A stretch of DNA of 63,006 nucleotides, filler included, from Basidiobolus ranarum (Eukaryota), in NCBI GenBank assembly GCA_040143965.1. It is 39 parts of 39 records of this genome, joined end to end, with 100 filler letters (N's around TTAATTAATTAA, not from the genome) between each part and the next. Parts side by side here need not be neighbours in the genome. Positions count along the whole stretch, not along the records: positions 43,751 to 45,265 come from JASJQH010011826.1; positions 45,366 to 46,879 come from JASJQH010011827.1; positions 46,980 to 48,493 come from JASJQH010011828.1; 36 more parts are not named here. One strand, given 5' to 3'. The position numbers and the translations under genes are program-made. The notes beneath the pieces are model-generated. The model did no database searches. It saw only the letters and a list, made by a program, of their open reading frames with translations, and had not been told where the DNA came from. Every line of letters begins with the position of its first letter. Within the stretch, counting starts at the first letter, position 1. Positions 1 to 63,006 of the stretch are shown piece by piece.

Positions 1-433
1 CTACCCTGTACCATAGTAAGATAATAAAGATTCCTATGCAACTCAACAGGGCTTGACTATTGAAGAGTGCTGTAAAGATTCTATCATAGTTATGTTGACT
101 TTTACAGTCATAGAATATATTCAACTCTTAATCAAGGTCTTTGCCAATCTCAAAAGAACTATATCTTTTTCTTCATACTTCAAGTTAGAGAAACCACCAG
201 AGTTTGATCTGCACTTGTAGTATTGAGGATTTTTGATAGTTCTATTATCAGAAATAATCTTTTCTCATAAAGTCATCAAGCTATTGACATACTAAAGTGT
301 ATCTTTACCCTTTAAAGATAGATTGAAGTATTTTTAAGCTTCAAGTATAAAAAATTCAGCTTTGCTGGAGATTTGTAGTGGGATTAAGCTTTATTACTGA
401 ATGTTTAAGTTAATACACCTATCCCACACTACA

Positions 434-1167
434 CCGGTAATAAAGTTATTCATATTCAATTACAAAATCTTTACACAGTTGCTGTATCTGCCTGAGATCT
501 GCCAATGAGAGTTGATGCCGTAACATTATATTAAGAATATGCACAAACAACTCCCAATGTTGCCAATACTTATCAGGCAGAAATCTTTTCAAAATTTGAC
601 TTGAATATATAAAAATTCAATACTTCCAGTCCATGCATTTGAATAAATGCCTAGATGAGTGGATTTTAATGGGAGTGCTGGTACAATATGATGGTATCTT
701 GACATTTTCAAGCATTTTCCCAATTGATTCAAACTTGGATCCTATCTTAAATGTCCCATTTATATTGAATTTTCTACTATATAGCTGAGTGAGTAATATT
801 GGAATGCATAGTGCCTAATGGGAAGCTCTGGCTCCAGCTGATTCCCTTTAGCAATATAATCCTAGGCTTATGGCTTATACTAAGTTTGATGTTAGGCTGA
901 CTATTTGCTGAATTGATATCAGTCATCATATTGAAATCTTACCAGGCTCTTGGTGATAAAATCATGAAGTTTAGTGTTGTATTTGGATAGTTGTAATGCA
1001 TATGCCTGTTGGAGTAAACTCCATTGATTTGACAAAATACATGGCAAGATAGTATATTGTGCCCACAAAAACTTCCAACTTTACTGATGTCAGGAGTGTC
1101 ACCAGTACATAAAATGATATTAGCTGCAATAAAATATTAACCCTTCTTAACCCCATGAGATGACCAT
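434..1167 (-). mobile_element. Degenerate CACTA/En-Spm transposase fragment
   Basis: Reverse complement of the copy at 58271-59000 (GDTPA..KL.GF..H...CRFC and FP.GTMH regions); many stops. Confidence 0.85.
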
Positions 1168-1526
1168 TGTAGTGTGGAATGGGGGTGTGTTATCAATCTT
1201 TCAAATGAAAAGACCTATATTCCACTACAAATCTTCAGCAAAGCTGAATTTATATTTACTGGAAGCTTAAAGATATTAATAGAAGATATACCCTTCACTG
1301 AAAGAAACTGTTAGAGACAACTTTAAGGTGTGCCTTTAGACTATAGAGATGGATGGATGGATGGGAAAAGAGTGTTTTGAAAATAATCCTTATGATAATC
1401 TCAGCTATCTTTGTTCTGTCTTTAAGTCAATGCTTTGAACTTAAAGAAGAAAAGAATCACTTCTTTGAGACTATATGGAAGGATTTTGACAAAAGAAATA
1501 TATTCTCAGTGTGGAAAAAAGAGTTC

Positions 1527-1626
1527 NNNNNNNNNNNNNNNNNNNNNNNNNNNNNNNNNNNNNNNNNNNNTTAATTAATTAANNNNNNNNNNNNNNNNNN
1601 NNNNNNNNNNNNNNNNNNNNNNNNNN
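1527..1626. other. Artificial contig spacer (44N-TTAATTAATTAA-44N); first of 38, recurring every ~1.6 kb
   Basis: Identical 100-bp spacer with stops in all six frames; contig lengths fall steadily from 1526 to 1512 bp. Confidence 0.99.
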
Positions 1627-2339
1627 ATTAGACACTTAAGTTTTATTGAATTGAATATGTCCTATTTATAGTTTACTATGAAATAGGACTTTTGGACATG
1701 CTTAGATAATAACAAACATGCCTGTTAAGCATGGGTGAAAATTTGAGGTGATTTGGAGAAGTTTTGAGAAAATACTGAAAATTGGTAAAAGTGCTCTAAT
1801 TGATATTTCTATCAATTAGAGCAATAAACACATGTTTTTGAATGACAGAAATGAGTACTAAATAATCAGAATATGAATAAACTAACTACTAAATAATGAG
1901 TTGCTATTTACCAAATTTTAACAGTGATTTACTATCCACTTTGGAAGGAATTATCATACAAGAAAACAGCTCAAGCAATGATGAAGCATTGATCAATTTA
2001 TCAAATGTGTTCATTTCTAGCAATAGTGCAAGTGAAGAGATTGTAATCCCCCCAAATATGTAGCAAATTGATAGTTGACCAAAGTTCAACAGAAACATCA
2101 TCAAGACTATCAACTTCCAAAATGGCTATTTTGCCAACAATTGAACAACCAGCCACAGAAAATATTGATATAAGAATGACACAAAGAAATCTCAGGTTGA
2201 GCACCATAATGATTTGTATGCAATCAAAAGTAAAAGCTACAAAGTTGCTATACAGGCCATGACAAGCAATAACATCAAAATATTGCAATTAATGAAGCAT
2301 TCTGAAGCAACTTGTAATAGTTAGAGAGTCACTCAACAT

Positions 2340-2946
2340 CCTAACACAAATTTGAGAATGGTTATTATAGGAGAACCCTCACAATTTTAATTGCTTTTGG
2401 GTTAACCTTTACTTACCATTATAAGTTCATCAAGTTGGATTTGATTTTAATCAATCTTTTTGGTGTCAGGAGTGAAATTTCAAGTTCTTGCACAGTAGTT
2501 GAACATGGTTGGCTACAATCTCAGAAGACTAGGGATCAACACATGTGTAAAAAACATAATTCAAATTTTACACATTTACCACTTGAAACCTAATTTGTCA
2601 CCTTAAAGATCCCTAGTTTCATTGATGTATTCTCCTGAATATTTTTAAAGAGTTCTTCAAACACAAGACTTAACTCTTATCCAACATGTGTGTGTATCAA
2701 TATCTCCATCAAAGCTCATTATTTTATTAACATTGCTGAAGCAACAATCTTCCAGCTGTCTGGCAGATACCCTGTAAGGTTTTGCCACTCAGGATTAAGT
2801 TCTTCCCAGATGTATGCATGATCAACAGCAGACTGGACATCAGGTTGAATGTTCCTCTTGTGTAGCCACTTTCTGTGTGCTTGAACTGTGTTTTTCCCCT
2901 CATACTTGTGCAAATACTCCTCATCACTGTTACTATTTTCATACAT
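2340..2946 (-). mobile_element. CCCTA-type DNA transposon end plus degenerate ORF of unknown function
   Basis: Terminus CCTAACACAAATTTGAG at 2340; same end and ORF in reverse orientation at 3327-3911 and 61496-61880. Confidence 0.6.
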
Positions 2947-3907
2947 CCCTCTATTGTGACACTACAGAGGGTGCTTTGCAGTGTTAAGCACTTTGACTAT
3001 TTTTGTATGTCCTTGTAGTGTGACACTACTGAGGGTGCTCTGCAGTGTTTGTGCAGCTTTTTGCATGCCTTTAGGTTTTAGGCTAATTTCAACACTTTGA
3101 AAAGTACCAGTTGAGATTGGAGAGCTGTGAGTTTCATTTGCTGAGGGGTTGGNNNNNNNNNNNNNNNNNNNNNNNNNNNNNNNNNNNNNNNNNNNNTTAA
3201 TTAATTAANNNNNNNNNNNNNNNNNNNNNNNNNNNNNNNNNNNNNNNNNNNNAAAAACCCACACTAAATCACAAAGCACCCTCAGTAGTGTCATACTACA
3301 AGGACGTACAAAAATAGTCAAAGTGCTTGAGGAGTATTTTCAAAAGTAAGCAGGGAAAAATTTGGTGCAAGTATGCAGAAAGTGGCTTCAGAAGAAGAAC
3401 ATTCAACTTGACATTCAGTCTGGTGTTGACCATGCAGATATCTTGGAAGAACTTAATACAGAGTGGCACAATATTGCAGGGTACCTGCCAGATAGCTGGA
3501 AGAATGTTGATTCAGCAACATTTATACAATGGTAGGCTTTGATGGAGATATTGATACAAACTTGTGTTGGGTATGAGCTAAACCTGGGATATGAAGTACT
3601 CTATAAAAATATTCAGGCAATTATATCAAATAGACTAGGGATTTCAAAGGTGACAAATGAGCATTCAAGTGGTAATGGATTAAAATATGAGTTATGTTTT
3701 TTGCACATGTGTAGATCCATAGTCCTCTGAGATTTTAGCTAATCATTTGCAACTATTTTGTGAGATCTTGAAATTCCACTCCTGAAACTGAAAAAATTGA
3801 TTAAAATCAAATCTAACTTGATAATTTTGTGATGGTAAGTAAACGGTCTACCCCAAATGGATTGAAATTGTGATGGTTTTCCTATAATAACAATCCTCAA
3901 ATTTCTG

Positions 3908-4777
3908 TTAAGGTGGGCGACGCAGATCTGAGTGTATCAGGCCCAATTTGTGATCAATTTTGCTCTTTCCAGAGCCCACAAATGGCTGTCTGTGTTGCCT
4001 ACCGTATAGGCAACCTTCAAATAGCTCCAGATCAGGTGGAATTTCAAAATTTAGTCTCAAAACCATCTTGCTTTTGATTAAATTTCTCATATTTTCAGTT
4101 CCTAGATGACCCAATCCACAGTGCCAGATTTTCCTGTCTATCTCTTTAGCTGTGGCAGTATTAACTTTTTCATATACTGGCCTAATATAAAGAAATTTAT
4201 AAAAGTTGTTTTGCTTAGCTCCAGAAGCTTCATAAATCCCTTTTTGAACCCTGATTGTGCAGCCATTTTGACCAAAATTAAAGCTATATCCCTCAGATGT
4301 AGCATTACTCACTGATAACAAGTATTTTGCTATCCCTGGCATATATAGCACATCTTTCAGTGTCCAATATATGCCCCTGAGATGCCTCCAGGATCCACTT
4401 CAATTTCTTCCACTCCCATAGCTTCTAGTGGCTAGTCATCTCCCATATAAACCTTCATGTTTATGTCACTTTTAACTGTCTTAAACCAGTTTTTTTGAGT
4501 AGAGAAATGTTGAAAGGCTCCAGAGTCAATATACCACCACCTACAATCTTGTTCAGAGGTCACTGATAGGACAGAAATGAATAAAACTTCCTCTTTGGTT
4601 GAAACCTGAATTGCTTGTTCTGACTTCTCATATTTGTTGTAATTTCTTGATTTGCAATCTTTTAACTGGTGTCCTGGTTTGTTACAACCATATCATAAAC
4701 CTGGTTTCCTTCTTTTGTAACCTTTGTACTTGCCAAAGCTATGTTTTGCAGCTCCAAAAAGATCCACTTGCTCAGAT
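3908..4777 (-). mobile_element. Ty1/Copia gag-pol fragment (zinc knuckle, protease, pre-integrase), degenerate
   Basis: C..CNKPGH..KDC knuckle, WYIDSGA protease motif, WH..LGHLG, LIHSDL. Confidence 0.9.
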
Positions 4778-5165
4778 NNNNNNNNNNNNNNNNNNNNNNN
4801 NNNNNNNNNNNNNNNNNNNNNTTAATTAATTAANNNNNNNNNNNNNNNNNNNNNNNNNNNNNNNNNNNNNNNNNNNNAAAGCATTTATACATTTTGGTAG
4901 AAATACAGAAAACTAACACTAGGGTTGTGTTCAGAACATCTGTGGGAGTAAAATGAGCTATCTTTGGGGCAACTTGGACAAGTTTGAAATTTCCAATATG
5001 GAATTGCTAATTCTCACAGTATTCACATATATATAATATATATTCTGATTTTCAGCTAAGTGATATTTGACTAAGTAATGTTAACTAACTTATTTGTGAT
5101 ATATGAAATAGTTAGGTGTATAAAGATAGAGATAACAAACATGATAAAGACAATAAACTTCAAAA

Positions 5166-5900
5166 GTCTGGAAACTAAAGGCTCTTCTTATAAAACAAGA
5201 GATCATTGATGTTAGAGAAATGGTGGTACAAGTTCAAGCTTGAAGGGCCTTTTGGTGTTTGCTGTGCTTTCTTGATTGATATTACAAATGGGTCTTCAGA
5301 TTGAAGTTTGTGGATGTCTTCATAGAATGTGTTTGAACTAGGCAGAGTAAGGGCAGTTGCACTAATTTAAAGTTGGTGGGGCTTTAGTAAGGAAGTATTT
5401 TGTTGGCCAAAGGCCTCATGCCCTTGTTTGGACTGTGATAGTACTGCTCCTAGAGCAAAGTCAGATGCATCAGTTTCAACTATAAATGGCTGGTCTAGCT
5501 TGGGGTGTGCCAGGATCAGTGCTGAGGTAAAAGCATTCTTTAAAGTTACAAATGCTTGTTGGCAAGAGGGGTTCCAGTCTAATAGGAGTTCTTTCTTTGT
5601 AAGGTTTTTTAATGGAGCAAATATTTTGGAGTAGTTCTTGACAAACCATTGATAAAAGCTTGCATATCCAAGGAAAGATTAGACATCCTTCACATTCTTG
5701 GGAGTATCCCAAGACAGAACATATTTAACCTTCTTAGGGTCCATGGAGATGCCTGATGGGCTGATGTTACATCCAAAGAATTCAAATTGAGCTTGATCAA
5801 ATTCACATTTCTCAAGTTTAGCATAGAGACCAGTGGTTTTCAACTTTCTAGGACTTGGGAAAGATGTATATTATGTTCTTCTTGAGAGCTTGAGAAGACC
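5166..5900 (-). mobile_element. Ty3/Gypsy RT-RNase H fragment, internally deleted
   Basis: LYAKLEKCEF, SFLG, PFIVETDASDFALGAVLSQ; second copy at 62597-63006. Confidence 0.88.
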
Positions 5901-5920
5901 AGGATTTCATCAAGGTCGAT

Positions 5921-6295
5921 TGTTGAAGTTTATTATCTTTATCACATTTGTTATCTCTATCTTTATGCACCTAACTATTTCATATATCACATATAAGTTA
6001 GTTAACATTACTTAATTAAATATCACTTAGCTGAAAATTGGAACTTATGTTATATATATGTGAATAATGTGAGAATTAGCAATTCCATATTGGAAATTTC
6101 AAACTTGTCAAAGTTGCCCCAAAGATAGCTCATTTTACTCCCACTGATGTTCTGAACACAACCCCAGTGTTAGTTTTCTGTATTTCCACCAAAATGTATA
6201 AATGCTTTATATCTGGACAATAAATAATCATCTCACAAAGCTATTCACAACTCCACTTGTCTTAAGTTCCACTAAACAGCCCATATTTTCCAAAT
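5921..6295 (+). repeat. Copia LTR family A (~375 bp)
   Basis: Starts TGTTGAAGTTT and ends CCATATTTTCCCAA(C/T)A; further whole or partial copies at 4878-5165(-), 20456-20700, 22725-22905(-), 37550-38113(-), 39444-40023(-), 46980-47325, 48594-48723 and 54222-54538(-). Confidence 0.85.
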
Positions 6296-6502
6296 ATAGA
6301 TTACCACAAATTGGTCAAGATAATCTCTGAAGATATCATTCATGATGTGATGAAAGACTGCGGGGGCATTGGTAAGTCCAAATGGCATGACATTGTATTC
6401 AANNNNNNNNNNNNNNNNNNNNNNNNNNNNNNNNNNNNNNNNNNNNTTAATTAATTAANNNNNNNNNNNNNNNNNNNNNNNNNNNNNNNNNNNNNNNNNN
6501 NN

Positions 6503-7420
6503 AGCAATTTTTGGATGTGTTCCAACCATTGTATACATTAAACTACCCACTATAGATTTATAAGGAAACTCATGGCTTGGACTTGAGTCATTTTGAGCCA
6601 AATCAGATAAAATTTTGATTAATTGACATTAGGATACATTGGTATTACTACAGGCTTGTTATTCTCCAAGGTGAAGTTTTTTAGAATATTGAGGATGTAT
6701 CTATACTGATTCAGCAAGAATTTCTGATTGGGTTTATCTCTCTTGATTTTGATTCCAAGAAAATAACTTAATTCATCCATACAAGTCATCTGAAATTGGT
6801 TTGATAAGCTGATTTTTTTATGATTAAGTGCATTTAGATCATTTGCACCTATGATCAAGTCATCCACATATAATGCCAAGATAAGGATCCCATTTCCGGT
6901 TGTTTAGATGTAAATACCTCAATCTGATGTGTGTTTTGGAATACTAGTGATTCCAAATAGGTATCCATGTTGTTGTACCATGCCCTGGGTGCTTGCTTGA
7001 ACCCATATAGCAATCTTTGCCATTCAAAGACAATATTAGGGTGTTTGGGTCAACCAATCCATCTGGTTGCTCCATATAGATCTCTTCTAGATTTCCATTC
7101 AGAAAGGCTGTTGTTACATCATTTGATGTAAATCAAGGTTGTGGATGGCTGAGAGTATCCAGGATTGATCTAATGGAGCTAAACTTAGCTACTATAACAA
7201 AAGTTGCATTATAATCAACTTGTGGTCTCTGGGAATAAGCTTTTGCAACTAATCTTGCTCTGTACCTTTCCATGATTCCTTCAGCTTAGTTTTTGAGTTT
7301 GTAGATCAATTTGCAACCTATTGGCTTTCTCCCTGATGGTGGAGGACTTAAAGCCCACTTTTTCTTGTCCTGAAGTGAAGAAAACTCTTCAGATATTGCT
7401 TTTTTGCAGAATTTTGATTC
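6503..7420 (-). mobile_element. Ty1/Copia reverse transcriptase fragment, degenerate
   Basis: ARLVAK, TAFLNG, YGFKQAPRAWY, LALYVDDLII, LSYFLGIKI. Confidence 0.92.
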
Positions 7421-7599
7421 TGGAAATTCCAGAGCTTGATCCAGAGTCTGTGGCTTGTCACAGAATGCTGCATAAGCATATACATCATCATTGGAAGTGT
7501 TCCACCAGTTACCTGGCTTATTGCTCCTTCTGGATGATCATCTGGGTCCTGATTCATTTGCTGATGTAATTGAGATGAGAAATTTGCTTTTTCATCAAA

Positions 7600-8026
7600 A
7601 GACTTGTTCCATCAGACCAGGTCAGATTGTGCTGCTCAATCCAGCCTGCTAGTACACCATCTGGCGCGATCTGTCAATTACCATGGCTGGGTCCTATAAC
7701 ACTTGATCGGACACTATAAGGAACAATATGGCACTATCCCACCACAATCAGACACGATGATTTTTTTGGAGATATCGTGCCAGCCTGTACCAAGTTACCC
7801 GATTTAGTATTGCCGAATTATGATTTTGGGTAACTGACAAAGTAAATTCATCCCCTAGTTTGTTACTTACAAATTACTGAATGTGTAACAATAAACAATT
7901 TATATTGTAAGTTATCCAATCAAATGTATAACCAAGACATTCACATGTTTTTAGGCCAATCATTTGTCCCTCACTAACACAGTATCCTGATTTTCAATTG
8001 GGCACAACAGCTTCTGCATTACAAAA
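7600..8026. mobile_element. End of a DNA element with AGACTTGTTCC terminus, related to the 182-bp MITE
   Basis: Highly similar to 54539-54945; same terminal motif as the MITE at 37796. Confidence 0.65.
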
Positions 8027-8486
8027 NNNNNNNNNNNNNNNNNNNNNNNNNNNNNNNNNNNNNNNNNNNNTTAATTAATTAANNNNNNNNNNNNNNNNNN
8101 NNNNNNNNNNNNNNNNNNNNNNNNNNTGACAAAACTATAAATGTCAACTTTCTACTCAATAAATCAATAAGTGAAAACCACCAATTCCTCTAATTCTCCA
8201 AACCACTTCCAACAGGCTCCCAAATACTTTAACATTATTCCAGGTTTTTTTCCCATTGTCCATTTGGTTTGTACTGAATATCTTCCTTTCTGCTTACCAC
8301 CTTTACCCCTTAACACTGTATTTACATCCTCTGAACTTGACTACATTGGTCATCCAGTTGAGTATGGATATGATCCAGTATTGTCACAATATCTTAAAAG
8401 ATTAATGTCTTGATTGTCACTTTGTTTAGATTAGTATATAAACTAAATAAAGTCCACACCACCTGGTGCTTTTCATCCCCCTAACC

Positions 8487-8865
8487 CTAAGCAGTGTATG
8501 CGCGTGCTACACAAACGTTTGTCATGACAGCGTCTGTTCTTGAATTGACTAAATGAATAGCTTTTCTGAGCACTTTTGAGAATGTAACTTCAAGCTCAGT
8601 TGGTGTGCCATAAAGCACACCACTCTGAGCAGCTTTTGTAATAGATTCTGTGATATGTGGGTGCGCATGTCCACATTTCAATGGACCATAAGCGGCTAAA
8701 TAAACGATATATTGATTATGGCCCTCGTCCCAAAAATAAGCACCCTTAGCTGTTTTCGTATAGATGGGATATTCAAGATTTACTGCTTTCTAGGATCTAG
8801 AAGGGCTATTGGCGCCCCCTACAACATGCTTCTTGATATAGACTAGCTGAACGTGTAGATAACAT
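8487..8865 (-). pseudogene. hemL: Glutamate-1-semialdehyde aminotransferase (Bacillales GsaB/HemL-like), 5' fragment
   Basis: MLSTRSASLYQEA/(frameshift)HVVGGANSPSRS*KAV...[58 protein letters not shown]...[19 protein letters not shown]; frameshift, internal TAG, short deletion and truncation. Confidence 0.88.
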
Positions 8866-9336
8866 TTTTTAAGGTTTTTTCTTAACGACTCGCTCAACTT
8901 TATAGTTTGACCCATTACTTCCTGGAATCTTTATATCAAGTTGCTGTAGCGTAACAATTTGCCCCGGAATTACTGGAGCAGTCGTTTATCCTGGGGCTGG
9001 TTTTGAAAGAGAGTCTTGGATTAACTGGCTTGATTACAGATCCTCTCGGTACTTGCCCTTCTTGCAATATTCCTCGAGTAGGAATATGCTCACTAATGGT
9101 AAAAGTTGCACTCAAGATGAAGAATACATTTATCACTAATTATTACTCTAATCATTATGGTATATAATGTAGCGCCATAAGAACGAGTCTTTTTATCATG
9201 CAATGCTGAGGAAGCATTAAACACGTATTTGTTGCCCATATCAAAGATAATAGCTACCGTCCTAAACGAATTGCATGATATGGAAATAGGGGATTATTTT
9301 ATCTATGAGGTAATTTACATTGGTACAGCGATGATT

Positions 9337-9396
9337 GTTTAGGAATTAGGGTTTAGGAGTTAGTTAGGGTTTAGGAATTAGGGCTTAGGAATTAGG
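9337..9396 (+). repeat. Degenerate telomere-like heptamer array (GTTTAGG/AATTAGG)
   Basis: About 9 TTAGG-core units read directly from the sequence. Confidence 0.75.
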
Positions 9397-9650
9397 AGTG
9401 CTTATGCATCCTAATATACTTGATTCCCAGAGTAGACAGAAAAGTCAGCCCGGACATCCCGATGGCGATGTAAAAGATGGTACGCAAGACATCAACATAC
9501 ACATTCATCACTGCAAGTTGTTCTCCTGCAGGTAAAGTAGCCATGAATTGGAAGTTGTTGGTCGCCTCCTTGATTGGGATATGATAGCTTAATTTTGACA
9601 GCCCATTGATTAGTTGGTTGTTGAATACTGAGCCGAAAATCGCGATTCCC
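9392..9650 (-). CDS. MFS drug:H+ antiporter (DHA2-like), 3' end, 5'-truncated by the contig edge
   Basis: Open frame GIAIFGSVFNNQL...AVMNVYVDVLRTIFYIAIGMSGLTFLSTLGIKYIRMHKHS*, resembling the last two TM segments of 14-TMS fungal transporters. Confidence 0.75.
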
Positions 9651-9750
9651 NNNNNNNNNNNNNNNNNNNNNNNNNNNNNNNNNNNNNNNNNNNNTTAATT
9701 AATTAANNNNNNNNNNNNNNNNNNNNNNNNNNNNNNNNNNNNNNNNNNNN

Positions 9751-11273
9751 CATTTACATGCTCTACTATACCAACCACGCTACCACCAACCGTCAGGGCC
9801 AAGTGGTCAACCCCGGATAGCTTAGCGTACCTTACGCGCAGCTGGCGGCCTTTTCCAGTAGTGCAGTCCTGCCGGCCGGGTATTATTGATGATGCTATTA
9901 CAGATGAAAGACATTCACGCTCAATAGATGTGCTGCATTTTCGCAAAAATAGCCCCACAATACAAGTGACTAGCAGTGCAGGTACCCATACTATGTATAG
10001 CCACTTCAGGACCAGGATCTTCGGTTCTCCTGCAGGAATCGGCGGGAAATCCTTTGTGTTACGCAGTGACGTCCTCATCATGCGTGCGGCACCCAACAGG
10101 TCGACACGAACCGGCACCGCATCGGCTAACAGCTTGGGAATAAATTGTCCCTGCTCGGTAAAGGTAGGGCCAACGACAGAAACTATCTTATCAGCATTCG
10201 CGAGCACACCCCATGAAGTTGCTTTCACATCTCCCTGCACGTAGTACGACCCTTCAGACCAGCTTGTTGACGGAGAATCATTGGTTCCAATTATCCTATA
10301 CAGTTCGTACTGAGAATGCGCGCAACCCATAGCAGTGTCTGCACTGCCTGTGCTCTGTCGTATAAAACCATACAATGTGCACGAAGCTGATCTTATGACA
10401 GACCCTCTGTTAACAGAAAATGTTGCTGCGGAGAACAGCGTCTGTGTGTTATTCAGTGTATACGAGTTTAGGGTGGACCATCGAGTGTCAACATATGATC
10501 TTTCGACTCCAATTTCATCTGCAAGTCTCTGATTATCGGATGGAAGGCCTCCCAAGTACGTTTTTGACTTCCACTCTGAAGTAACCAAGAGTAAATCCGC
10601 CGTCCCGTTACCCGCAAACATCGCCATTGTGACGGCTCGAGAGGTCACCGGCTCACCGTTAGCACTCTCAGGAACAGATTTGGCTCTGAAATCTGGTGGC
10701 AAAGTAGTATAACCCTTTCTCACAGGATCCTAAAACGTCAAGTCTAGTGAAACTGGCTCCACGGTCAGAGGCCTGACAACTATTGCTCCATTAACCACTG
10801 CGCCAGTAGAAAAGCGCTTCGAAGGAAATACGACAGCCTGTTCTTGGGTACAACGTGTTATTGCATAATGTCCTAAGCTCCCCTGATCTGTAACAAAAAG
10901 GTTTCCACATTGCCCTGTCTCTTGTGGTATTATACTCTCGAGACGTAACTTCTCAGGCACCTGATGATAATTACTATCGGAAATGCTTACGCCTAATTGC
11001 TCAGCTACGGCGGATGGTGTGATAGCTCCAAGCTCCACCTTTTTTCTTTCCGTTAGCGCTGAGAATGCCGCAAAGTTGGCTGACAACTCTTGAGCTTTTG
11101 TTAAGACGCCTTTATGTGCAGTATTTTCCTGAAAGCACCTAGATAACAATATGCCATTTCCGGCTGAGACAGCCAGAAATATGGCGATGAACACTACACT
11201 TATTAACGAGGAGTAGTATATGCGATGTCGGCCACCAACACCAGCTAAGGTGTCAATTACCCCTCTGGGAACC
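9751..11273 (-). CDS. Uncharacterised membrane protein: one ~507-codon frame with a single internal TAG
   Basis: ORFs 10730-11194 and 9695-10723 share a frame (TTT TAG GAT CCT GTG), which stays open to both contig edges; hydrophobic segments near both ends. Confidence 0.6.
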
Positions 11274-11667
11274 NNNNNNNNNNNNNNNNNNNNNNNNNNN
11301 NNNNNNNNNNNNNNNNNTTAATTAATTAANNNNNNNNNNNNNNNNNNNNNNNNNNNNNNNNNNNNNNNNNNNNATGGCTTCTAAAGTTACTATATATTAG
11401 TTGTATATTTCTGTATGTCCTGCTATGTATGCAAGCAGCAAAATAGTGGTAAAGAAAGTCTCTGGGTTATATATGCTGCACACTATTAAGGGTGCTACTA
11501 AATTATTTTTTGCATATTTTTTTTATATTTTTTTTTGTTGATAAAGATATAAACACTATACTGGCAATTGTTAAAATATCAAAATGGAAATTTGATATCT
11601 TATCAAGCAGACTATGCTCATCACTTATACCAATTTTCACATCAATCCACATAAACAATCATGCATT

Positions 11668-11849
11668 GGACTTGTTCACATAGATAGCACCAGATTATGC
11701 TGTATAAATCATAATGAGTAAACTATTCTAAAACTTATGTGGAGCAATTTGGCACTGTCCAGCATCCTCTGGTACAGTCAATTTTAATCACAATTACTTT
11801 AATATATTGTGCCATGGTCTGATAAATCCCAGCATAATGGAACAATTCC
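11668..11849. mobile_element. 182-bp MITE, copy 1
   Basis: GGACTTGTTC...GAACAATTCC, flanked by ATT on both sides. Confidence 0.85.
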
Positions 11850-12996
11850 ATTATAAATGTTTAAAGTGGGTAGTATTGACTGGCTGTATTTGATATTTAG
11901 TGAAATTGGTGCCTCTCAGTAAGGTGGCAATGGGTTCATAAGAAATATGTTACAGAGCCAAAGTCTAGTAGACAATTACATCTTGTATTCATCTAATTGT
12001 ATGCTAAAATTTAATTTTGATCAGATCACTGCAGCTCAAGTACATGAATAATCTCTAAGTATTGTTTGTTAAACTTTATATCTATAATTTGCCTGTGGAA
12101 ATTGGTGCACCCTTTGATGCACACTACAAACATAAAACCTTGTTTCAAAACTTGATTTAATACATATTGTTAAATACTAGCTGACACTTGCCATGTGTAT
12201 TGACATGATGACTTAATATAGCAGTGACTTGGTATGTATAAGATCAAAACTAATTTGGCAGCCAATAAATTAAATGAACACATATTTACGCAACAGTTGC
12301 AGTTTTGGTATGTGTTGTGTTCAACAGAAAAGTGAATAAAAAGTGTTGAACTTCACTAAACCAAAGAAACAGTTAACTGCAGAATGTTAGAACTGTTTAA
12401 GCAGGATATATCAGCAGGGCAAATCTAACTGATATGTCTTGGGAATAGCAGTGGGTTGCTATGTTATGGTAGAGAGTAGGTTTGCTAGGCAGCTAGGCTT
12501 GGTGTTATGTAGGTGCTAGTAAATACTAGGCTTGGATAGAAATGAGAGGGGAATATTGAATTTGTTGAGAAACACTGAGAAGTGTTGAGATCCTATATTT
12601 GTTGAGACACACACTAAACCATAAGGTTTGGTTAACTTTATTTATACTTTTTGATAACAAAGTGAATTAGTCTGTGCCATGATACTAGATGACTACTTCT
12701 GATAAGAGAAAATGTGATTGGATATATCAATAGATAGATAAGTGAGTCATGCATCAGCTGAAGTCTTGGCAGTGAAAGATCATTGGTTATGAATCTTGTA
12801 ACTCATATTGACTTGTGTCTAGGCAGATGACTCAGAGGTTAATACTGATTGGATAATGATCATGTGATAGGTCATATGCTTTGATAGAGAGGATAANNNN
12901 NNNNNNNNNNNNNNNNNNNNNNNNNNNNNNNNNNNNNNNNTTAATTAATTAANNNNNNNNNNNNNNNNNNNNNNNNNNNNNNNNNNNNNNNNNNNN

Positions 12997-13743
12997 TATA
13001 TATTCAAGTGGAATCTTGAAAAGATTTCTGCCTGATCAGTATTGGCAACATTGGGAGTTGTTTGTGGATATTGTTAATATATTCTTATGGCCTCAACTCA
13101 CATTGGCAGATCTCAGGCTGATACAGCAACTGTGCAAGATTTTTAATTGAATGTGAAAAACTGTATTACAGGTTTAAAGAAGGTAGACTGAATCTATGCT
13201 GGGATCCAATATATTCCCTGCTGCATCTTTCACAATTCCTAGAGATTATAGGCCCTTGGTATAAATTCTGGGAATTCCCAATGGAGTGCACCTGCAGTGA
13301 AATGATGCTCCATGTGAAATTGTCAGTATTACCATATGCTAATCTGATTAACAATGTATCAGAAGAATCAGTGATAGATGTGATGTAATGGGTTAAGGAG
13401 ACTCCAGAGTATATTAACCTTCCAACAAAGGGCTCCTTTCCAAGTGCTTATGGGTTTTTGCATTGTTTGAGAAAAATAGCAGCAAGAAAACCCATTCCAT
13501 GGACACAGAGTAAGTACCTCTATAATTTAGACTAATCTGTTGGTGTAATAATTTGACAATATTTCTAGGAAAAGCTACAAGACACACTTCTTGGTGAGAT
13601 AGATCAAGATATGCAGTATTGTTGTTTTAGCCATTGGGTAATCTATTTGAGCAATGACACATCTACTAGTGGCATGACATTTGTTGACTGCAAGTCACAG
13701 ATATTTTGGCTGAATTCTTTATGGAAATATGTCAAAATCCAAG
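12997..13743 (+). mobile_element. CACTA transposase C-terminal region (DUF4218-like), degenerate
   Basis: SLLHLSQ.LEIIGPW..FWEFPME motif; homologous to 58850-59225. Confidence 0.8.
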
Positions 13744-14278
13744 TGTCATGGTTCTGGTCTTGGCATACTGATCCACTGCAAATAGAACTCCTCTATTATT
13801 AGATTATGACATCATGTCTGCTGTGCCATCCCTTCTTGGCAATCTTGTGTTAGTTCATCCAGATTACCTTTTATAGAAGGCATGTTCTTTGGAACATTCC
13901 ATGAAACCTAACTAATCATGTCATCCCACACATAGTGTATTTCTGCCAAGACCTTCCATGAAAGGTCACCTGATCATCCTTACATCATCCTTACATCTTC
14001 CCTCTTTGTATTGGTTCTTGTAGTCCTCAAGACCCAACTCTTGAGCTTGCCACAGTATATTCCCTATTCAGTATATTATGTTTCACCTTGCAATAACTAT
14101 ATAAGCCCCATGTATTCCTTGATCAGACCTCAGTCTAAACAATGCCAGTTATCAATAAAGATTCTTGCCACAGTATCTTCCTTGTCCAGTCTTGTCTTGT
14201 GGTTTACACCCAAGTATTCTCCTGCCTTGTAGCCTCTTGTTGTTGTTCCCAGTCCTTGTCAAGTTCCTTATTGTGACA
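13744..14278 (+). repeat. Gypsy-type LTR family D (5' LTR followed by PBS and leader)
   Basis: TGTCA...TGACA termini; homologous to 35945-36460 and 59226-59769. Confidence 0.85.
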
Positions 14279-14619
14279 GTTTGATCAGAATACTTATACT
14301 TGCCTGTAGACTTCTCTCCATCCCTGTTCTCCAACCTTGAAACCCCCCAAGGTTGCCTGTTTTCTTATTCCCCATCTTTCCCAAGCTTCCCTGCTAAGGC
14401 AAAGGTACCTTCAACCTTTGGATAATTGCTCTAAGTGCATCCTTGTCAAGACACTACTGGTTGAGTTTACAGTTGTTTTTGATCAAAGAAGCTTTAGTAC
14501 TTGATCAAGATCAAAGGACNNNNNNNNNNNNNNNNNNNNNNNNNNNNNNNNNNNNNNNNNNNNTTAATTAATTAANNNNNNNNNNNNNNNNNNNNNNNNN
14601 NNNNNNNNNNNNNNNNNNN

Positions 14620-16141
14620 TGGTTTGGAGAATTAGAGGAATTGGTGGTTTTCACTTATTGATTTATTGAGTAGAAAGTTGACATTTATAGTTTTGTCAAG
14701 ATGTAAACAAACTAACATGTAGAATATGTTGAGGAAGGTCCCAGAAACATGTGTGCAAAGCTTGGAGCTTCTAGCATAAGTTTGAAAAATCTATATATCT
14801 GAGAACTTCTAAGTAGGTAAAAATATTGTAAGTAAATTCAGATTGAGAATAATTGATAATATCTTAGTGAATTATAAGATAACTAAGTACTCAGCTATAT
14901 ATGACTATATAGGTGTTTAGGCAATGCCAATTTCAACATTGGAAGTGGTTTGAAGTATTAGAGAAATTGGTGGTTTTCACTTCTTGATTTATTGAGTAAA
15001 AAGCTGACATTTATGGTTTTGTCAAGATGTAAACAAACCAATGTGTTAGGGAAGGTCCCAGAAACATGTGTGCAAAGTTTGGAGCTTCTTTGAAAAATCT
15101 CTATATCTGAGAACTTCTAAGTAGGTGTCAATATTTCAAGTAAATTCCAATTGAGAATAATGGGTAATATTGTAGTGAATTATAAGATAACTAAATACTA
15201 AACTATATATGACTATATAGATGTCTAGGCAATGCTAATTTCAACACTCCCTCAACTAAATAGTCATATAAACTAATCCTATGGAAGGTCTAAATTTCTC
15301 AAATTTCTGTCTAGCTAATGGTTTGCTATTATATCAGCAATCATGTCCTCTGTAGAACAATAAGTTAAGTCAATAAACTTACTCTCTACAGTCTCTCTAG
15401 GGAAGTGATATCTAATATCTATATGTTTGCTTCTATTATGAAACATAGAATTTTTAGCTAATATGATACAACTTTGATTATCTTGAACTATTGTAGTTTG
15501 TGAATTTTGAGAATAACCTAATTCGGTTAAAAGTTTTGTTTGTTGAAATTAGCTTTTCCTAAGCACCTATATAGTCATTTACATCTTAGTACTTAGTTAT
15601 CTTATAATTCACTAAGATATTCACCAGTTTTCTCAATTGGAATTTACTTAGAATCTTGACATTGACTTAGATGTTCTCAGATATATAAGTTCTTCAAAGA
15701 AGCCCCAGACTTTGCACACATATTTCTGGGACCTTCCTTAACACATTAGTTTGTTTACATCTTGACAAAACCATAAATGACAACTTTCTACTCAATAAAG
15801 CAACAAGTGAAAACTGTTGAAATTAGCATTGCCTAAACACCTATATAGTCATATATAGCTTAGTACTTAGTTATCTTGTAATTCACTAAGATATGATCAA
15901 TTATTCTCAATTAGAATTTACTTACAATATTTTTACCAACTTAGAAGTTCTCAGATATATAGATTTTTCAAACTTGTGCTAGAAGCCCCAAACTTTGCAC
16001 ACATGTTCCTGAGACTTTCCTTAACATATACTACATGTTAGTTTGTTTACATCTTGACAAAACTATAAATGTCAACTTTCTACTCAATAAATCAATAAGT
16101 GAAAACCACCAATTCCTCTAATTCTCCAAACCACTTCCAAC
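14620..16141. mobile_element. Stack of four Copia LTR-B copies around an RNase H/PPT fragment
   Basis: LTRs at 14620-14938(-), 14939-15246(-), 15541-15814(+) and 15815-16141(+); on the - strand KHIDIRYHF lies within 15247-15540 and the PPT AGTTGAGGGAG abuts the LTR. Confidence 0.85.
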
Positions 16142-16241
16142 NNNNNNNNNNNNNNNNNNNNNNNNNNNNNNNNNNNNNNNNNNNNTTAATTAATTAANNN
16201 NNNNNNNNNNNNNNNNNNNNNNNNNNNNNNNNNNNNNNNNN

Positions 16242-17054
16242 GCTTCTGGCACTCCATACTGTTCCTTTCTTTCTGCTGGAGCTCCATGGATATTCACGTC
16301 TCTACGAAAATGTCGATGACTACGGTTGGGGCTATTTAGGCTGCAGTATTTTCATGTATCTTTTGGCTACTGATTTCGGAATCTACTGGCTCCACCGTTG
16401 GCTACATGTTAAATCAGTGTATGCTCTGCTTCATAAGGTACTCGAAATTTTTCAACAACTTTATATTGTTACTTTACTAATCAGACAACCTTATGTCCTC
16501 ATTTCGATATTAAGCCTCACCACAAATGGATCGGTACGTGCTTATTTTTAGAGTGATTTAGTGTGTATTAATTTCTAATGGTTGTATTATGTTTTATAGT
16601 CCCTACACCTTTTGCTTCCATTGCATTCCACCCTGTGGACGGTTGGGTACAGTCGCTACCATACCATATCTGTGTATTTTTATTCCCCATGCACAAGGTC
16701 CTTTACCTTGTACTTTTTACCTTCGTTCAGCTCTGGTCAATCTTGATTCATGATGGTTAGTTTTTAGTTAATACTCATCTCGAATCTAAGTCTAAATTTT
16801 GTCTCTCAGGCGAATACTTTACACATGATCCTGTCATTAACAGTGCCGCACATCATACAGTACATCATCTGTACTTCAATTACAATTACGGTCAGTACTT
16901 TACCCTCTGGGACCGTATCGGTGGCTCCTACCGCCAACCTAATGATGAGATTTACAACACCGAACTTCGTAGCACCAAATCAGTCTACGTCAAACAAGCT
17001 AAAGAGGTGGATGCTATGGTTACCAGTCTCGCAGATACACAAAAGTCTAAATAG
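16242..17054 (+). CDS. ERG3: C-5 sterol desaturase, 5'-truncated; exons 16242-16437, 16515-16533, 16600-16755, 16810-17054
   Basis: Spliced frame gives His boxes HRWLH, HKPHHKW and HTVHH, plus [14 protein letters not shown] and [18 protein letters not shown]; three GT-AG introns. Confidence 0.95.
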
Positions 17055-17862
17055 ATTTCATCTCTCTTTCGATACCAACTAGAACTCGTTAATTCTTATT
17101 GATTGGTTTTATTCTCCGGTTGTTCCTTTTGTATTTATTCCATAAAATTTCAATTTTTGAGCATCTCCGGTCGAATACATGATCATGTTAAAAGCTTTAA
17201 TAAAAATGTACTCGTCCAGTTTTCTTGCGATAGACCCACAGATATCTTTCCAATACTTTTCAAATCGTTAATATCAAACAGTCTCATAAATTGGATAGCT
17301 TAGCTGGAGTATCATTAATAACGTACATGGAGCAAAATGATGGTTCACAATGTCTGCACTAATCTATTATGTGCTAACAAAACGAATATTACGTGGCATA
17401 TTTTCTCATCATTGGTATGACCTAGAGCAATATGAAGTTACTCTACACCCGCATGGGAATAGCGCTTACTAACTGTTTAGCCGCGTTACCTGCCAAGAAT
17501 CTCTACCATATTACGTATGGTCCATCTAGACATCGAATCATGACCGTTAAGGGCGCGATACTATTTTTTGCTCAAATTTTGAATTCTCAGCTCTTAAATT
17601 CTTTGGGCATTTTTGATGATTGCTTTAGCCAGGGAGCCGAGTGTAGAGACTACATTGGCCAAATATGGCGATCGGTAGTCAACATTATAAATGCAGACAG
17701 CAGGTATCTAGCTGGGGGGGGGGGATTAAAGGTTAAAACGTGTGGGCTTGGGAGGCGGGGTTNNNNNNNNNNNNNNNNNNNNNNNNNNNNNNNNNNNNNN
17801 NNNNNNTTAATTAATTAANNNNNNNNNNNNNNNNNNNNNNNNNNNNNNNNNNNNNNNNNNNN

Positions 17863-18945
17863 CTTCTTAACTCCTACATAATCAGAAATAGAATATAAAG
17901 ACATAGTATCTGTTATAAAAATGCTAAAAGTAAACAGGTTTTTATAAAAAAGTTGCTCACATTTGTAGTGCGCGTTGAGAGATGTATAATCTTGTAACCC
18001 CAATAAAGTCAAAAGTGAAATATCATTACAGGGTATGTGTTATATGCATGCCAAAAGTTAGTATGTTTTTAAAAAGAGACTCACGTTTGTAGTGCGCGTC
18101 AAGGGATGAGAAGTCTTCGTAACTCCTTTAAATTCAAAAGTAAAAAATATCATAACATGGTCTAAGTTATACGCACACAAAAAGTAAATATGTTTTTAAA
18201 AAGAGGCTCACATTTGTAGTGCACGTCAAGGGATGAGCAGTCTTTGTAACTCCTTTAAAATCATAGGGGAAAAATAATGACATGGTATCAGTTATATGCA
18301 TGCCAAAAGTAAATATGTTTTTAAAAAGAGGCTCACATTTGTAGTGCATGTCGAGGGATGAGCAGTCTTTGTAACTCCTATAAAGTCAAAGGTAAAAAAT
18401 AATGATGTGGTATCAGTTATATGCACACCAAAAGTAAATATGTTTTTAAAAAGAGACTCACGTTTGTAGTGCGCGTTGAGGGATGAGCGGTCTTTGTAAC
18501 TCCTATAAAATCATAGGGGAAAAATAATGACGTGGTCTAAGTTATACGCACACAAAAAGTAAATATGTTTTAAAAAGAGGCTCACGTTTGTAGTGCGCGT
18601 CAAGGGATGAGCGGTCTTTGTAACTCCTATAAAGTCAAAGGTAAAAAATAATGACGTGGTATCAGTTATATGCATGCCAAAAGTAAATATGTTTTTAAAA
18701 AGAGACTCACCTTTGTAGTGTGCATCAAGGGATGAGTAGTCTTCATGACTCCTGTAAAGTCAGAGATACAACATAATGACATGGTAACAATTATAGGCAC
18801 TACGGAAGTAAACAAGCTTTTAGAAGGAGGCTCACATTTGTAGTGTGCGTTGACAGTCTACCATGAATGTAGCCCCTATAAAATCAGGGGCAATGCATAA
18901 AGGCATGTTTCCAGTACTAAGCAGCTCAAAAGTTAGTATGTTTTT
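17863..18945. repeat. Tandem satellite, ~125-bp unit, ~8 copies
   Basis: TTTGTAGTG recurs at 17962, 18086, 18213, 18338, 18463, 18587, 18712 and 18837. Confidence 0.95.
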
Positions 18946-19483
18946 GAAGTTATAGAGGGTTCGGCAGTGTGGGTTGCTTTTATTTACATTATATGGAATA
19001 CCTTAGTTCCAAATACATTGCATTTTATACAACTTTTTAAATTTGTAGCACCCTTGTGCTGTGCAGGTTACATAGCCCAAAAGTTTATTTTAAGGACTAT
19101 TTTATTGTTTAATATATAAATAAACATGTTTGGAGCTTAGTGCTAGTGGTATGTCAATATTAGTAAAACATGAGTAGAAAGCTTTTATCAACACTTTCAA
19201 TATTTCTAGATTTGTAATATAATTATGATATATCTAATATTCACTTTCTTCTTGATTTAATCTTGTAAACATCACAAAGTTCTTACAAATATTACTAATT
19301 CATAATGTTAATCAAGTTTCCTCATTACTCTTAATAGTATATAAAGGATATTCTCAATAAGTAATTTATGAATTGTGAAGCTANNNNNNNNNNNNNNNNN
19401 NNNNNNNNNNNNNNNNNNNNNNNNNNNTTAATTAATTAANNNNNNNNNNNNNNNNNNNNNNNNNNNNNNNNNNNNNNNNNNNN

Positions 19484-20206
19484 GACTAATTTGCTTGTGT
19501 AATAATCTGTTGGTATTTTTAGGTAAGCTGCAAGACAGACGTCTTGGTGAGATAAATGGAAATATGCATTATTATTGTTTTAGCCATGGGGTAATCTATT
19601 CAAGCAAAGACACACCTACTTGCGGCAGGACATTTGTTGACTGCAAGTTGGGGATATATTGGCTGAATTCTTGACAGCAATTTGCCAAAATCCAAGAGCT
19701 TATTCTCATTGTGAATGGCAACAAGAGTCAGCTATTTACCAAGTGTCAGTGCTATTCAAAATTTTAGATATTTAGCAATTTTTCCAGCATTAGTTTGCTG
19801 GTAAAGCATATTGATGTTGTTGAGCTATGTCTAATCAGTCAAGTATATGCATATGTAGAGACTAAACACAAGATTCTTGTATTTTTTGATTCTCATTAAG
19901 GCTGGAATACAATGCCTAAAATATCTAAATAAAGTCATGCATATTAATTCAAAATCCTACAGCAGTAAACCCAGTAATTTGCCATTCAAAAATTGTACTT
20001 TTGCAAAAATTGCCAGATATTGAATAATGCATGCCAAATTTGAGGATCAATATTTGAACATGTATGAATACCATCAAGAAACTGCTGTTACACCATCAAA
20101 ATCCCAGGCAAAATGCAAGCCACTGATATTGTGATGGTTCTCTGATGGCTATGCTATTTGGGAGGGTGGATCCAATCTGGATCAAATCAATTTTATTTTT
20201 GTTAGG
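19484..20206 (+). mobile_element. 3' part and right terminus of the CACTA-like element
   Basis: Overlaps the post-transposase sequence at 13520-13740 and runs to ...ATTTTTGTTAGG. Confidence 0.7.
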
Positions 20207-20455
20207 AAATTTCATGGATAATCAAAGTTGTATTTCTTTAGTTAAAAATCTCAAATTTCATACTAGAAGTAAGCACATTGACATTCAACATTACTTTGTT
20301 AGAGAAGCTACTGGGAATAAGCATGTCTAATTAGAGTACTGTTCAACTGGGGACATGATTGCTGACATCCTTAAAAAACTCTTACCCAAGCCAAAATTTG
20401 AAGAATTTTGATTTAAGTTAGGATTAAAATATATGAATATTTAGTTGAGTGGGAG
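20207..20455 (+). mobile_element. Copia RNase H end plus polypurine tract
   Basis: DNQSCI..., KFHTRSKHIDIQHYFVRE, MIADIL; AGTTGAGTGGGAG precedes the LTR TG. Confidence 0.88.
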
Positions 20456-21159
20456 TGTTCAAGTTTATTGTCTTTATCATATTTGTTATCTCTATCTTTA
20501 TACATCTAACTATTTTGTATATCACACTTAAGTTAGTTGAGATTACTCAATCAAATGTCACTTAATTGCAAATCTGAACATATATTATATATATATGTTA
20601 ATAATGTGAGAATTAGCAATTCTATATTGGAAATTTCAAACTTGTTCAAATTGCCCCAAAGATAGCTCATTTTACTCCCACACATGTTCTGAACATAACT
20701 GTTGGAGGATCTTGACATAATGGGGGTAGACTTTGAGTATTGGAAGCAACTTATGATAGTGTGTTTTTAGTTGGTTTATTCTTAAGAGTATATGGTGACT
20801 TATATAGTAGAAGAGTAAATCAATTGTTTGAGATATTCAGGAGTTTGTGTAATAAGATATAATAGATAAGTGGGGGTAATAAGACATACTTGGTATATAG
20901 ATATAGAGATATTCCTATTTAGAATATAGGGGCTATAGATATGTTGCTTTCTGTTTCTGATATATGTATCATAACTAAAGTTAACTATGATGTTGAATAA
21001 AGATNNNNNNNNNNNNNNNNNNNNNNNNNNNNNNNNNNNNNNNNNNNNTTAATTAATTAANNNNNNNNNNNNNNNNNNNNNNNNNNNNNNNNNNNNNNNN
21101 NNNNATTAGCCCACCAGACTTTCCAACAGTATTCATGTCTAGTGAGAAACAATCCAGAG

Positions 21160-21960
21160 CCAATGCAAATACTTGATCATATGTCCAGATCCCCTGAACA
21201 CTTTTATCAAGTCTAACATCAAGCTTGGTATTAGCCACAAGCCTAAGATTATATTGCTAAATGGGATCAGCTGGAGCCAGAGCTTCCCATTAGGCACTAT
21301 GCACCTACTATTCAACACCATTTGGATACTACTTACTCAGCTATATAGTGGAAAATTTAATATGAATGAGCTGTTTGACATAGGATCAAAGTTTGAATCA
21401 ATTGGGAAAATGCTTGAAAATGTCAAGATACCATCATATTTTACCAGGACTCCCATCACTATCCACTCATCTAGGTGTTTATTCAAATGCAAAGACTGGA
21501 AGTTTTGAATATGTATAAACTCAAGTGGAACTTTGTAAAGATTTCTGCCGGATAAGTATTGGCAACATTGAGAGTTGTTTGCGGATATTGTTCTTCTATT
21601 CCTATGGCATCAACTCAAATTGGCATATTTCAGATAGATACATTGGCCGTGCAAAGATCTATTAATTATAAAAGAGGAACTGTATTACAAATTTAATAAC
21701 AATGGACCTAATCTATGCAGGTATTCTACATATTCTCTGCCACAACATTCACAATGCCCAGAGATCATAACCCCTTGGTGTATATTCTGGGAGTTCCTAA
21801 TGGAGTACATCTCTGGTGCAATAATGCTCTGTGTAAGCTCATCAGTATTTTTTTATGAAAAACTGATTAACAACACAAGAGCAAAGTCAGTGAACAATAT
21901 AATACTATGGGGTAAGAGGACTCCAGGCTAGATTAGCCCTCCAACCCAATACTATATTAA
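21160..21960 (+). mobile_element. CACTA transposase fragment, degenerate
   Basis: SFPLGTMHLLFN and FKCKDW; homologous to 58550-59225. Confidence 0.8.
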
Positions 21961-22905
21961 ATGTGTTCATGGCTCAGATCAAATATAACTCAACAACATC
22001 TATTTTTTAACAGTAAACTAATGATGCAAAATTGCTAGATATCTGAAACTTGGAGTAGTACTGACACTTGGTAAATAGTAGACTCTTGTTACCATTGACA
22101 TGGAGAATAAACTCTTGGATTTTGGCAAATTTCTATATGGAATTCAGCCAAAGTATTGCTAAGTTGCAGTTAGCAAATGTTGTGGCACAAGTAAATATGT
22201 CATTGCCTGAATATCACATGGCTAAAACAATAAAGCTGAGTATTTTGATCTATCTAATCAGATTGGATTAAACTCTCCACACCCCATAATCAAAGCCGCT
22301 TTCTTCACTGTAGTATTAAGAGTGGACTAATGCTTGTTAATAACAAAGAGTTGATAACTAAACTGTTGTCTTCTGCATCTCCTGATGTACGGCCATTTGT
22401 ATTGGAATAACCAAGGTCAAAATCAAGCAGCATGTCCTCAGGTTTGCTGGACTTTGTAGTTTGACCAAACTTACACTTCTACCTACATCATTCCAGTCAT
22501 TGCTACCGCTTAACTATCTTCTTTAAACCTGTAATAAAGTTTTTCATATCCAATTATAAAATCTTCGCACAGTCGCTGTATCTGCCTGAGATCTGCCAAT
22601 GTGAGTTGATGCCGTAAGAATATANNNNNNNNNNNNNNNNNNNNNNNNNNNNNNNNNNNNNNNNNNNNTTAATTAATTAANNNNNNNNNNNNNNNNNNNN
22701 NNNNNNNNNNNNNNNNNNNNNNNNTGAAATTTCCACTGTGGACTTGCGAATTCTCACATTATTCACATATATAAAAAATATGTTCAGATTTTCAGCTAAG
22801 TGATGTTTGACTAAGTAATTTTAACTGACTTATAGGTGATATATGAAGTAGTTAGGTGTATAAAGATAGAGATAATGCATTTGATAAAGACAATAAAGTT
22901 CAGCA

Positions 22906-23770
22906 CTCCCACTCAACTAAATATTTATATATCTTAATCCTAATTTAAATCTTAATTCTTCAAATTTTGGCTTGGGTAATGGTTTGGTAAGGATGTCAGC
23001 AATTGTTTCCTCAGTTGGACAGTACTCCTGTTGGACATGCTTATTCTCAATAGCTTCCCTAACAAAGTGATGTTGAATGTCAATGTACTTACTTCTAGCA
23101 TTAAATTGGAGATTTTTAGCTAAATAAATATGACTTTGATTATCCTTGAAAATTTTAGAGGGTATGCTTTGCACAATGCCCAAGTCTTTGAACACTTTTC
23201 TTAACCACATAGCCTCCTTTGTTGTATGTGATGCTGCCAAGTATTCTGTTTCAGTTATTGAAAGTGCTGTGGTGGCTTGTTTCTTACTATTCCAAGATAT
23301 GGCTGCTTCACTCTAGAGAAAGATATATCCAGTGATAGATCTTCTGTCCTCAATATCACAATGCCAATCTACATCACTAAACCCAATTAGATCCTTATTC
23401 TCATAAGAATATGTGTATCCTGATCCCAGATCAATTGTACCCTTCAAATATCCAAAAATCCACTTAACTGCTGCATAATGCTCAGATCTTGGGCTTTGCA
23501 TATGTTGGCTGAGTGCTCCCACTGCAAAAGAGATATCTGGCTGGGTTTCAGTTGTAGCTTAGACCAAATTTCCTACCCTAGATTGATAAGGGAACTCATG
23601 GCTTTCAAATACATATTTTGAGCTATATTGGGCCAATTTTCATCATTTTTGATTAGATCTTTTACTAGTTTTACATCTGGTTCCGTGGAAGTTGCTACTG
23701 GCTTGCAATTCTCAATCCTCTAACATTTGAGAATATCTGAGATGTATTTAGGTTGATTCAGAGTAATAGA
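22906..23770 (-). mobile_element. Copia RT C-terminus, RNase H and PPT
   Basis: AVK.IF.YLKGT, LIGFSD.DW, EAMWL, SKYIDIQHHFVRE, ADILTKPLPKPKF. Confidence 0.92.
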
Positions 23771-24949
23771 TTTGTGTTGAAGTTTATGGTCTTTATCATA
23801 TTTGTTATCTCTACCTTTCAACACCTAATTATTTCATAGATCACGTATAAGTAGGTAGACTTGTTCTATTTTATTGAGCCAGATCAGGCCAGCTAAAAAG
23901 TGTGCCAACACAAATTGGCATGATTGGCCACTATCCGGCACAATGTTATTTACCGTTTTGGAAACTGCTTATTTTACTTATGTGGTATATTTAAGAAAAG
24001 TATTTTTAGACATTATTGCACATTCAAAAGATGATGAAAGCTTTATTCACTGTGTCTTAAGTCTAGAGCTCTCAATAGAAATCTTTGAGTATTAATGTAT
24101 TGAGAATTAATCAAGATTTTGACTACTTTGCCTAACTTTGATTGAGGCCTGCAAAATGATTTTCCTCTATACTTTCCTGCTACAATGTTATATCTCTTTA
24201 GGAAACCAAAGCTATGTTCTACTCTTGCTCTAAAATGGGAAAAANNNNNNNNNNNNNNNNNNNNNNNNNNNNNNNNNNNNNNNNNNNNTTAATTAATTAA
24301 NNNNNNNNNNNNNNNNNNNNNNNNNNNNNNNNNNNNNNNNNNNNTCTTATTACACAAACTCCTGAATATCTCAAACAATTGATTTACTTTTCTACTATAT
24401 AAGTCACCATATACTCTTAAGAATAAACTAACTAAAAACACACTATCATAAGTTGTTTCTAATACTCAAAGTCTACCCCCATTATGTCAAGATCATCCAA
24501 CATATATGATATTCTGGAATCAAGCAGCTATACAAGTAGTGAGACATTAGGCAGCACTGGAAATGCACCAATCTATACCGGAAAACCTGATATTACTCTG
24601 AGGTAACTGATAATTTGGAATCAGCTTCTGGAATCAAGATATTATCTCTGCTAATGAAAAATATGGTAACTAGAAAAAGGATATTTTTCCCACCAATCAG
24701 AATTCAGGAAACTGGGCTTAGAAACAAGGCAATAATTCTCTGATCAATCGCATACCTGAGAATTCTCCTACTCTCAATATGGCTGATGTTAGATGCAACC
24801 AATTATTGGAAGTATGCAATGAATCACAACAAGTATTCAATCAATCACAAAATTCAGGCAATCAGGTCCCAGAATTCCTACCAAGTGGAAATCAGAAACA
24901 TCCTTTAAGTGATGCATATACTTCAAGACTATCAAAGCCACCAAAGTGA

Positions 24950-25270
24950 TAATTGCTCTCTATGTTGATGATATTGTAAAAGTTAGTAATTGCTCAAGTC
25001 TGAAGAAACAAACCAAGACCTGGCTTTCTACCAAGTTTGAAATATAAGATCTTGGATCACTAGCATATTGTCTTGGAATGCAGATACATCAAAATTCCAC
25101 TATTGGCACACTCTGCATTACAGTAGAAAATATATTTGAGATGTTTTAAATAGATTCAATATGTCAGAATGTAAAGCAGCTTCAAATCCACTATGTATGC
25201 TGAAACTCACTAAGGATATGGAACCAAAGACCTGTGTAGATATTGAAATCATGAAACATATTCCTTATCA
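24950..25270 (+). mobile_element. Copia RT fragment
   Basis: IALYVDDIV...DLGSLAYCLGMQI. Confidence 0.75.
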
Positions 25271-25440
25271 TATCTCTATATCTATATTGCAAGTATGTCT
25301 TATTACCGCCAATTATCTATCATTTGTAATTACACAAACTTCTGAATATCTCAAACAATTGATTTACTTTTCTATTGTATAAGTCATCATGTACTCTTAG
25401 AAAATAAGGTAACTAAAACACACTATCATAAGTTACTTGT

Positions 25441-25758
25441 TGTTAGAGGATCTTGGCATAATGGGGGTAGACTTTGAGTATTAGAAGCAACTTATGATAG
25501 TGTGTTTTAGTTACCTTATTTTCTAAGAGTGTATGGTGACTTATATAATAGAAAAGTAAGTCAATTGTTTGAGATATTCAGGAGTTTGCATAATAACATA
25601 TAATAGATAATTGGGGGTAATAAGACATACTTGTTATATAGATACAGAGATATTCCTATTTAGAATATGGGGGCTATAGATATGTTGCTTTCTGTTTCTG
25701 ATATATGTTTCATAGCTAAAGTTAACTATGATCATTAATAAAGATTAATTATCCAACA
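25441..25758 (-). repeat. Copia LTR family C (318 bp)
   Basis: TG...CA termini with adjacent PPT; full copy at 52994-53311, partial copies at 20700-21004, 24345-24502 and 25270-25440. Confidence 0.85.
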
Positions 25759-25963
25759 CCTTCCCTTTATTCTTATTCAGCATTGTGCTTATATTCACTA
25801 ATGCCTATTCCTGCTCTTAACTTCCCAAAGCTTGAAGTTTTGAGTTGTTTTGTTAGTATATCTNNNNNNNNNNNNNNNNNNNNNNNNNNNNNNNNNNNNN
25901 NNNNNNNTTAATTAATTAANNNNNNNNNNNNNNNNNNNNNNNNNNNNNNNNNNNNNNNNNNNN

Positions 25964-26074
25964 GAATCTCACAGTGACAAGATCAATCTTGTTGAATTGA
26001 TGATGGACTGGTTGGATGCTCCTGAGAACTTGGTCAAGCAAGCTGAGGCTTCTGCTGCTCTTAACCGTTCTTAA
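25964..26074 (+). CDS. PDC: Pyruvate decarboxylase, 3' end (copy 1)
   Basis: DKINLVELMMDWLDAPENLVKQAEASAALNRS*, matching the fungal PDC C-terminal DAP.NLV.QA motif. Confidence 0.85.
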   Translation, partial: ESHSDKINLVELMMDWLDAPENLVKQAEASAALNRS

Positions 26075-27248
26075 TTTGCGCAACCTCTTAGATTACATTT
26101 TAGACTGATAGATTTACAAATAGGCATTTTTCACATAGAGCTGGTATAATAAATAATTATTATCAGTATGATTTAAAAAAACTATAATTTTGTGTTCATT
26201 ATTGACATGTAACTACATTTAGAATTTTTGTTAATATCTTATCATTGCTTGTAATTTATATGGCATGTGACGGAATTTTCGTGGTCAAGGTGTATATTTA
26301 AATTACTTCAAAATACCACATCGCTGCAATGAAGGTGGGGAATTTAGAAAAAATTTGAGGGTATTCCATACTGCTCTATCGGTTCAAAACGTAATGTACT
26401 GGAACTATACGTTAAGTTTATAATTTATGATCATTAAAATTACTCTAATTCAATCCTATTTGTGAGTTTTGCGAGTTTATTATTGAAACCAAAATATACA
26501 TAGGAATTGGCCAGTGACCCTCAGCGGCGTGGAGATCAGTGTGGCAAACACCGGTGTATTCCATCTTGACGAGAACGCCATCAGGTCCAGTAGGGACGGA
26601 GATAGTCTTGATCTCAACGGGTTTCTCGTGAGATTCAATGACAGAGGCTTTTTGAGTCTTGGGAATTTGACATATTGGAAAATATTGGAATGCTTTACCT
26701 GATGTTTCACCAATATTTCATATAGTTTACAAGTTTAGCGTCATTACTACTGAGTTCTATAATGTCCTCCCGCCTCAACAGACACCATCCACAATACTGC
26801 TTAATGATATTCACTTCAAATCTAGAATTCACTTCCGATCCGAATAATACCTATTGGGTAAAAAATACTTAATATAAATGGTTTAGATTAATGAAATATC
26901 GCGCAAACGTTGAAGCTACAAGTTTTGAGAACAAATTCTAGAATCAACCGATTGTTTATGATATTTCACTATATATTCCAGGATTGCTTTATTTAGATGC
27001 TAGTGCTCAAAGCGGTCGAATAGTCAAGTATTTGAGGAAATTAAAAAAACACATGAAATCAAGTTCCATATTTAGGATGAAGGAAAGATATTTACTATTC
27101 TTGGCCAATAACATCAATGAGGATTTCCTATTAGATTTGGCACAATAATTATCGATAACCGCAGAGGGCGAATTGGAAATATAAAAGCTTCCAAGAAGTT
27201 ATTCAAATTCAAGTCAATAGCGTAATTCACTATTTCAAAATACCAACA

Positions 27249-27464
27249 ATGGAGTCCAACACTCAGACCATGACTGTCAGTCAATACTTGATCCGTCGTT
27301 TGAAGGAAATCGGTATTGACGATATGTTCTCCGTTCCCGGTGATTTCAACTTGGTCTTCTTGGACCGTGTCCAAGATTCCGGTCTCATCAACCTCATTGG
27401 TGACTGTAACGAATTGAATGCCTCTTATGCTGCCGATGGTTATGCTAGAGTCAAGGGTGTCGGT
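27249..27464 (+). CDS. PDC: Pyruvate decarboxylase, exon 1 (copy 2)
   Basis: TVSQYLIRRLKEIG..MFSVPGDFNLVFLD...CNELNASYAADGYARVKG; GTAAGT donor at 27465; TATAAAA about 70 nt upstream. Confidence 0.95.
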
Positions 27465-27744
27465 GTAAGTATTAAGACGTTTNNNNNNNNNNNNNNNNNN
27501 NNNNNNNNNNNNNNNNNNNNNNNNNNTTAATTAATTAANNNNNNNNNNNNNNNNNNNNNNNNNNNNNNNNNNNNNNNNNNNNCAATTAGGGCAATAAACA
27601 CACATTTTTGAATAACAGAATTGAGTGCTAAATAATCAGAATATGAATAAACTAACTACTTAATAATGAGTTGCTATTTACCTAATTTCAACAACTATTT
27701 GGTGAATCAATATCAGTGCACATGTTGAAATCTGACCATGCTTT

Positions 27745-28300
27745 TGACAGTAAAATCATGGAGTTTAGTGTTGTATTTGGATAGTAGTAAAACACATGCC
27801 TGATAGAGTAAAATCCATTGATTCAACAAAATCTGTTGCAAGATATTGCATTGTGCCTGCAAAAACCTCCAAGTTTACTGATGGCAGAAGTGTCAGCAAC
27901 ACATGCAAAGATATAAACTTTAATAAAGCCCTCACCTATCTGAACCACATTAGATATCATTTTTAATTATCCAATCAAAGGCTCCAAGAAGCTATATACA
28001 AGCACTAGTGATTTAGGTCCAGATATTGTAGATAGTATTAAAGGATTATGACTCTAATACAGCTCAGGAGTAAAAGGATGTAAGTAGGTGAAAATTATTA
28101 GCTGGTAAGCCTTTCTAAAGGTATATTTATTAGTGAGAAACCTTCCACAGCTTATGCAAATTCATGGTCATATGAGTTCATCAAATAACCATGACTTTTC
28201 AGATTCTATTAGTGATATCCATCAAGCATATTGGTAACTCCATCTGCTTTATGGTGAGTATTTTGGTATTGGATCAATGTTCTATATTTAGGTTATTTAA
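27745..28300 (-). mobile_element. Diverged CACTA transposase fragment
   Basis: Homologous to 36780-37140 and 58271-58490. Confidence 0.75.
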
Positions 28301-29201
28301 ACATTTGTGTTGCAACACAAGAAGGTAATTAAAGAAAAAGGAACACTGCCTGTGTAAGGGTGGTATTTTAGATATATGTACTTAATATCATCAGCAGATT
28401 CTGAGATTGTATCACAGATGAGTCATCCAGGGATTTACAATCTATTGCTGGTGATGGATGCAATCTTGGTTCATAATAAGCTGTTTCTAACAAATTTCAT
28501 TACCACATGTTTGCAATCTGAAAATTAAAATGTCATGTAAAAAGCATGCTAAATATTAATCAACATGAGCTTCCAAGCAAGAGCCAGCTGGCACAAAAGG
28601 AAAAAAACCAGTAGGAACAGAAAACCTGATACATGAGCAGTCTGTAGATCCACTATGCCTTTTGGAAGGTGTTAACATGCCAGAAACTAACTCAAGTAAA
28701 TATGAAGCATTCATCAATTTACCAGATATTTCCTTTCCAGCAATAGTGCAAGTTGGAGATTGTACTGCCCTAATTGCATAGTAAGTCAATAGTTGAGCAA
28801 AGTTGAAGAAAATGCTGTCAAGACCATCAACTTCCAAACTGGCAACTTGCCCACTATTGAACGACCCTCTGTAGAAAATTTGGATAGAATTATTACAACA
28901 AGGGAATTGCAGGCAGAACACTCTAATGCTTTGTATGCAATCATAAGTAAAAACTTGCAAGTTGCTTTACAGGCCATTAGAAGCAATAACACCACCATAT
29001 TGCAATAAATGCAGCATTTTGAAGTATGTTATCAACAGTCAAAGAGTCAATCAACAATGATACAAGAACTTCTGAATGCTGTACTTGAGCTACAGCAACA
29101 TNNNNNNNNNNNNNNNNNNNNNNNNNNNNNNNNNNNNNNNNNNNNTTAATTAATTAANNNNNNNNNNNNNNNNNNNNNNNNNNNNNNNNNNNNNNNNNNN
29201 N

Positions 29202-30719
29202 ATCTAGTTTGAAGCAAAATAATGCAGAACAGGCATTTTTTGGAGCTGTAATATATCCAACAGGCTTCAATAATGGTGGCCCTGATAGGAAAGCAATCAT
29301 CTGCCAGTAATGCAAAAAACCAGGCCATTTAATCAAAGATTGCAGCAAAAGGACTTTGCCAAATAGCTAAAATTGGAACCAGCAAATCAACCCATCCAAA
29401 CAAGAGTAGTCTACTTAGGTGATGACTATGCACTAGAGGCAGTGGGTAAGGGCACAGTTGTGCTCAAATTAGTACAGAATTCAGCTACACCATCTGCAAA
29501 ATTGGATGATGTACTCTGTGTACCAAATATAGCCATGAATCTAATTACAGTAAGCCAAGCAACAACCCAAGGACTAAATTTCATGCATAGCAAAGCTGGA
29601 TGTGCTAGCACGGATCAGAAAAATACCAAATTATCTACTGGGATCAGAACCCATAACTTATACAAGCTTGAAATCAACAAATTGCATTCAGAGCATGCAA
29701 ACTTGGCCAAAACCAGTGTAATAAGCTATCAAATGTGGCATAGAATCTTAGGCCACATTGGGGAACAAAGACTGACCCAAATGCTCCAAAATCAGCTTGC
29801 TTCAGGCCTAGATACTAAAACATCACAACATTGGCTATGTGTGAAGGTTGGATATATGGAAAACTTCATAGACAGCTATTTTCAAGCTGTGGAGAGATCA
29901 AAACCACTCAGAATTCTGCCCTGGCTTATTCTGACCTATGTGGGCTCCCAAAAACAACTCACTTGGTGAAAAAAGATACTTGGTGAGCTTTGTTGATGAC
30001 AAAACAAGTTACACTTAGGTATATTTTCAAATAAAACTCTGAAGCCTTAGCTATGTTCAAGGCCTACAAAGCAATGGTTGAGAACAAATGAGCATTAAAT
30101 ACAAGGGTACTATGGAGTGACACTGTTGGAAATATAGCTCAAAAGACTCTGCTAGTTGTTGTTCCAAACACTGAATTAAACAACAAACTACTGTACCTTA
30201 CTCTCCACAGCAAGATGAAGTTGTAGAGCATGCTAATAGTACCTTTGTGGAGAAGGTTAGATCAATGTTACATGATCTAAAATTAGATTACCAATATTGT
30301 GCTGAATCTGTCTCCACTGCAATCTATATCAAAAACAGACACCCAACAAGATTGCTACAAAATTGTACTCCATTTGAAGCCCTATATTGATCAAAATTAA
30401 GTGTGGATCTTCTCAGGATCTTTGGTTGCACAGCATATTGCTTAATTCCAGCTCAAAATGCTCTAAATTGAACCTAAATGCAGATAATGCATATTTCTTG
30501 GTTACTGTGATGAATCTAAGGCCTGCAGACTGATCAATACCAAAAATCATAAGTTAATGATGTGCAGAAATGTAATTTTTGATGAATAAGCAAGTTTTTT
30601 GCTTCAAATCCCAGTGCTTAATCAAGAAAACACAATCAGCACTATTCAGGAAGTGTCTGACAAAATGCCAGCTGTATCTGGGCCCTATTTCTAAATGGAA
30701 ATCTAGAGGAACAGATTTG
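29202..30719 (+). mobile_element. Copia gag-pol fragment (knuckle, pre-integrase, integrase core), degenerate
   Basis: C..CKKPGHLIKDC, WHRILGHIG, FVDD, TVPYSPQQ, LRIFGC.AY, CIFLGY. Confidence 0.92.
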
Positions 30720-30819
30720 NNNNNNNNNNNNNNNNNNNNNNNNNNNNNNNNNNNNNNNNNNNNTTAATTAATTAANNNNNNNNNNNNNNNNNNNNNNNNN
30801 NNNNNNNNNNNNNNNNNNN

Positions 30820-32240
30820 TTCTTAGTCTAATTTTGATCTCTTGTGATCCAGAATCAGTGCATATGTGGTACTTCCAAAAACTCTGAGATCAGCTACAGC
30901 AACTGGACTTCCAAACCAAGCATGATAAGGTGTCATAGCCAATAGAAACCTAGAAGGACAACCATTCCTAAAATACACTGTAGTTGCAACTAATGCAGCC
31001 CAGAATTGTTTTGGTATATCTTGATTGTGAAGCATTAAACTTGACTTTACAATATTGATTTGTTTCCATGTTCTGCTACTTCATTTTGCTGTAGGGAATA
31101 TCGCACTGTAGTCTGCTGTTTTAACCCATGTGTTGAACAAAAGTTAGAGAGGAGTTTTGAGGTATATTCCCCTCCATTAGCAGTGCAGATAATCTTAATC
31201 TGGAGACCTGTTTCAGTCTTCACCATTGCTTTGAATCTCTTGAAGATATCAAAGGCTTCATCCTTTATTTTGCTTAACTCCAGAAGCTATGAGATTCCCT
31301 TTTTGATCCATGATTGCACAGCCATTATGATCAAAATCAAATCTATATCCCTTAGATATAGCTTTGCTCACTGATAACAATTTTTTTGCTATCCCAGGCA
31401 CATATAACATGTCTTCCAATGTCAAAAACATGTTCCCAGATATGCACCAAAGATCCACTTCAATTTCTCCCACTCCCAGAGCTTTTAGCAGCATGTTATC
31501 TCCCATATAAACCTTCTTGTTCATGTCAGTTTTGAGTGTTTTAAATCATTTTTTTTTATTAGAGAAATTTTGAGAGGCTCCATATTCAATATAGTGACCT
31601 AGAATCTTGTTCAGAGGTTGCTGATAGGGCACAAAAGAAAAAAAACTCTCTCTTTGGTTGAAGCCTGATTGGGTTGTGCTGACTTCTCATTTTTGTGATG
31701 ATTTCTTGATTTGCAGTCTTTTAACTAGTATCCTGGTTTGTTACAGCCATAGCATAAACCTGGTTTCCTGCTTCTGCAACCTTTGAACTTGCCAAAGCTA
31801 TGTTTTCAGGCTCCATAAAGAGCAACTTCCTCAGATTCTTTTTCTAAGCTCTTACTTCTGGGGTGTTGATCCATTAGCCATGCCACCACAAACTCCAAAG
31901 ACAACTTTTTGGACCTTGCTTCCAAAATTGTGACCAAGTTGGAATACTGTTCTGGTAGACGGATTAAAAGATACATAATGACATCTTCTTCCTATAATGT
32001 TGCATTAATATTTTCCAGTTGTTTTGCCAGAGATCTCACATTTGCAATACAAGCAACCATGCTTTCAGACTTTTCCATCTCTATATTGAAGAATTTTTGT
32101 CAAAGAAAGAATCTATTAGCAAGACTCTTTGGTTCATAACACTCTTCCTATATAGTCCAGGCTTGATGGGAAGTTTTTGCATATTGAATATTCACAAGTT
32201 GTGAATCCTTCAAACTTTGACAAATGATGTTAAATACTGG
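30820..32240 (-). mobile_element. Copia gag-protease-integrase, internally deleted
   Basis: Homologous to 48960-49920; integrase DLRVFGS and TDNGGEY-like region. Confidence 0.9.
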
Positions 32241-32639
32241 GAAATTATGGGCTGTTTGGAGGAACCTTAGAAAAGTGGAGTTGTGAATAGCTTTGTGAGA
32301 TAATTTTTTATTGTCCAGAAATAAAGCATTTATACTTNNNNNNNNNNNNNNNNNNNNNNNNNNNNNNNNNNNNNNNNNNNNTTAATTAATTAANNNNNNN
32401 NNNNNNNNNNNNNNNNNNNNNNNNNNNNNNNNNNNNNACAACACCTCCTACTTAAGGGGGGTAATTTAGGTATAGCCCATCAATATCATCAGCTCATTCT
32501 GAGACAGTGTCACAGATGAGTCATCAGGTGATTTAAAAGATATTTCCAGAAATGAACGGCAACTTTGGTTTCATATTGGCTCTTTCTGAGCACTTTCATT
32601 ACATCAAGTTTACCATCTGAAAATTGCTATCACATTCAA

Positions 32640-33954
32640 AAAACATTCAAAAACTCAATCAAAATTGGTTTTCAGGCCAAACCCTGCTGGCACAAAAGGA
32701 AAAAAAACCTGCAAGGACAGAGGACTTGATTGATTAGCAGTCTAGCAATCCACTATTCACTATCCACTTTGGAAGGCATCAACATGCCAGAAACTGACTC
32801 AAGCAATGAAGAAGCATTAGTCAATTTAATAGGTCTGTTCCTTTTGGGCAATAGTGCAAGTGAAGAGATTGTTATCCCCCAAGCACATAGTGAATCAATA
32901 GTTGAGCAAAGTTCAACCAAAATACCAACAAGACCATTAACTTCCAAAATGGCCACTTTGCTCACTATTGGACAACCTTCCATAGAAAATTTGGATAGAA
33001 TTATTGCAACAATGGTATTGCAGGACAAACACCATAATGATTTCTGAGCAATCATTAGTAAAAACTATGAAGTTGCTATACAGGCCATGACAAGCAATAT
33101 TGCAATTAATGCAGCTTTTGGAAGCAACTAGTCAACAGTCAGAGAGTCACTCAACATTGATACAAGACCTTCCAAATGCTGTAACTGAGCTACAGCAACA
33201 TGCTGCTCCCTCCATCCATTCTCATATGGGATTTGAATCAATCCCACACCATACATATGAATGCCACCATGACAATATAGCAGAGAAGAATACGTGTTGG
33301 GACATTAAGCCTACACAACAACCCAAAGTTGCTTAGGCACAAGATAGTGGAAATCCAATTAGAAAACTGGCAAATCAAAAGACTCTGAATGTCAGAGCTG
33401 CCGCACTTGCTCTGATAATGAGTGGTTTAACATTTCAGAAACTGTGCCAAATCTTGCCTGAAATCACCTGGATTTAAGCCAATTGTGGACAAACCAAAAA
33501 CCAGGCATGACTCTGAAGGTTCTTGACTTATTTCATGTGGCTTATCTTGGGTTTCTCAAACAAATGGCAATTGGGCTAGTATTGGCCTATTCATGAAACA
33601 TCTCAAATATTTACACACTTATTGACTTGGAAAAGAAAGAAAAGCAGCTTGAGAAGTACTGAAGGAGCAGGAAGTTAGTAAACCCAAGGGAAAAGCAAAG
33701 GAGTCAGTGAGCTTAGGCTCTACTGTCCCACTTACCAAATTCTCCAAACCATTACAAAGATCTGCATTTCCAGAGACAGATTTAATGGCAAACCAGGTTA
33801 ATTTAACAATAGAACTGGGTACACTATATGGAAGAGTGCTAAATTTAGAAGTTTATCCAACACCTGGCACCTCTCAACATGCCAAAACACCTGCAAATAA
33901 AACTCATGGCTCTCCAACCTCAACTGTTACTTTTCAAAGTGTTGGAATTAGCCC
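32640..33954 (+). mobile_element. Degenerate repeated ORF family of unknown function
   Basis: MPET.SS..EAL.NL...TI.QPS.ENLDRII is repeated at 1930-2340 and 28590-29101; CpG-depleted like the TEs. Confidence 0.55.
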
Positions 33955-34054
33955 NNNNNNNNNNNNNNNNNNNNNNNNNNNNNNNNNNNNNNNNNNNNTT
34001 AATTAATTAANNNNNNNNNNNNNNNNNNNNNNNNNNNNNNNNNNNNNNNNNNNN

Positions 34055-34173
34055 AGACTAAGATCTTTATCATCCTCTATACTGTCTATGGTCATATCTA
34101 CGAGTTGGCCAAGTCAGTCAAGAAGGGAATCGAGAAGAGTGGCAATATTGAGGTCACTATCTACCGGAATTGA
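34055..34173 (+). pseudogene. Flavodoxin-like quinone oxidoreductase (WrbA/Pst2 family), N-terminal fragment
   Basis: TKIFIILYTVYGHIYELAKSVKKGIEKSGNIEVTIYRN*; no splice donor where the similarity ends. Confidence 0.7.
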
Positions 34174-35671
34174 GATATTCAGATCTTAAACTTGATAGAA
34201 TGAAACTACTTAGAAACAATTTTTAATAAACCAAAAATCCGTTAATAAGAAGAAGATGAAGAAAAAGACAACAGCTTTGTTATGGATTCTTTGCTATTGT
34301 CAGGCATTAGTCTACTCATAACACTTGCAGTAAAGGAAGCAGCTAAGTTTATTGAGAAGTAGAGAGATCAATCCAATCTTAGTAACCATATATTTATTGG
34401 TTATCTTATACTTTTACCACATTTGATGGGCAACTGTAGCTTGCCACAGACCTGGTACAAGTGGAAAACACTTGTCAATCATATGACTTACAATCCTTCA
34501 GTAATTAAACTACCTTCATCTCCAAATGGTTGTTTGGCTTTCACTAGTAATCCAAAAACCTGAAGTCCTATACTGTTTGCACACAATTGGCAATCATGGA
34601 ATCAGGTAAGTATGTTTCATTTTTGGAATGCACATCATTGATTCTTTGTCTTAGAGTTTTGATGAAATAACCCATATATATCCCTAACAGAAATGTGAGG
34701 ATTGTTATTGTAGGAATACCAGCACAATTTTAATACATTGTGGATTGACCATTTACTTACAATCATAAAATTGTCAAGTTATATTTAATTTCAATCACTT
34801 TTTCAGTTTCAAGAGTGAATTTTGAAGTTGTTGCATAATAGTTACACATGATTGGCTACAATCCCAGAGAACTTTATATTAACATATATGCAAAAACTGT
34901 ATCTCAAATTTTACCCATTTACCACTTGAACGCTAATCCCTAAAAGAAATTGGAGGATTGTTATTGTAGGAAATCCATCACAATTTTATTTCATTTTGGG
35001 TTGACTCTTTGTTTACCATTACAAAATCATCAAGGTAGATTTGATTTTAATCAATTTTTTGAGTTTCAGGAGTTAAATTTTGAGTTCATGCAAAATAGTT
35101 GCACGAGATTGGCTACAATCTCAGAGAAATATGGATTAACCACATGTGCAAAAAATGTAACTCAAATGTTACAAATTTACCACTTCAATGCTAATTTGTT
35201 ACCTTTGACCCCAACAAAAAAAATCAACTTGATCCGTATTAGATCATCCCTTCTAAAGTGCAAAACCATCAGAGAACCATCACAATATTGGTGGCTTGCA
35301 TTCTGCCAGGGATTTTGATGGTGTTAAGGTGGTTTCTTGATAGTATTTTGACAGTATTCATACATGTCAAAATATTGATTCTCATATTTGATAAAAGTGT
35401 TTAGGGGATTTGGAAGTGTTTTGGACAAGATTTGGATTTGTGAATTAGACACTTAAGTTTTATTGCAATGAATATGTCCTATTTATAGTTTACTATGAAA
35501 TAGGACTATTGGACGTGCTTAGATCATAACAAACATGCCTGTTAAGCATGGGTGAAAATTTGAGGTGATTTNNNNNNNNNNNNNNNNNNNNNNNNNNNNN
35601 NNNNNNNNNNNNNNNTTAATTAATTAANNNNNNNNNNNNNNNNNNNNNNNNNNNNNNNNNNNNNNNNNNNN

Positions 35672-37140
35672 ATAGTTTGCCTCAAAGTTTTGGTAACACT
35701 GCCAAAAGTCAAGATACTGTGGAGATACCACAGTTATATGACCAGAATGATGTAGGTCCAAATGCAACTTTGGTCAAACCAGTAAGTCCAGACAACTTTA
35801 AGGACTTGCTGCTAGATGTTGACCTTGGTTATTCCAGTACCAATAGTAGTATATCAGAAGTTGAAGAAGAAGATGATGGTTTTGTTATGGACTCTTTGTT
35901 ATTGGCAAACATTAGTCCACTCATAACACTTGCTGTAAAGGAAGTGTCACAATTCTGATCTTGGCATGCTGATACACTACAAATAGAACTCCTCTATTAT
36001 GAGATTATGACATCATATCTGCTGTGCAATCTCTTCTTGGCAATCTTGTTTTAGTTTATCCATATTACCTTATACCAAAGTCATGTTCTTTGGAACATTC
36101 CATGAAACCTAACCACTCATGTCATCTCTCACATGGTGTATTGAAGGTCACCTGATCATCCTTACATCATCCCTCTTGGTATTGGTCCTTGTAGTCCCCA
36201 ATGCCCTGACTCTTGAACTTGCCACAGTATATTTCTTATTAAGTATATTATGTTTCACCTTGCAATATCTATATAAGCCCCATGTATTCCTTGATCAGAC
36301 CTCAGTCTGATCAATGCCAGTTATTAATAAAGATTCTTGCCAAAGTATCTTACTTGTCCAGTCTTGTCTTGTCTTGTCTTGTGATCTACACCCAAGTACT
36401 CTCCTGTCTTCTAGCCTCATGTTGTTGTTCCCAGTCCTTGTCCAGTTCCTTATTGTGACAGGAAGCAGCTTTGATTATTGAGGAGTGGAGAGTTCAATCC
36501 AATCTTAGCAACCAGGTGTTTATTGGTTTTCTTACATTATACCACAGTTGATTGGCAACTTTTGCTTGGCACAGACCTGTTACAAGTGGAAAACACATGT
36601 CAATTGTATGACTTATAGTCCTTCAGTAATTAAACTACCTTCATATCCAAATGGTTGTTTGGCTTTCACAGGTGATCTGAAAAACCTGAAGTCATGTACT
36701 GTTTATACACAATTAGCAATCACTAAATCAGGTAAATATTGTTCATATTTGGCTTATATATGTTGATTCCCCATCTTAAAGTTTCAATGAAATCACACAA
36801 ATATAGATCATTGATCCAATACCAAAGTACTCACCACAAAGCTGATGGTATTACTAATATACTTGATGGATATCACTACCAGAATCTGAAAAGTCAAGGT
36901 TTCTTTGAGAACACATATCATCATGCTTTTGCATTGGCTCTGGATGGTTTCTCACTAAACAAATATACCATTGGAAAGGCTTGCTGGCCAATAAATTTAA
37001 TCAACTTAAATCTTCCTCATTCTCAATGGTATAAGAGTCATAATATTTTGATACTATCCATCATATCTGGACCTAAATCCCCAGTACTTATAGATAGCTT
37101 CTTGGAGCCTTTGATTGCGGAATTTGAATGGTTATCTAAT
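35672..37140 (+). mobile_element. CACTA/En-Spm transposase (Transposase_21/Tnp2-like), interrupted by a solo LTR
   Basis: LALDGF...CWPINLINLNLP..WYK..NILILSIISGPKSP..IDSFLEPLIAE; upstream PNGC..F..C..C zinc motif. Confidence 0.9.
35945..36460 (+). repeat. Solo LTR family D with 5-bp target-site duplication GGAAG
   Basis: GGAAG|TGTCA...TGACA|GGAAG; the empty site GTAAAGGAAGCAGCTTTG is seen at ~51271. Confidence 0.93.
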
Positions 37141-37795
37141 TGGGATCATTTCTGCCTGATAAGTATTGGCAACATTGAGAGTTGTTTGNNNNNNNNNNNN
37201 NNNNNNNNNNNNNNNNNNNNNNNNNNNNNNNNTTAATTAATTAANNNNNNNNNNNNNNNNNNNNNNNNNNNNNNNNNNNNNNNNNNNNTATGAATACCAT
37301 GAGAGTATTCCCAAGAAACCGCCATCACACCATCAAAATCCCTGGCAGAATGCAAGCCACCAATATTGTGAAGGTTACCTGACAGTTTTGCTCTTTTGGA
37401 GGGTGGATCCAATTGGGATCAAATTAATTTTATTTTTGTTAGGGCCCACTGAAGAACTTTTGATACCCGCAGTAGAGTACATGCAAGCATCACAAATAAC
37501 AAAGTAGGCTATGTTTTCAAGGAAACTGTTGAAAGACTGGAGCATTTCTTTGGGGAAAATATGGGCTGTTTGGAGGAACTTTAGAAAAGTGGAGTTGTGA
37601 ATAGCTTTTGTGTGATAATTATTTATTGTCGAGAAATAAAGCATTTACACATTTGGGTGGAAATACAAAAAACTAACACTGGAGTTGTATTCAGAACATC
37701 TGTGGGAGTAAGATGAGCTACATTTGGGGCAATTTGGATGAGTTTGAAATTTCCAAAATGGAATTGCTAATTCTCACATTATTCACATATATATA

Positions 37796-37977
37796 GGACT
37801 TGTTCCATTGTGCCAGGATTTATCGGACCTTGGATCAACATATTACAGTAAATGTCATTGAAATTGATCATGCCAGAGGGTGCTGGATAGTGCCAGATTG
37901 TGCCGCATAAATTTTAGAATACTTTATCCAATATGATTTATACAGCACAATCTGGCACTGTCACAGAGAACAAGTCC
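37796..37977. mobile_element. 182-bp MITE, copy 2, inside LTR A
   Basis: Perfect 10-bp TIR GGACTTGTTC/GAACAAGTCC, flanked by ATA. Confidence 0.9.
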
Positions 37978-38113
37978 ATATAATATATGCTCTGATTTGC
38001 AGTTAAGTTATATTTGACTAAGTAATGTTAACTAGCATATATGTACATATAGGAAATAGTTAGGTGTATAAGGATAAAGATAAAAAATATCATAAAAACA
38101 ATAAACTTCAATA

Positions 38114-38804
38114 CTCCCACTCAACTAAATATTGATATAACTTAATCCTAACTTAAATCTTAATTCTTTCATTTTGGTTTGGGTACTAGTTTGGTAAGGA
38201 TGTTGGTAATCCTGTTGTTAGTTGGACAGTACTCCAGCAGATTTGCTTATTCTCAATAGCTTCCCTAACAAAGTGATGTTCAATGTCATTGTGCTTACTT
38301 CTAGCATGAAATTTGGGATTTTCAGCTAAAGAAATACAACTTTGATTATCCTTGAAATTTATGGTGGGTGAACTTTAAACAATGCCCAAGTTTTTGAACA
38401 GCTTCCTTAACCACATAGCCTCCTTTGTTGTATGTTATGCTGTCATGTACTCTGCTTCAGTTGTTGAAAGTGCTACAGTGGGTTGTTTCTTGCTTTTCCA
38501 AAGTATACTTGGGTGTCCTTTCTGGCTAGTAAGGATGAAGCCTTTGATACCTTCAAGAAGCTCAGAGCAATGGTGGAGACTGAAGCAGGTCTAAAGATTA
38601 AGATTATCCATACTGATAATGGAGGGGAATATACCTCAAAACTCTTCTCTAACTTCTGCTCAACACATGGGATAAAACAGCAGACTACAGTGCCATATTC
38701 TCCACAGCAGAATGGAGTAGCAGAATGTGCAAACAGATCAATAATGGAAAAGGCAAGATCAATGCTTCATGATCAAGATTTACCAAAACAGTTCTGGGCT
38801 GAAT
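38114..38804. mobile_element. Copia RNase H (-) fused to Copia integrase core (+)
   Basis: KFHARSKH on the - strand; HTDNGGEY and PYSPQQNGVAE.ANR on the + strand. Confidence 0.88.
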
Positions 38805-38904
38805 NNNNNNNNNNNNNNNNNNNNNNNNNNNNNNNNNNNNNNNNNNNNTTAATTAATTAANNNNNNNNNNNNNNNNNNNNNNNNNNNNNNNNNNNNNNNN
38901 NNNN

Positions 38905-39443
38905 CTAAAGCTGTGACCAAGTTTGAATACTGTTCTGTTAGATTACTTAGAAGAGTCATAATGATATCTTCTTCCTGTAAAGTTGCTTCCATATTTTCCA
39001 GTTGTTTTGCCTGAGATCTAACATTGCAATATTAGTAACCATGCTTTCAGACTTTTCCATCATTATATTGAAGAATTTTTGTCTGAGAAAGAATCTATTA
39101 TCATGACTCTTTACTTCATTACACTCTTCCAATATAGTTGAAGCTTGATGGGAAGCCTTTGCATATTGAATATTCCCATGTTGTGAATCCTTCAAACTTT
39201 GATAAATGACATTAAAGGCCTTTGTGTCTCTTTTCTTGTAAGTTTCTATTAAAGAAGGGTCAGAAGGTTCTTTTTTGTCTCTTTAGACTACATCCCTGAG
39301 CTACCTGTCTTCCAGCATGATATGCATGTTGAATTTCCATAAATTGAAATTTTCTTCATCAAGCTTTTCAACACTTGAGTTAATAAAAGTGGTAGTAGTG
39401 GCTTCTGTCATGCTGTAAAGGTTAGAACAATGGGCTCATAACC
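38905..39443 (-). mobile_element. Copia PBS and gag 5' end
   Basis: GGTTATGAGCCCA follows the LTR; same gag as 48756. Confidence 0.9.
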
Positions 39444-39684
39444 TGTTGGGAAAATATGGGCTGTTCGGAGGAACTTCAGAAAAGTGGTGTTTTGAATAGC
39501 TTTGTTAGATAATTATTGAATGTCCAGATATAAAGCATTTATACATTTTTGGCGGAAATAGAGAAAACTAACACTGGGGTGGTGTTCAGAACATATGTGG
39601 GAGTAATATGAGCTATTTTTGGGGCAATTTAGCTAAATTTGAAATTTTCAATATGGAATTGCTAATCTTCCCATAATTCACATA

Positions 39685-39881
39685 CCCTATGAGAAATACA
39701 AGAATGAATACCAGAGGAAAACCAGAGATAACACAAATATAGGGGTAGGAATACCACGAGAAAATGGGAGGAAAAAAGACTGGTGGAGAAACCATAAAAA
39801 ATTGTTGCAACATTAGTAAAATGCCATCAGAATCTGTCAGAAATTAGTATGAAATGCAAATTGAAATTTTTTTTGTTAGGG
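39685..39881. mobile_element. 197-bp non-autonomous element with CCCTA...TAGGG ends, inside LTR A
   Basis: Interrupts the LTR A sequence; ATA on both sides. Confidence 0.75.
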
Positions 39882-40520
39882 ATATATATATAATATGCAT
39901 TCCAATTGTCAGTTAAGTGATATTTGACTAAGTAAGGTTAACTAACTTATATGTGCTATATGAAATAGTTAGGTGTAGATAGATAGAGATAACAAATACA
40001 ATAAAGACAATAAACTTCAATAATGTGAGCAATTACATAGCAGAACTTGTTGGAACAGAATTTGGACTATTAGTTGCAGGGAATCAACTAAACTTATTCA
40101 AGACCAGAGGAAATGACTCAACCAGCTGAGTTTGGTTTTTCACTTGAGTTCAAAATTCAGAGTGGGATGAATATAGTAGGGTAGCATTGGTACCACTAGC
40201 AGATTGACTTGTTTCCACTCCAAGCTAATATCACTACTATTGCACAATTTCTATTTTATTGTCCATATTTGACTTACCCATATTCTCCAGCCAATCATGT
40301 AGCACTCTTAGTATTATTGGGAAAATATGGGCTGTTTGGAGGAACTTTAGAAAAGTGGAGTTGTGAATAGCTTTGTGAGATAATTGTTTATTGTCCAGAA
40401 ATAAAGCATTTATACTTTTTNNNNNNNNNNNNNNNNNNNNNNNNNNNNNNNNNNNNNNNNNNNNTTAATTAATTAANNNNNNNNNNNNNNNNNNNNNNNN
40501 NNNNNNNNNNNNNNNNNNNN

Positions 40521-41420
40521 GGCAAGTTACTGGGTTTACTGCTGTAGGAATTTGAATTAATATGCATGCCTTTATTTAGATATTTTAGGCTTTGTATTCC
40601 AGCCATAATGAGAATCAAAAAATACAAGAATTTTGCTGTGTTTAGTCTCTACACATGCATATACTTGACTTATCACACACAACTCAACAACATCAATATG
40701 CTGTACCAGCAAACTAATGGTGAAAAAATTGCAAAACATCCAGAATTTTCAATAGCACTGACACTTGGCAAATAGCTGACCCTTGTTACCACTCACAATG
40801 AGAATAAGCTCTTGGATTTTGGCAAATTTCCGTAAAGATTTCAGCCAATATATCCCCAACTTGCAGTCAAAAAATGACCTGCCACAAGTACATGTGTCAT
40901 TGCTTGAATAGATTACCCCATGGCTAAAACAACAATACTGCCTATCTTTGTCTATCTCACTAAGATGTCTGTCTTGCAGCTTTCCTAGAAGTACCATCAG
41001 ATTATTACACAAATAAATTAGTTCTTATTATAGAGGTACTTACTCTGTGTCTATGGATTGCACTTTTTGCTGTTATTGTGCTCAAACAATATGAAAACCT
41101 ATGAGCACAATGAAAAGAGGCCTTTGTTGGAAGGTAAATATACTCTGGAATCTCCTGAACCCATTACAGTACATCCATCACTGATTTTGCTGATACATTG
41201 TCAATCAGATTAGCACAAGGTAATACTGATGATTACACACAAAGCATCATTTTGCCATAGGTGTGCTCCATTGGGAACTTGCAGAATGCATAGCAAGGGC
41301 CTATAGTCTCTAAGCATTGTGAAAGATGCAGCAGGGAGTGTATGGAATACTGGCATAGATTCAGTGTATCCTCTTTAAACCTCTAATAAAGTTTTTCATA
41401 TCTAATTACAAAATCTTGGC
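40521..41420 (-). mobile_element. CACTA element, 3' region
   Basis: Reverse complement of 13140-13740 and 19484-19985; also at 53433-54105. Confidence 0.8.
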
Positions 41421-41459
41421 AAAATTTTACTAAATTTTGCAATTTACGTCAATAAATTC

Positions 41460-42035
41460 TAGGATCTAGAATTTTGCTAACTTCATATTAAGGGTGTTTA
41501 TCAACTTGATTGCTGGGGGTAGGTCAATAGATTGGCCTTCAAAGGTGTTTCTGGCATGTGGCTTTAGGAGAGACACATGGAATACATTGTGGACTTTGAA
41601 ATGGGCTGGGAGTTCAAGGCGGAAGGCTACAGAATAGATTTGCTTAATAATCTTGAAAGGCCCTAGTCTCTTATGATCAAGCTTATCACAAGGTCTAGAG
41701 GTTTTGATATTTTTCTGGAGTAGCCAAGCATAATCTCCTGGCTTGAGATCTGGGCTTGGCTTTCTTTTCATATCAGCAAAGTTCTTGTATTGAGATTGAG
41801 CATGCTCCAACTCAGATATTAGTTGTTTATGGATATCCTTAAGGAAAGTGGCATGGTCTGAGGCAGCAGGGCAAGGTACATTGGATGGTGGGTCAATTGT
41901 GAAAAAGGATGGAATTCATAATTTGCAAAGAAAGGAGTTTGTTTTGTTGAGGTATGATAAGAGTTGCTGTAAGAAAATACAGCAAGAAGCAAGAGTTTTG
42001 TCCAATTATCCTGATTATTGTTGATAGTGCATCAC
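41460..42035 (-). mobile_element. Gypsy (chromovirus-like) integrase C-terminus
   Basis: KLDHKRLGPFKI...AFRLELP..FKVHNVFHVSLLKP (GPY/F module); EYEVSKIL chromodomain start in a shifted frame. Confidence 0.88.
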
Positions 42036-42136
42036 NNNNNNNNNNNNNNNNNNNNNNNNNNNNNNNNNNNNNNNNNNNNTTAATTAATTAANNNNNNNNN
42101 NNNNNNNNNNNNNNNNNNNNNNNNNNNNNNNNNNNT

Positions 42137-42904
42137 ATGCATCTCAAACTCAATTTATTCATCATTTCCGTAGTACTAGCAAAGGTATCTGTTGGAGTTC
42201 CTCTGAGCGCACTATCCTCTGACTATAACAATGCTGCCCTTCCAAACACAAGCCAGTTAGGGGAAAGCAGTCAGGTTCTGTCGCCATCCACGCAGCAGTC
42301 AGGATACACTACCAATCAGTCAGAGCAGTCGCCACTTCTCAAGCAAGTGTTCAATACCGTGACAAGAAAGCACGACATTTTAAATGACGCAAGAATAGCT
42401 AACGACAGAAATTCGAATATAGAATTCCAATCAGGCCCTAGCTTGGAAGCCGAAGGTAGCGAAGTACAGTCCGACCAAGGTGAACGCGCGGATACTGAGT
42501 CTAATGGTGGGTCCAATATTGCTGCCGGAACGGCTCAAGTCGCACCTAATTCCGAAGGTGATACAACTAATGATCTAGTGCCATCCTCAGAGAATATAGG
42601 ATCAGAAGGGAGCATACCACTACAACAGATGGTGAATAATCTCGGTCAGACTTTACCTCAGTCAGCCTTACTTGACCATGTTCAAGGGAATTCAGCACAG
42701 ACAGGACATGCTCTGTCAGATTCGAATCAGTTTGATCAAGTGCAACGGATTGATCAAACACTATATCAGTCATCTCAACCCTCACAGAATGCTGAGACTC
42801 CACAAACCCCTGATGAGGAAGAACCCGAAGATCTGGGCTCAGGTTGTAGAAGCTGTGGTTGCAGGCATTGTGGTCGTAGACGCCGCTTTGGTCGCAGATA
42901 TTGA
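42137..42904 (+). CDS. Secreted S/Q/N/E-rich protein with a C-terminal Cys/Arg-rich tail, 255 aa
   Basis: Intact ORF; signal peptide MHLKLNLFIISVVLAKVSVG-VP; CpG retained. Confidence 0.8.
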   Translation: MHLKLNLFIISVVLAKVSVGVPLSALSSDYNNAALPNTSQLGESSQVLSPSTQQSGYTTNQSEQSPLLKQVFNTVTRKHDILNDARIANDRNSNIEFQSGPSLEAEGSEVQSDQGERADTESNGGSNIAAGTAQVAPNSEGDTTNDLVPSSENIGSEGSIPLQQMVNNLGQTLPQSALLDHVQGNSAQTGHALSDSNQFDQVQRIDQTLYQSSQPSQNAETPQTPDEEEPEDLGSGCRSCGCRHCGRRRRFGRRY

Positions 42905-43540
42905 TATGATTTCCTTCTGTATCATAGCAACTATGCATTCTATTCTATTCGATAGTAATAAAGTTCCGTATCACCATGTGACAGTTCGTTATTTGTATTC
43001 GTGTGGTTGAATGAATAGCCTAATTCTTTACGTGGCTTTTGCTTAGGTTTATTTTACAAATATCTCTTTTGGTATAACAACATATTTCATTAAAGTTAAC
43101 AGAGTTTAAAAATTTGGCAGGGGCCTTATCCGATGAATGAGATAGTGCTACTATAAATACCACTAATATTGTAAATTCATATAAGAGTTCAAGCAAGTGC
43201 AATAGGTGGTTGCAGTAACTATAGCAACAAATCAGAAATTATACCATTATTCTTGTCGCATCTAAACCTAGTACCCATACAAATAAGTCCATTTACTCTA
43301 AAACTATGTCGAACCCGATTGTTCGGCCTTAAATCTCGTCGTTAGCTGAATCCAAATATTGGTCTGGTGCGTATTTTAATAATGATGCTTTGATTTAAAC
43401 TTTCCTGATACTTTCACGAAGGCATCAATGGGGGCGTGTTCCAAGTTTGCTAGATAACACCAATCTTATTGTTGGAGGTTCTTTAGATGGATATATATAT
43501 ATACTTGAATGTCAATGAATAATCTATACAACATACAACT

Positions 43541-43650
43541 ATGCATCTCAAACTCAATTTACTCATCACTTCCGTATTCCTAGTAAAGGTATCTGTTGGA
43601 GTTCCTCTGAGCGCACTATCCTCTGACTATAACAATGCTGCCCTTCCAAA
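43541..43650 (+). CDS. 5' end of a tandem paralogue of the 42137 gene
   Basis: Near-identical to 42137-42246; TATATA run about 45 nt upstream. Confidence 0.8.
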
Positions 43651-43965
43651 NNNNNNNNNNNNNNNNNNNNNNNNNNNNNNNNNNNNNNNNNNNNTTAATT
43701 AATTAANNNNNNNNNNNNNNNNNNNNNNNNNNNNNNNNNNNNNNNNNNNNTATTTTTGGAAGCCAATGATTTATTCTGATTACATACAATACATAAGACG
43801 GAAATAATGATATCTACAAGTGAGTTAACAAGCTTGTAACCTGCGGGTGGGAATGTCAATCAACTGATCTCCCTGATGCTTGCTCTAGTCGAACTCTTGG
43901 ATAGTTCTCCCGAGACGATCAAAACTCAAGCACCAGTCCAAACAAAGATCTCCGCATGTGTAAAT

Positions 43966-45264
43966 CTAATGCTCCTCCAATGCTCCAGGAATGTCTTTGA
44001 GGTCCACATCAATGAGGTCTTGAAGAGCTCCACCAATGATCTGGATTCCTTCTCTGAGTTGCTCCTCGCTGATCACGAGTGGTGGTGCTAAACGAATGAT
44101 ATTCTCGTGAGTAGGCTTGGCCAAGAGCCCTCTCTCCTTCAAGAGCAGACACAAGTGCCAGGCAGTCTTGGGAGCTGACTTCTCCTGATCAATCACGATG
44201 GCATTCAACAAACCGCGACCACGAACGCATGAGACAATGGGGGAGTTCAAGGCACGAAGTTCTTTACGGAAAATCTTACCAAGACGATCAGCACGCTCGA
44301 CAAGTCCTTCCTCCTTGACGACCTCCAATGCTGCCATGGCAACCGCACAACCAAGAGGGTTTCCACCATAGGTAGAACCGTGCTCCCCAGGGTTGATACA
44401 CAACATCACTTCCTTATCAGCCAACACTGCTGACACGGGGTAGACGCCACCAGAAAGCGCCTTACCGAGCAATACCATGTCTGGGCGGACGTTTTCATGA
44501 TCAATAGCAAGCATAGCACCAGTACGAGCAATACCGGTTTGGATCTCATCGGCAATGAAGAGAATGTTGTGCTTCTTGCAAAGGTCATAGCACTTACGGA
44601 GATATCCCTCATCTGGAACCATGATACCAGCTTCACCCTGGATGGGCTCGACAAGGAATGCGGCGATGTTCTCGGGTTGAGCCTCGACGGCTGCCTCCAG
44701 GTCTTCATAGTTGTTGTAGCGGATCTCACGTCCAGTCTTCTGACAGAATGGTCCGACATTAGGAAGGTATGGTCCAAAGTCGTTACGAGCATCAGGATCG
44801 GTGGACATGGAGATGATACCACAAGTACGACCGTGGAAGTTGTTGCTGCATGAGAGAACGATAGCTTGATTGGTAGGAATTCCCTTCTTCATGTATCCCC
44901 ACTTACGAGCAAGCTTGATGGCGGTCTCAACTGCTTCAGCTCCGGTGTTCATAGGGAGAACCATGTCATATCCAAAGTACTCAGTGACATACTTGGCATA
45001 TTCACCAAACACATCGTTGTAGAAGGCGCGTGAGCTGAGGCACACCTTTTGGGCTTGGTCCACCAAAGCCTTGATGATCTTAGGGTGACTGTGGCCTTGG
45101 TTGACTGCAGAGTAGGCTGAAAGGAAATCATAGTAACGCTTACCCTCGGGATCCCAAACGTACACCCCTTCAGCCTTGGAGAAGACCACGGGAAGTGGGT
45201 GATAGTTATGGGCACTGTGTTTGTGCTCAAGGTCAATAATTTGTTGGGAAGTGGAGATGGTCAT
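43966..45264 (-). CDS. CAR2: Ornithine aminotransferase (class III PLP enzyme), intronless, 432 aa
   Basis: [67 protein letters not shown]. Confidence 0.98.
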
Positions 45265-45367
45265 ANNNNNNNNNNNNNNNNNNNNNNNNNNNNNNNNNNN
45301 NNNNNNNNNTTAATTAATTAANNNNNNNNNNNNNNNNNNNNNNNNNNNNNNNNNNNNNNNNNNNNTC

Positions 45368-46600
45368 TTATCTGACAAGTTACCCAAATGCGTTGATCTC
45401 GAAATCACAAGCGGCAAATGGAACTCCGAAGAAATTAACAACATGGTTAAAATCTATACCATGCTTGGCTCTTCTGCAACCCGGAAAAGACTCTTTGGCG
45501 ATGTAAGATTAAAACTTTTCGACGGAAGTTTTGTCCATAAACTAAATTCCAAATCCGGTATCGTTGCCCTGCAAAATGGTGTCTATGATCTCCACGAAGG
45601 TATAGTTCGCGAACCTGTCCCTTCTGATTATGCCTCTATTCGAGCCCCAACCCTCCTCCTCGATCCTATCCCTCAACATAAGTTATCTAAATTAATGGGC
45701 GTCTTAGAAAAAATATTCCCCGAACCAGAACTCCTAGACTTTTTTATCATGACCTGTGCATCGTTCTTAGAAGGTTACAATTCCAACAAAATCTTTTACA
45801 TCTGGTGGGGCAAAGGTAACAACGCCAAAACTGCTATACAAACATTGGTCGCCAAAACTTTCGGTAACTATTGTGCCACTCTTCCAACTACTCTTATTAC
45901 CCGAAGCAGAGGCTCGTCTTCTAACGCAACCCCTGATATGTGTCATCTTGAAGGCAAACTTGTTATGTTCTTGCAAGAACCAAACTCCGAAGAAAAAATT
46001 AAAGGTGGTGTCGTTAAAGAACTCACCGGAAACGATAATATTTATATCAGAGAACTTTACAAACAACCTCGATCCATTAAGATCAAAGGTAAGATGATTC
46101 TCGTCTGTAATAATATCCTAGATATTCCAGACATAGATGCCGCACTTAAACGTAGAACCATTGTCATCCCTTTCTTAAGTACTTTCTTGCCCAAACGAGA
46201 ATTTGACTCTCTAGAAAACCAAAATAAAAAATATACATATTTGGTTGAACCTAATGCAGAAAAAATATTAGAAGATTCATGCGACGAATTTATGTCGTTG
46301 CTATTGCGCGAATATCCCAGATATCTTAAGTGTGGCCTTCAAGTACCTAAGATTATTTCTGATACAATAGATACATATCTTGTTGCTCACAATTATCCAG
46401 TGGTGTTTAAACGCAAATACTTCAAGATCCAACCCGGTACTAATATGGAAGTACGTGAAATTTATGGCCAGTTTAAATCTTGGTTCAAAGATGTGCATCC
46501 AAGTCATAACATTCCAACATTAGAAAAATTCGCGAACGCTCTTAACTTAGAATGGGATGGAGTACTAGAAGATATATTTGTTTCTTATGATGAAATGTAA
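45368..46600 (+). CDS. D5-like primase-helicase (SF3 helicase part), NCLDV-like, 5'-truncated
   Basis: NGVYDL (D5_N), Walker A GKGNNAKT, ATPD, Walker B FLQEP, KELTGND, motif C LVCNN, Arg finger ALKRR; frame is open to the contig edge. Confidence 0.92.
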   Translation, partial: LSDKLPKCVDLEITSGKWNSEEINNMVKIYTMLGSSATRKRLFGDVRLKLFDGSFVHKLNSKSGIVALQNGVYDLHEGIVREPVPSDYASIRAPTLLLDPIPQHKLSKLMGVLEKIFPEPELLDFFIMTCASFLEGYNSNKIFYIWWGKGNNAKTAIQTLVAKTFGNYCATLPTTLITRSRGSSSNATPDMCHLEGKLVMFLQEPNSEEKIKGGVVKELTGNDNIYIRELYKQPRSIKIKGKMILVCNNILDIPDIDAALKRRTIVIPFLSTFLPKREFDSLENQNKKYTYLVEPNAEKILEDSCDEFMSLLLREYPRYLKCGLQVPKIISDTIDTYLVAHNYPVVFKRKYFKIQPGTNMEVREIYGQFKSWFKDVHPSHNIPTLEKFANALNLEWDGVLEDIFVSYDEM

Positions 46601-47325
46601 TTTTGTTTTTTAAAATTTCTTATTCTTGTAAATATGCAAGTTGTTATTTAACTCTATACATAACCTTTTTTCTTTACCTTAACCCAATTTGGATCTTGGT
46701 TCGAAACTTTTCTCCTCTAGAAACTTTTTTTTCTAAATTTATATTTTTGCGAACCAGATTAAAACTTTGTTGATTATATCTTTCTAGTTTAAACTTTCAC
46801 ATCTGGAACTAATTTCTTTTTAAAAACCCAAACTCTTGTTGTTTCGAAAACTTTTTTAATATCTTACGAAATTATTTTTNNNNNNNNNNNNNNNNNNNNN
46901 NNNNNNNNNNNNNNNNNNNNNNNTTAATTAATTAANNNNNNNNNNNNNNNNNNNNNNNNNNNNNNNNNNNNNNNNNNNNTATCTTTATCTTTATACACCT
47001 AACTATTTCATATATCACATATAAGTTAGTTAACATTACTTAGTCAAATATCACTTAGCTGAAAATCGGAACATATATTATATATATATGAGAATAATGT
47101 GGGAATTAGCAATTTCATATTGGAAATTTCAAACTTGTCCAAATTGCCCCAAAGATAGCTCATTTTACTCCCACAGATGTTATAAACACAACCCCAGTGT
47201 TAGTTTTGTGTATTTCCACCAAGAAGTATATATGCTTTATTTCTGGACCATAAACAATTATCTCACAAAGCTATTCACAACTCCACTTTTCTAATGTTCT
47301 TGCAAACAGCCCATATTTTCCCAAT

Positions 47326-48385
47326 ACATCACAGCAAAGATATAAGTATCCTGTTATAGAACTTCTGTCTTCAATATCTCTTCCCCAATATGCATCTGAG
47401 CATCCTATCAGATCAAAGTTTGAACCAGAATATGTGTATTTTAAACATGGATGCCCAATACCTTTCAAATATCTGAAAATCCACTTAACTGCAATGATTT
47501 GATCAGATCCATAACTTTGAAGAAATTGGCACATAACTCCCACCAAAAATGCAATATCTGGCCATGTTCCAACCATGATATGCATCAAACTACTAAGCAT
47601 TGATTGATAAGGAAATATCTGGCTTTCATTTGAATTCAAAATGTCTGATTTGAGCCATTTTTGGTCCAGTTAAGATTTGTCTCCATTGAGGTAGATACTG
47701 GATTACATTCTTCCATTTTAAACTTCTTTAGTATATCCAGGATATACTTGGACTGGTTTAAAGGTATTGTCTTGGTAGTTCTATCAATATTAATTTGTAT
47801 TCCAAGATAGTACTTCAGTTCACCAAGATCAGTCACATTGAATATGCCAGATAAGCTGGATTAGGTATTCTCTAAAGTCTTCAAGTCATTGATTGCTATA
47901 ATAAGGTTATCTACATTTAAGGCTAATAAAACTGGGTTTGTCTTATCTGGCCTGAAGTAGATACCATAGTCAGCATTGCTCTTGTGGAATTTGAGTGTAT
48001 CCAAAAAAGAATCTATCTTGCTATTCCAAGCTCTTGGATACAGTTTAAGCTGTAGAGTGTTTTCCAGAGTCTGCAAGCCTTTTTAGGTTTTTGTGGGTCC
48101 ATAAATCTATCTGGCTGGCCCTTATAGATCTCCTCAGCAAGCTCACCATTCAAAAAAGCAGCTTTAACATCCATTTGATGTATAATAAAATGATATTTAG
48201 CTGAAATTGCTAAAATCAATCTGATTGAATTAAACTTTGCTACAGGAGCAAAAGTGTCTATCTAATCTATTCCTGGTTTTTGGGAATATCCTTTGGCTAA
48301 TAGTCTAGCCTTGTACCTTTCTATATTGCCATCAGAGTTGTATTTAACTTTAAACACCTGTTGGCAGCCAATTGATTTTCTTTCC
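47326..48385 (-). mobile_element. Copia reverse transcriptase, degenerate
   Basis: YKARL.AKG, HQMDVKAAFLNG, LALNVDNL, TDLGELKYYLGIQI. Confidence 0.92.
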
Positions 48386-48723
48386 TAATGTGTAATTAAT
48401 CAAAATTTCATTCAATTTGGCCCAAAATGACTCAATTCAAAACCAAGAGTTCCCTTATCAATCCATGGTGGGTTGTTTAGTATCTACATTGGCNNNNNNN
48501 NNNNNNNNNNNNNNNNNNNNNNNNNNNNNNNNNNNNNTTAATTAATTAANNNNNNNNNNNNNNNNNNNNNNNNNNNNNNNNNNNNNNNNNNNNGTGTTAG
48601 TTTTCTGTATTTCCACCAAAAAGTATAAATGTTAAATTTCTGGACAATCAACAATTATCTCACAAAGCTATTCACAACTCCACTTTTCTAAAGTTCCTCC
48701 AAACAGACCATATTTTCCCAATA

Positions 48724-50106
48724 GGTTATGAGCCCCATGTTCTAACCTTTACAGCATGACAGAAACCACTACTACAACTTTTATTAACTCAAGTATTGAA
48801 AAGCTTCATGGAGAAAATTACAATTTCTGGAAGTTCAAGATGCAAAGCATGCTGGAAGACAGGGAGCTTTGGGATGTAGTCTCTGGAGATGAAAAGGAAC
48901 CCTCTGACCCTTTTTTATTGGAAGCATACAAGAAAAGAGACAAGAAGGCCTTTAATGTCATTTGTTAATGTTTGAAGGATTCACAACTTGTGAATATTCA
49001 ATATGCAAAGACTTCCGATCAAGCTTGGACTATATTGGAAGAGTGTTATGAAGCAAAGAGTCTTGCTAACAGACTCTTTCTCAGACAAAAAGTCTTCAAT
49101 ACAAAGATGGAAAAGTCTGAAAGCATGATTACTCATATTGCAAATGTGAGATCTTTGGAAAAATAACTGGAATATATTAGTGCAACTTTACAGGAAGAAG
49201 ATGTCATTATGACTCTTCTAAGTATTCTACCAGAATAGTATTCAAACTTGGTCATGGCTTTGGAAGCAAGATCTGACAAGTTATCTTTGGAGTTTGTGGT
49301 AGCAAGGCTAATGGATCAACAACTCAGAAGTAAGAATTTGGAAAAAGAATGTGATGAAGTGGCTCTTTTTGGAGCTGAAAATGGTAGTTTTGGCAAGTAC
49401 AAAAGTTACAAAAGAAAGAAACCAGGTTTATGCTATGGTTGTAACAAACCAGGACACCAGATAAAAGATTGCAAATCAAGAAGTTATGACTAAAATGAGG
49501 AGTCAGAACAAGCAAATCAGGTTTCAACAAAAGAGGAAGTTTTATTCATTTCTGCCCTCCCAGTGACCTCTGAACAAGACCTTAGGTTGTGGTATAATGA
49601 TTCTGGAGCCACTCAAGATTTCTCTAATCAAAAAACTGTTTTAGACACTCAAAACTGACATGAACAAGAAGGTTTATATGGGAGATGACCAGCTACTAGA
49701 AGCTCTGGGAGTGGGAGAAATTGAAGTGGATCTTGGGGGCATCTCTGGGGACATATATTGAACAGTGAAAAACATGCTATATGTGCCTGAGAGAGCAAAG
49801 AAATTTGTTATCAGTGAGTAAAGCTACATCTGAGGGATATAGTTTTAATTTTCATCAAATTAGCTGTACAATCAGGAATCAAAAGGGGAATTAGGTAGCT
49901 TCTGGAGCTAAGCAAAATAACTTGTATTAACTTCATTATATTAGGCCAATGTATGAACAAGTTAATACTGCCACAGCCAAAGAGATAGACTGGAAAATCT
50001 GGCATAGGAGATTGGTTCATCTAGGAGCTGAAAATACGAGAAATTTTATAAAAAACAAGAAGGTTTTGGGACTAAATTTTGTAATTCCACCAGATCTGGA
50101 GCTATA
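48724..50106 (+). mobile_element. Copia 5' internal region: PBS, gag, knuckle, protease, pre-integrase
   Basis: KLHGENYNFWKFKM, CYGCNKPGHQIKDC, WYNDSGAT, WHRRLVHLG; several stops. Confidence 0.93.
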
Positions 50107-51054
50107 NNNNNNNNNNNNNNNNNNNNNNNNNNNNNNNNNNNNNNNNNNNNTTAATTAATTAANNNNNNNNNNNNNNNNNNNNNNNNNNNNNNNNNNNNNN
50201 NNNNNNATACTGGCTTCAGCGTCCTTTGAGAATGATCAGATAAAAAGGGTATATCCAATCAAAAACAACTGTAAACTCAGCCAGCAGGGTCTTGAACAAG
50301 GATGCACTAGTAGTGATCTATCCAAGGATTTAAAAGGTTCCTTGCCTATGCAGACAAAGCTAGGGAAAAAATATAAAGTATCAGAAATATAACACCAACC
50401 TGTCAGTACTTCCTTTGAGCTAGTCAAGTCCTTTCTAGTCACACAGTAGCCTGTAACTGCTTCTAGTAGTCTCTCTTGAGCTTCTTCTTCAAAGGTCTTG
50501 TAAGCGGTGGTGAAAAAAAGGGGTGATCACAAGTAGCATTTGTTAGTTGAAAACCAGGATGATTTTTGTTTGAAAAGATATGGCTCCTATTGATACTTTT
50601 CTGTTGTTGGATATGATTACTAATGAGAATTTACGGAAAGTTCCAGAGAATTCTATTGGCAGGGATCTGGGGTATGATATCATCACAAATCATAAGATTT
50701 GTAATCCATGGAATGTTCTGGAAGGTTGTAAAATAATCCAGAAAGTCATGGAATGTTCCGGCAAAAGCAAGTTTTGATTGGTCAAAACTCAATCAATCAT
50801 CAAATATTCCAAGAATCTTGTGGAATGTTCTGGAAGATTGTAGAATTTTCCAGAAAATAATAGCGCTAATGTGGGTTAGTACTGATAAATCTGAAGTAAT
50901 GGGGGATAATACTAATAGTGTGATATGATTGGCTAGAAAATATGGGTAAGTCAAATAAGGATAATAAAATACAAATTGTGTAATAGTAATGATATGAGCT
51001 TGGGATGGAAATAAGTCAACTGGCCAGTGGGTAGCAATGCTACCCCACTACACC

Positions 51055-51645
51055 ATGGAGTCATCATAGTTATATGACCAGAATGATGTAGGTCAAAATG
51101 CAACTTTGGTTGAACCAGTAGGTCCAGACAACTTTGAGGACTTGCTGCTAGATGTTGACATTAGTTATTCCAGTACTGATGGTAGTATATCAGAAGTTGA
51201 AGAAGAAGACAACAGTTTTGTTATGGACTCTTTGTTATTTGCAAACATTAGTCCACTCATAACACTTACAGTAAAGGAAGCAGCTTTGATTATTGAGGAG
51301 TGGAGAGTTCTATCCAATCTTAGTAACCAGGTTTTCATTGGTTTTCTTACACTTTGACCACAGTTGATTGGCAACTGTTGCTTGCCACAGACCTGTTACA
51401 CGTGGAAAACACTTGTCAATTGTATGACTTATGATCCTTCAGTAATTAAACTACCTTCATGTCCAAATGGTTGTTTGGCTTTCAATGGTGATCTGAAAAA
51501 CCTGAAGTCATGTACTGTTTGCACACAATTGGCAATCACTGTATCAGGTAAATATTGTTAATATTTGGCTTACATACCATTGATTCCTTGTCTTAAAGCT
51601 TTGATGAAATCACCCAAATATAGATCATTGATCCAATACCAAAAC
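51055..51645 (+). mobile_element. CACTA transposase N-terminal region
   Basis: CPNGCLAF...CTVC...AYIPLIPCLK; homologous to 35720-36830 and 34250-34670. Confidence 0.8.
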
Positions 51646-52169
51646 ACTTGTTCCATTGGACCAGGTCAGGGCCTTTGCCACCGCTCTTCTCACTCCCTTC
51701 TCCATGCTACTATGATGATNNNNNNNNNNNNNNNNNNNNNNNNNNNNNNNNNNNNNNNNNNNNTTAATTAATTAANNNNNNNNNNNNNNNNNNNNNNNNN
51801 NNNNNNNNNNNNNNNNNNNATTTTAGCTGGCCTGATCTGGCTCAATAATATGGAACAAGTATAATCATTTTGTAGGCCTCAATCAAAGTTAGGCAAGGTG
51901 ATCAAAATCTTGATTAATTCTCATTACATTCATATTCAAAGGTATCCAATGAGAGCTCTAGACTTAAGACACCATGAATAAAGCTTTCATCTTCTTATGA
52001 ATGTTCATCAATGTCTAAAAGTACCTTTACTATGTATATTACATAAGTAAAATTACTGTTTCTGAAATCGTAAATAACATTGTGCCAGATAGTGCCCAAT
52101 TGAGCCAATATGTGCTGGCACACTTTTTAGCAGGCCTGATCTGGCTCAATAAAATGGAATAAGTCTATT

Positions 52170-52770
52170 GATCAAATTTTCATCCAATTTGGCCCGTAAG
52201 GGCTCAAAACAAGCTAGCAGTTTTCTTATCAATCCATATTGAATGGTTTAATGTGTACAAAAGTTGGAACATATTCAAACATTGCTATGGTGGTGGGAAT
52301 TGTCAGCAAATATTTCAAAAATCCAGGATCTGAGCACACCACAGCAATAAAGCAAATATTTAGGTATTTGAGAAGGATTATAGATCTAGTTCTGTAATAT
52401 TCTGGCACTCTTGATGCACAAATTTTGAAGACTGTAGTGTTGCAGACAGGGGAAGAAATCTTGATGATAGAAGATCAACAACTGGGTACACTTTTCTCTA
52501 TGTTCATGGAGCCATAACTTGAAATAGTTATAAGCTACCATCTATAGAACTTCCCACTACAGAAGCAGAGTATATGGCAGCCTTTGCTACAACACAAGAA
52601 GCTATGTGGTTAAGTAAGTGATTCACAGACATATGGTACATGCACAAATATGCCATTGCCATATTTCAAGATAATCAAAGTTGTATTTCATTAGCTAAAA
52701 ACCTCACATTTCATGCTGGAACAAAACATATAGATATTGGGCATCTTCTTGTAGAAAAGCAATGGATATT
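52170..52770 (+). mobile_element. Copia RT/RNase H fragment
   Basis: TEAEYMA, EAMWL, DNQSCISLAKN, TKHIDI. Confidence 0.85.
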
Positions 52771-52952
52771 GGACTTGTTCTCTGAGATAGTACCAGATTG
52801 TGCTATATATATCATATTGGATAAAATATTCTAAAATTTATGTGGCACAATTTGGCTCTATCCTTCACCCTCTGGCATGATCAATTTCAATCACATTTAC
52901 TCCAATATATTGATCAAAGGTCCAATAAATCTTGGCACAATGCAACAAGTCC
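52771..52952. mobile_element. 182-bp MITE, copy 3
   Basis: GGACTTGTTC...CAACAAGTCC, flanked by ATT. Confidence 0.88.
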
Positions 52953-55045
52953 ATTGCCATCAGTGAATTTGTCTATTGCCCTACTGAAGAAATTGTTGGA
53001 GGATCTTGACATAATGGGGGTAGACTTTGAGTTTTAGAAGCAACTTATGATAGTGTGTTTTTAGTCAGTTTATTCTTAAGAGTATATGGTGACTTATATA
53101 GTAGAAAAGTAAATCAATTGTTTGAGATACTTGGGAGTTTGTGTAACAAGATATAATAGATAAGTGGGGGTAATAAGACATACTTGTTATATAGATGTAG
53201 AGATATGCCTATTTAGAATATAGAGGCTATAGATATGTTGCTTTCTGTTTCTGATATATGTATCATAACTAAATTTAACCAAGATGTTGAATAAAGATTA
53301 ATTATCCAACACTTTCCCTAAATCCTATATAGNNNNNNNNNNNNNNNNNNNNNNNNNNNNNNNNNNNNNNNNNNNNTTAATTAATTAANNNNNNNNNNNN
53401 NNNNNNNNNNNNNNNNNNNNNNNNNNNNNNNNATTAGTATGCATGCCTTGATTTAGATATTTTAGGCTTTGTATTCCAGCCATAATGAGAATCAAAAAAT
53501 ACAAGAATCTTGTTGTGTTGCATCTCTACCTACGCACATACTTGACTGATCAGACATAACTCAACAACATCAATATGCTTTACCAGCAAACTAATGGTGG
53601 GAAAATTGCTAAACATCTGAAATTTTCAATAGCACTGACACTTGGCAAATAGCTGACCATTGTCACTGCTCACAATGAGAATGCGCTCTTGGATTTTGGT
53701 AAATTTCCATCAAGAATTCATCCAAAATATTCCCAACTTGCAGTCAACAGATGATCTACCACAAGTAGATGTGTCATTGCTTGAATAGATTACCCCATGG
53801 CTGAAACAATAATACTGCATATCTTGATCTAACTCTCCAAGAAGTCTTTTTTGCAGCTTTGCTAGAAATACTGTCAGATTAGCACACAAACAAATTAGTG
53901 CAAATTATAGAGGTGCTAAATCTGGGTCCATGTATTGGGTTTTGTTGCTGTTATTGTGAGCAAACAATGCAAAAGCCTGTGAGCATATTGAAAAAAGCCC
54001 TTTGATGGAAGGTTAATATACTCTGGAGTCTCCTTAACCCAACACATTATATCTACCACTGATTTTGCTGATACATTGTTAATCAGATTAGCATATTGTA
54101 GTACTGACACCCTAACAAAAGTAAAATCAATCTGATCCAGATCAGATCCACCCATCTAAGTTGCAAAACCATCAGAGAACTCTTGCAATATGAGTGACTT
54201 ACATCCTGCCAGGGATCTTGTATTAGGAAAATACGGGCTGTTTGGACAAACTTTACAAAAGTGGAGTTGTGAATAGCATTGTGAGATAACTATTTATGGT
54301 CCAGAAATAAAGCATATATACATTTTGGTGGAAATACAGAGACTAGCACTGGCGTTGTGTTCAGAACATCTCTGGGAGTAAAATAAGCTATCTTTGGGGC
54401 AATTTGGACAAGTTTGAAATTTCCAATATGGAATTAGCTACTTCTCTCATTATTCATATATATATATAACATATGTTCCAATTTGCAGTTAGGTGATGGT
54501 TGACTAAGTAATCTTAACTAACTTATATGTCATATATAAGACTTGTTCCATTGGCCCAGGTCAGATTGTGCCGCTTGATCCAGCCTGCTAGTACACCATC
54601 TGGTGCAATCTGTCAATTACCATGGCTGGGTCCTATAACACTCAATTGGACACTATAAGGAACAATATGGCACTATCCCACCACAATTGGACACAATGAT
54701 TTTTTTGGAGATATCGTGCCAGCCTGTACCAAGTTACCCGATTTAGTATTGCCGAATTACAATTTTGGGTAACTGACAAGGTAAATTCATCCCCTCGTTT
54801 GTAACTTACAAATTACTGAATGTGTAACAATAAACAATTTATACTGTAACTTACCAAATCAAATGTATAACCAAGACATTCGCATGTTTTTAGGCCAATC
54901 ATTTGTCCCTCACTAACACAGTATCCTGATTTTCAATTGGGCACANNNNNNNNNNNNNNNNNNNNNNNNNNNNNNNNNNNNNNNNNNNNTTAATTAATTA
55001 ANNNNNNNNNNNNNNNNNNNNNNNNNNNNNNNNNNNNNNNNNNNN

Positions 55046-55137
55046 GCGCTTGGAGCTGGAAGAGCTTGTACTGCCAAACCCAAGAAAGCAGTAGCGGTAA
55101 GGCAGATGTAAGATAGACCAGATGAAATTTTGACCAT
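55046..55137 (-). CDS. 5' end of a secreted protein (signal peptide)
   Basis: MVKISSGLSYICLTATAFLGLAVQA-LPAPS; CAAAATGG start context; TATAA about 35-40 nt upstream. Confidence 0.7.
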
Positions 55138-56374
55138 TTTGATTATGTATTTCCGTATAATTGATCGTGAGGTTTATAATAGCATGGGTTCAGTCTTATA
55201 TCTAAACGACGATTCTGTCTAGCAAGTGTCTATCCAATGATTTAAGGATCCCGATCAAGGTGAATTCCCTCGCACTACCTTTCCAATCCAATTTTTGTCA
55301 ATTCTAGATCATCTCTACCATATTTAGGAATACGATTAAATATGGCAAGTTCTGTTTAACGATTATTGACATTCACAAAAATAGTAGATTGAGCATCAGA
55401 AAAACTTTACCATATATGGAGATTACTTCTCCTCGTATTGCAACAGGAAAAGTTCAATTGGGAACACTTTCGATCAAGTAGAAGTGTATTTCTTGTTCTA
55501 AGTTAGAAAGATCTCCACATAGTGGGGGTTTTCTGGGCAAAGAATAAGACAAGTTTGAAAAGTTAAATGATTGACAGCTGAAAGTAATAAAACTAATTAC
55601 ATTCAAACGAATAGGACCAGTAAGAATGAAAATACATGTTCATTGATTGGCAACAAAAATTGTAACTGACATGATTCTACCTTTATCTCAGGTCCCTTGA
55701 GTTTTTGGACCAAAGTTGAATGAATTGTGAACGTTCCTTGAACATAAAAAGAATATGGCTATTGCGTAGTACTTAGATCGGTTGCTTTTTATTCGATCCA
55801 GAATAAATGATATGCGTTGTTTATAAATAAACCATTCTCATAATTGAAGTTGAGGTTAAATAGATTACAATCACAAAATAAGTGAGGGCTTGGTAGGAGA
55901 TATTCCCTCTCAACTAGTTGATTAATACTCCTTCATTGCAGAGTAAAGCGCGGACGTTTTTAATCTCAGATTTCTTATTCGGAGTACTCACAATACTAGT
56001 GGCCGCGATATGGAACAAAGTACAGTGAGTTGCTAGGCAATACAACATATTTCCATTTAGAATTCCAGAAAGTAAGGTGCGATAAACAGTAATTAGTTAG
56101 AATAGGAGAGATCTCTCTGGTATGATTTTAGTGTACATATTGACTGATTTCGTTGTAGGGACATTTGATCTCAAGAGTTTTCTTAATTCATTTACCCTGA
56201 CCGGGCTAGCACTATGAAGATAAGTACTTGACATGGTAGATATTTTATATGTTACATTTATTCTGTAATCAATGGGCTCTAATTATTCTATATTAAAAGT
56301 ACGAAAAGGGGATAAGAAACAAAAGATAGCTAGGTGCGTTATCTTTTGTGGGTATCTCTTGTCAGAAATGGTAT

Positions 56375-56558
56375 CTACTCATACCAGATGAATGATACTC
56401 CTTCACCAGTATTGAAGGTGACGTAAGTGGTGATATAAGGTCCTCCCTCTCCATTGATTATGTAGTTCCAGTTACTCGTATACACACTTCCGTCATCGTT
56501 GATGCTTTCGACTACGGCAACGTGGCCATATGAGTCACATCCTTGATATCCTGGCTGG
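56375..56558 (-). CDS. CHAP-domain amidase/peptidase, C-terminal 60 aa (5'-truncated)
   Basis: QPGYQGCDSYGHVAVVESINDDGSVYTSNWNY...GVSFIWYE*; GHVAVVE is the CHAP catalytic-His strand. Confidence 0.85.
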
Positions 56559-56658
56559 NNNNNNNNNNNNNNNNNNNNNNNNNNNNNNNNNNNNNNNNNN
56601 NNTTAATTAATTAANNNNNNNNNNNNNNNNNNNNNNNNNNNNNNNNNNNNNNNNNNNN

Positions 56659-56907
56659 TTCAATAGTATGCACGTGGTTTGACTTCTTAGCAAGAACATA
56701 GATGGTGTTCTTGACAGTGTCGGTTGGGACAATGGAGCTATTGTCAGCTTCAGTGTAGGAAGTCTCAAATTTACCATCAAGAAGAACCTGGCAAGTGAGT
56801 TCGACAACATCGTGCCAGTCCTGAGTGTGACGAATAACCTTAGTGACGCGGACTTTGGTCTTGCCATAGGCTTGTTTCTTCAAATAGGCGTCAGAGTTGT
56901 TGGACAT
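56659..56907 (-). CDS. Urate oxidase (uricase), copy 1, 5' part
   Basis: YGKTKVRVTKV, SYTEADNSSIVPTDTVKNT. Confidence 0.95.
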
Positions 56908-57456
56908 AGTTTGATGTTGCAGCTAATAGAAGCTGATGAAATCCACAGGTGAATAGCAACTTTTTATACCGAAATACAATGAAACAGTTCGTTACACTAG
57001 ATCTTACGAATATTAAGTGATCTGATTTGCAACCATGGTCAAGGAGCCTCGGCCTTGATATGAACCAAGTGTAACTGGCATTTGAGAATGAATTCTCAGC
57101 AAAAAAACTATTGATTAGATTGAATGATAGATCGCAATACTAACCTGGTTAGGCCGGTCGTGGGTTTATTATTCAAGTAACATTATACTACAAATATACA
57201 AGATTTTATTGAATGTGGTAGCCACAGATGATTACAAATGCTCTCTATAAATCACCGTTTAAAGCGCTCCAAAGGTAGGACTAGCACCGGTGTCAAAAGA
57301 CGCCTCAAATAGGGCCACATTTCAGAAGAATTCTCATCGTAAAATTTGTTTGATTTGTCCAAGGTAGCACGGATCTGAACTTCGAAAATATATAAAGCCT
57401 TCAATATATGAAGCAGTGAAGTACAACTACCAGCTTGCTCAGATATCTAACAAATA

Positions 57457-58170
57457 ATGTCTTCGTCTATCGAAATAAAACGCCAGGCCTACGGTAAAGC
57501 TAAGGTCAGAGTCACTAAAGCTATCCGTCATACCGCCGAGTGGAATGACATTGTTGAACTTACCTGCCAAGTTCTCCTTGAGGGTGACTTTGAGACGGCT
57601 TACACCAAGGCTGACAACAGCATGGTAGTCCCAACTGACACAGTTAGAAACACTTGTTATATCATTGCCAAGAAATCCGACCATGTTCAAACCATTGAGC
57701 GTTACGGTTACGAACTTGGCAAACATTTCGTTGACAGATACCCTCATGTCACCCACGCCAATGTCCACATTGTTCAATCCCGTTGGGCAAGAATCAACGT
57801 CAATGGTGAGCCTCACCCTCACTCCTTCTATCGCGATGGATCCGAAACCAGACAAACCTGGTTGACTGTCACTGCCAACAATGTCAGTATTAAATCGGGT
57901 TTGGAAGGCCTGCTTGTGTTGAAGACTACTGGTTCATCCTTTACCAACTTCCATCTCTGTGAGAACACCACCCTTCAAGATGCTGATGATCGCATATTCT
58001 CTACCACTGTCAAGGCTCACTACAACATCAACACTTCCACTGGAGTTGAAAACATTCCGTTCGATCGTATCTTTGATGGAGTTCGCAAGACCACCTTGGA
58101 TGTATTTGCTCACGATGACTCTGCCTCAGTCCAAGCCACCATGTACCGTATGGCTGAGTTGATCTTGAAG
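57457..58170 (+). CDS. Urate oxidase (uricase), copy 2, 3'-truncated
   Basis: YGKAKVRV, VVPTDTVRNT, HPHSF, VLKTTGSSF, DRIFST, SASVQATMY. Confidence 0.97.
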
Positions 58171-58270
58171 NNNNNNNNNNNNNNNNNNNNNNNNNNNNNN
58201 NNNNNNNNNNNNNNTTAATTAATTAANNNNNNNNNNNNNNNNNNNNNNNNNNNNNNNNNNNNNNNNNNNN

Positions 58271-59225
58271 GGAATTTGAACGGTTATCTAATGGGGTTCA
58301 GATGGGTGAATATTTTATTAAAGCTAATATCATTGTATGTATTGGTGACACTCCTGCCATCAGTAAACTTGGAGGTTTTTGCAGGCACAATGCACTATCT
58401 TGCTGTAGATTTTGTCAAATCAATGGAGTTTACTCTAACAGGCATATGCATTACTACTATCCAAATACAACACTAAACTTCATGATTTTACTGTTGAGAG
58501 CCTGGTCAGATTTCAATATGGTCACTGATATCAATTCACCATATAGTCAGTCTAACATCAAACTTGGCAATAGCTGTAAGCCTAAGTATATATTGCTCAA
58601 GGGTATCAGCTGGAGCCAGAGCTTCCCAGTAGGCACTATGCACTTACTATACAACAACATTCCAATACTACTTACTCAGCTATCTAGTGGAAAATTCAAA
58701 ATGAACAAGCCATTTGAGATAGGATCAAAGTTTGAATCATTTAGGAAAATGCTTGAAAATGTCTAGATATCATCATATTTTACCAGGACTCCCATCAATA
58801 TCCACTCATCTAGGTGTTTATTTGCATGCAAAGACTGGAATTATTGGATTTGTATATATTCACATGGAGTTTTGAAAAGAGTTCTGCCTGACAAGTATTG
58901 GCAACATTGGGAGTTGTTTGTGGATATTGTTAATATATTCTTATGGCAATAACTCATATTGGCAGATCTCAGGCAGATACAGCAACTGTGCAAAGATTTT
59001 GTAATTGGATATGAAAAACTTTATTACAGCTTTAAAGAAGATAGACTGAATCTATGCTGGTATACAATACATTCCCTGCTGCATCTTTCACAATGCTTAG
59101 AGATTATAGGCCCTTGCTATACTTTCTGGGAGTTCTCAACAGAGCACACCTGTGGTGAAATGACGCTCTATGTGAAATTGTCAGTATTGCTGTATGCTAA
59201 TCTGATTAACAATGTATCAGCAAAA
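58271..59225 (+). mobile_element. CACTA transposase core, the least degenerate copy
   Basis: GDTPAISKLGGFCRHNALSCCRFC, GTMH, IHSLLHL...GP...FWEF. Confidence 0.9.
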
Positions 59226-59782
59226 TCATGATTCTGATCTTGGCATACTGATCCACTACAAATAGAACTCATCAATTATTACATTATGACATCATATCTG
59301 CTATGCCATCTCTTCTTGGCAATCTTGTGTTAGTTTGTCCAGATTACCTTTTATGGAAGTCATGTTCTTTGGTACATTCCATGAAACCTAACCAATCATG
59401 TCATCTCACAAATAGTGTATTTCCACCAAGACCTTCCATGGAAGGTCACCTGATCATCCTTATATCATCCTTACATCATCCCTCTTTGTATTGGTCCTTG
59501 TAGCCCCCAATACCTCAACTCTCAAACTTGCCACAGTATATTCCCTATTCAGTATATTATTCTTGACCTTGCAATATGTATATAAGTCCCATGTATTCCT
59601 TGATCAGACCTCAGTCTGATCAACACCAGTTATCAATAAAGATTCTTGCTAAAGTATCTTCCTTGTCCTGTCTAGTCTTGTCTTGTCTTGTGGTCTAAAC
59701 CCAAGTACTCTCCTGCCTTCTAGCCTCTTGTCGTTGTTTCCAGTCCTTGTCCAGTTCCTTATTGTGACAGTTTGATCAGACT
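59226..59782 (+). repeat. LTR family D plus self-complementary PBS
   Basis: Ends TGACA at 59769, followed by GTTTGATCAGACT. Confidence 0.85.
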
Positions 59783-61880
59783 NNNNNNNNNNNNNNNNNN
59801 NNNNNNNNNNNNNNNNNNNNNNNNNNTTAATTAATTAANNNNNNNNNNNNNNNNNNNNNNNNNNNNNNNNNNNNNNNNNNNNAATAAATAAACCTATTGT
59901 AAGCATTATATATTTAGCATAAAGTCAAGTAGATATAGTCAAGTTCCCTAGTGAGCTAGACATAAGAGTATTCCAAATAGGATAGGGTTATGGTGCATAG
60001 TTCTTCTAAGCCAGAGTAAGATAGTTTGGGAGGCTGGGGATATGAGGGATGCAATCCCCCATATAAAGAAAAAATAGGGGGTCTCAGTGATATAATCCCC
60101 AAATGCTTATGATTGGATGCCTTATGTAAAGATTCCACCCCACCCAAGTCAGAAGTCTCAACTGTGGTGATTTTAACCTAGGGGTAAATATTTTACATAG
60201 AAATTAGCTTGACTTTGACTATATATATCAAGTTTCTTAACCACAACATATTCATGAGGCTCAAATGAATGACTGCATATCAATTGTAGTTTTCCCTTGT
60301 AGTCAAGCAGCCTTATATGTCATGATCTGCTATGGACCAAACCAAAGTGTCAATACAGAAGACTCTTTTCAATGATAGCTTCAACATTATATATTGGCTT
60401 ACATGCTTGTTTAAATTCAGTGGAGATTTGTCAAGATCAAAAGGTTTACTTCCGGCAGGTCTTTGGGTGAATATGTAAAACAAGTCAACAACTTAGTCCC
60501 ATAAAAGGAAGCTTTTACCTTACATCTTATTATTTTGGTCTTCTCCAGTTCAGAATTCAAGCTAATTGAGCTTTTGTTTCTTACAAAACTATCAAAGTTT
60601 ATGTCCTAAAAATTTGGTTGACAAGTAACTTCTATGAGCTAATCAACAGAGAAATACAGCATCCCAGGAAACATATTAATGTCATTTTTGAGTTAGAGCT
60701 TTGCTTGAAATCTGTATATTTAGATACATATCACAAAGACAATAATTACAAATTAACATCATATATGATAACAAACATCTATTATCAAACTTATTTCCAT
60801 ATATATCATTTCCTGGATAAATCTGACTTGTTAGTACAAATTATGGGTGAAGAAACACTTACTTCTATTCCAGATCATGGTACCAATTTAGTCAGATTGT
60901 GTATGGTGGCTCAAGTCACACAAATACAAAGACATTAATTAAAACATTTGATCATTACATCAAGCATCAATTCACTATTTGTACTGCAAACAAAAAGACT
61001 GGTGCCAAGTCATAATGTGGAGTTGCTCAAGATTTTCCTTGTTTAGGTTTAGTAGGCAAGGTGATGGCATTTCTGGTTGGAAAAGTAAGAGTGCTCATAA
61101 TTATTGCTACTAAGAAGCTTTATATATACTTGAGGCTAATCATTTGATTGCATAATTGTTTTTTAAAGTAGCTGATTTCTCCTATATTCAGTGTTGAATA
61201 TGATAAATATAACATCTCTTTCAACTATGTCATTATGAGTCTTCTTCACAAATTGTAACATGTATCTGTTTAAATTAGCATTGCCTAAACACCTATATAG
61301 TCATATATAGCTTAGTACTTAGTTATCTTGTAATTCACTAAGATATTATCAATTATTCTCAATCAGAATTTACTTAGAATATTTTTACCAACTTNNNNNN
61401 NNNNNNNNNNNNNNNNNNNNNNNNNNNNNNNNNNNNNNTTAATTAATTAANNNNNNNNNNNNNNNNNNNNNNNNNNNNNNNNNNNNNNNNNNNNCAATGG
61501 TGGGCTTTGATGGAGATATTGACACAAACTTGTGTTGGGTATGAGCTAAACCTTGGGTATGAAGAACTCTATAAAAATATTCAGGAGAATATATCAAAGT
61601 GACTAAGGATTTTGAAGGTGACAAATTAGCATTCAACTGGTAATTGTGTAAAATTTGAGATATGTTTTTTGCACATGTGTTGATCCATAGTTCTCTGAGA
61701 TTTTAGCCAATCATTTGCAACTATTTTGTGAGATCTTGAAATTTACTCCTGAAACTGAAAAAATTGATTAAAATCAAATCTAACTTGATGATTTTATGAT
61801 GGTAAGTAAATGGTCAATCCCAAATGGATTAAAATTGTAATGGTTTTCCTGCAATAACAATCCTCAAATTTCTGTTAGGG

Positions 61881-62596
61881 ATTCATATTGAATTTTCCAC
61901 TATATAGCTGAGTAAGTATTATTGGAATGTTGTTGAATAGCAAGTGCATAATGCCTAATAAGAAGCTCTGTCTCCAGCTGATCTCCTTTAGCAATATAAT
62001 CTTAGGCCTATGGCTAATACCAAGTTTGATGTTAGACTGACTATTTGGTGAATTGATATCAGTGCTTGTATAGAAATCTGACTGAGCTCTTGATGGTAAA
62101 ATAATGAAGTTTAGTGTTGTTGTTGAATAGTAGTAATGCGTATGTCTGTTAGAGTATACTCCATTGATTTGACAAAATCTACAGCAAGATAGTGCATTGT
62201 GCCTGCAAAAACCTCCAACTTTACTGATGGTAGGAGTGTCACTGATACATACAATGATATTAGCTTTAATAAAATATTTACCCATCTGAACCCCATTAGA
62301 TAACATTTCAAAATCTGCAATCAAAGGCTCCAAGTAGCTATCTATAAGCACTGGTGATTTAGATCCAGATATGATAAAATATTGTGACTCTTATATCATT
62401 CAGAAGGAGGTAGATCTAAGTTGATTAAAATTATTGGTCAGCAAGCCTCTCCAACAGTATATTTGCTTAGTTAGAAACCATCCAAAGCCAATGCAAATGC
62501 ATGATTATATGTGTTCTCAAAGAATCCTTGTCTTTTCAGGTTCTGGTAGTGATATCCATCTACCATAATGGCAAAACCATCAGCTCTATGGTGAGT
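61881..62596 (-). mobile_element. CACTA transposase fragment
   Basis: FALALDGF, IDSYLEPL, DTP.ISK.GGFCRHN. Confidence 0.88.
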
Positions 62597-63006
62597 ACTG
62601 TGAATGGCTAGTCTAGCTTGGGGTGTGCCTGGATTGGTGGTGAGGTAAAAGCATTCTTTAAAGCTACAAATGCTTGTTAGCAAGATGGATTCCAGTCAAA
62701 TGGGAGTTCTTTCTTTGTAAGGTTTGTTAATGTATCAGATATTTTAGAGTAGTTCTTGACAAACCATTGGGAAATATTTTTAAATCCAAGGAAAGATTGG
62801 ACATCCTTTGCATACTTGGGAGTATCCCAAGACAGAACAGTTTTAACCTTCTTATGGTCCATGGAGACACCTGATGGACTGATGTTATATCCAAAGAATT
62901 CAACTTGAGCTTGATCAAATTCACATTTCTCAAGTTTAGCATAGAGACCAGAGGTTTTCAACTTTTCCAGGACTTGGGAAACATGTATATTATGTTCTTC
63001 TTGAGA
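62597..63006 (-). mobile_element. Gypsy RT fragment
   Basis: LYAKLEKCEF, KDVQSFLGF, LTKKELPFDW. Confidence 0.88.

Follow-up and report, generated by a model that had tools for sequence, protein, structure and literature searches.

According to the survey of Tabima et al. 2020 (PMC7466969), 2-5% of the gene models of Basidiobolus are candidates for transfer from bacteria, with the Firmicutes ranking second or third among the donors (112, 68 and 35 models in three genomes) and with the presence of a fungal gene on the same scaffold used as a criterion. The locus described here is a relic that belongs to this already known class of bacterial transfers in Basidiobolus, and it has in common with the candidates of that survey the host genus, a donor phylum that ranks in the first three and linkage to a fungal gene on one scaffold. 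Whereas those candidates, as the survey describes them, are intact gene models with a host-like GC content (mean 0.49), the sequence analyzed here is an unannotated dead fragment with a GC content of 0.415. The supplements of PMC11291939 contain no aminomutase or PF00202 entry, although Tables S4 and S5 of PMC7466969 might list one, and our search found no relevant literature linking Basidiobolus with glutamate-1-semialdehyde.

The closest described protein is GsaB of Bacilli (NF009055 or PRK12389; a solved structure is PDB 3l44), which the fragment resembles in its best-scoring family, its best-matching structure and the position of its start codon. Unlike the GsaB proteins of Bacilli, the fragment covers only 31% of the protein length, scores 150.9 bits against the family cut-off of 637, contains a stop codon, a frameshift and an 18-base deletion, and is changed in 19 of 70 invariant columns.

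Two further bodies of work are relevant to the borders of the fragment. Transforming DNA is reported to gain host telomeres in Acanthamoeba, Histoplasma, Fusarium and Paramecium (PMC11995660); the repeats are added there without any special junction motif, and the authors propose telomere addition as a natural route of gene transfer. The locus studied here would resemble these cases in that ends of foreign DNA receive host telomere repeats, but the cases described in that report are laboratory episomes with long telomeres, whereas here we are dealing with a natural, decayed chromosomal locus that carries 13 bases of repeat on one side and a degenerate array on the other. In the bdelloid rotifer Adineta vaga, foreign genes are reported to be enriched in subtelomeres, and one hotspot contains interstitial telomeric repeats (PMC8494291). 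The co-occurrence of foreign genes, transposons and telomere repeats is common to the rotifer and the present locus; however, the rotifer is an animal in which the association is described at chromosome scale, whereas here it is base-exact at the edge of one fragment. For the combination of interstitial telomeric repeats with horizontal transfer of bacterial origin, the only literature that we found is karyotype work on Cryptococcus/Kwoniella. The base-exact telomere repeat at the broken end of the gsaB fragment is a new feature.

The window, that is, the whole stretch of DNA that was analyzed (63,006 bases, of which 59,662 are real, non-linker bases), is made up of 39 separate contigs, which are arranged by falling length (from 1526 down to 1512 bases) and joined by 38 linkers, each composed of 44 N, TTAATTAATTAA and another 44 N. 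The adjacency of pieces in the window carries no meaning, and physical linkage to the gsaB fragment extends only over positions 8127-9650, which form one contig of 1524 bases with the following features:

8127..8213, plus strand: final 87 bases of a Copia-type long terminal repeat (LTR), which is ~320 bases long in full
8214..8477: stretch of 264 bases that separates the LTR from the telomere repeat, with no family match above threshold
8478..8490, minus strand: exact copy of TTAGGGTTAGGGG (two telomere units and one further G), on the sense strand of gsaB
8493..8865, minus strand: gsaB pseudogene fragment, 373 bases, codons 1 to ~135
8866..9336: spacer of 471 bases that separates the start codon of gsaB from the telomere-like array
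9337..9397, plus strand: degenerate telomere-like array, 61 bases, unit GTTTAGGAATTAGG, 4 copies
9392..9650, minus strand: 3' end of an MFS transporter gene, the last 85 codons and the stop codon

The minus-strand frame at 8915-8490, with one TAG read as X, produced a Pfam match to Aminotran_3 (E-value 1.7e-07). Comparison with the NCBIfam collection identified the fragment as a member of the GsaB-type glutamate-1-semialdehyde 2,1-aminomutases (NF009055, E-value 4.1e-44), with an alignment that spans model positions 14-133 of 431. This is the top-scoring NCBIfam family for the fragment, with 150.9 bits versus 102.4 for hemL (TIGR00713) and 98.6 for NF000818. The score is far below the curated cut-off of NF009055, so that the fragment does not qualify as a whole protein of this family, because just one third of the protein is present; the top homologue (P0003) clears the same cut-off with 848 bits. 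The best PDB match is 3l44 (E-value 4e-40), compared with an E-value of only 2.8e-13 for Arabidopsis GSA1 (5hdm). When six full-length GsaB sequences were used as queries against the window, residues 3-134 were found at 8882-8490, and no trace of residues 135-430 was detected anywhere in the window. The fragment is truncated at 8493, which corresponds approximately to residue 135 of ~430. The missing C-terminal two thirds of GsaB presumably include the PLP-binding lysine.

The reading frame that starts from the ATG at 8865, ahead of the frameshift, encodes MLSTRSASLYQEA, which aligns from residue 1 with the N-termini of the homologues (e.g., MKQTRSEALYEEA), with the start codon in the same position; its median score against these N-termini was reached by none of 1000 shuffled peptides. 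The frameshift, a deletion at ~8826-8829, separates the first 13 codons from the remainder of the gene. Further downstream, a TAG stop codon at 8790-8792 occupies a column in which the homologues carry Tyr or Phe, and an in-frame deletion of 18 bases relative to the homologues is located at ~8553-8561. Hence there is no intact open reading frame extending into the C-terminal two thirds of the protein, the frame being disrupted by the stop, the frameshift and the truncation. The original prediction, made from the sequence alone, had described a translation that follows the N-terminus of GsaB from Bacillales and is interrupted by a frameshift, a stop and a deletion, in a decayed gene whose ATG lies in an A-rich context without a Shine-Dalgarno sequence. 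The family and structure matches bear out the assignment, all three lesions were located, and the 24 bases upstream of the ATG are indeed A-rich and lack GGAGG; with the truncation and the changed invariant columns added, the decay is more extensive than these three lesions. A look-alike of the 5' end of gsaB at 8874-8894, 44 bases upstream, was considered as a second in-frame copy and rejected as not significant, being equalled by 332 of 2000 DNA shuffles and by 214 of 1000 peptide shuffles.

Apart from the individual lesions, the remaining sequence is heavily decayed. Among the 70 family-invariant columns, 51 are kept and 19 are changed, compared with 0-2 changed columns when each of the 35 homologues is set against the other 34; these homologues were taken from the best matches, so that some of the 19 changes could reflect a donor lineage missing from the sample. 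Among the changes are two substitutions in NSGTEA (Gly to Arg and Glu to Asp) and the absence of the GGG that follows KAV. In the phylogenetic tree, the terminal branch of the fragment is 0.45 compared with a median of 0.04, that is, 11 times the length typical of its relatives. The third-position GC content is 0.31, as compared with 0.51-0.55 in the host coding sequences of the window. Two thirds of the gene are lost and the rest is heavily degraded, and we infer that the fragment is currently non-functional. Fungi make 5-aminolevulinate with ALA synthase, and accordingly, a lone aminomutase would be useless to such an organism, so that decay is to be expected.

The search for relatives placed the origin of the fragment in bacteria. 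A total of 3215 longer proteins match the fragment at E-values up to 0.001; the best 120 of these are 56-65% identical to it, and every named protein among these 120 comes from Bacilli (Paenibacillus, Fictibacillus, Bacillus, Metabacillus and others), with the identity to the top matches being 60-65% over residues 1 to ~135. When one genome per prokaryote species was scanned with an alignment, 579 of the 592 candidate stretches were confirmed, the best 80 of which all belong to Bacilli or to Bacillota genome bins (52-64% identity); at the nucleotide level, the fragment is 66-76% identical to these 80 Bacilli gsaB loci. A scan of genome contigs in which the single fragment served as the query yielded no confirmed relative. 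A FastTree phylogeny (54 sequences, 120 columns) places the fragment among 35 NF009055-type proteins, within a clade of 44 supported at 1.0. When 18 full-length representatives were scored, the HemL type was the best match for 17 and NF009055 for the remaining one. These observations demonstrate the bacterial ancestry of the fragment, with a donor within the Bacilli (order Caryophanales, the former Bacillales). Because the support of the nodes inside the Bacilli clade is weak (0 to 0.81), no donor genus can be named.

The contig that carries this fragment is of fungal origin at both ends, so that the fragment is linked to a host gene and to a host repeat. At one end, 85 codons (9649-9395, minus strand) have five protein matches, all from Basidiobolus. 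The encoded C-terminus is identical in 67 of 84 residues (80%) to an MFS transporter of B. meristosporus, through the C-terminus of the latter, and in 37 of 37 residues to the terminus of a partial B. ranarum protein. The gene is of the DHA2/TRI12 type and has a C-terminal length that is normal for this family, with the contig beginning within the gene; Pfam gave no match on these 85 residues. At the other end, the contig breaks off inside the LTR repeat: positions 8127-8213 are 100% identical to 16055-16141 and, in reverse orientation, to 14620-14698, both in another piece of the window. The LTR unit of ~320 bases runs from TGTTGAAAT to CTTCCAACA and, in that other piece, comes after a purine tract and what appears, from its motif, to be the C-terminus of a Copia-like pol protein. 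The LTR call is based on structure and on the pol motif, and Pfam found no match in the pol C-terminus near the LTR. Taken together, the MFS gene end and the LTR end, both of host origin, indicate that the host is a Basidiobolus.

The piece that contains the additional LTR copies (14620-16141) is itself nearly palindromic, with 319-base arms that are 95% complementary. It contains LTR copies of ~300 bases, some in one orientation and some in the other, that surround a Copia-like pol C-terminus with a frameshift; such an arrangement reflects LTRs that are nested or in tandem, or else a contig folded back on itself during assembly. A Copia coding piece at 6503-8026 is a different contig from the one with the gsaB fragment.

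The most informative part of the locus is the 3' border of the fragment. On the sense strand, the gene reads ...GCA TAC ACT GC and then TTAGGGTTAGGGG (8490-8478). The alignment with GsaB extends as far as the Thr of ARAYT, and the similarity stops 1-2 bases short of TTAGGGTTAGGGG, which also provides the stop codon that closes the gsaB frame. Exact telomere units therefore begin at the breakpoint itself, with the G-strand continuing the 3' end of the gene. Mucor and Rhizophagus have TTAGGG as their telomere unit, according to the sources that we found for these fungi; for Basidiobolus, we found no statement on the telomere unit in the literature, and TTAGGG is assumed from these two genera. 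When metagenome contigs were scanned for the exact pattern of the junction, no further copy of it turned up.

A second telomere-like region is located on the other side of the fragment, at 9337-9397, where TRF identified an array of four copies of the 14-base unit GTTTAGGAATTAGG with 82% matches. The array contains three exact TTAGGG units on the plus strand, in the orientation opposite to that of the repeat at 8478-8490. The TAA stop codon of the MFS gene (9392-9397) is inside the array (CAC TCC TAA TTC CTA AGC CCT AA), which leaves no ordinary 3' flank between the gene and the repeat.

We consider it reasonably probable, with moderate confidence, that the locus is an integrated relic of a Bacilli gsaB gene in the nuclear DNA of Basidiobolus that bears a telomerase footprint at its 3' break. 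Under this scenario, the relic, located downstream of the MFS transporter gene and 277 bases from the Copia-type LTR, would have had a free DNA end at the gsaB 3' break, and this end would have been extended by telomerase, given that the sense strand runs directly into TTAGGGTTAGGGG; the extended end would subsequently have become internal. The case for such a footprint comes from a single 1524-base contig and a match of 13 bases.

The competing explanation that survives best accepts the integrated bacterial relic and treats the telomere-like motifs as coincidental: the gene would have been cut by plain deletion or end-joining, the 13-mer would be due to chance, and the 61-base array would be an ordinary microsatellite in the 3' region of the MFS gene. 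The shortness of the exact repeat, an array built of a 14-base unit rather than of perfect hexamers, and a host telomere unit that is assumed from other fungi all speak in favor of this possibility. So do loose matches: sequences with two mismatches or fewer occur at several other sites of the window, and when one mismatch is allowed, at least one telomere match appears somewhere in 21 of 100 shuffles of the whole window. However, TTAGGGTTAGGGG holds the sole exact (TTAGGG)n 12-mer, in any rotation and on either strand, in all the real bases of the window. By exact calculation under a first-order model, chance would produce 0.027 such 12-mers per window, 6.8e-4 per piece, and 1.6e-6 within 3 bases of the breakpoint on the correct strand. 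Moreover, 5 of the 23 TTAGGG/CCCTAA hexamers of the window are found in this 1.5 kb piece, where ~0.6 are expected, and they are ordered, C-type hexamers lying to the left and G-type hexamers to the right. We accordingly regard coincidence as rather unlikely.

The polarity of the repeats suggests an extension of the telomerase footprint that we put forward only tentatively and consider doubtful on present evidence. The 920 bases at 8478-9397, read on either strand, start with CCCTAA-type repeats and end with TTAGGG-type repeats, a polarity that fits a free linear molecule with two telomeres and is the opposite of that of healed flanking host ends. This segment might therefore be the footprint of a small linear piece of bacterial DNA that was capped by telomerase at both ends and joined at the MFS stop codon; such a molecule would have entered a chromosome break right at this codon. 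If this is the case, the locus would provide natural evidence for a route of gene transfer that involves a telomere-capped episome followed by integration, which so far is known from transformation experiments only.

A different concern is that a chimeric read or an assembly error could have fused fungal DNA with that of contaminating or gut-derived Bacilli. Such an artefact is conceivable, given the very small size of the contig, its place in the tail of an assembly and the life of Basidiobolus among gut bacteria. However, the gsaB gene of a living bacterium would be intact, whereas the fragment carries the stop, the frameshift, the deletion and the 19 broken invariant columns described above. 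The degree of divergence also argues against a contaminant. The best match among 1.84 billion cluster representatives is 63-65% identical (among the best 150 of 3434 matches), the best of 84 near-length, short proteins in the word-indexed collection is 67% identical, and nothing closer than 67% was found in these two protein collections among the matches listed. Furthermore, the flanks show no bacterial neighbor genes of the kind found next to gsaB in Bacilli. In a tblastx comparison with the 80 Bacilli loci, 528 of 530 segments lie inside the gene, and the two outside (E-values of 0.16 and 0.22) are noise; the region 8214-8477 has no similarity to GsaB or to any of these loci. Neither 8214-8477 nor 8866-9336 contains a Pfam, NCBIfam or Rfam family above threshold, with the 17 open reading frames of the flanks giving just two sub-threshold family matches (pucE, E-value 0.023, and TLC, E-value 0.014) and Rfam giving a single sub-threshold match on the 1524-base piece, at 8214-8477. 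Finally, a telomere repeat of 13 bases is too short to mislead an assembler and is not made by a library chimera. An artefactual junction is, in our judgment, improbable.

It appears highly implausible that the sequence is part of a fungal class III aminotransferase gene that still works or was inherited vertically, with the lesions lying in introns: Pfam, it is true, identifies it just as Aminotran_3, and Basidiobolus transfer candidates are reported to be able to gain introns (PMC7466969), but the stop stands in place of a residue that the alignment covers, and both the frameshift and the 18-base gap reflect bases missing in comparison with the homologues, so that these lesions cannot be introns, the residues from ~135 onward are absent from the window, and the only other class III aminotransferase in the window, an ornithine aminotransferase of the fungal type (44182-45192), is just 29-33% identical to the fragment.

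The integrated relic with a telomerase footprint at its 3' break thus remains the reading that we prefer, and it agrees with most of what the original prediction had proposed about the setting of the fragment. The postulated bacterial origin is supported by the exclusive presence of Bacilli among the best 80 loci and among the named proteins of the best 120 of 3215, and the proposed phylogenetic test placed the fragment with the NF009055-type proteins in the fully supported clade. The fungal setting was correctly recognized, as one end of the contig lies in a Basidiobolus MFS gene and the other in a repeat that recurs in this assembly, and so was the order LTR, hemL, MFS on the 1524-base contig (8127-8213 for the LTR and 9392-9650 for the MFS gene). 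The suggestion that an intact paralogue may exist found no support: there is none in the window, and no protein more than 67% identical appears among the matches listed in the two collections. No relative named as Basidiobolus was present among the matches listed (the best 120 of 3215, the 84 near-length proteins and the best 150 of 3434), although any fungal relative that is not more similar to the fragment than the bacterial ones could rank below the best 120 or 150.

Other pieces of the window contain several sequences of note. At 45366-46879, a 410-residue frame, open from the very beginning of the contig, specifies the C-terminal portion of a phage or plasmid P4-type primase-helicase (TIGR01613, E-value 1e-27; DUF5906; phrog_1156, E-value 1.5e-38; GC content 0.355), and this may be a second foreign-looking sequence, of viral or bacterial type, in the same assembly. 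The piece at 9751-11273 has an unusually high GC content (0.48) and two long minus-strand frames of 326 and 180 residues, for which no Pfam, NCBIfam, PHROG or PDB match was detected. The ornithine aminotransferase gene, in the piece at 43751-45265, is intronless and apparently intact (TIGR01885, 711.8 bits; GC content 0.49). Ordinary host and transposon content is represented by a part of a uricase gene (TIGR03383, 264 bits) at 56659-58170, two fragments of tnp2/CACTA-type transposases at 36736-37188 and 61878-62390, and a Tf2-type integrase SH3 fragment at 41469-41915.

Dead transfers such as this one are of interest as an unselected record of the DNA that enters a genome, a record that surveys of gene models overlook. 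A heme-pathway gene that is useless to the fungus fits random uptake followed by decay. The telomere repeat at the broken end is the more useful part of the finding, in that it hints at how foreign DNA enters. If the borders of other bacterial segments in Basidiobolus carry the same mark, the long-standing question of how DNA from bacteria comes to reside in eukaryotic chromosomes would become testable by a simple genome-wide count.

Follow-up and report, generated by a model that had tools for sequence, protein, structure and literature searches.

An intact fragment of a D5-type helicase gene, probably from a giant-virus-derived element, in a Basidiobolus ranarum assembly

Introduction

Poxvirus D5 and ASFV C962R combine D5_N, an SF3 ATPase and a C-terminal domain, and the protein described here likely acts as they do, as a hexameric replicative helicase. 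In fungi, the closest described elements are the endogenous 'fundsalphaviruses', which Gong, Zhang & Han (2020, Virus Evol 6:veaa008; PMC7017919) report from B. meristosporus and B. heterosporus, D5 included; the hosts listed there include Basidiobolus and Mortierella elongata. The fundsalphavirus gene set is given as PolB (of a Pithovirus-related clade), an SNF2 helicase, a SAM-MTase/capping enzyme, a split RPB1, RPB2 and D5, with D5 among six shared genes. These elements were found via PolB, on long fungal contigs and often with stops and frameshifts. The Mycodnaviridae (Myers et al., PLoS Biol 2026) are likewise giant-virus DNA in early-diverging fungi with a D5-like helicase-primase as a hallmark. 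According to that paper they are MCP-bearing, lie near Algavirales and Imitervirales and occur mostly in zoosporic fungi, with Dimargaris (Zoopagomycota) in addition. The same paper states that hmmsearch of 40 non-zoosporic fungal genomes returned no giant-virus capsid gene, and that among 2,543 Mycocosm genomes the only giant-virus capsid gene of a non-zoosporic fungus was in Dimargaris.

Here we describe a helicase gene fragment from an assembly of Basidiobolus ranarum (GCA_040143965.1). The window, by which we mean the whole stretch of DNA analysed (63,006 nucleotides), holds 39 contigs of 1512-1526 bp arranged by falling length and joined by spacers of the form N44-TTAATTAATTAA-N44. The fragment resembles the fundsalphaviruses in its probable NCLDV-like origin, in encoding D5 and in its Basidiobolus host, and Linnemannia (=Mortierella) elongata, one of the hosts listed by Gong et al., is also the source of a relative of the window protein (P0127). 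Unlike those elements, it is an intact helicase fragment on a 1.5-kb contig with no PolB and no host flank, and it is at most 53% identical to any protein in the collections searched. It differs from the Mycodnaviridae in that Basidiobolus is non-zoosporic. The first-pass annotation had suggested NCLDV-derived DNA in an early-diverging fungus. This stands, the host being Basidiobolus, but the find is less new than had been supposed: the viral remnant is real, and its kind has already been reported in this genus (PMC7017919).

Two further systems share the domain plan. ASFV C962R (PDB 8iqh and 8iqi) has D5_N, an SF3 ATPase and a C-terminal domain like the family of the window protein, and Walker A, Walker B and motif C align between them, whereas identity is only 12-16% in Foldseek alignments made with the model of a relative (P0081). 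The phage and plasmid P4-family primase-helicases (COG3378) have the D5_N plus SF3 superfamily in common with the window protein but are 22-28% identical to it among the matches listed, and fall in a separate clade (100/100).

Results

The gene fragment occupies most of contig 29 of the window (JASJQH010011827.1). The features of this contig are as follows.

45366..46879, no strand: complete assembly contig (contig 29), 1514 bp, with spacers at 45266-45365 and 46880-46979 on its two sides
45368..46600, plus strand: 3' part of a D5-type SF3 helicase gene, 410 codons and TAA, open at the 5' end of the contig
45533..45649, plus strand: probable D5_N (collar) remnant, C-terminal part only (Pfam PF08706)
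45809..45832, plus strand: Walker A, GKGNNAKT, residues 148-155 (from alignment A1 and the ASFV C962R alignment)
45815..46156, plus strand: SF3 ATPase core (Pfam DUF5906, PF19263)
45959..45982, plus strand: Walker B, LVMFLQEP, with Q203, E204 and P205 invariant
46100..46114, plus strand: motif C / sensor-1, LVCNN, with N248 invariant
46148..46156, plus strand: KRR, putative arginine finger, with R263 invariant
46157..46597, plus strand: C-terminal helical/winged domain, D5-type, collinear with relatives to their C-termini
46601..46879, no strand: AT-rich non-coding 3' flank, GC 24%, 4 CpG seen against 3.6 expected

The helicase had initially been assigned the interval 45366-46879. This interval is the whole 1514-bp contig, and only the part up to 46600 is coding; the remainder (46601-46879) contains no ORF of at least 60 aa and shows no similarity to host or TE sequences. 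Because artificial spacers separate the short contigs, the D5 contig has no physical linkage to its neighbours in the window. The ornithine aminotransferase gene (OAT) of contig 28 was therefore rejected as a physical neighbour of the D5 gene, a spacer lying in between. No similarity was found by blastn between the D5 contig and the other 38 contigs of the window, and PolB was absent from all 39. When the 39 contigs were compared by blastx with 3946 ORFs from 160 giant-virus-like loci, only contig 29 matched. A search of the window for the missing N-terminal half of the protein with five full-length relatives likewise returned only contig 29, in the part already known.

The stop-free frame comprises 410 codons (45368-46597) and is followed by TAA (46598-46600), in agreement with the roughly 410 codons without stop or intron first described. 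The chance probability of such a frame at the composition of the contig is about 3e-12. The frame is collinear with the relatives and ends within 3 residues of their C-termini, and no intron is needed. The alignment to P0081 begins at residue 5 and that to a second relative, P0082, at residue 2. Since the frame is open to the first base and homology begins at these residues, the gene is cut by the 5' end of the contig. About 300 N-terminal residues are thus missing from the contig, and the ATG at 45443 is not the true start of the gene.

All SF3 motifs had been reported initially, and Walker A, Walker B, motif C and the KRR were located, as was the D5 pattern that had been quoted (LPTTLITRSR...QEP...KELTGND). 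The ATPase core matched PF19263 with 33.2 bits (cut-off 27.6, E 9e-8). The match to PF08706 (16.9 bits, E 0.008) covers the C-terminal part of that domain only and lies below the cut-off of 22.4; of 8 relatives from the family that were scanned, 7 scored above it for D5_N. In alignment A1, G148, G150, N152 and K154 of Walker A are invariant, and N151 and A153 reach at least 90% conservation. The motif GKGNNAKT aligns with GGGCNGKT of ASFV C962R, and Ala153 replaces the usual Gly before the Lys. The first-pass annotation had singled out NAKT as an oddity; N-N-A-K-[ST] occurs in 15 of the 16 sequences of A1 and is a trait of the family, so we rejected a lesion of Walker A. R263 is a putative arginine finger, a role proposed from SF3 helicases in general. 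Among 45 relatives, the window protein keeps 27/27 invariant columns and 54/56 of the columns conserved at 90% or more.

A sequence search of the PDB returned three matching sequences, all of them ASFV C962R (best E 5e-12, residues 584-827). As a proxy for the window protein we used the AF2 model of P0081, which is 53% identical to it (pLDDT 86.3; about 87-98 in the equivalent of the C-terminal domain). In Foldseek the top match of this model was ASFV PrimPol (8iqi, E 1e-27), with TM 0.56-0.64 against the hexamer-form chains. Ranks 1-13 in BFVD were giant-virus D5 proteins wherever a name was given (two rows had none), and included Pithovirus LCDPAC01, Solivirus, Solumvirus and cedratvirus. 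On these grounds the window protein can be assigned to the D5-type SF3 helicases, with the ATPase core, the C-terminal domain and, probably, part of D5_N.

The gene had been called a primase-helicase. The second half of this name holds and the first finds no support: the half of the protein concerned is absent from the contig and no AEP domain was detectable in the relatives. AEP_C962R or PriCT_2 was found in 0/8 short-family proteins (see below for the family) against 2/2 classical ones, a further difference from ASFV C962R. When the N-termini of 44 short-family and 40 classical proteins were compared with hhalign, only 82 columns aligned, at the start of D5_N, and an N-terminal alignment of 15 short-family sequences showed no conserved acidic or His motif. 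The predicted fold of this region (A3, 15 sequences) had a mean pLDDT of 63.7 and fell under 60 in two stretches, roughly residues 1-90 and 111-140, a quality too low for a structure search. A separate Prim-Pol/D5 paralogue is present in at least one member of the short-D5 viral lineage (L082).

The nearest relatives of the window protein are 53% (P0081) and 51% identical to it, and the next 33-47%; for those at 45-53% identity the E-values range from 1e-100 to 1e-133. Nothing above 53% identity was found in 5.8 billion protein clusters, where its own cluster has one member from one contig. In the other Basidiobolus assemblies there was no annotated orthologue among the protein clusters, and no copy at least 90% identical was found in any other assembly. 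A scan of viral contigs with the single window protein gave no relative, while a scan with alignment A1 did; apart from L001-L003, most of the IMG/VR loci it found bear the name GVMAG, which marks giant-virus MAGs. Matched exactly against named records, the protein clusters yielded a single name, that of the Stichococcus transcript.

A careful ML tree was built from 53 rows, 49 giant-virus-type and 4 phage or bacterial (3 phage, 1 bacterial), with no labelled PLV sequences among them. In this tree the window protein joins P0081 (99/95) and then P0082 (100/99), in a clade distinct from those of the alga and the metagenomes; P0127 from Linnemannia elongata falls in the same clade as the window protein. 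The short family (35 rows) forms a single clade (100/99) nested among the classical, AEP_C962R-bearing D5 proteins, and the 4 phage and bacterial rows are separated from all 49 giant-virus-type rows at 100/100. A quick tree of 87 rows agrees. This bears out the Nucleocytoviricota affinity proposed at the outset. As judged from sequence, the gene is a member of a separate 'short D5' lineage of that affinity, whose proteins have about 650-730 aa, a Walker A of the form GxGNNAK[ST] and no recognisable AEP primase domain.

Gene context was taken from 16 of the 160 loci (metagenome or IMG-VR), picked at 33-45% identity and extending up to 10 kb on each side of the D5 relative. Neighbouring genes were grouped by blastp and the clusters named from the Pfam match of one representative each. 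All 16 loci hold genes of the giant-virus-type replication and transcription set, individual genes occurring in 4-12 of them: UDG in 12, RPB1-C in 10, PolB in 9, RPB2 and DUF5757 in 8 each, the capping enzyme in 7, and SNF2 and RPB1-N in 4 each. RPB5 was not identified in these 16 loci, and Pfam gave no capsid or integrase match on 40 neighbouring ORFs. Members of the lineage thus sit within a conserved block made up of UDG, D5, RPB1-C, PolB, the capping enzyme and SNF2; RPB2 and RPB1-N lie close by. By gene content, as determined on the relatives, this block corresponds to the set defined for the fundsalphaviruses by Gong et al. What ties the window protein itself to those elements is indirect: shared gene content, the genus of the host and a single protein from Linnemannia.

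The CpG observed/expected ratio reaches 1.03 in the D5 contig but lies at 0.00-0.20 in the TE-like contigs, 29 of the 39. The CpG retention noted initially is therefore clear with respect to TEs, but the separation from host unique DNA (0.56-0.88) is weak. The D5 ORF has GC 38.1%, GC3 35.4% and CpG o/e 1.00, while four host ORFs have GC 46-50% and CpG o/e 0.63-0.87. Codon usage was uninformative, as the correlation of D5 with host genes (r = 0.33) compares with only 0.40 among the host genes themselves. In the ML tree the window protein shows no lengthened terminal branch: its own measures 0.42, those of its sisters 0.60 and 0.44. The copy is intact over the part sequenced. Of 3690 possible point changes, 170 (4.6%) create a stop, so that under neutral drift a stop would be expected with 95% probability once divergence reached 5.3%. 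Because the catalytic residues are kept and there is neither a stop nor CpG decay, the copy appears to be young (less than about 5% neutral divergence) or still selected.

Discussion

The contig is probably a piece of an element derived from Nucleocytoviricota within a Basidiobolus assembly, carrying the D5_N-SF3-helicase portion of a replicative helicase gene. The host genus of the assembly is Basidiobolus: the OAT of contig 28 is 99% identical to that of B. ranarum and 91% to that of B. meristosporus. In the fungus, the D5 copy most likely belongs to an endogenous viral element, and would be either young since its last service in a virus or still under selection. By analogy with ASFV C962R and poxvirus D5, the protein would in the virus assemble into a helicase ring, powered by ATP, that opens viral DNA at the replication fork. 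We infer that the copy is integrated into the nuclear genome, that it is young and that it has no host function. A search of the D5 contig for host DNA, a TE or a junction found none, and integration is accordingly only presumed. The lack of any match above 53% identity, of an annotated orthologue from the other Basidiobolus assemblies and of viral matches on the other 38 contigs also counts against this reading. In GC, GC3 and CpG the sequence is not ameliorated, and it would therefore be equally at home in a free virus, a contaminant or a young insert.

The first of these, a free or episomal giant-virus-like DNA virus or replicon, at present infecting this Basidiobolus strain or persisting in it and co-sequenced with it, is in our judgement unlikely. 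It would account for the intact ORF with all conserved residues kept, for a CpG o/e of 1.0-1.1 in ORF and 3' flank alike, for GC and GC3 below those of host genes, and for the lack both of a host flank and of a copy at least 90% identical in other assemblies; the AT-rich flank of 279 bp moreover resembles the short intergenic spacers of related viral contigs. Against it, there is one viral contig among 39, although these contigs are so small a part of the assembly that this counts for little. Myers et al. (2026) give no capsid gene for non-zoosporic fungi other than Dimargaris, and the lineage of Gong et al. was found endogenous, on long fungal contigs with stops and frameshifts (PMC7017919). 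A stronger form of the same idea, that the contig is a piece of a live, replicating giant-virus-like replicon (a 'fundsalpha' DNA virus or a capsid-less descendant) in a non-zoosporic Basidiobolus, we regard as quite unlikely. If it were true, the replicative helicase of this replicon would have shed its AEP primase domain and would have a Walker A of the form GxGNNAK[ST]. The lineage has so far shown replication and transcription genes only. Since no capsid was found in the 40 ORFs scanned, and since the survey of Myers et al. was negative for non-zoosporic fungi other than Dimargaris, such a replicon could be a large DNA element whose spread needs no virion of the classical giant-virus type.

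Contamination of the library by a giant-virus-like element that belongs to a different eukaryote or to the environment, and is unrelated to Basidiobolus, is distinctly improbable. The contig is short and unlinked, its composition is unlike that of host genes, and relatives occur in soil and freshwater metagenomes, in the transcriptome of the green alga Stichococcus (P0096) and in unrelated fungi. However, no foreign eukaryote is apparent among the 9 further contigs that retain CpG, a minority of which could be assigned; the OAT is that of B. ranarum at 99% and a uricase is present. Moreover, the window protein groups with P0081 and P0082 apart from the clades of the alga and the metagenomes, and Basidiobolus is already a known carrier of the fundsalphavirus lineage (PMC7017919).

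It is very improbable that the gene is the helicase of a Polinton-like virus, a virophage or another small eukaryotic DNA element. Such elements also bear D5-like SF3 helicases, the structural match list has Yellowstone Lake virophage 5 at rank 14 and mavirus at rank 46, and the short family is without the AEP_C962R domain typical of giant-virus D5. Yet blocks of RNAP, capping and PolB genes are not known from Polinton-like viruses or virophages, and all 16 loci of relatives lie among RNA polymerase subunits, capping enzyme, PolB and UDG. We rejected a Polinton-like origin on this RNAP and capping context together with the nesting of the short family within the classical giant-virus D5 proteins; the GVMAG names of most IMG/VR loci beyond L001-L003 also speak against it. 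A bacterial phage or plasmid primase-helicase of the P4 type, acquired by contamination or horizontal transfer, has a negligible chance of being the source and was rejected: the homology is distant (E <=1e-3 is reached by 620 records from phages and 266 from plasmids), all of these matches are below 60% identity, the best listed are a Listeria phage (24.1%, E 2e-19) and a Tritonibacter plasmid (27.6%, E 3e-20), so that, although the first-pass annotation had left this origin open, phage and plasmid matches at 24-28% stand against 45-53% for the eukaryotic-virus family, and the 3 phage and 1 bacterial rows split from the giant-virus-type rows at 100/100.

An endogenous element of giant-virus origin thus remains our preferred reading. 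A 1.5-kb fragment alone does not fundamentally change what is known. A D5-type helicase without a recognisable primase domain in a whole lineage may nevertheless aid annotation and marker-gene trees, as proteins of the short-D5 type now routinely carry the label 'primase'. Work on giant-virus DNA in fungi is recent, and the field has yet to settle if any DNA virus has a non-zoosporic fungus as its host. With the D5 copy described here, a third Basidiobolus lineage joins the carriers. In contrast to many of those published, this copy is fully intact and without CpG decay, in a genome whose repeats are nearly CpG-free, and this strain is therefore a reasonable place to seek a recent or ongoing infection.

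The helicase contig and its open frame

The 63,006-base window contained 78 runs of exactly 44 N, paired around the 12-mer TTAATTAATTAA (for example 45266-45365 and 46880-46979, each N44-TTAATTAATTAA-N44), and its 39 pieces followed one another in order of falling length, from 1526 down to 1512 bp. These spacers and the length sorting indicate that the window is a set of joined short contigs from a fragmented assembly, not one chromosome stretch. Gene-neighbour arguments across any spacer are unsafe. Other coding features of the window were as follows.

43966-45264, minus strand, intronless ornithine aminotransferase (OAT) gene, piece 28
57451-58170, plus strand, uricase gene fragment, piece 36
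8490-8789, minus strand, second class-III aminotransferase fragment, contig 6, distinct from the OAT of contig 28 (Pfam Aminotran_3, E 7e-8; short exon-like ORF)
9752-11272, minus strand, long ORFs of 326 and 180 aa, contig 7, GC 47-49%, no Pfam match
42137-42901, plus strand, 255-aa ORF, contig 27, GC 47-49%, no Pfam match

The OAT protein is 99% identical to its Basidiobolus ranarum counterpart and 91% identical to the B. meristosporus homologue and, judged by these values, identifies the organism of the window as Basidiobolus. A physical linkage of OAT to the helicase does not hold, as the two lie on pieces 28 and 29 with a spacer between them.

The interval 45366-46879, which the first-pass annotation assigned to an uninterrupted D5 helicase, is exactly piece 29, one complete 1514-bp contig; the open frame inside it is real but ends at 46600. 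As that annotation had stated, about 410 codons are free of stops: the frame runs from the contig's first in-frame base, 45368, to a TAA at 46598-46600 (410 codons; chance probability at the contig's composition ~3e-12). The 3' flank (46601-46879, 279 bp, GC 24%) is non-coding. Alignment to the two nearest relatives, P0081 and P0082, begins at residues 5 and 2 of the encoded protein, corresponding to their residues 316 and 300. With homology already under way at this point, the contig end must truncate the gene, with the loss of some 300 N-terminal residues. The first ATG, at 45443, is on sequence grounds not the true start. The C-terminus is collinear with the relatives to within 3 residues, with no large indels.

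Pfam DUF5906, the SF3 ATPase core of D5-like proteins, matched at 33.2 bits (cut-off 27.6), while D5_N gave only a partial match below the Pfam threshold. The motifs were located as follows.

45809-45832, Walker A, GKGNNAKT
45959-45982, Walker B, LVMFLQEP
46100-46114, motif C, LVCNN
46148-46156, KRR

NAKT in place of the usual NGKS/T had been read correctly but is no peculiarity of this copy: N-N-A-K-[ST] occurs in 15 of 16 aligned family members, and G148, G150, N152 and K154 are invariant.

Relatives and phylogeny of the encoded protein

HMMER was run exhaustively against 1.84 billion representatives and gave 24,333 homologues at E ≤0.001 and 1,067 at ≤1e-30. Leaving aside the protein annotated for the window itself, the closest were two Logan-assembly proteins, P0081 (718 aa, 53% identity, E 2e-133) and P0082 (703 aa, 51% identity). 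Next came a family of ~650-740-aa proteins at 33-47% identity, the short family. Its named members come from the fungi Ramaria rubella and Linnemannia elongata (hypothetical proteins) and from the green alga Stichococcus (a complete transcript). The latter (P0096, 680 aa, MMETSP/EukProt, Stichococcus sp. RCC1054) is present in an algal transcriptome, and the lineage therefore has at least one expressed member in a eukaryotic culture. Classical giant-virus D5 proteins followed at ~27-34% identity (840-1100 aa, with AEP_C962R, PriCT_2, D5_N and DUF5906). Several of these (P0058, P0061, P0063 and others) are interrupted by inteins and homing endonucleases, according to precomputed Pfam lists.

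Phage and plasmid comparisons gave 620 matching records, all below 60% identity (best among the matches listed 24.1%, E 2e-19), and 266 (best among those listed 27.6%, E 3e-20), respectively. A sequence search of the PDB matched ASFV C962R alone, as 3 distinct sequences with a best E of 5e-12. P0081 was modelled with AlphaFold from a 45-sequence alignment (pLDDT 86.3), and Foldseek ranked full-length ASFV PrimPol first for this model (E 1e-27). Ranks 1-13 in BFVD were giant-virus D5 wherever named (2 rows were nameless) and included Gaeavirus, Pithovirus LCDPAC01, Bodo saltans virus, Heterosigma akashiwo virus, a chloriridovirus, a cedratvirus, and Solivirus and Solumvirus, both of which we take to be pithovirus-like; a virophage stood at rank 14, followed by phages beginning at rank 15.

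For two trees, each homologue was trimmed to the region matching the window's protein. The quick tree had 87 rows (64 family, 18 classical, 4 phage/bacterial), its classical rows being every fifth of those of at least 840 aa; two exact duplicates of locus ORFs, fragments below 340 aa and one intein-bearing row were left out. The careful tree had 53 rows (34 family, 14 classical, 4 outgroup) after removal of two very long branches, and was built under LG+C20+F+G4 (PMSF) with ultrafast bootstrap and SH-aLRT support. In it the window's protein paired with P0081 (99/95) and then P0082 (100/99), on a terminal branch no longer than those of its sisters (0.42 versus 0.60 and 0.44). The short family (35 rows) formed a single clade (100/99) nested among the classical rows, with phage and bacterial rows separated at 100/100. 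The first-pass identification of a giant-virus-derived D5 is thus correct.

Gene neighbourhood of the relatives

Family-alignment scans yielded 80 IMG/VR and 80 metagenome loci, from which we sampled 16 of 160 for context (33-45% identity, at least 8.7 kb of sequence). Neighbours were clustered by blastp, and each cluster took its name from the Pfam result for a single member (40 ORFs scanned overall). The 16 loci were densely coding with common neighbours.

Neighbours of short-family D5 genes (loci of 16)
UDG, 12
RPB1 C-terminal piece, 10
PolB, 9 (one with an intein)
RPB2, 8
DUF5757, 8
mRNA capping enzyme/methyltransferase, 7
SNF2-type helicase, 4
RPB1 N-terminal piece, 4
XPG/FEN nucleases and unknowns, further neighbours

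The PolB of locus L083 (13622-17119, minus strand) has an Intein_splicing match below its cut-off. Capsid, A32 and VLTF3 had no match among the 40 scanned ORFs, which is weak evidence with at most 10 kb visible per side.

HET (heterokaryon incompatibility) domains are typically fungal. In the three metagenome loci that belong to the Linnemannia elongata clade (L100:8682-10463, L101 and L105), HET ORFs directly adjoin the viral UDG-D5-RPB2 block; either these contigs are fungal chromosomes carrying integrated elements, or the virus has acquired HET domains.

Preservation and composition of the copy

Compared with 45 relatives, the copy has lost none of the 27 invariant columns and matches 54 of the 56 conserved at ≥90%; it departs from the other two by an S to T and a T to I change. 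Stops would arise from 170 of 3690 possible point substitutions in the ORF (4.6%); under neutral drift, indels aside, a stop has a probability of 50% by 1.2% divergence and 95% by 5.3%. The copy therefore either served a virus until very recently or is under purifying selection.

Composition by sequence class
D5 ORF: GC 38.1%, GC3 35.4%, CpG o/e 1.00
3' flank: CpG o/e 1.10 (4 CpG)
Host ORFs (n = 4): GC 46-50%, CpG o/e 0.63-0.87
Non-coding host DNA outside TEs: CpG o/e 0.58-0.88
TE ORFs: CpG o/e 0.04-0.16

CpG o/e was 0.00-0.20 in 29 of the 39 pieces, retrotransposon-like where readable (for example 1627-3152, 12997-14519 and 46980-48493), and 0.56-1.03 in the other 10; gene-bearing and other unique contigs had values of 0.56-0.88. 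ORFs of the TE-like contigs had a TpG+CpA excess of 1.27-1.45. This split into two modes suggests that cytosines in repeats are selectively methylated and deaminated, or that a RIP-like process acts at CpG. The helicase contig was clearly spared whatever strips CpG from repeats, and it is unlike host genes in composition. The CpG retention noted earlier is thus clear against the repeats, but only slightly above host unique DNA.

Origin of the gene

Gong, Zhang and Han 2020 (PMC7017919) described endogenous 'fundsalphaviruses' from 14 fungi spread over 6 phyla. The hosts include Basidiobolus meristosporus, B. heterosporus and Mortierella elongata. Around PolB the elements carry D5, a D6/D11-like SNF2 helicase, a SAM methyltransferase, RPB2, RPB5 and RPB1 as N- and C-terminal pieces, the same gene set, RPB5 apart, as in the loci of our protein's relatives, and the authors' PolB tree places them near Pithovirus. 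What ties the window's gene to this lineage is the host genus, the set of genes around its relatives and a clade-mate from Linnemannia, not a sequence-to-sequence match.

In the two congeners the published copies are endogenous, on long fungal contigs, and on that basis an endogenous viral element in Basidiobolus is the probable reading. The helicase contig carries no host sequence and nothing in common with the other 38 pieces of the window, none of which matched the 3946 ORFs from the 160 giant-virus-like loci. The 90% cluster of the protein has one member, on one contig, and nothing above 53% identity occurs in the collections searched, which speaks against an insertion that is old and fixed. 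A virus of the strain, free or episomal, is less likely, and contamination is somewhat less likely again. A PLV, virophage or phage origin is improbable, as the tree placement and the relatives' gene contexts argue against it.

Proposed function

By homology with ASFV C962R, which was tested here, the encoded protein would be the motor of the viral replisome; poxvirus D5, also a homologue, points the same way. A hexameric SF3 ring would bind ATP at the Walker A/B site, an arginine of the adjacent subunit would act as sensor, and the ring, kept together by the D5_N collar, would translocate along single-stranded DNA and unwind the duplex. No role in the fungus is implied; co-option is conceivable but has no support.

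The label 'primase-helicase' appears doubtful for the short-D5 lineage. AEP_C962R and PriCT_2 were detected in none of 8 family proteins, whereas both classical controls were positive. In a profile-profile comparison of 44 family with 40 classical N-termini, the aligned part was limited to 82 columns where D5_N begins (probability 95.9%, E 5e-9). Neither an acidic nor a histidine motif was conserved in an N-terminal alignment of 15 sequences, and the region is missing from some subclades; a fold of it by itself (pLDDT 63.7) was too uncertain for use. In locus L082 a second D5-like protein (17336-19588, plus strand, 751 aa, Prim-Pol, D5_N and DUF5906) lies ~6 kb downstream of the short D5 gene, and the lineage may divide primase and helicase roles between paralogues. 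This question concerns the family rather than the window's observation, the region being outside the window's contig.

The feature in the window is real, and the gene is a divergent, unusually well-preserved new member of a kind already described in the genus. It is neither a first report nor a new kind, since giant-virus-derived elements are known from Basidiobolus (PMC7017919). According to Myers et al. 2026 (PMC13533422), Dimargaris was the only one of the non-zoosporic fungi they searched in which a giant-virus capsid gene turned up. A more interesting possibility, compatible with this absence, is that the lineage may persist in non-zoosporic fungi in some unconventional form.

Follow-up and report, generated by a model that had tools for sequence, protein, structure and literature searches.

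A CHAP-domain gene fragment from Basidiobolus and its putatively secreted peptidase C51 family of probable bacterial origin

Introduction

A short open frame at the edge of one contig, within a window of 63,006 nucleotides of joined contigs analysed as a whole, raises the question whether the fungal genus Basidiobolus carries a cell wall hydrolase of bacterial type and, if so, from which lineage the gene was taken up and which role its product might play. The earlier note on this DNA had interpreted the frame as part of a domesticated, horizontally acquired bacteriolytic enzyme. Large-scale bacterial gene transfer into Basidiobolus is already published: the main text of Tabima et al. (2020, PMC7466969), whose work on bacterial HGT focuses on secondary metabolism, reports 806 candidates of bacterial origin (5% of the genes) in B. 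meristosporus CBS 931.73, most of which are intron-poor and compositionally ameliorated.

Results and Discussion

The open frame and its contig

The window consists of 39 contigs of 1512-1526 bp, ordered by size and separated by 38 linkers of 100 bases, so that neighbouring features on different contigs are not physically linked. The contig in question spans 55046..56558. On its minus strand the frame 56375..56602 translates as QPGYQGCDSYGHVAVVESINDDGSVYTSNWNYIINGEGGPYITTYVTFNTGEGVSFIWYE, followed by a stop. The 60 residues specified by the codons 56557..56378 form the end of a CHAP (peptidase C51) domain, and these codons belong to a gene that is termed gene A in the following; its TAG stop is located at 56377..56375 (cta on the plus strand). 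The frame lacks a start codon because it runs into the 100-base linker at 56559..56658, an artificial element (N run, TTAATTAATTAA, N run) and not biology, which marks the contig end cutting gene A. The absence of a start and the 60 residues had both been described correctly in the earlier note; its reading needs correction in the strand, which is minus, and the letter left unread in "G.D" is a cysteine.

Judged by its sequence, an open CHAP frame such as this is far beyond chance. Searching the window with family proteins by tblastn returned the gene A codons (56378..56557, minus strand) with an E-value of 7e-32. The 5' part of the gene, expected to encode a signal peptide, a linker and the catalytic Cys, lies beyond the contig end at 56558, and a tblastn search with 32 family proteins detected neither this Cys half nor any further CHAP piece among the other 38 contigs.

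CHAP identity, catalytic residues and predicted fold

The 60-residue fragment matches the Pfam CHAP profile (PF05257) with an E-value of 7.2e-6 and 26.9 bits, which is above the cut-off of 26. Residues 5-30 of the fragment align to positions 59-80 of the 81 profile positions, corresponding to the last quarter of the profile, while six full-length relatives from Basidiobolus reach 49.9-61.9 bits. The catalytic His is part of the GHVAVVE motif of the fragment; the proposed assignment to the second half of a CHAP domain was thereby confirmed. This His has been retained in 35 of 36 Basidiobolus paralogs, and no variation occurs at its position in an alignment of 25 rows. An Asn-Trp-Asn motif follows 17-19 residues past this His in gene A. 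Among 37 rows the position His+17 is occupied by Asn in 30 and by Asp in 7, and His+19 is Asn in all 37. We take these positions to be the polar third residue (Glu, Asn or Asp) of CHAP enzymes, about 17 residues after the His, and the Asn near to it, following the positions in LysK.

The catalytic columns of the 36 full-length paralogs contain Cys in 35, His in 35, Asn or Asp in 36 and the second Asn in 36 proteins, a conservation that speaks indirectly for functional copies in the fungus. As suspected previously, the half carrying the catalytic Cys has been lost at the contig edge at 56558, the Cys itself being present in 35 of the 36 full-length relatives. Two of these 36 have lost a catalytic residue, namely P0016 (in the Cys region) and P0031 (His to Tyr), and some copies may therefore be inactive.

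Since the fragment matched the NCBIfam models of staphylococcal amidase and PcsB only far below threshold, no equivalog name can be assigned, and the look-up in the ESM Atlas returned generic bacterial CHAP clusters only. The AlphaFold2 model of P0001, the closest full-length relative, was built from the 25-row alignment and has a mean pLDDT of 79.5, with block means of 88-98 over residues 61-181. A Foldseek search of the PDB with this model resulted in 23 matches at E <= 0.001, of which the listed ones are CHAP wall hydrolases; the best matches were 2k3a (S. saprophyticus), the hub of phage phi812, 5t1q (S. aureus), PcsB, LysGH15 and LysK. The same CHAP set, comprising 7 sequences at E <= 0.01, was recovered when the PDB sequences were searched with the profile. 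According to the model, P0001, and with it presumably the product of gene A to which it is related, has a papain-like alpha+beta fold.

A large family in Basidiobolus

The fragment was searched against a library of 5.8 billion proteins. Its best match is P0001 (B. meristosporus CBS 931.73, K493DRAFT_299142; E 4.6e-28) with 90% identity over all 60 residues and the same C-terminal end, and P0002 (B. ranarum K7432_004553) shares 88% identity over 60 residues as well as the C-terminal end. All three sequences have the extra Cys in QGC and a four-residue insert before GGPY in common. When longer proteins were sought, 14 of 25 candidates matched the fragment at E <= 0.01, and 11 of the 14 belong to Basidiobolus (seven to B. 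meristosporus CBS 931.73, four to B. ranarum). At least nine of the 14, all of them from Basidiobolus, are 68-90% identical to the fragment; the remaining three matches, some of which are labelled "surface antigen", show identities of 50-62%.

The Basidiobolus matches comprise 169-249 residues and are annotated as Peptidase C51 domain-containing. The family is thus already deposited under this name and gene A is a further copy of it, although identical to no deposited protein; the annotations of P0001 and P0002 are automatic and their function is predicted. Since the best annotated match in B. ranarum reaches 88%, the gene A copy appears to be absent from that protein set.

At least 37 distinct paralogs were identified, 32 of them among the best 120 of 1210 profile matches and four plus one in further look-ups. 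B. meristosporus accounts for 20 and B. ranarum for 17; both are minimum counts, given that the library had been clustered at 90% identity. The full-length relatives consist of a signal-peptide-like N-terminus, a short or Asn/Ser/Gly-rich linker and a single C-terminal CHAP domain. Signal peptides were judged, for most members, by the hydrophobicity of the N-terminus, which is a heuristic only, and the family proteins are accordingly predicted to be secreted on the basis of these hydrophobic stretches. The subfamily of gene A has a length of about 180 residues and extra cysteines; an LTC/QGC pair occurs in 13 of 36 proteins, and the gene A fragment carries the QGC cysteine of this pair.

One CHAP subfamily of Basidiobolus (P0008, P0009, P0015 and P0133) is extended at its N-terminus by an additional module, which comprises about 55 residues, contains six cysteines and does not match any Pfam entry. 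This module may represent a binding domain that was added after the transfer.

Gene arrangement downstream of gene A

Several paralogs per scaffold, hence tandem copies, are usual in the deposited Basidiobolus genomes, as deduced from scaffolds of identical length and from adjacent locus tags. On the contig examined here, gene A is followed by a spacer of 1237 bp (55138..56374) with a GC content of 34.2%, compared with 45.0% in the coding piece, which agrees with the AT-rich DNA that had been noticed behind the frame. Its longest stop-to-stop frame comprises 61 codons, and it contains neither a tRNA nor a repeat shared with any of the other 38 contigs. Judging from its location, the spacer can be expected to contain the 3' UTR of gene A as well as the promoter of the gene downstream. 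A possible polyadenylation signal, a weak candidate recognised by its consensus only, is the hexamer AATAAA at 56257..56262 on the minus strand, 113 nt downstream of the stop.

The downstream gene, gene B (55046..55137, minus strand; ORF 54994..55173), starts at the ATG at 55137 with 30 signal-peptide-like codons (MVKISS ... VQALP) before it runs off the other contig end. Its start aligns by tblastn to residues 1-27 of P0007, P0001 and P0004 with E-values of 0.001, 0.014 and 0.019, every alignment beginning at residue 1 and lying on the strand of gene A, with MVK and the ALP motif in common. The maximum hydropathy of 2.07 over 12 residues falls inside the range of the signal peptides of the family. 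Signal peptides are compositionally biased and the match is therefore suggestive rather than strong; gene B, which sits where a tandem copy would be, may thus be a second paralog.

Relatives in Ktedonobacteria

Seven of the best 120 of 1210 profile matches carry organism names outside Basidiobolus, all of them of Chloroflexota: five Ktedonobacteraceae, one Thermogemmatispora and one "Chloroflexota bacterium". Eukaryote-named matches are from Basidiobolus only, as found for 11 of the 14 fragment matches, 32 of the best 120 of 1210 profile matches and five further look-ups. Weaker homologs in other eukaryotes could be present among the profile matches past the best 120 of 1210.

A motif scan covering one genome per prokaryote species yielded 164 confirmed stretches, and the best 80 of these 164 resolved into 76 loci. 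All 76 belong to Chloroflexota, mostly to Ktedonobacteria, with the genera Ktedonobacter, Ktedonospora, Thermogemmatispora, Dictyobacter, Thermosporothrix and Tengunoibacter; the motifs were derived from the family alignment, which biases the scan towards this CHAP subfamily. In a sample of 301 Chloroflexota genomes, 79 match at E <= 1e-5 and 222 are without a match. The distribution is bimodal, with 21 genomes having a best E-value of <= 8e-38 and 58 of >= 3e-24; the unpublished genomes G040, G274 and G175 all fall among the 58 weak matches, and none of the conclusions depends on them. We infer that the 21 genomes with strong matches are Ktedonobacteria.

The bacterial relatives comprise 300-360 residues. 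Their cytoplasmic head is rich in Pro and is followed by a single membrane span and a conserved linker, which leads to the CHAP domain at the C-terminus; the fungal proteins have only a signal peptide and a linker in front of this domain. Annotated as "surface antigen" or "CHAP domain-containing protein", these membrane-anchored proteins occur for instance in Thermogemmatispora carboxidivorans and Ktedonobacter racemifer. Their CHAP domains are 50-62% identical to the fragment and 41-60% identical to the CHAP domain of P0001, share the Cys, His and Asn-x-Asn motifs with the fungal family and are, as in the fungus, encoded in multiple and often tandem copies; two bacterial genomes have four and nine family matches, of which three and eight are at E <= 1e-38. 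The GC content of the CHAP-coding regions in Ktedonobacteria, measured for 28 of the 76 loci, ranges from 48.5 to 62.7%.

One protein of the Ktedonobacteria type (P0044) additionally contains a Ser/Thr kinase domain. Furthermore, P0047, P0059, P0072, P0022 and about 20 similar metagenomic proteins carry the same CHAP subfamily at the N-terminus, followed by a hydrophobic C-terminal tail, and some of these variants have an extra N-terminal domain.

Phylogeny and direction of the probable transfer

The loci provided 129 CHAP pieces, of which 127 were full-length without X; thinning at 80% identity left 73 rows, namely 66 Ktedonobacteria-like ones and seven of 12 outgroup stretches from weakly matching Chloroflexota genomes. 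After addition of 36 Basidiobolus domains and four metagenomic proteins, with the gene A fragment and P0080 left out, the maximum likelihood tree comprised 113 rows and 123 columns; its bootstrap was not fully settled and its outgroups are from Chloroflexota only.

All 36 Basidiobolus rows form one clade (support 100/100), the stem of which measures 0.86 changes per site, and this clade groups with all Ktedonobacteria-like rows against the seven other Chloroflexota CHAP domains with a support of 100/99. The four metagenomic variants constitute one clade (93/93) among the Ktedonobacterial rows. A node supported by 98/95 leaves five Ktedonobacterial sequences outside the group containing Basidiobolus. 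According to the AU test, a tree with all 70 bacterial rows as one clade was not rejected (log-likelihood difference 3.69, p = 0.407), the tested group having been named after the tree was seen. Basidiobolus could thus be sister to the sampled Ktedonobacterial family, and the donor can be described as "Ktedonobacteria-like" only. The nesting in a bacterial clade that the earlier note had proposed as evidence of transfer is supported as a grouping with Ktedonobacteria (100/99), while a position inside them is not statistically secured (AU p = 0.407).

The tree thus gives good support to a single origin in common with a Ktedonobacteria-like lineage. Horizontal acquisition from bacteria, as initially suggested for the fragment, is likewise supported by the restriction to Basidiobolus among the named matches and by the grouping of its clade (100/100) with Ktedonobacteria (100/99), and the same two observations speak against vertical inheritance across the fungi. 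Many subclades comprise one member each of B. meristosporus and B. ranarum, so that most of the expansion predates the split of these two species; the data fit a single old transfer followed by expansion. The coding GC shifts from a mean of 56.8% in the bacterial loci to 45% in gene A, which is near the mean gene GC of 0.4865 given for B. meristosporus in the main text of PMC7466969.

The opposite direction, from the fungus to bacteria, was considered and rejected. It is unparsimonious given that the family is multi-copy across several Ktedonobacterial genera, and the four and nine matches in two bacterial genomes stand against one eukaryote genus among the named matches.

Taken together, it is proposed that the CHAP domain of a membrane-anchored surface protein would have been transferred once, long ago, from a Ktedonobacteria-like lineage of Chloroflexota. 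A signal peptide would then have taken the place of the bacterial cytoplasmic tail and membrane anchor, the base composition presumably drifted to that of the host, and the family would have expanded to at least 17-20 members per genome, often in tandem. It may thus serve as a clean case of a bacterial surface-protein domain which was refitted for eukaryotic secretion and subsequently expanded.

Predicted function and alternative explanations

The product of gene A is presumed to be a small secreted CHAP cysteine amidohydrolase of about 180 residues with a Cys-His-Asn/Asp triad. Such an enzyme would cleave a peptide or amide bond of bacterial peptidoglycan and might lyse or weaken the bacteria sharing soil, dung and herptile-gut habitats with the fungus, for antagonism and/or feeding. 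We hold it to be highly probable that identity, fungal location and bacterial origin jointly apply to the frame. With good though lesser confidence, the explanation as a whole can be adopted, according to which the frame forms the 3' end of a gene in the nuclear genome of a Basidiobolus near to B. ranarum and gene A belongs to a secreted CHAP family that goes back to a single transfer and is predicted to cleave peptidoglycan. Its peptidoglycan substrate and antibacterial role are deduced from sequence relationships, and that the hydrolysis is aimed at other bacteria is a reading towards which we lean by a small degree only.

A bacterial contamination of the fungal assembly would account for a bacterial-type domain on a contig of 1.5 kb without a linked housekeeping gene, and the earlier note had named it as a possible objection. 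However, the contig is fungal in style, combining the AT-rich spacer and a putative second paralog start with host-like GC. The protein is 85-90% identical to Basidiobolus proteins encoded on scaffolds of 83-268 kb, but its identity to the best bacterial or metagenomic proteins is only 50-62%. A non-coding spacer of 1.24 kb at 34% GC is furthermore unlike bacterial gene density, the presumed start of the second paralog on the same contig resembles a signal peptide of eukaryote type, and the coding GC is 45% compared with 57% in Ktedonobacteria. A contaminant therefore seems extremely improbable. Somewhat more weight can be given to the assumption that gene A is a decaying or truncated pseudogene, considering that only 60 codons are visible, that large tandem families shed copies, that two of the 36 relatives are without a catalytic residue and that identity to annotated B. 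ranarum proteins does not exceed 88% even though a housekeeping gene reaches 99%. On the other hand, the frame is open up to a stop at exactly the usual end of the family, all visible catalytic and nearly invariant positions are kept, and the truncation is an assembly edge and not a lesion, so that a pseudogene appears rather improbable as well.

If gene A encodes a secreted and active enzyme, its role might still be non-antagonistic, either in gaining nitrogen and carbon from bacterial necromass or in the trimming of peptidoglycan fragments with consequences for the immune sensing of the host. The protein architecture fits this scenario equally well, no sequence feature separates killing from scavenging, and Basidiobolus inhabits herptile guts and dung (PMC9391592); the large expansion into diverged subfamilies is, as a weak argument, better suited to an arms race or to many substrates, and we consider the scenario unlikely, yet the least unlikely of the alternatives. 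The idea of a substrate other than peptidoglycan, such as fungal wall proteins, host proteins or small gamma-glutamyl or polyamine conjugates, draws on glutathionylspermidine and trypanothione amidases as distant CHAP fold matches (ranks 26-43), on the length of the stem that follows the transfer (0.86 changes per site) and on the extra cysteines of one subfamily including the gene A copy. Taking into account that the closest relatives in sequence and fold are all wall hydrolases, that the bacterial sister proteins are extracytoplasmic surface proteins and that the sequence around Cys and His hardly differs from that of the bacterial relatives, such a substrate seems improbable, if marginally less so than a pseudogene. 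Cleavage of bacterial peptidoglycan consequently remains the preferred prediction.

More tentatively, and with our doubts slightly outweighing our confidence, the 17-20 or more secreted paralogs could constitute the possibly largest known eukaryotic arsenal of a captured bacterial wall hydrolase, whose members would lyse different bacteria and help to shape the herptile gut microbiome; this arsenal would include the subfamily with the added Cys-rich N-terminal module and the subfamily with extra cysteines. Provided that the enzymes are active, they would offer a protein-level mechanism by which Basidiobolus controls amphibian and reptile gut bacteria, working alongside the published secondary-metabolite clusters, and a set of small, naturally diversified lysins secreted by a eukaryote whose specificities could be compared.

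Other features of the joined contigs

A complete and intron-free ORF of 432 residues, predicted to encode an ornithine aminotransferase, is located at 43969..45264 on the minus strand of another contig with a GC content of 48.7%. Its product shares 99% identity with the B. ranarum counterpart and 91% with the one from B. meristosporus, which identifies the assembly as that of a Basidiobolus near to B. ranarum. Two uricase paralogs are arranged head-to-head at a distance of about 530 bp on one contig, and both are cut by the contig ends; they comprise an N-terminal piece of 88 residues (56659..56922, minus strand; Pfam Uricase, E 5.4e-15) and a piece of 240 residues (57451..58170, plus strand; Pfam Uricase, E 1.1e-54).

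A frame of 410 residues with a cut 5' end (45368..46597, plus strand) matches DUF5906 with an E-value of 9.3e-8. Large DNA viruses and Polinton-like elements typically carry this domain in their D5-like primase-helicases, and the frame may derive from an integrated viral or mobile element. An ORF family with the Cys-rich motif CRHNALSCCRFCQINGVY and no Pfam match is repeated at 58272..58763 (plus), 61875..62390 (minus) and 36736..37188 (plus) and looks like a transposase-associated genomic repeat family. Polyprotein fragments of LTR retrotransposons were detected at 29367..29966 (plus; Pol_BBD and gag_pre-integrase) and at 41469..41915 (minus; Tf2-1-like SH3 integrase tail), and further LTR retrotransposon fragments were recognised by eye only at 3908..4399, 22917..23312, 38468..38860 and 47271..47669. 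Finally, an ORF of 255 residues without a Pfam match at 42137..42901 (plus) has a hydrophobic N-terminus, a long body rich in Ser, Gln and Asn and a tail rich in Cys and Arg; it may encode a secreted or wall protein.

Comparison with known systems

In the searchable literature no paper naming both Basidiobolus and CHAP was found. The main text of PMC7466969 does not mention CHAP, C51 or peptidoglycan; the genes of the family may be among those given in its Tables S4 and S5. The three terms are likewise absent from the main texts of Ciach et al. (2024, PMC11291939) and of the preprint 10.1101/2025.03.31.646025 on 19 Basidiobolus genomes, and the family is not mentioned in the main texts of the zygomycete secretome paper PMC9391592 and of PMC8778642. 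The family-level picture, comprising a single Ktedonobacteria-like origin, the refitting with a signal peptide and about 20 secreted paralogs per genome, appears to be undescribed in the searchable literature.

The CHAP hydrolases in the PDB that resemble the fungal proteins are staphylococcal SsaA-type CHAP proteins and phage CHAP lysins (2k3a, 5t1q and 2lrj; the phi812 hub, 9eum/9euf; PcsB, 4cgk; LysK CHAPK, 4csh; LysGH15, 4olk). They share the fold and the catalytic Cys-His with a polar third residue, match the family profile with E-values from 2e-20 to 4e-5 and reach a Foldseek probability of 1.00. In contrast to the fungal proteins they are bacterial or viral, often carry SH3b or LysM wall-binding modules, which the fungal proteins are without, and are only 17-30% identical to them. 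Since the cleaved bond varies among these hydrolases, the specificity of the fungal enzyme cannot be read from the likeness.

By analogy, the best-known functional parallel is the tick protein Dae2 ("domesticated amidase effector"), which was reportedly recognised in 2015 as a bacterial wall amidase acquired by a eukaryote with gain of a signal peptide. Dae2 originated from the Tae effectors of type VI secretion (NlpC/P60-like) and not from the CHAP subfamily of Basidiobolus.

A secreted and duplicated CHAP family of seven genes with a suspected bacterial origin is also described for the oomycete Saprolegnia parasitica (PMC3681718). The acquisitions in Saprolegnia and in ticks are independent events in other eukaryote lineages. 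Compared by description only, the Saprolegnia set parallels that of Basidiobolus in the uptake of a bacterial wall amidase, the gain of a signal peptide and repeated duplication, the expansion to at least 17-20 members per genome in Basidiobolus exceeding the seven genes of Saprolegnia.
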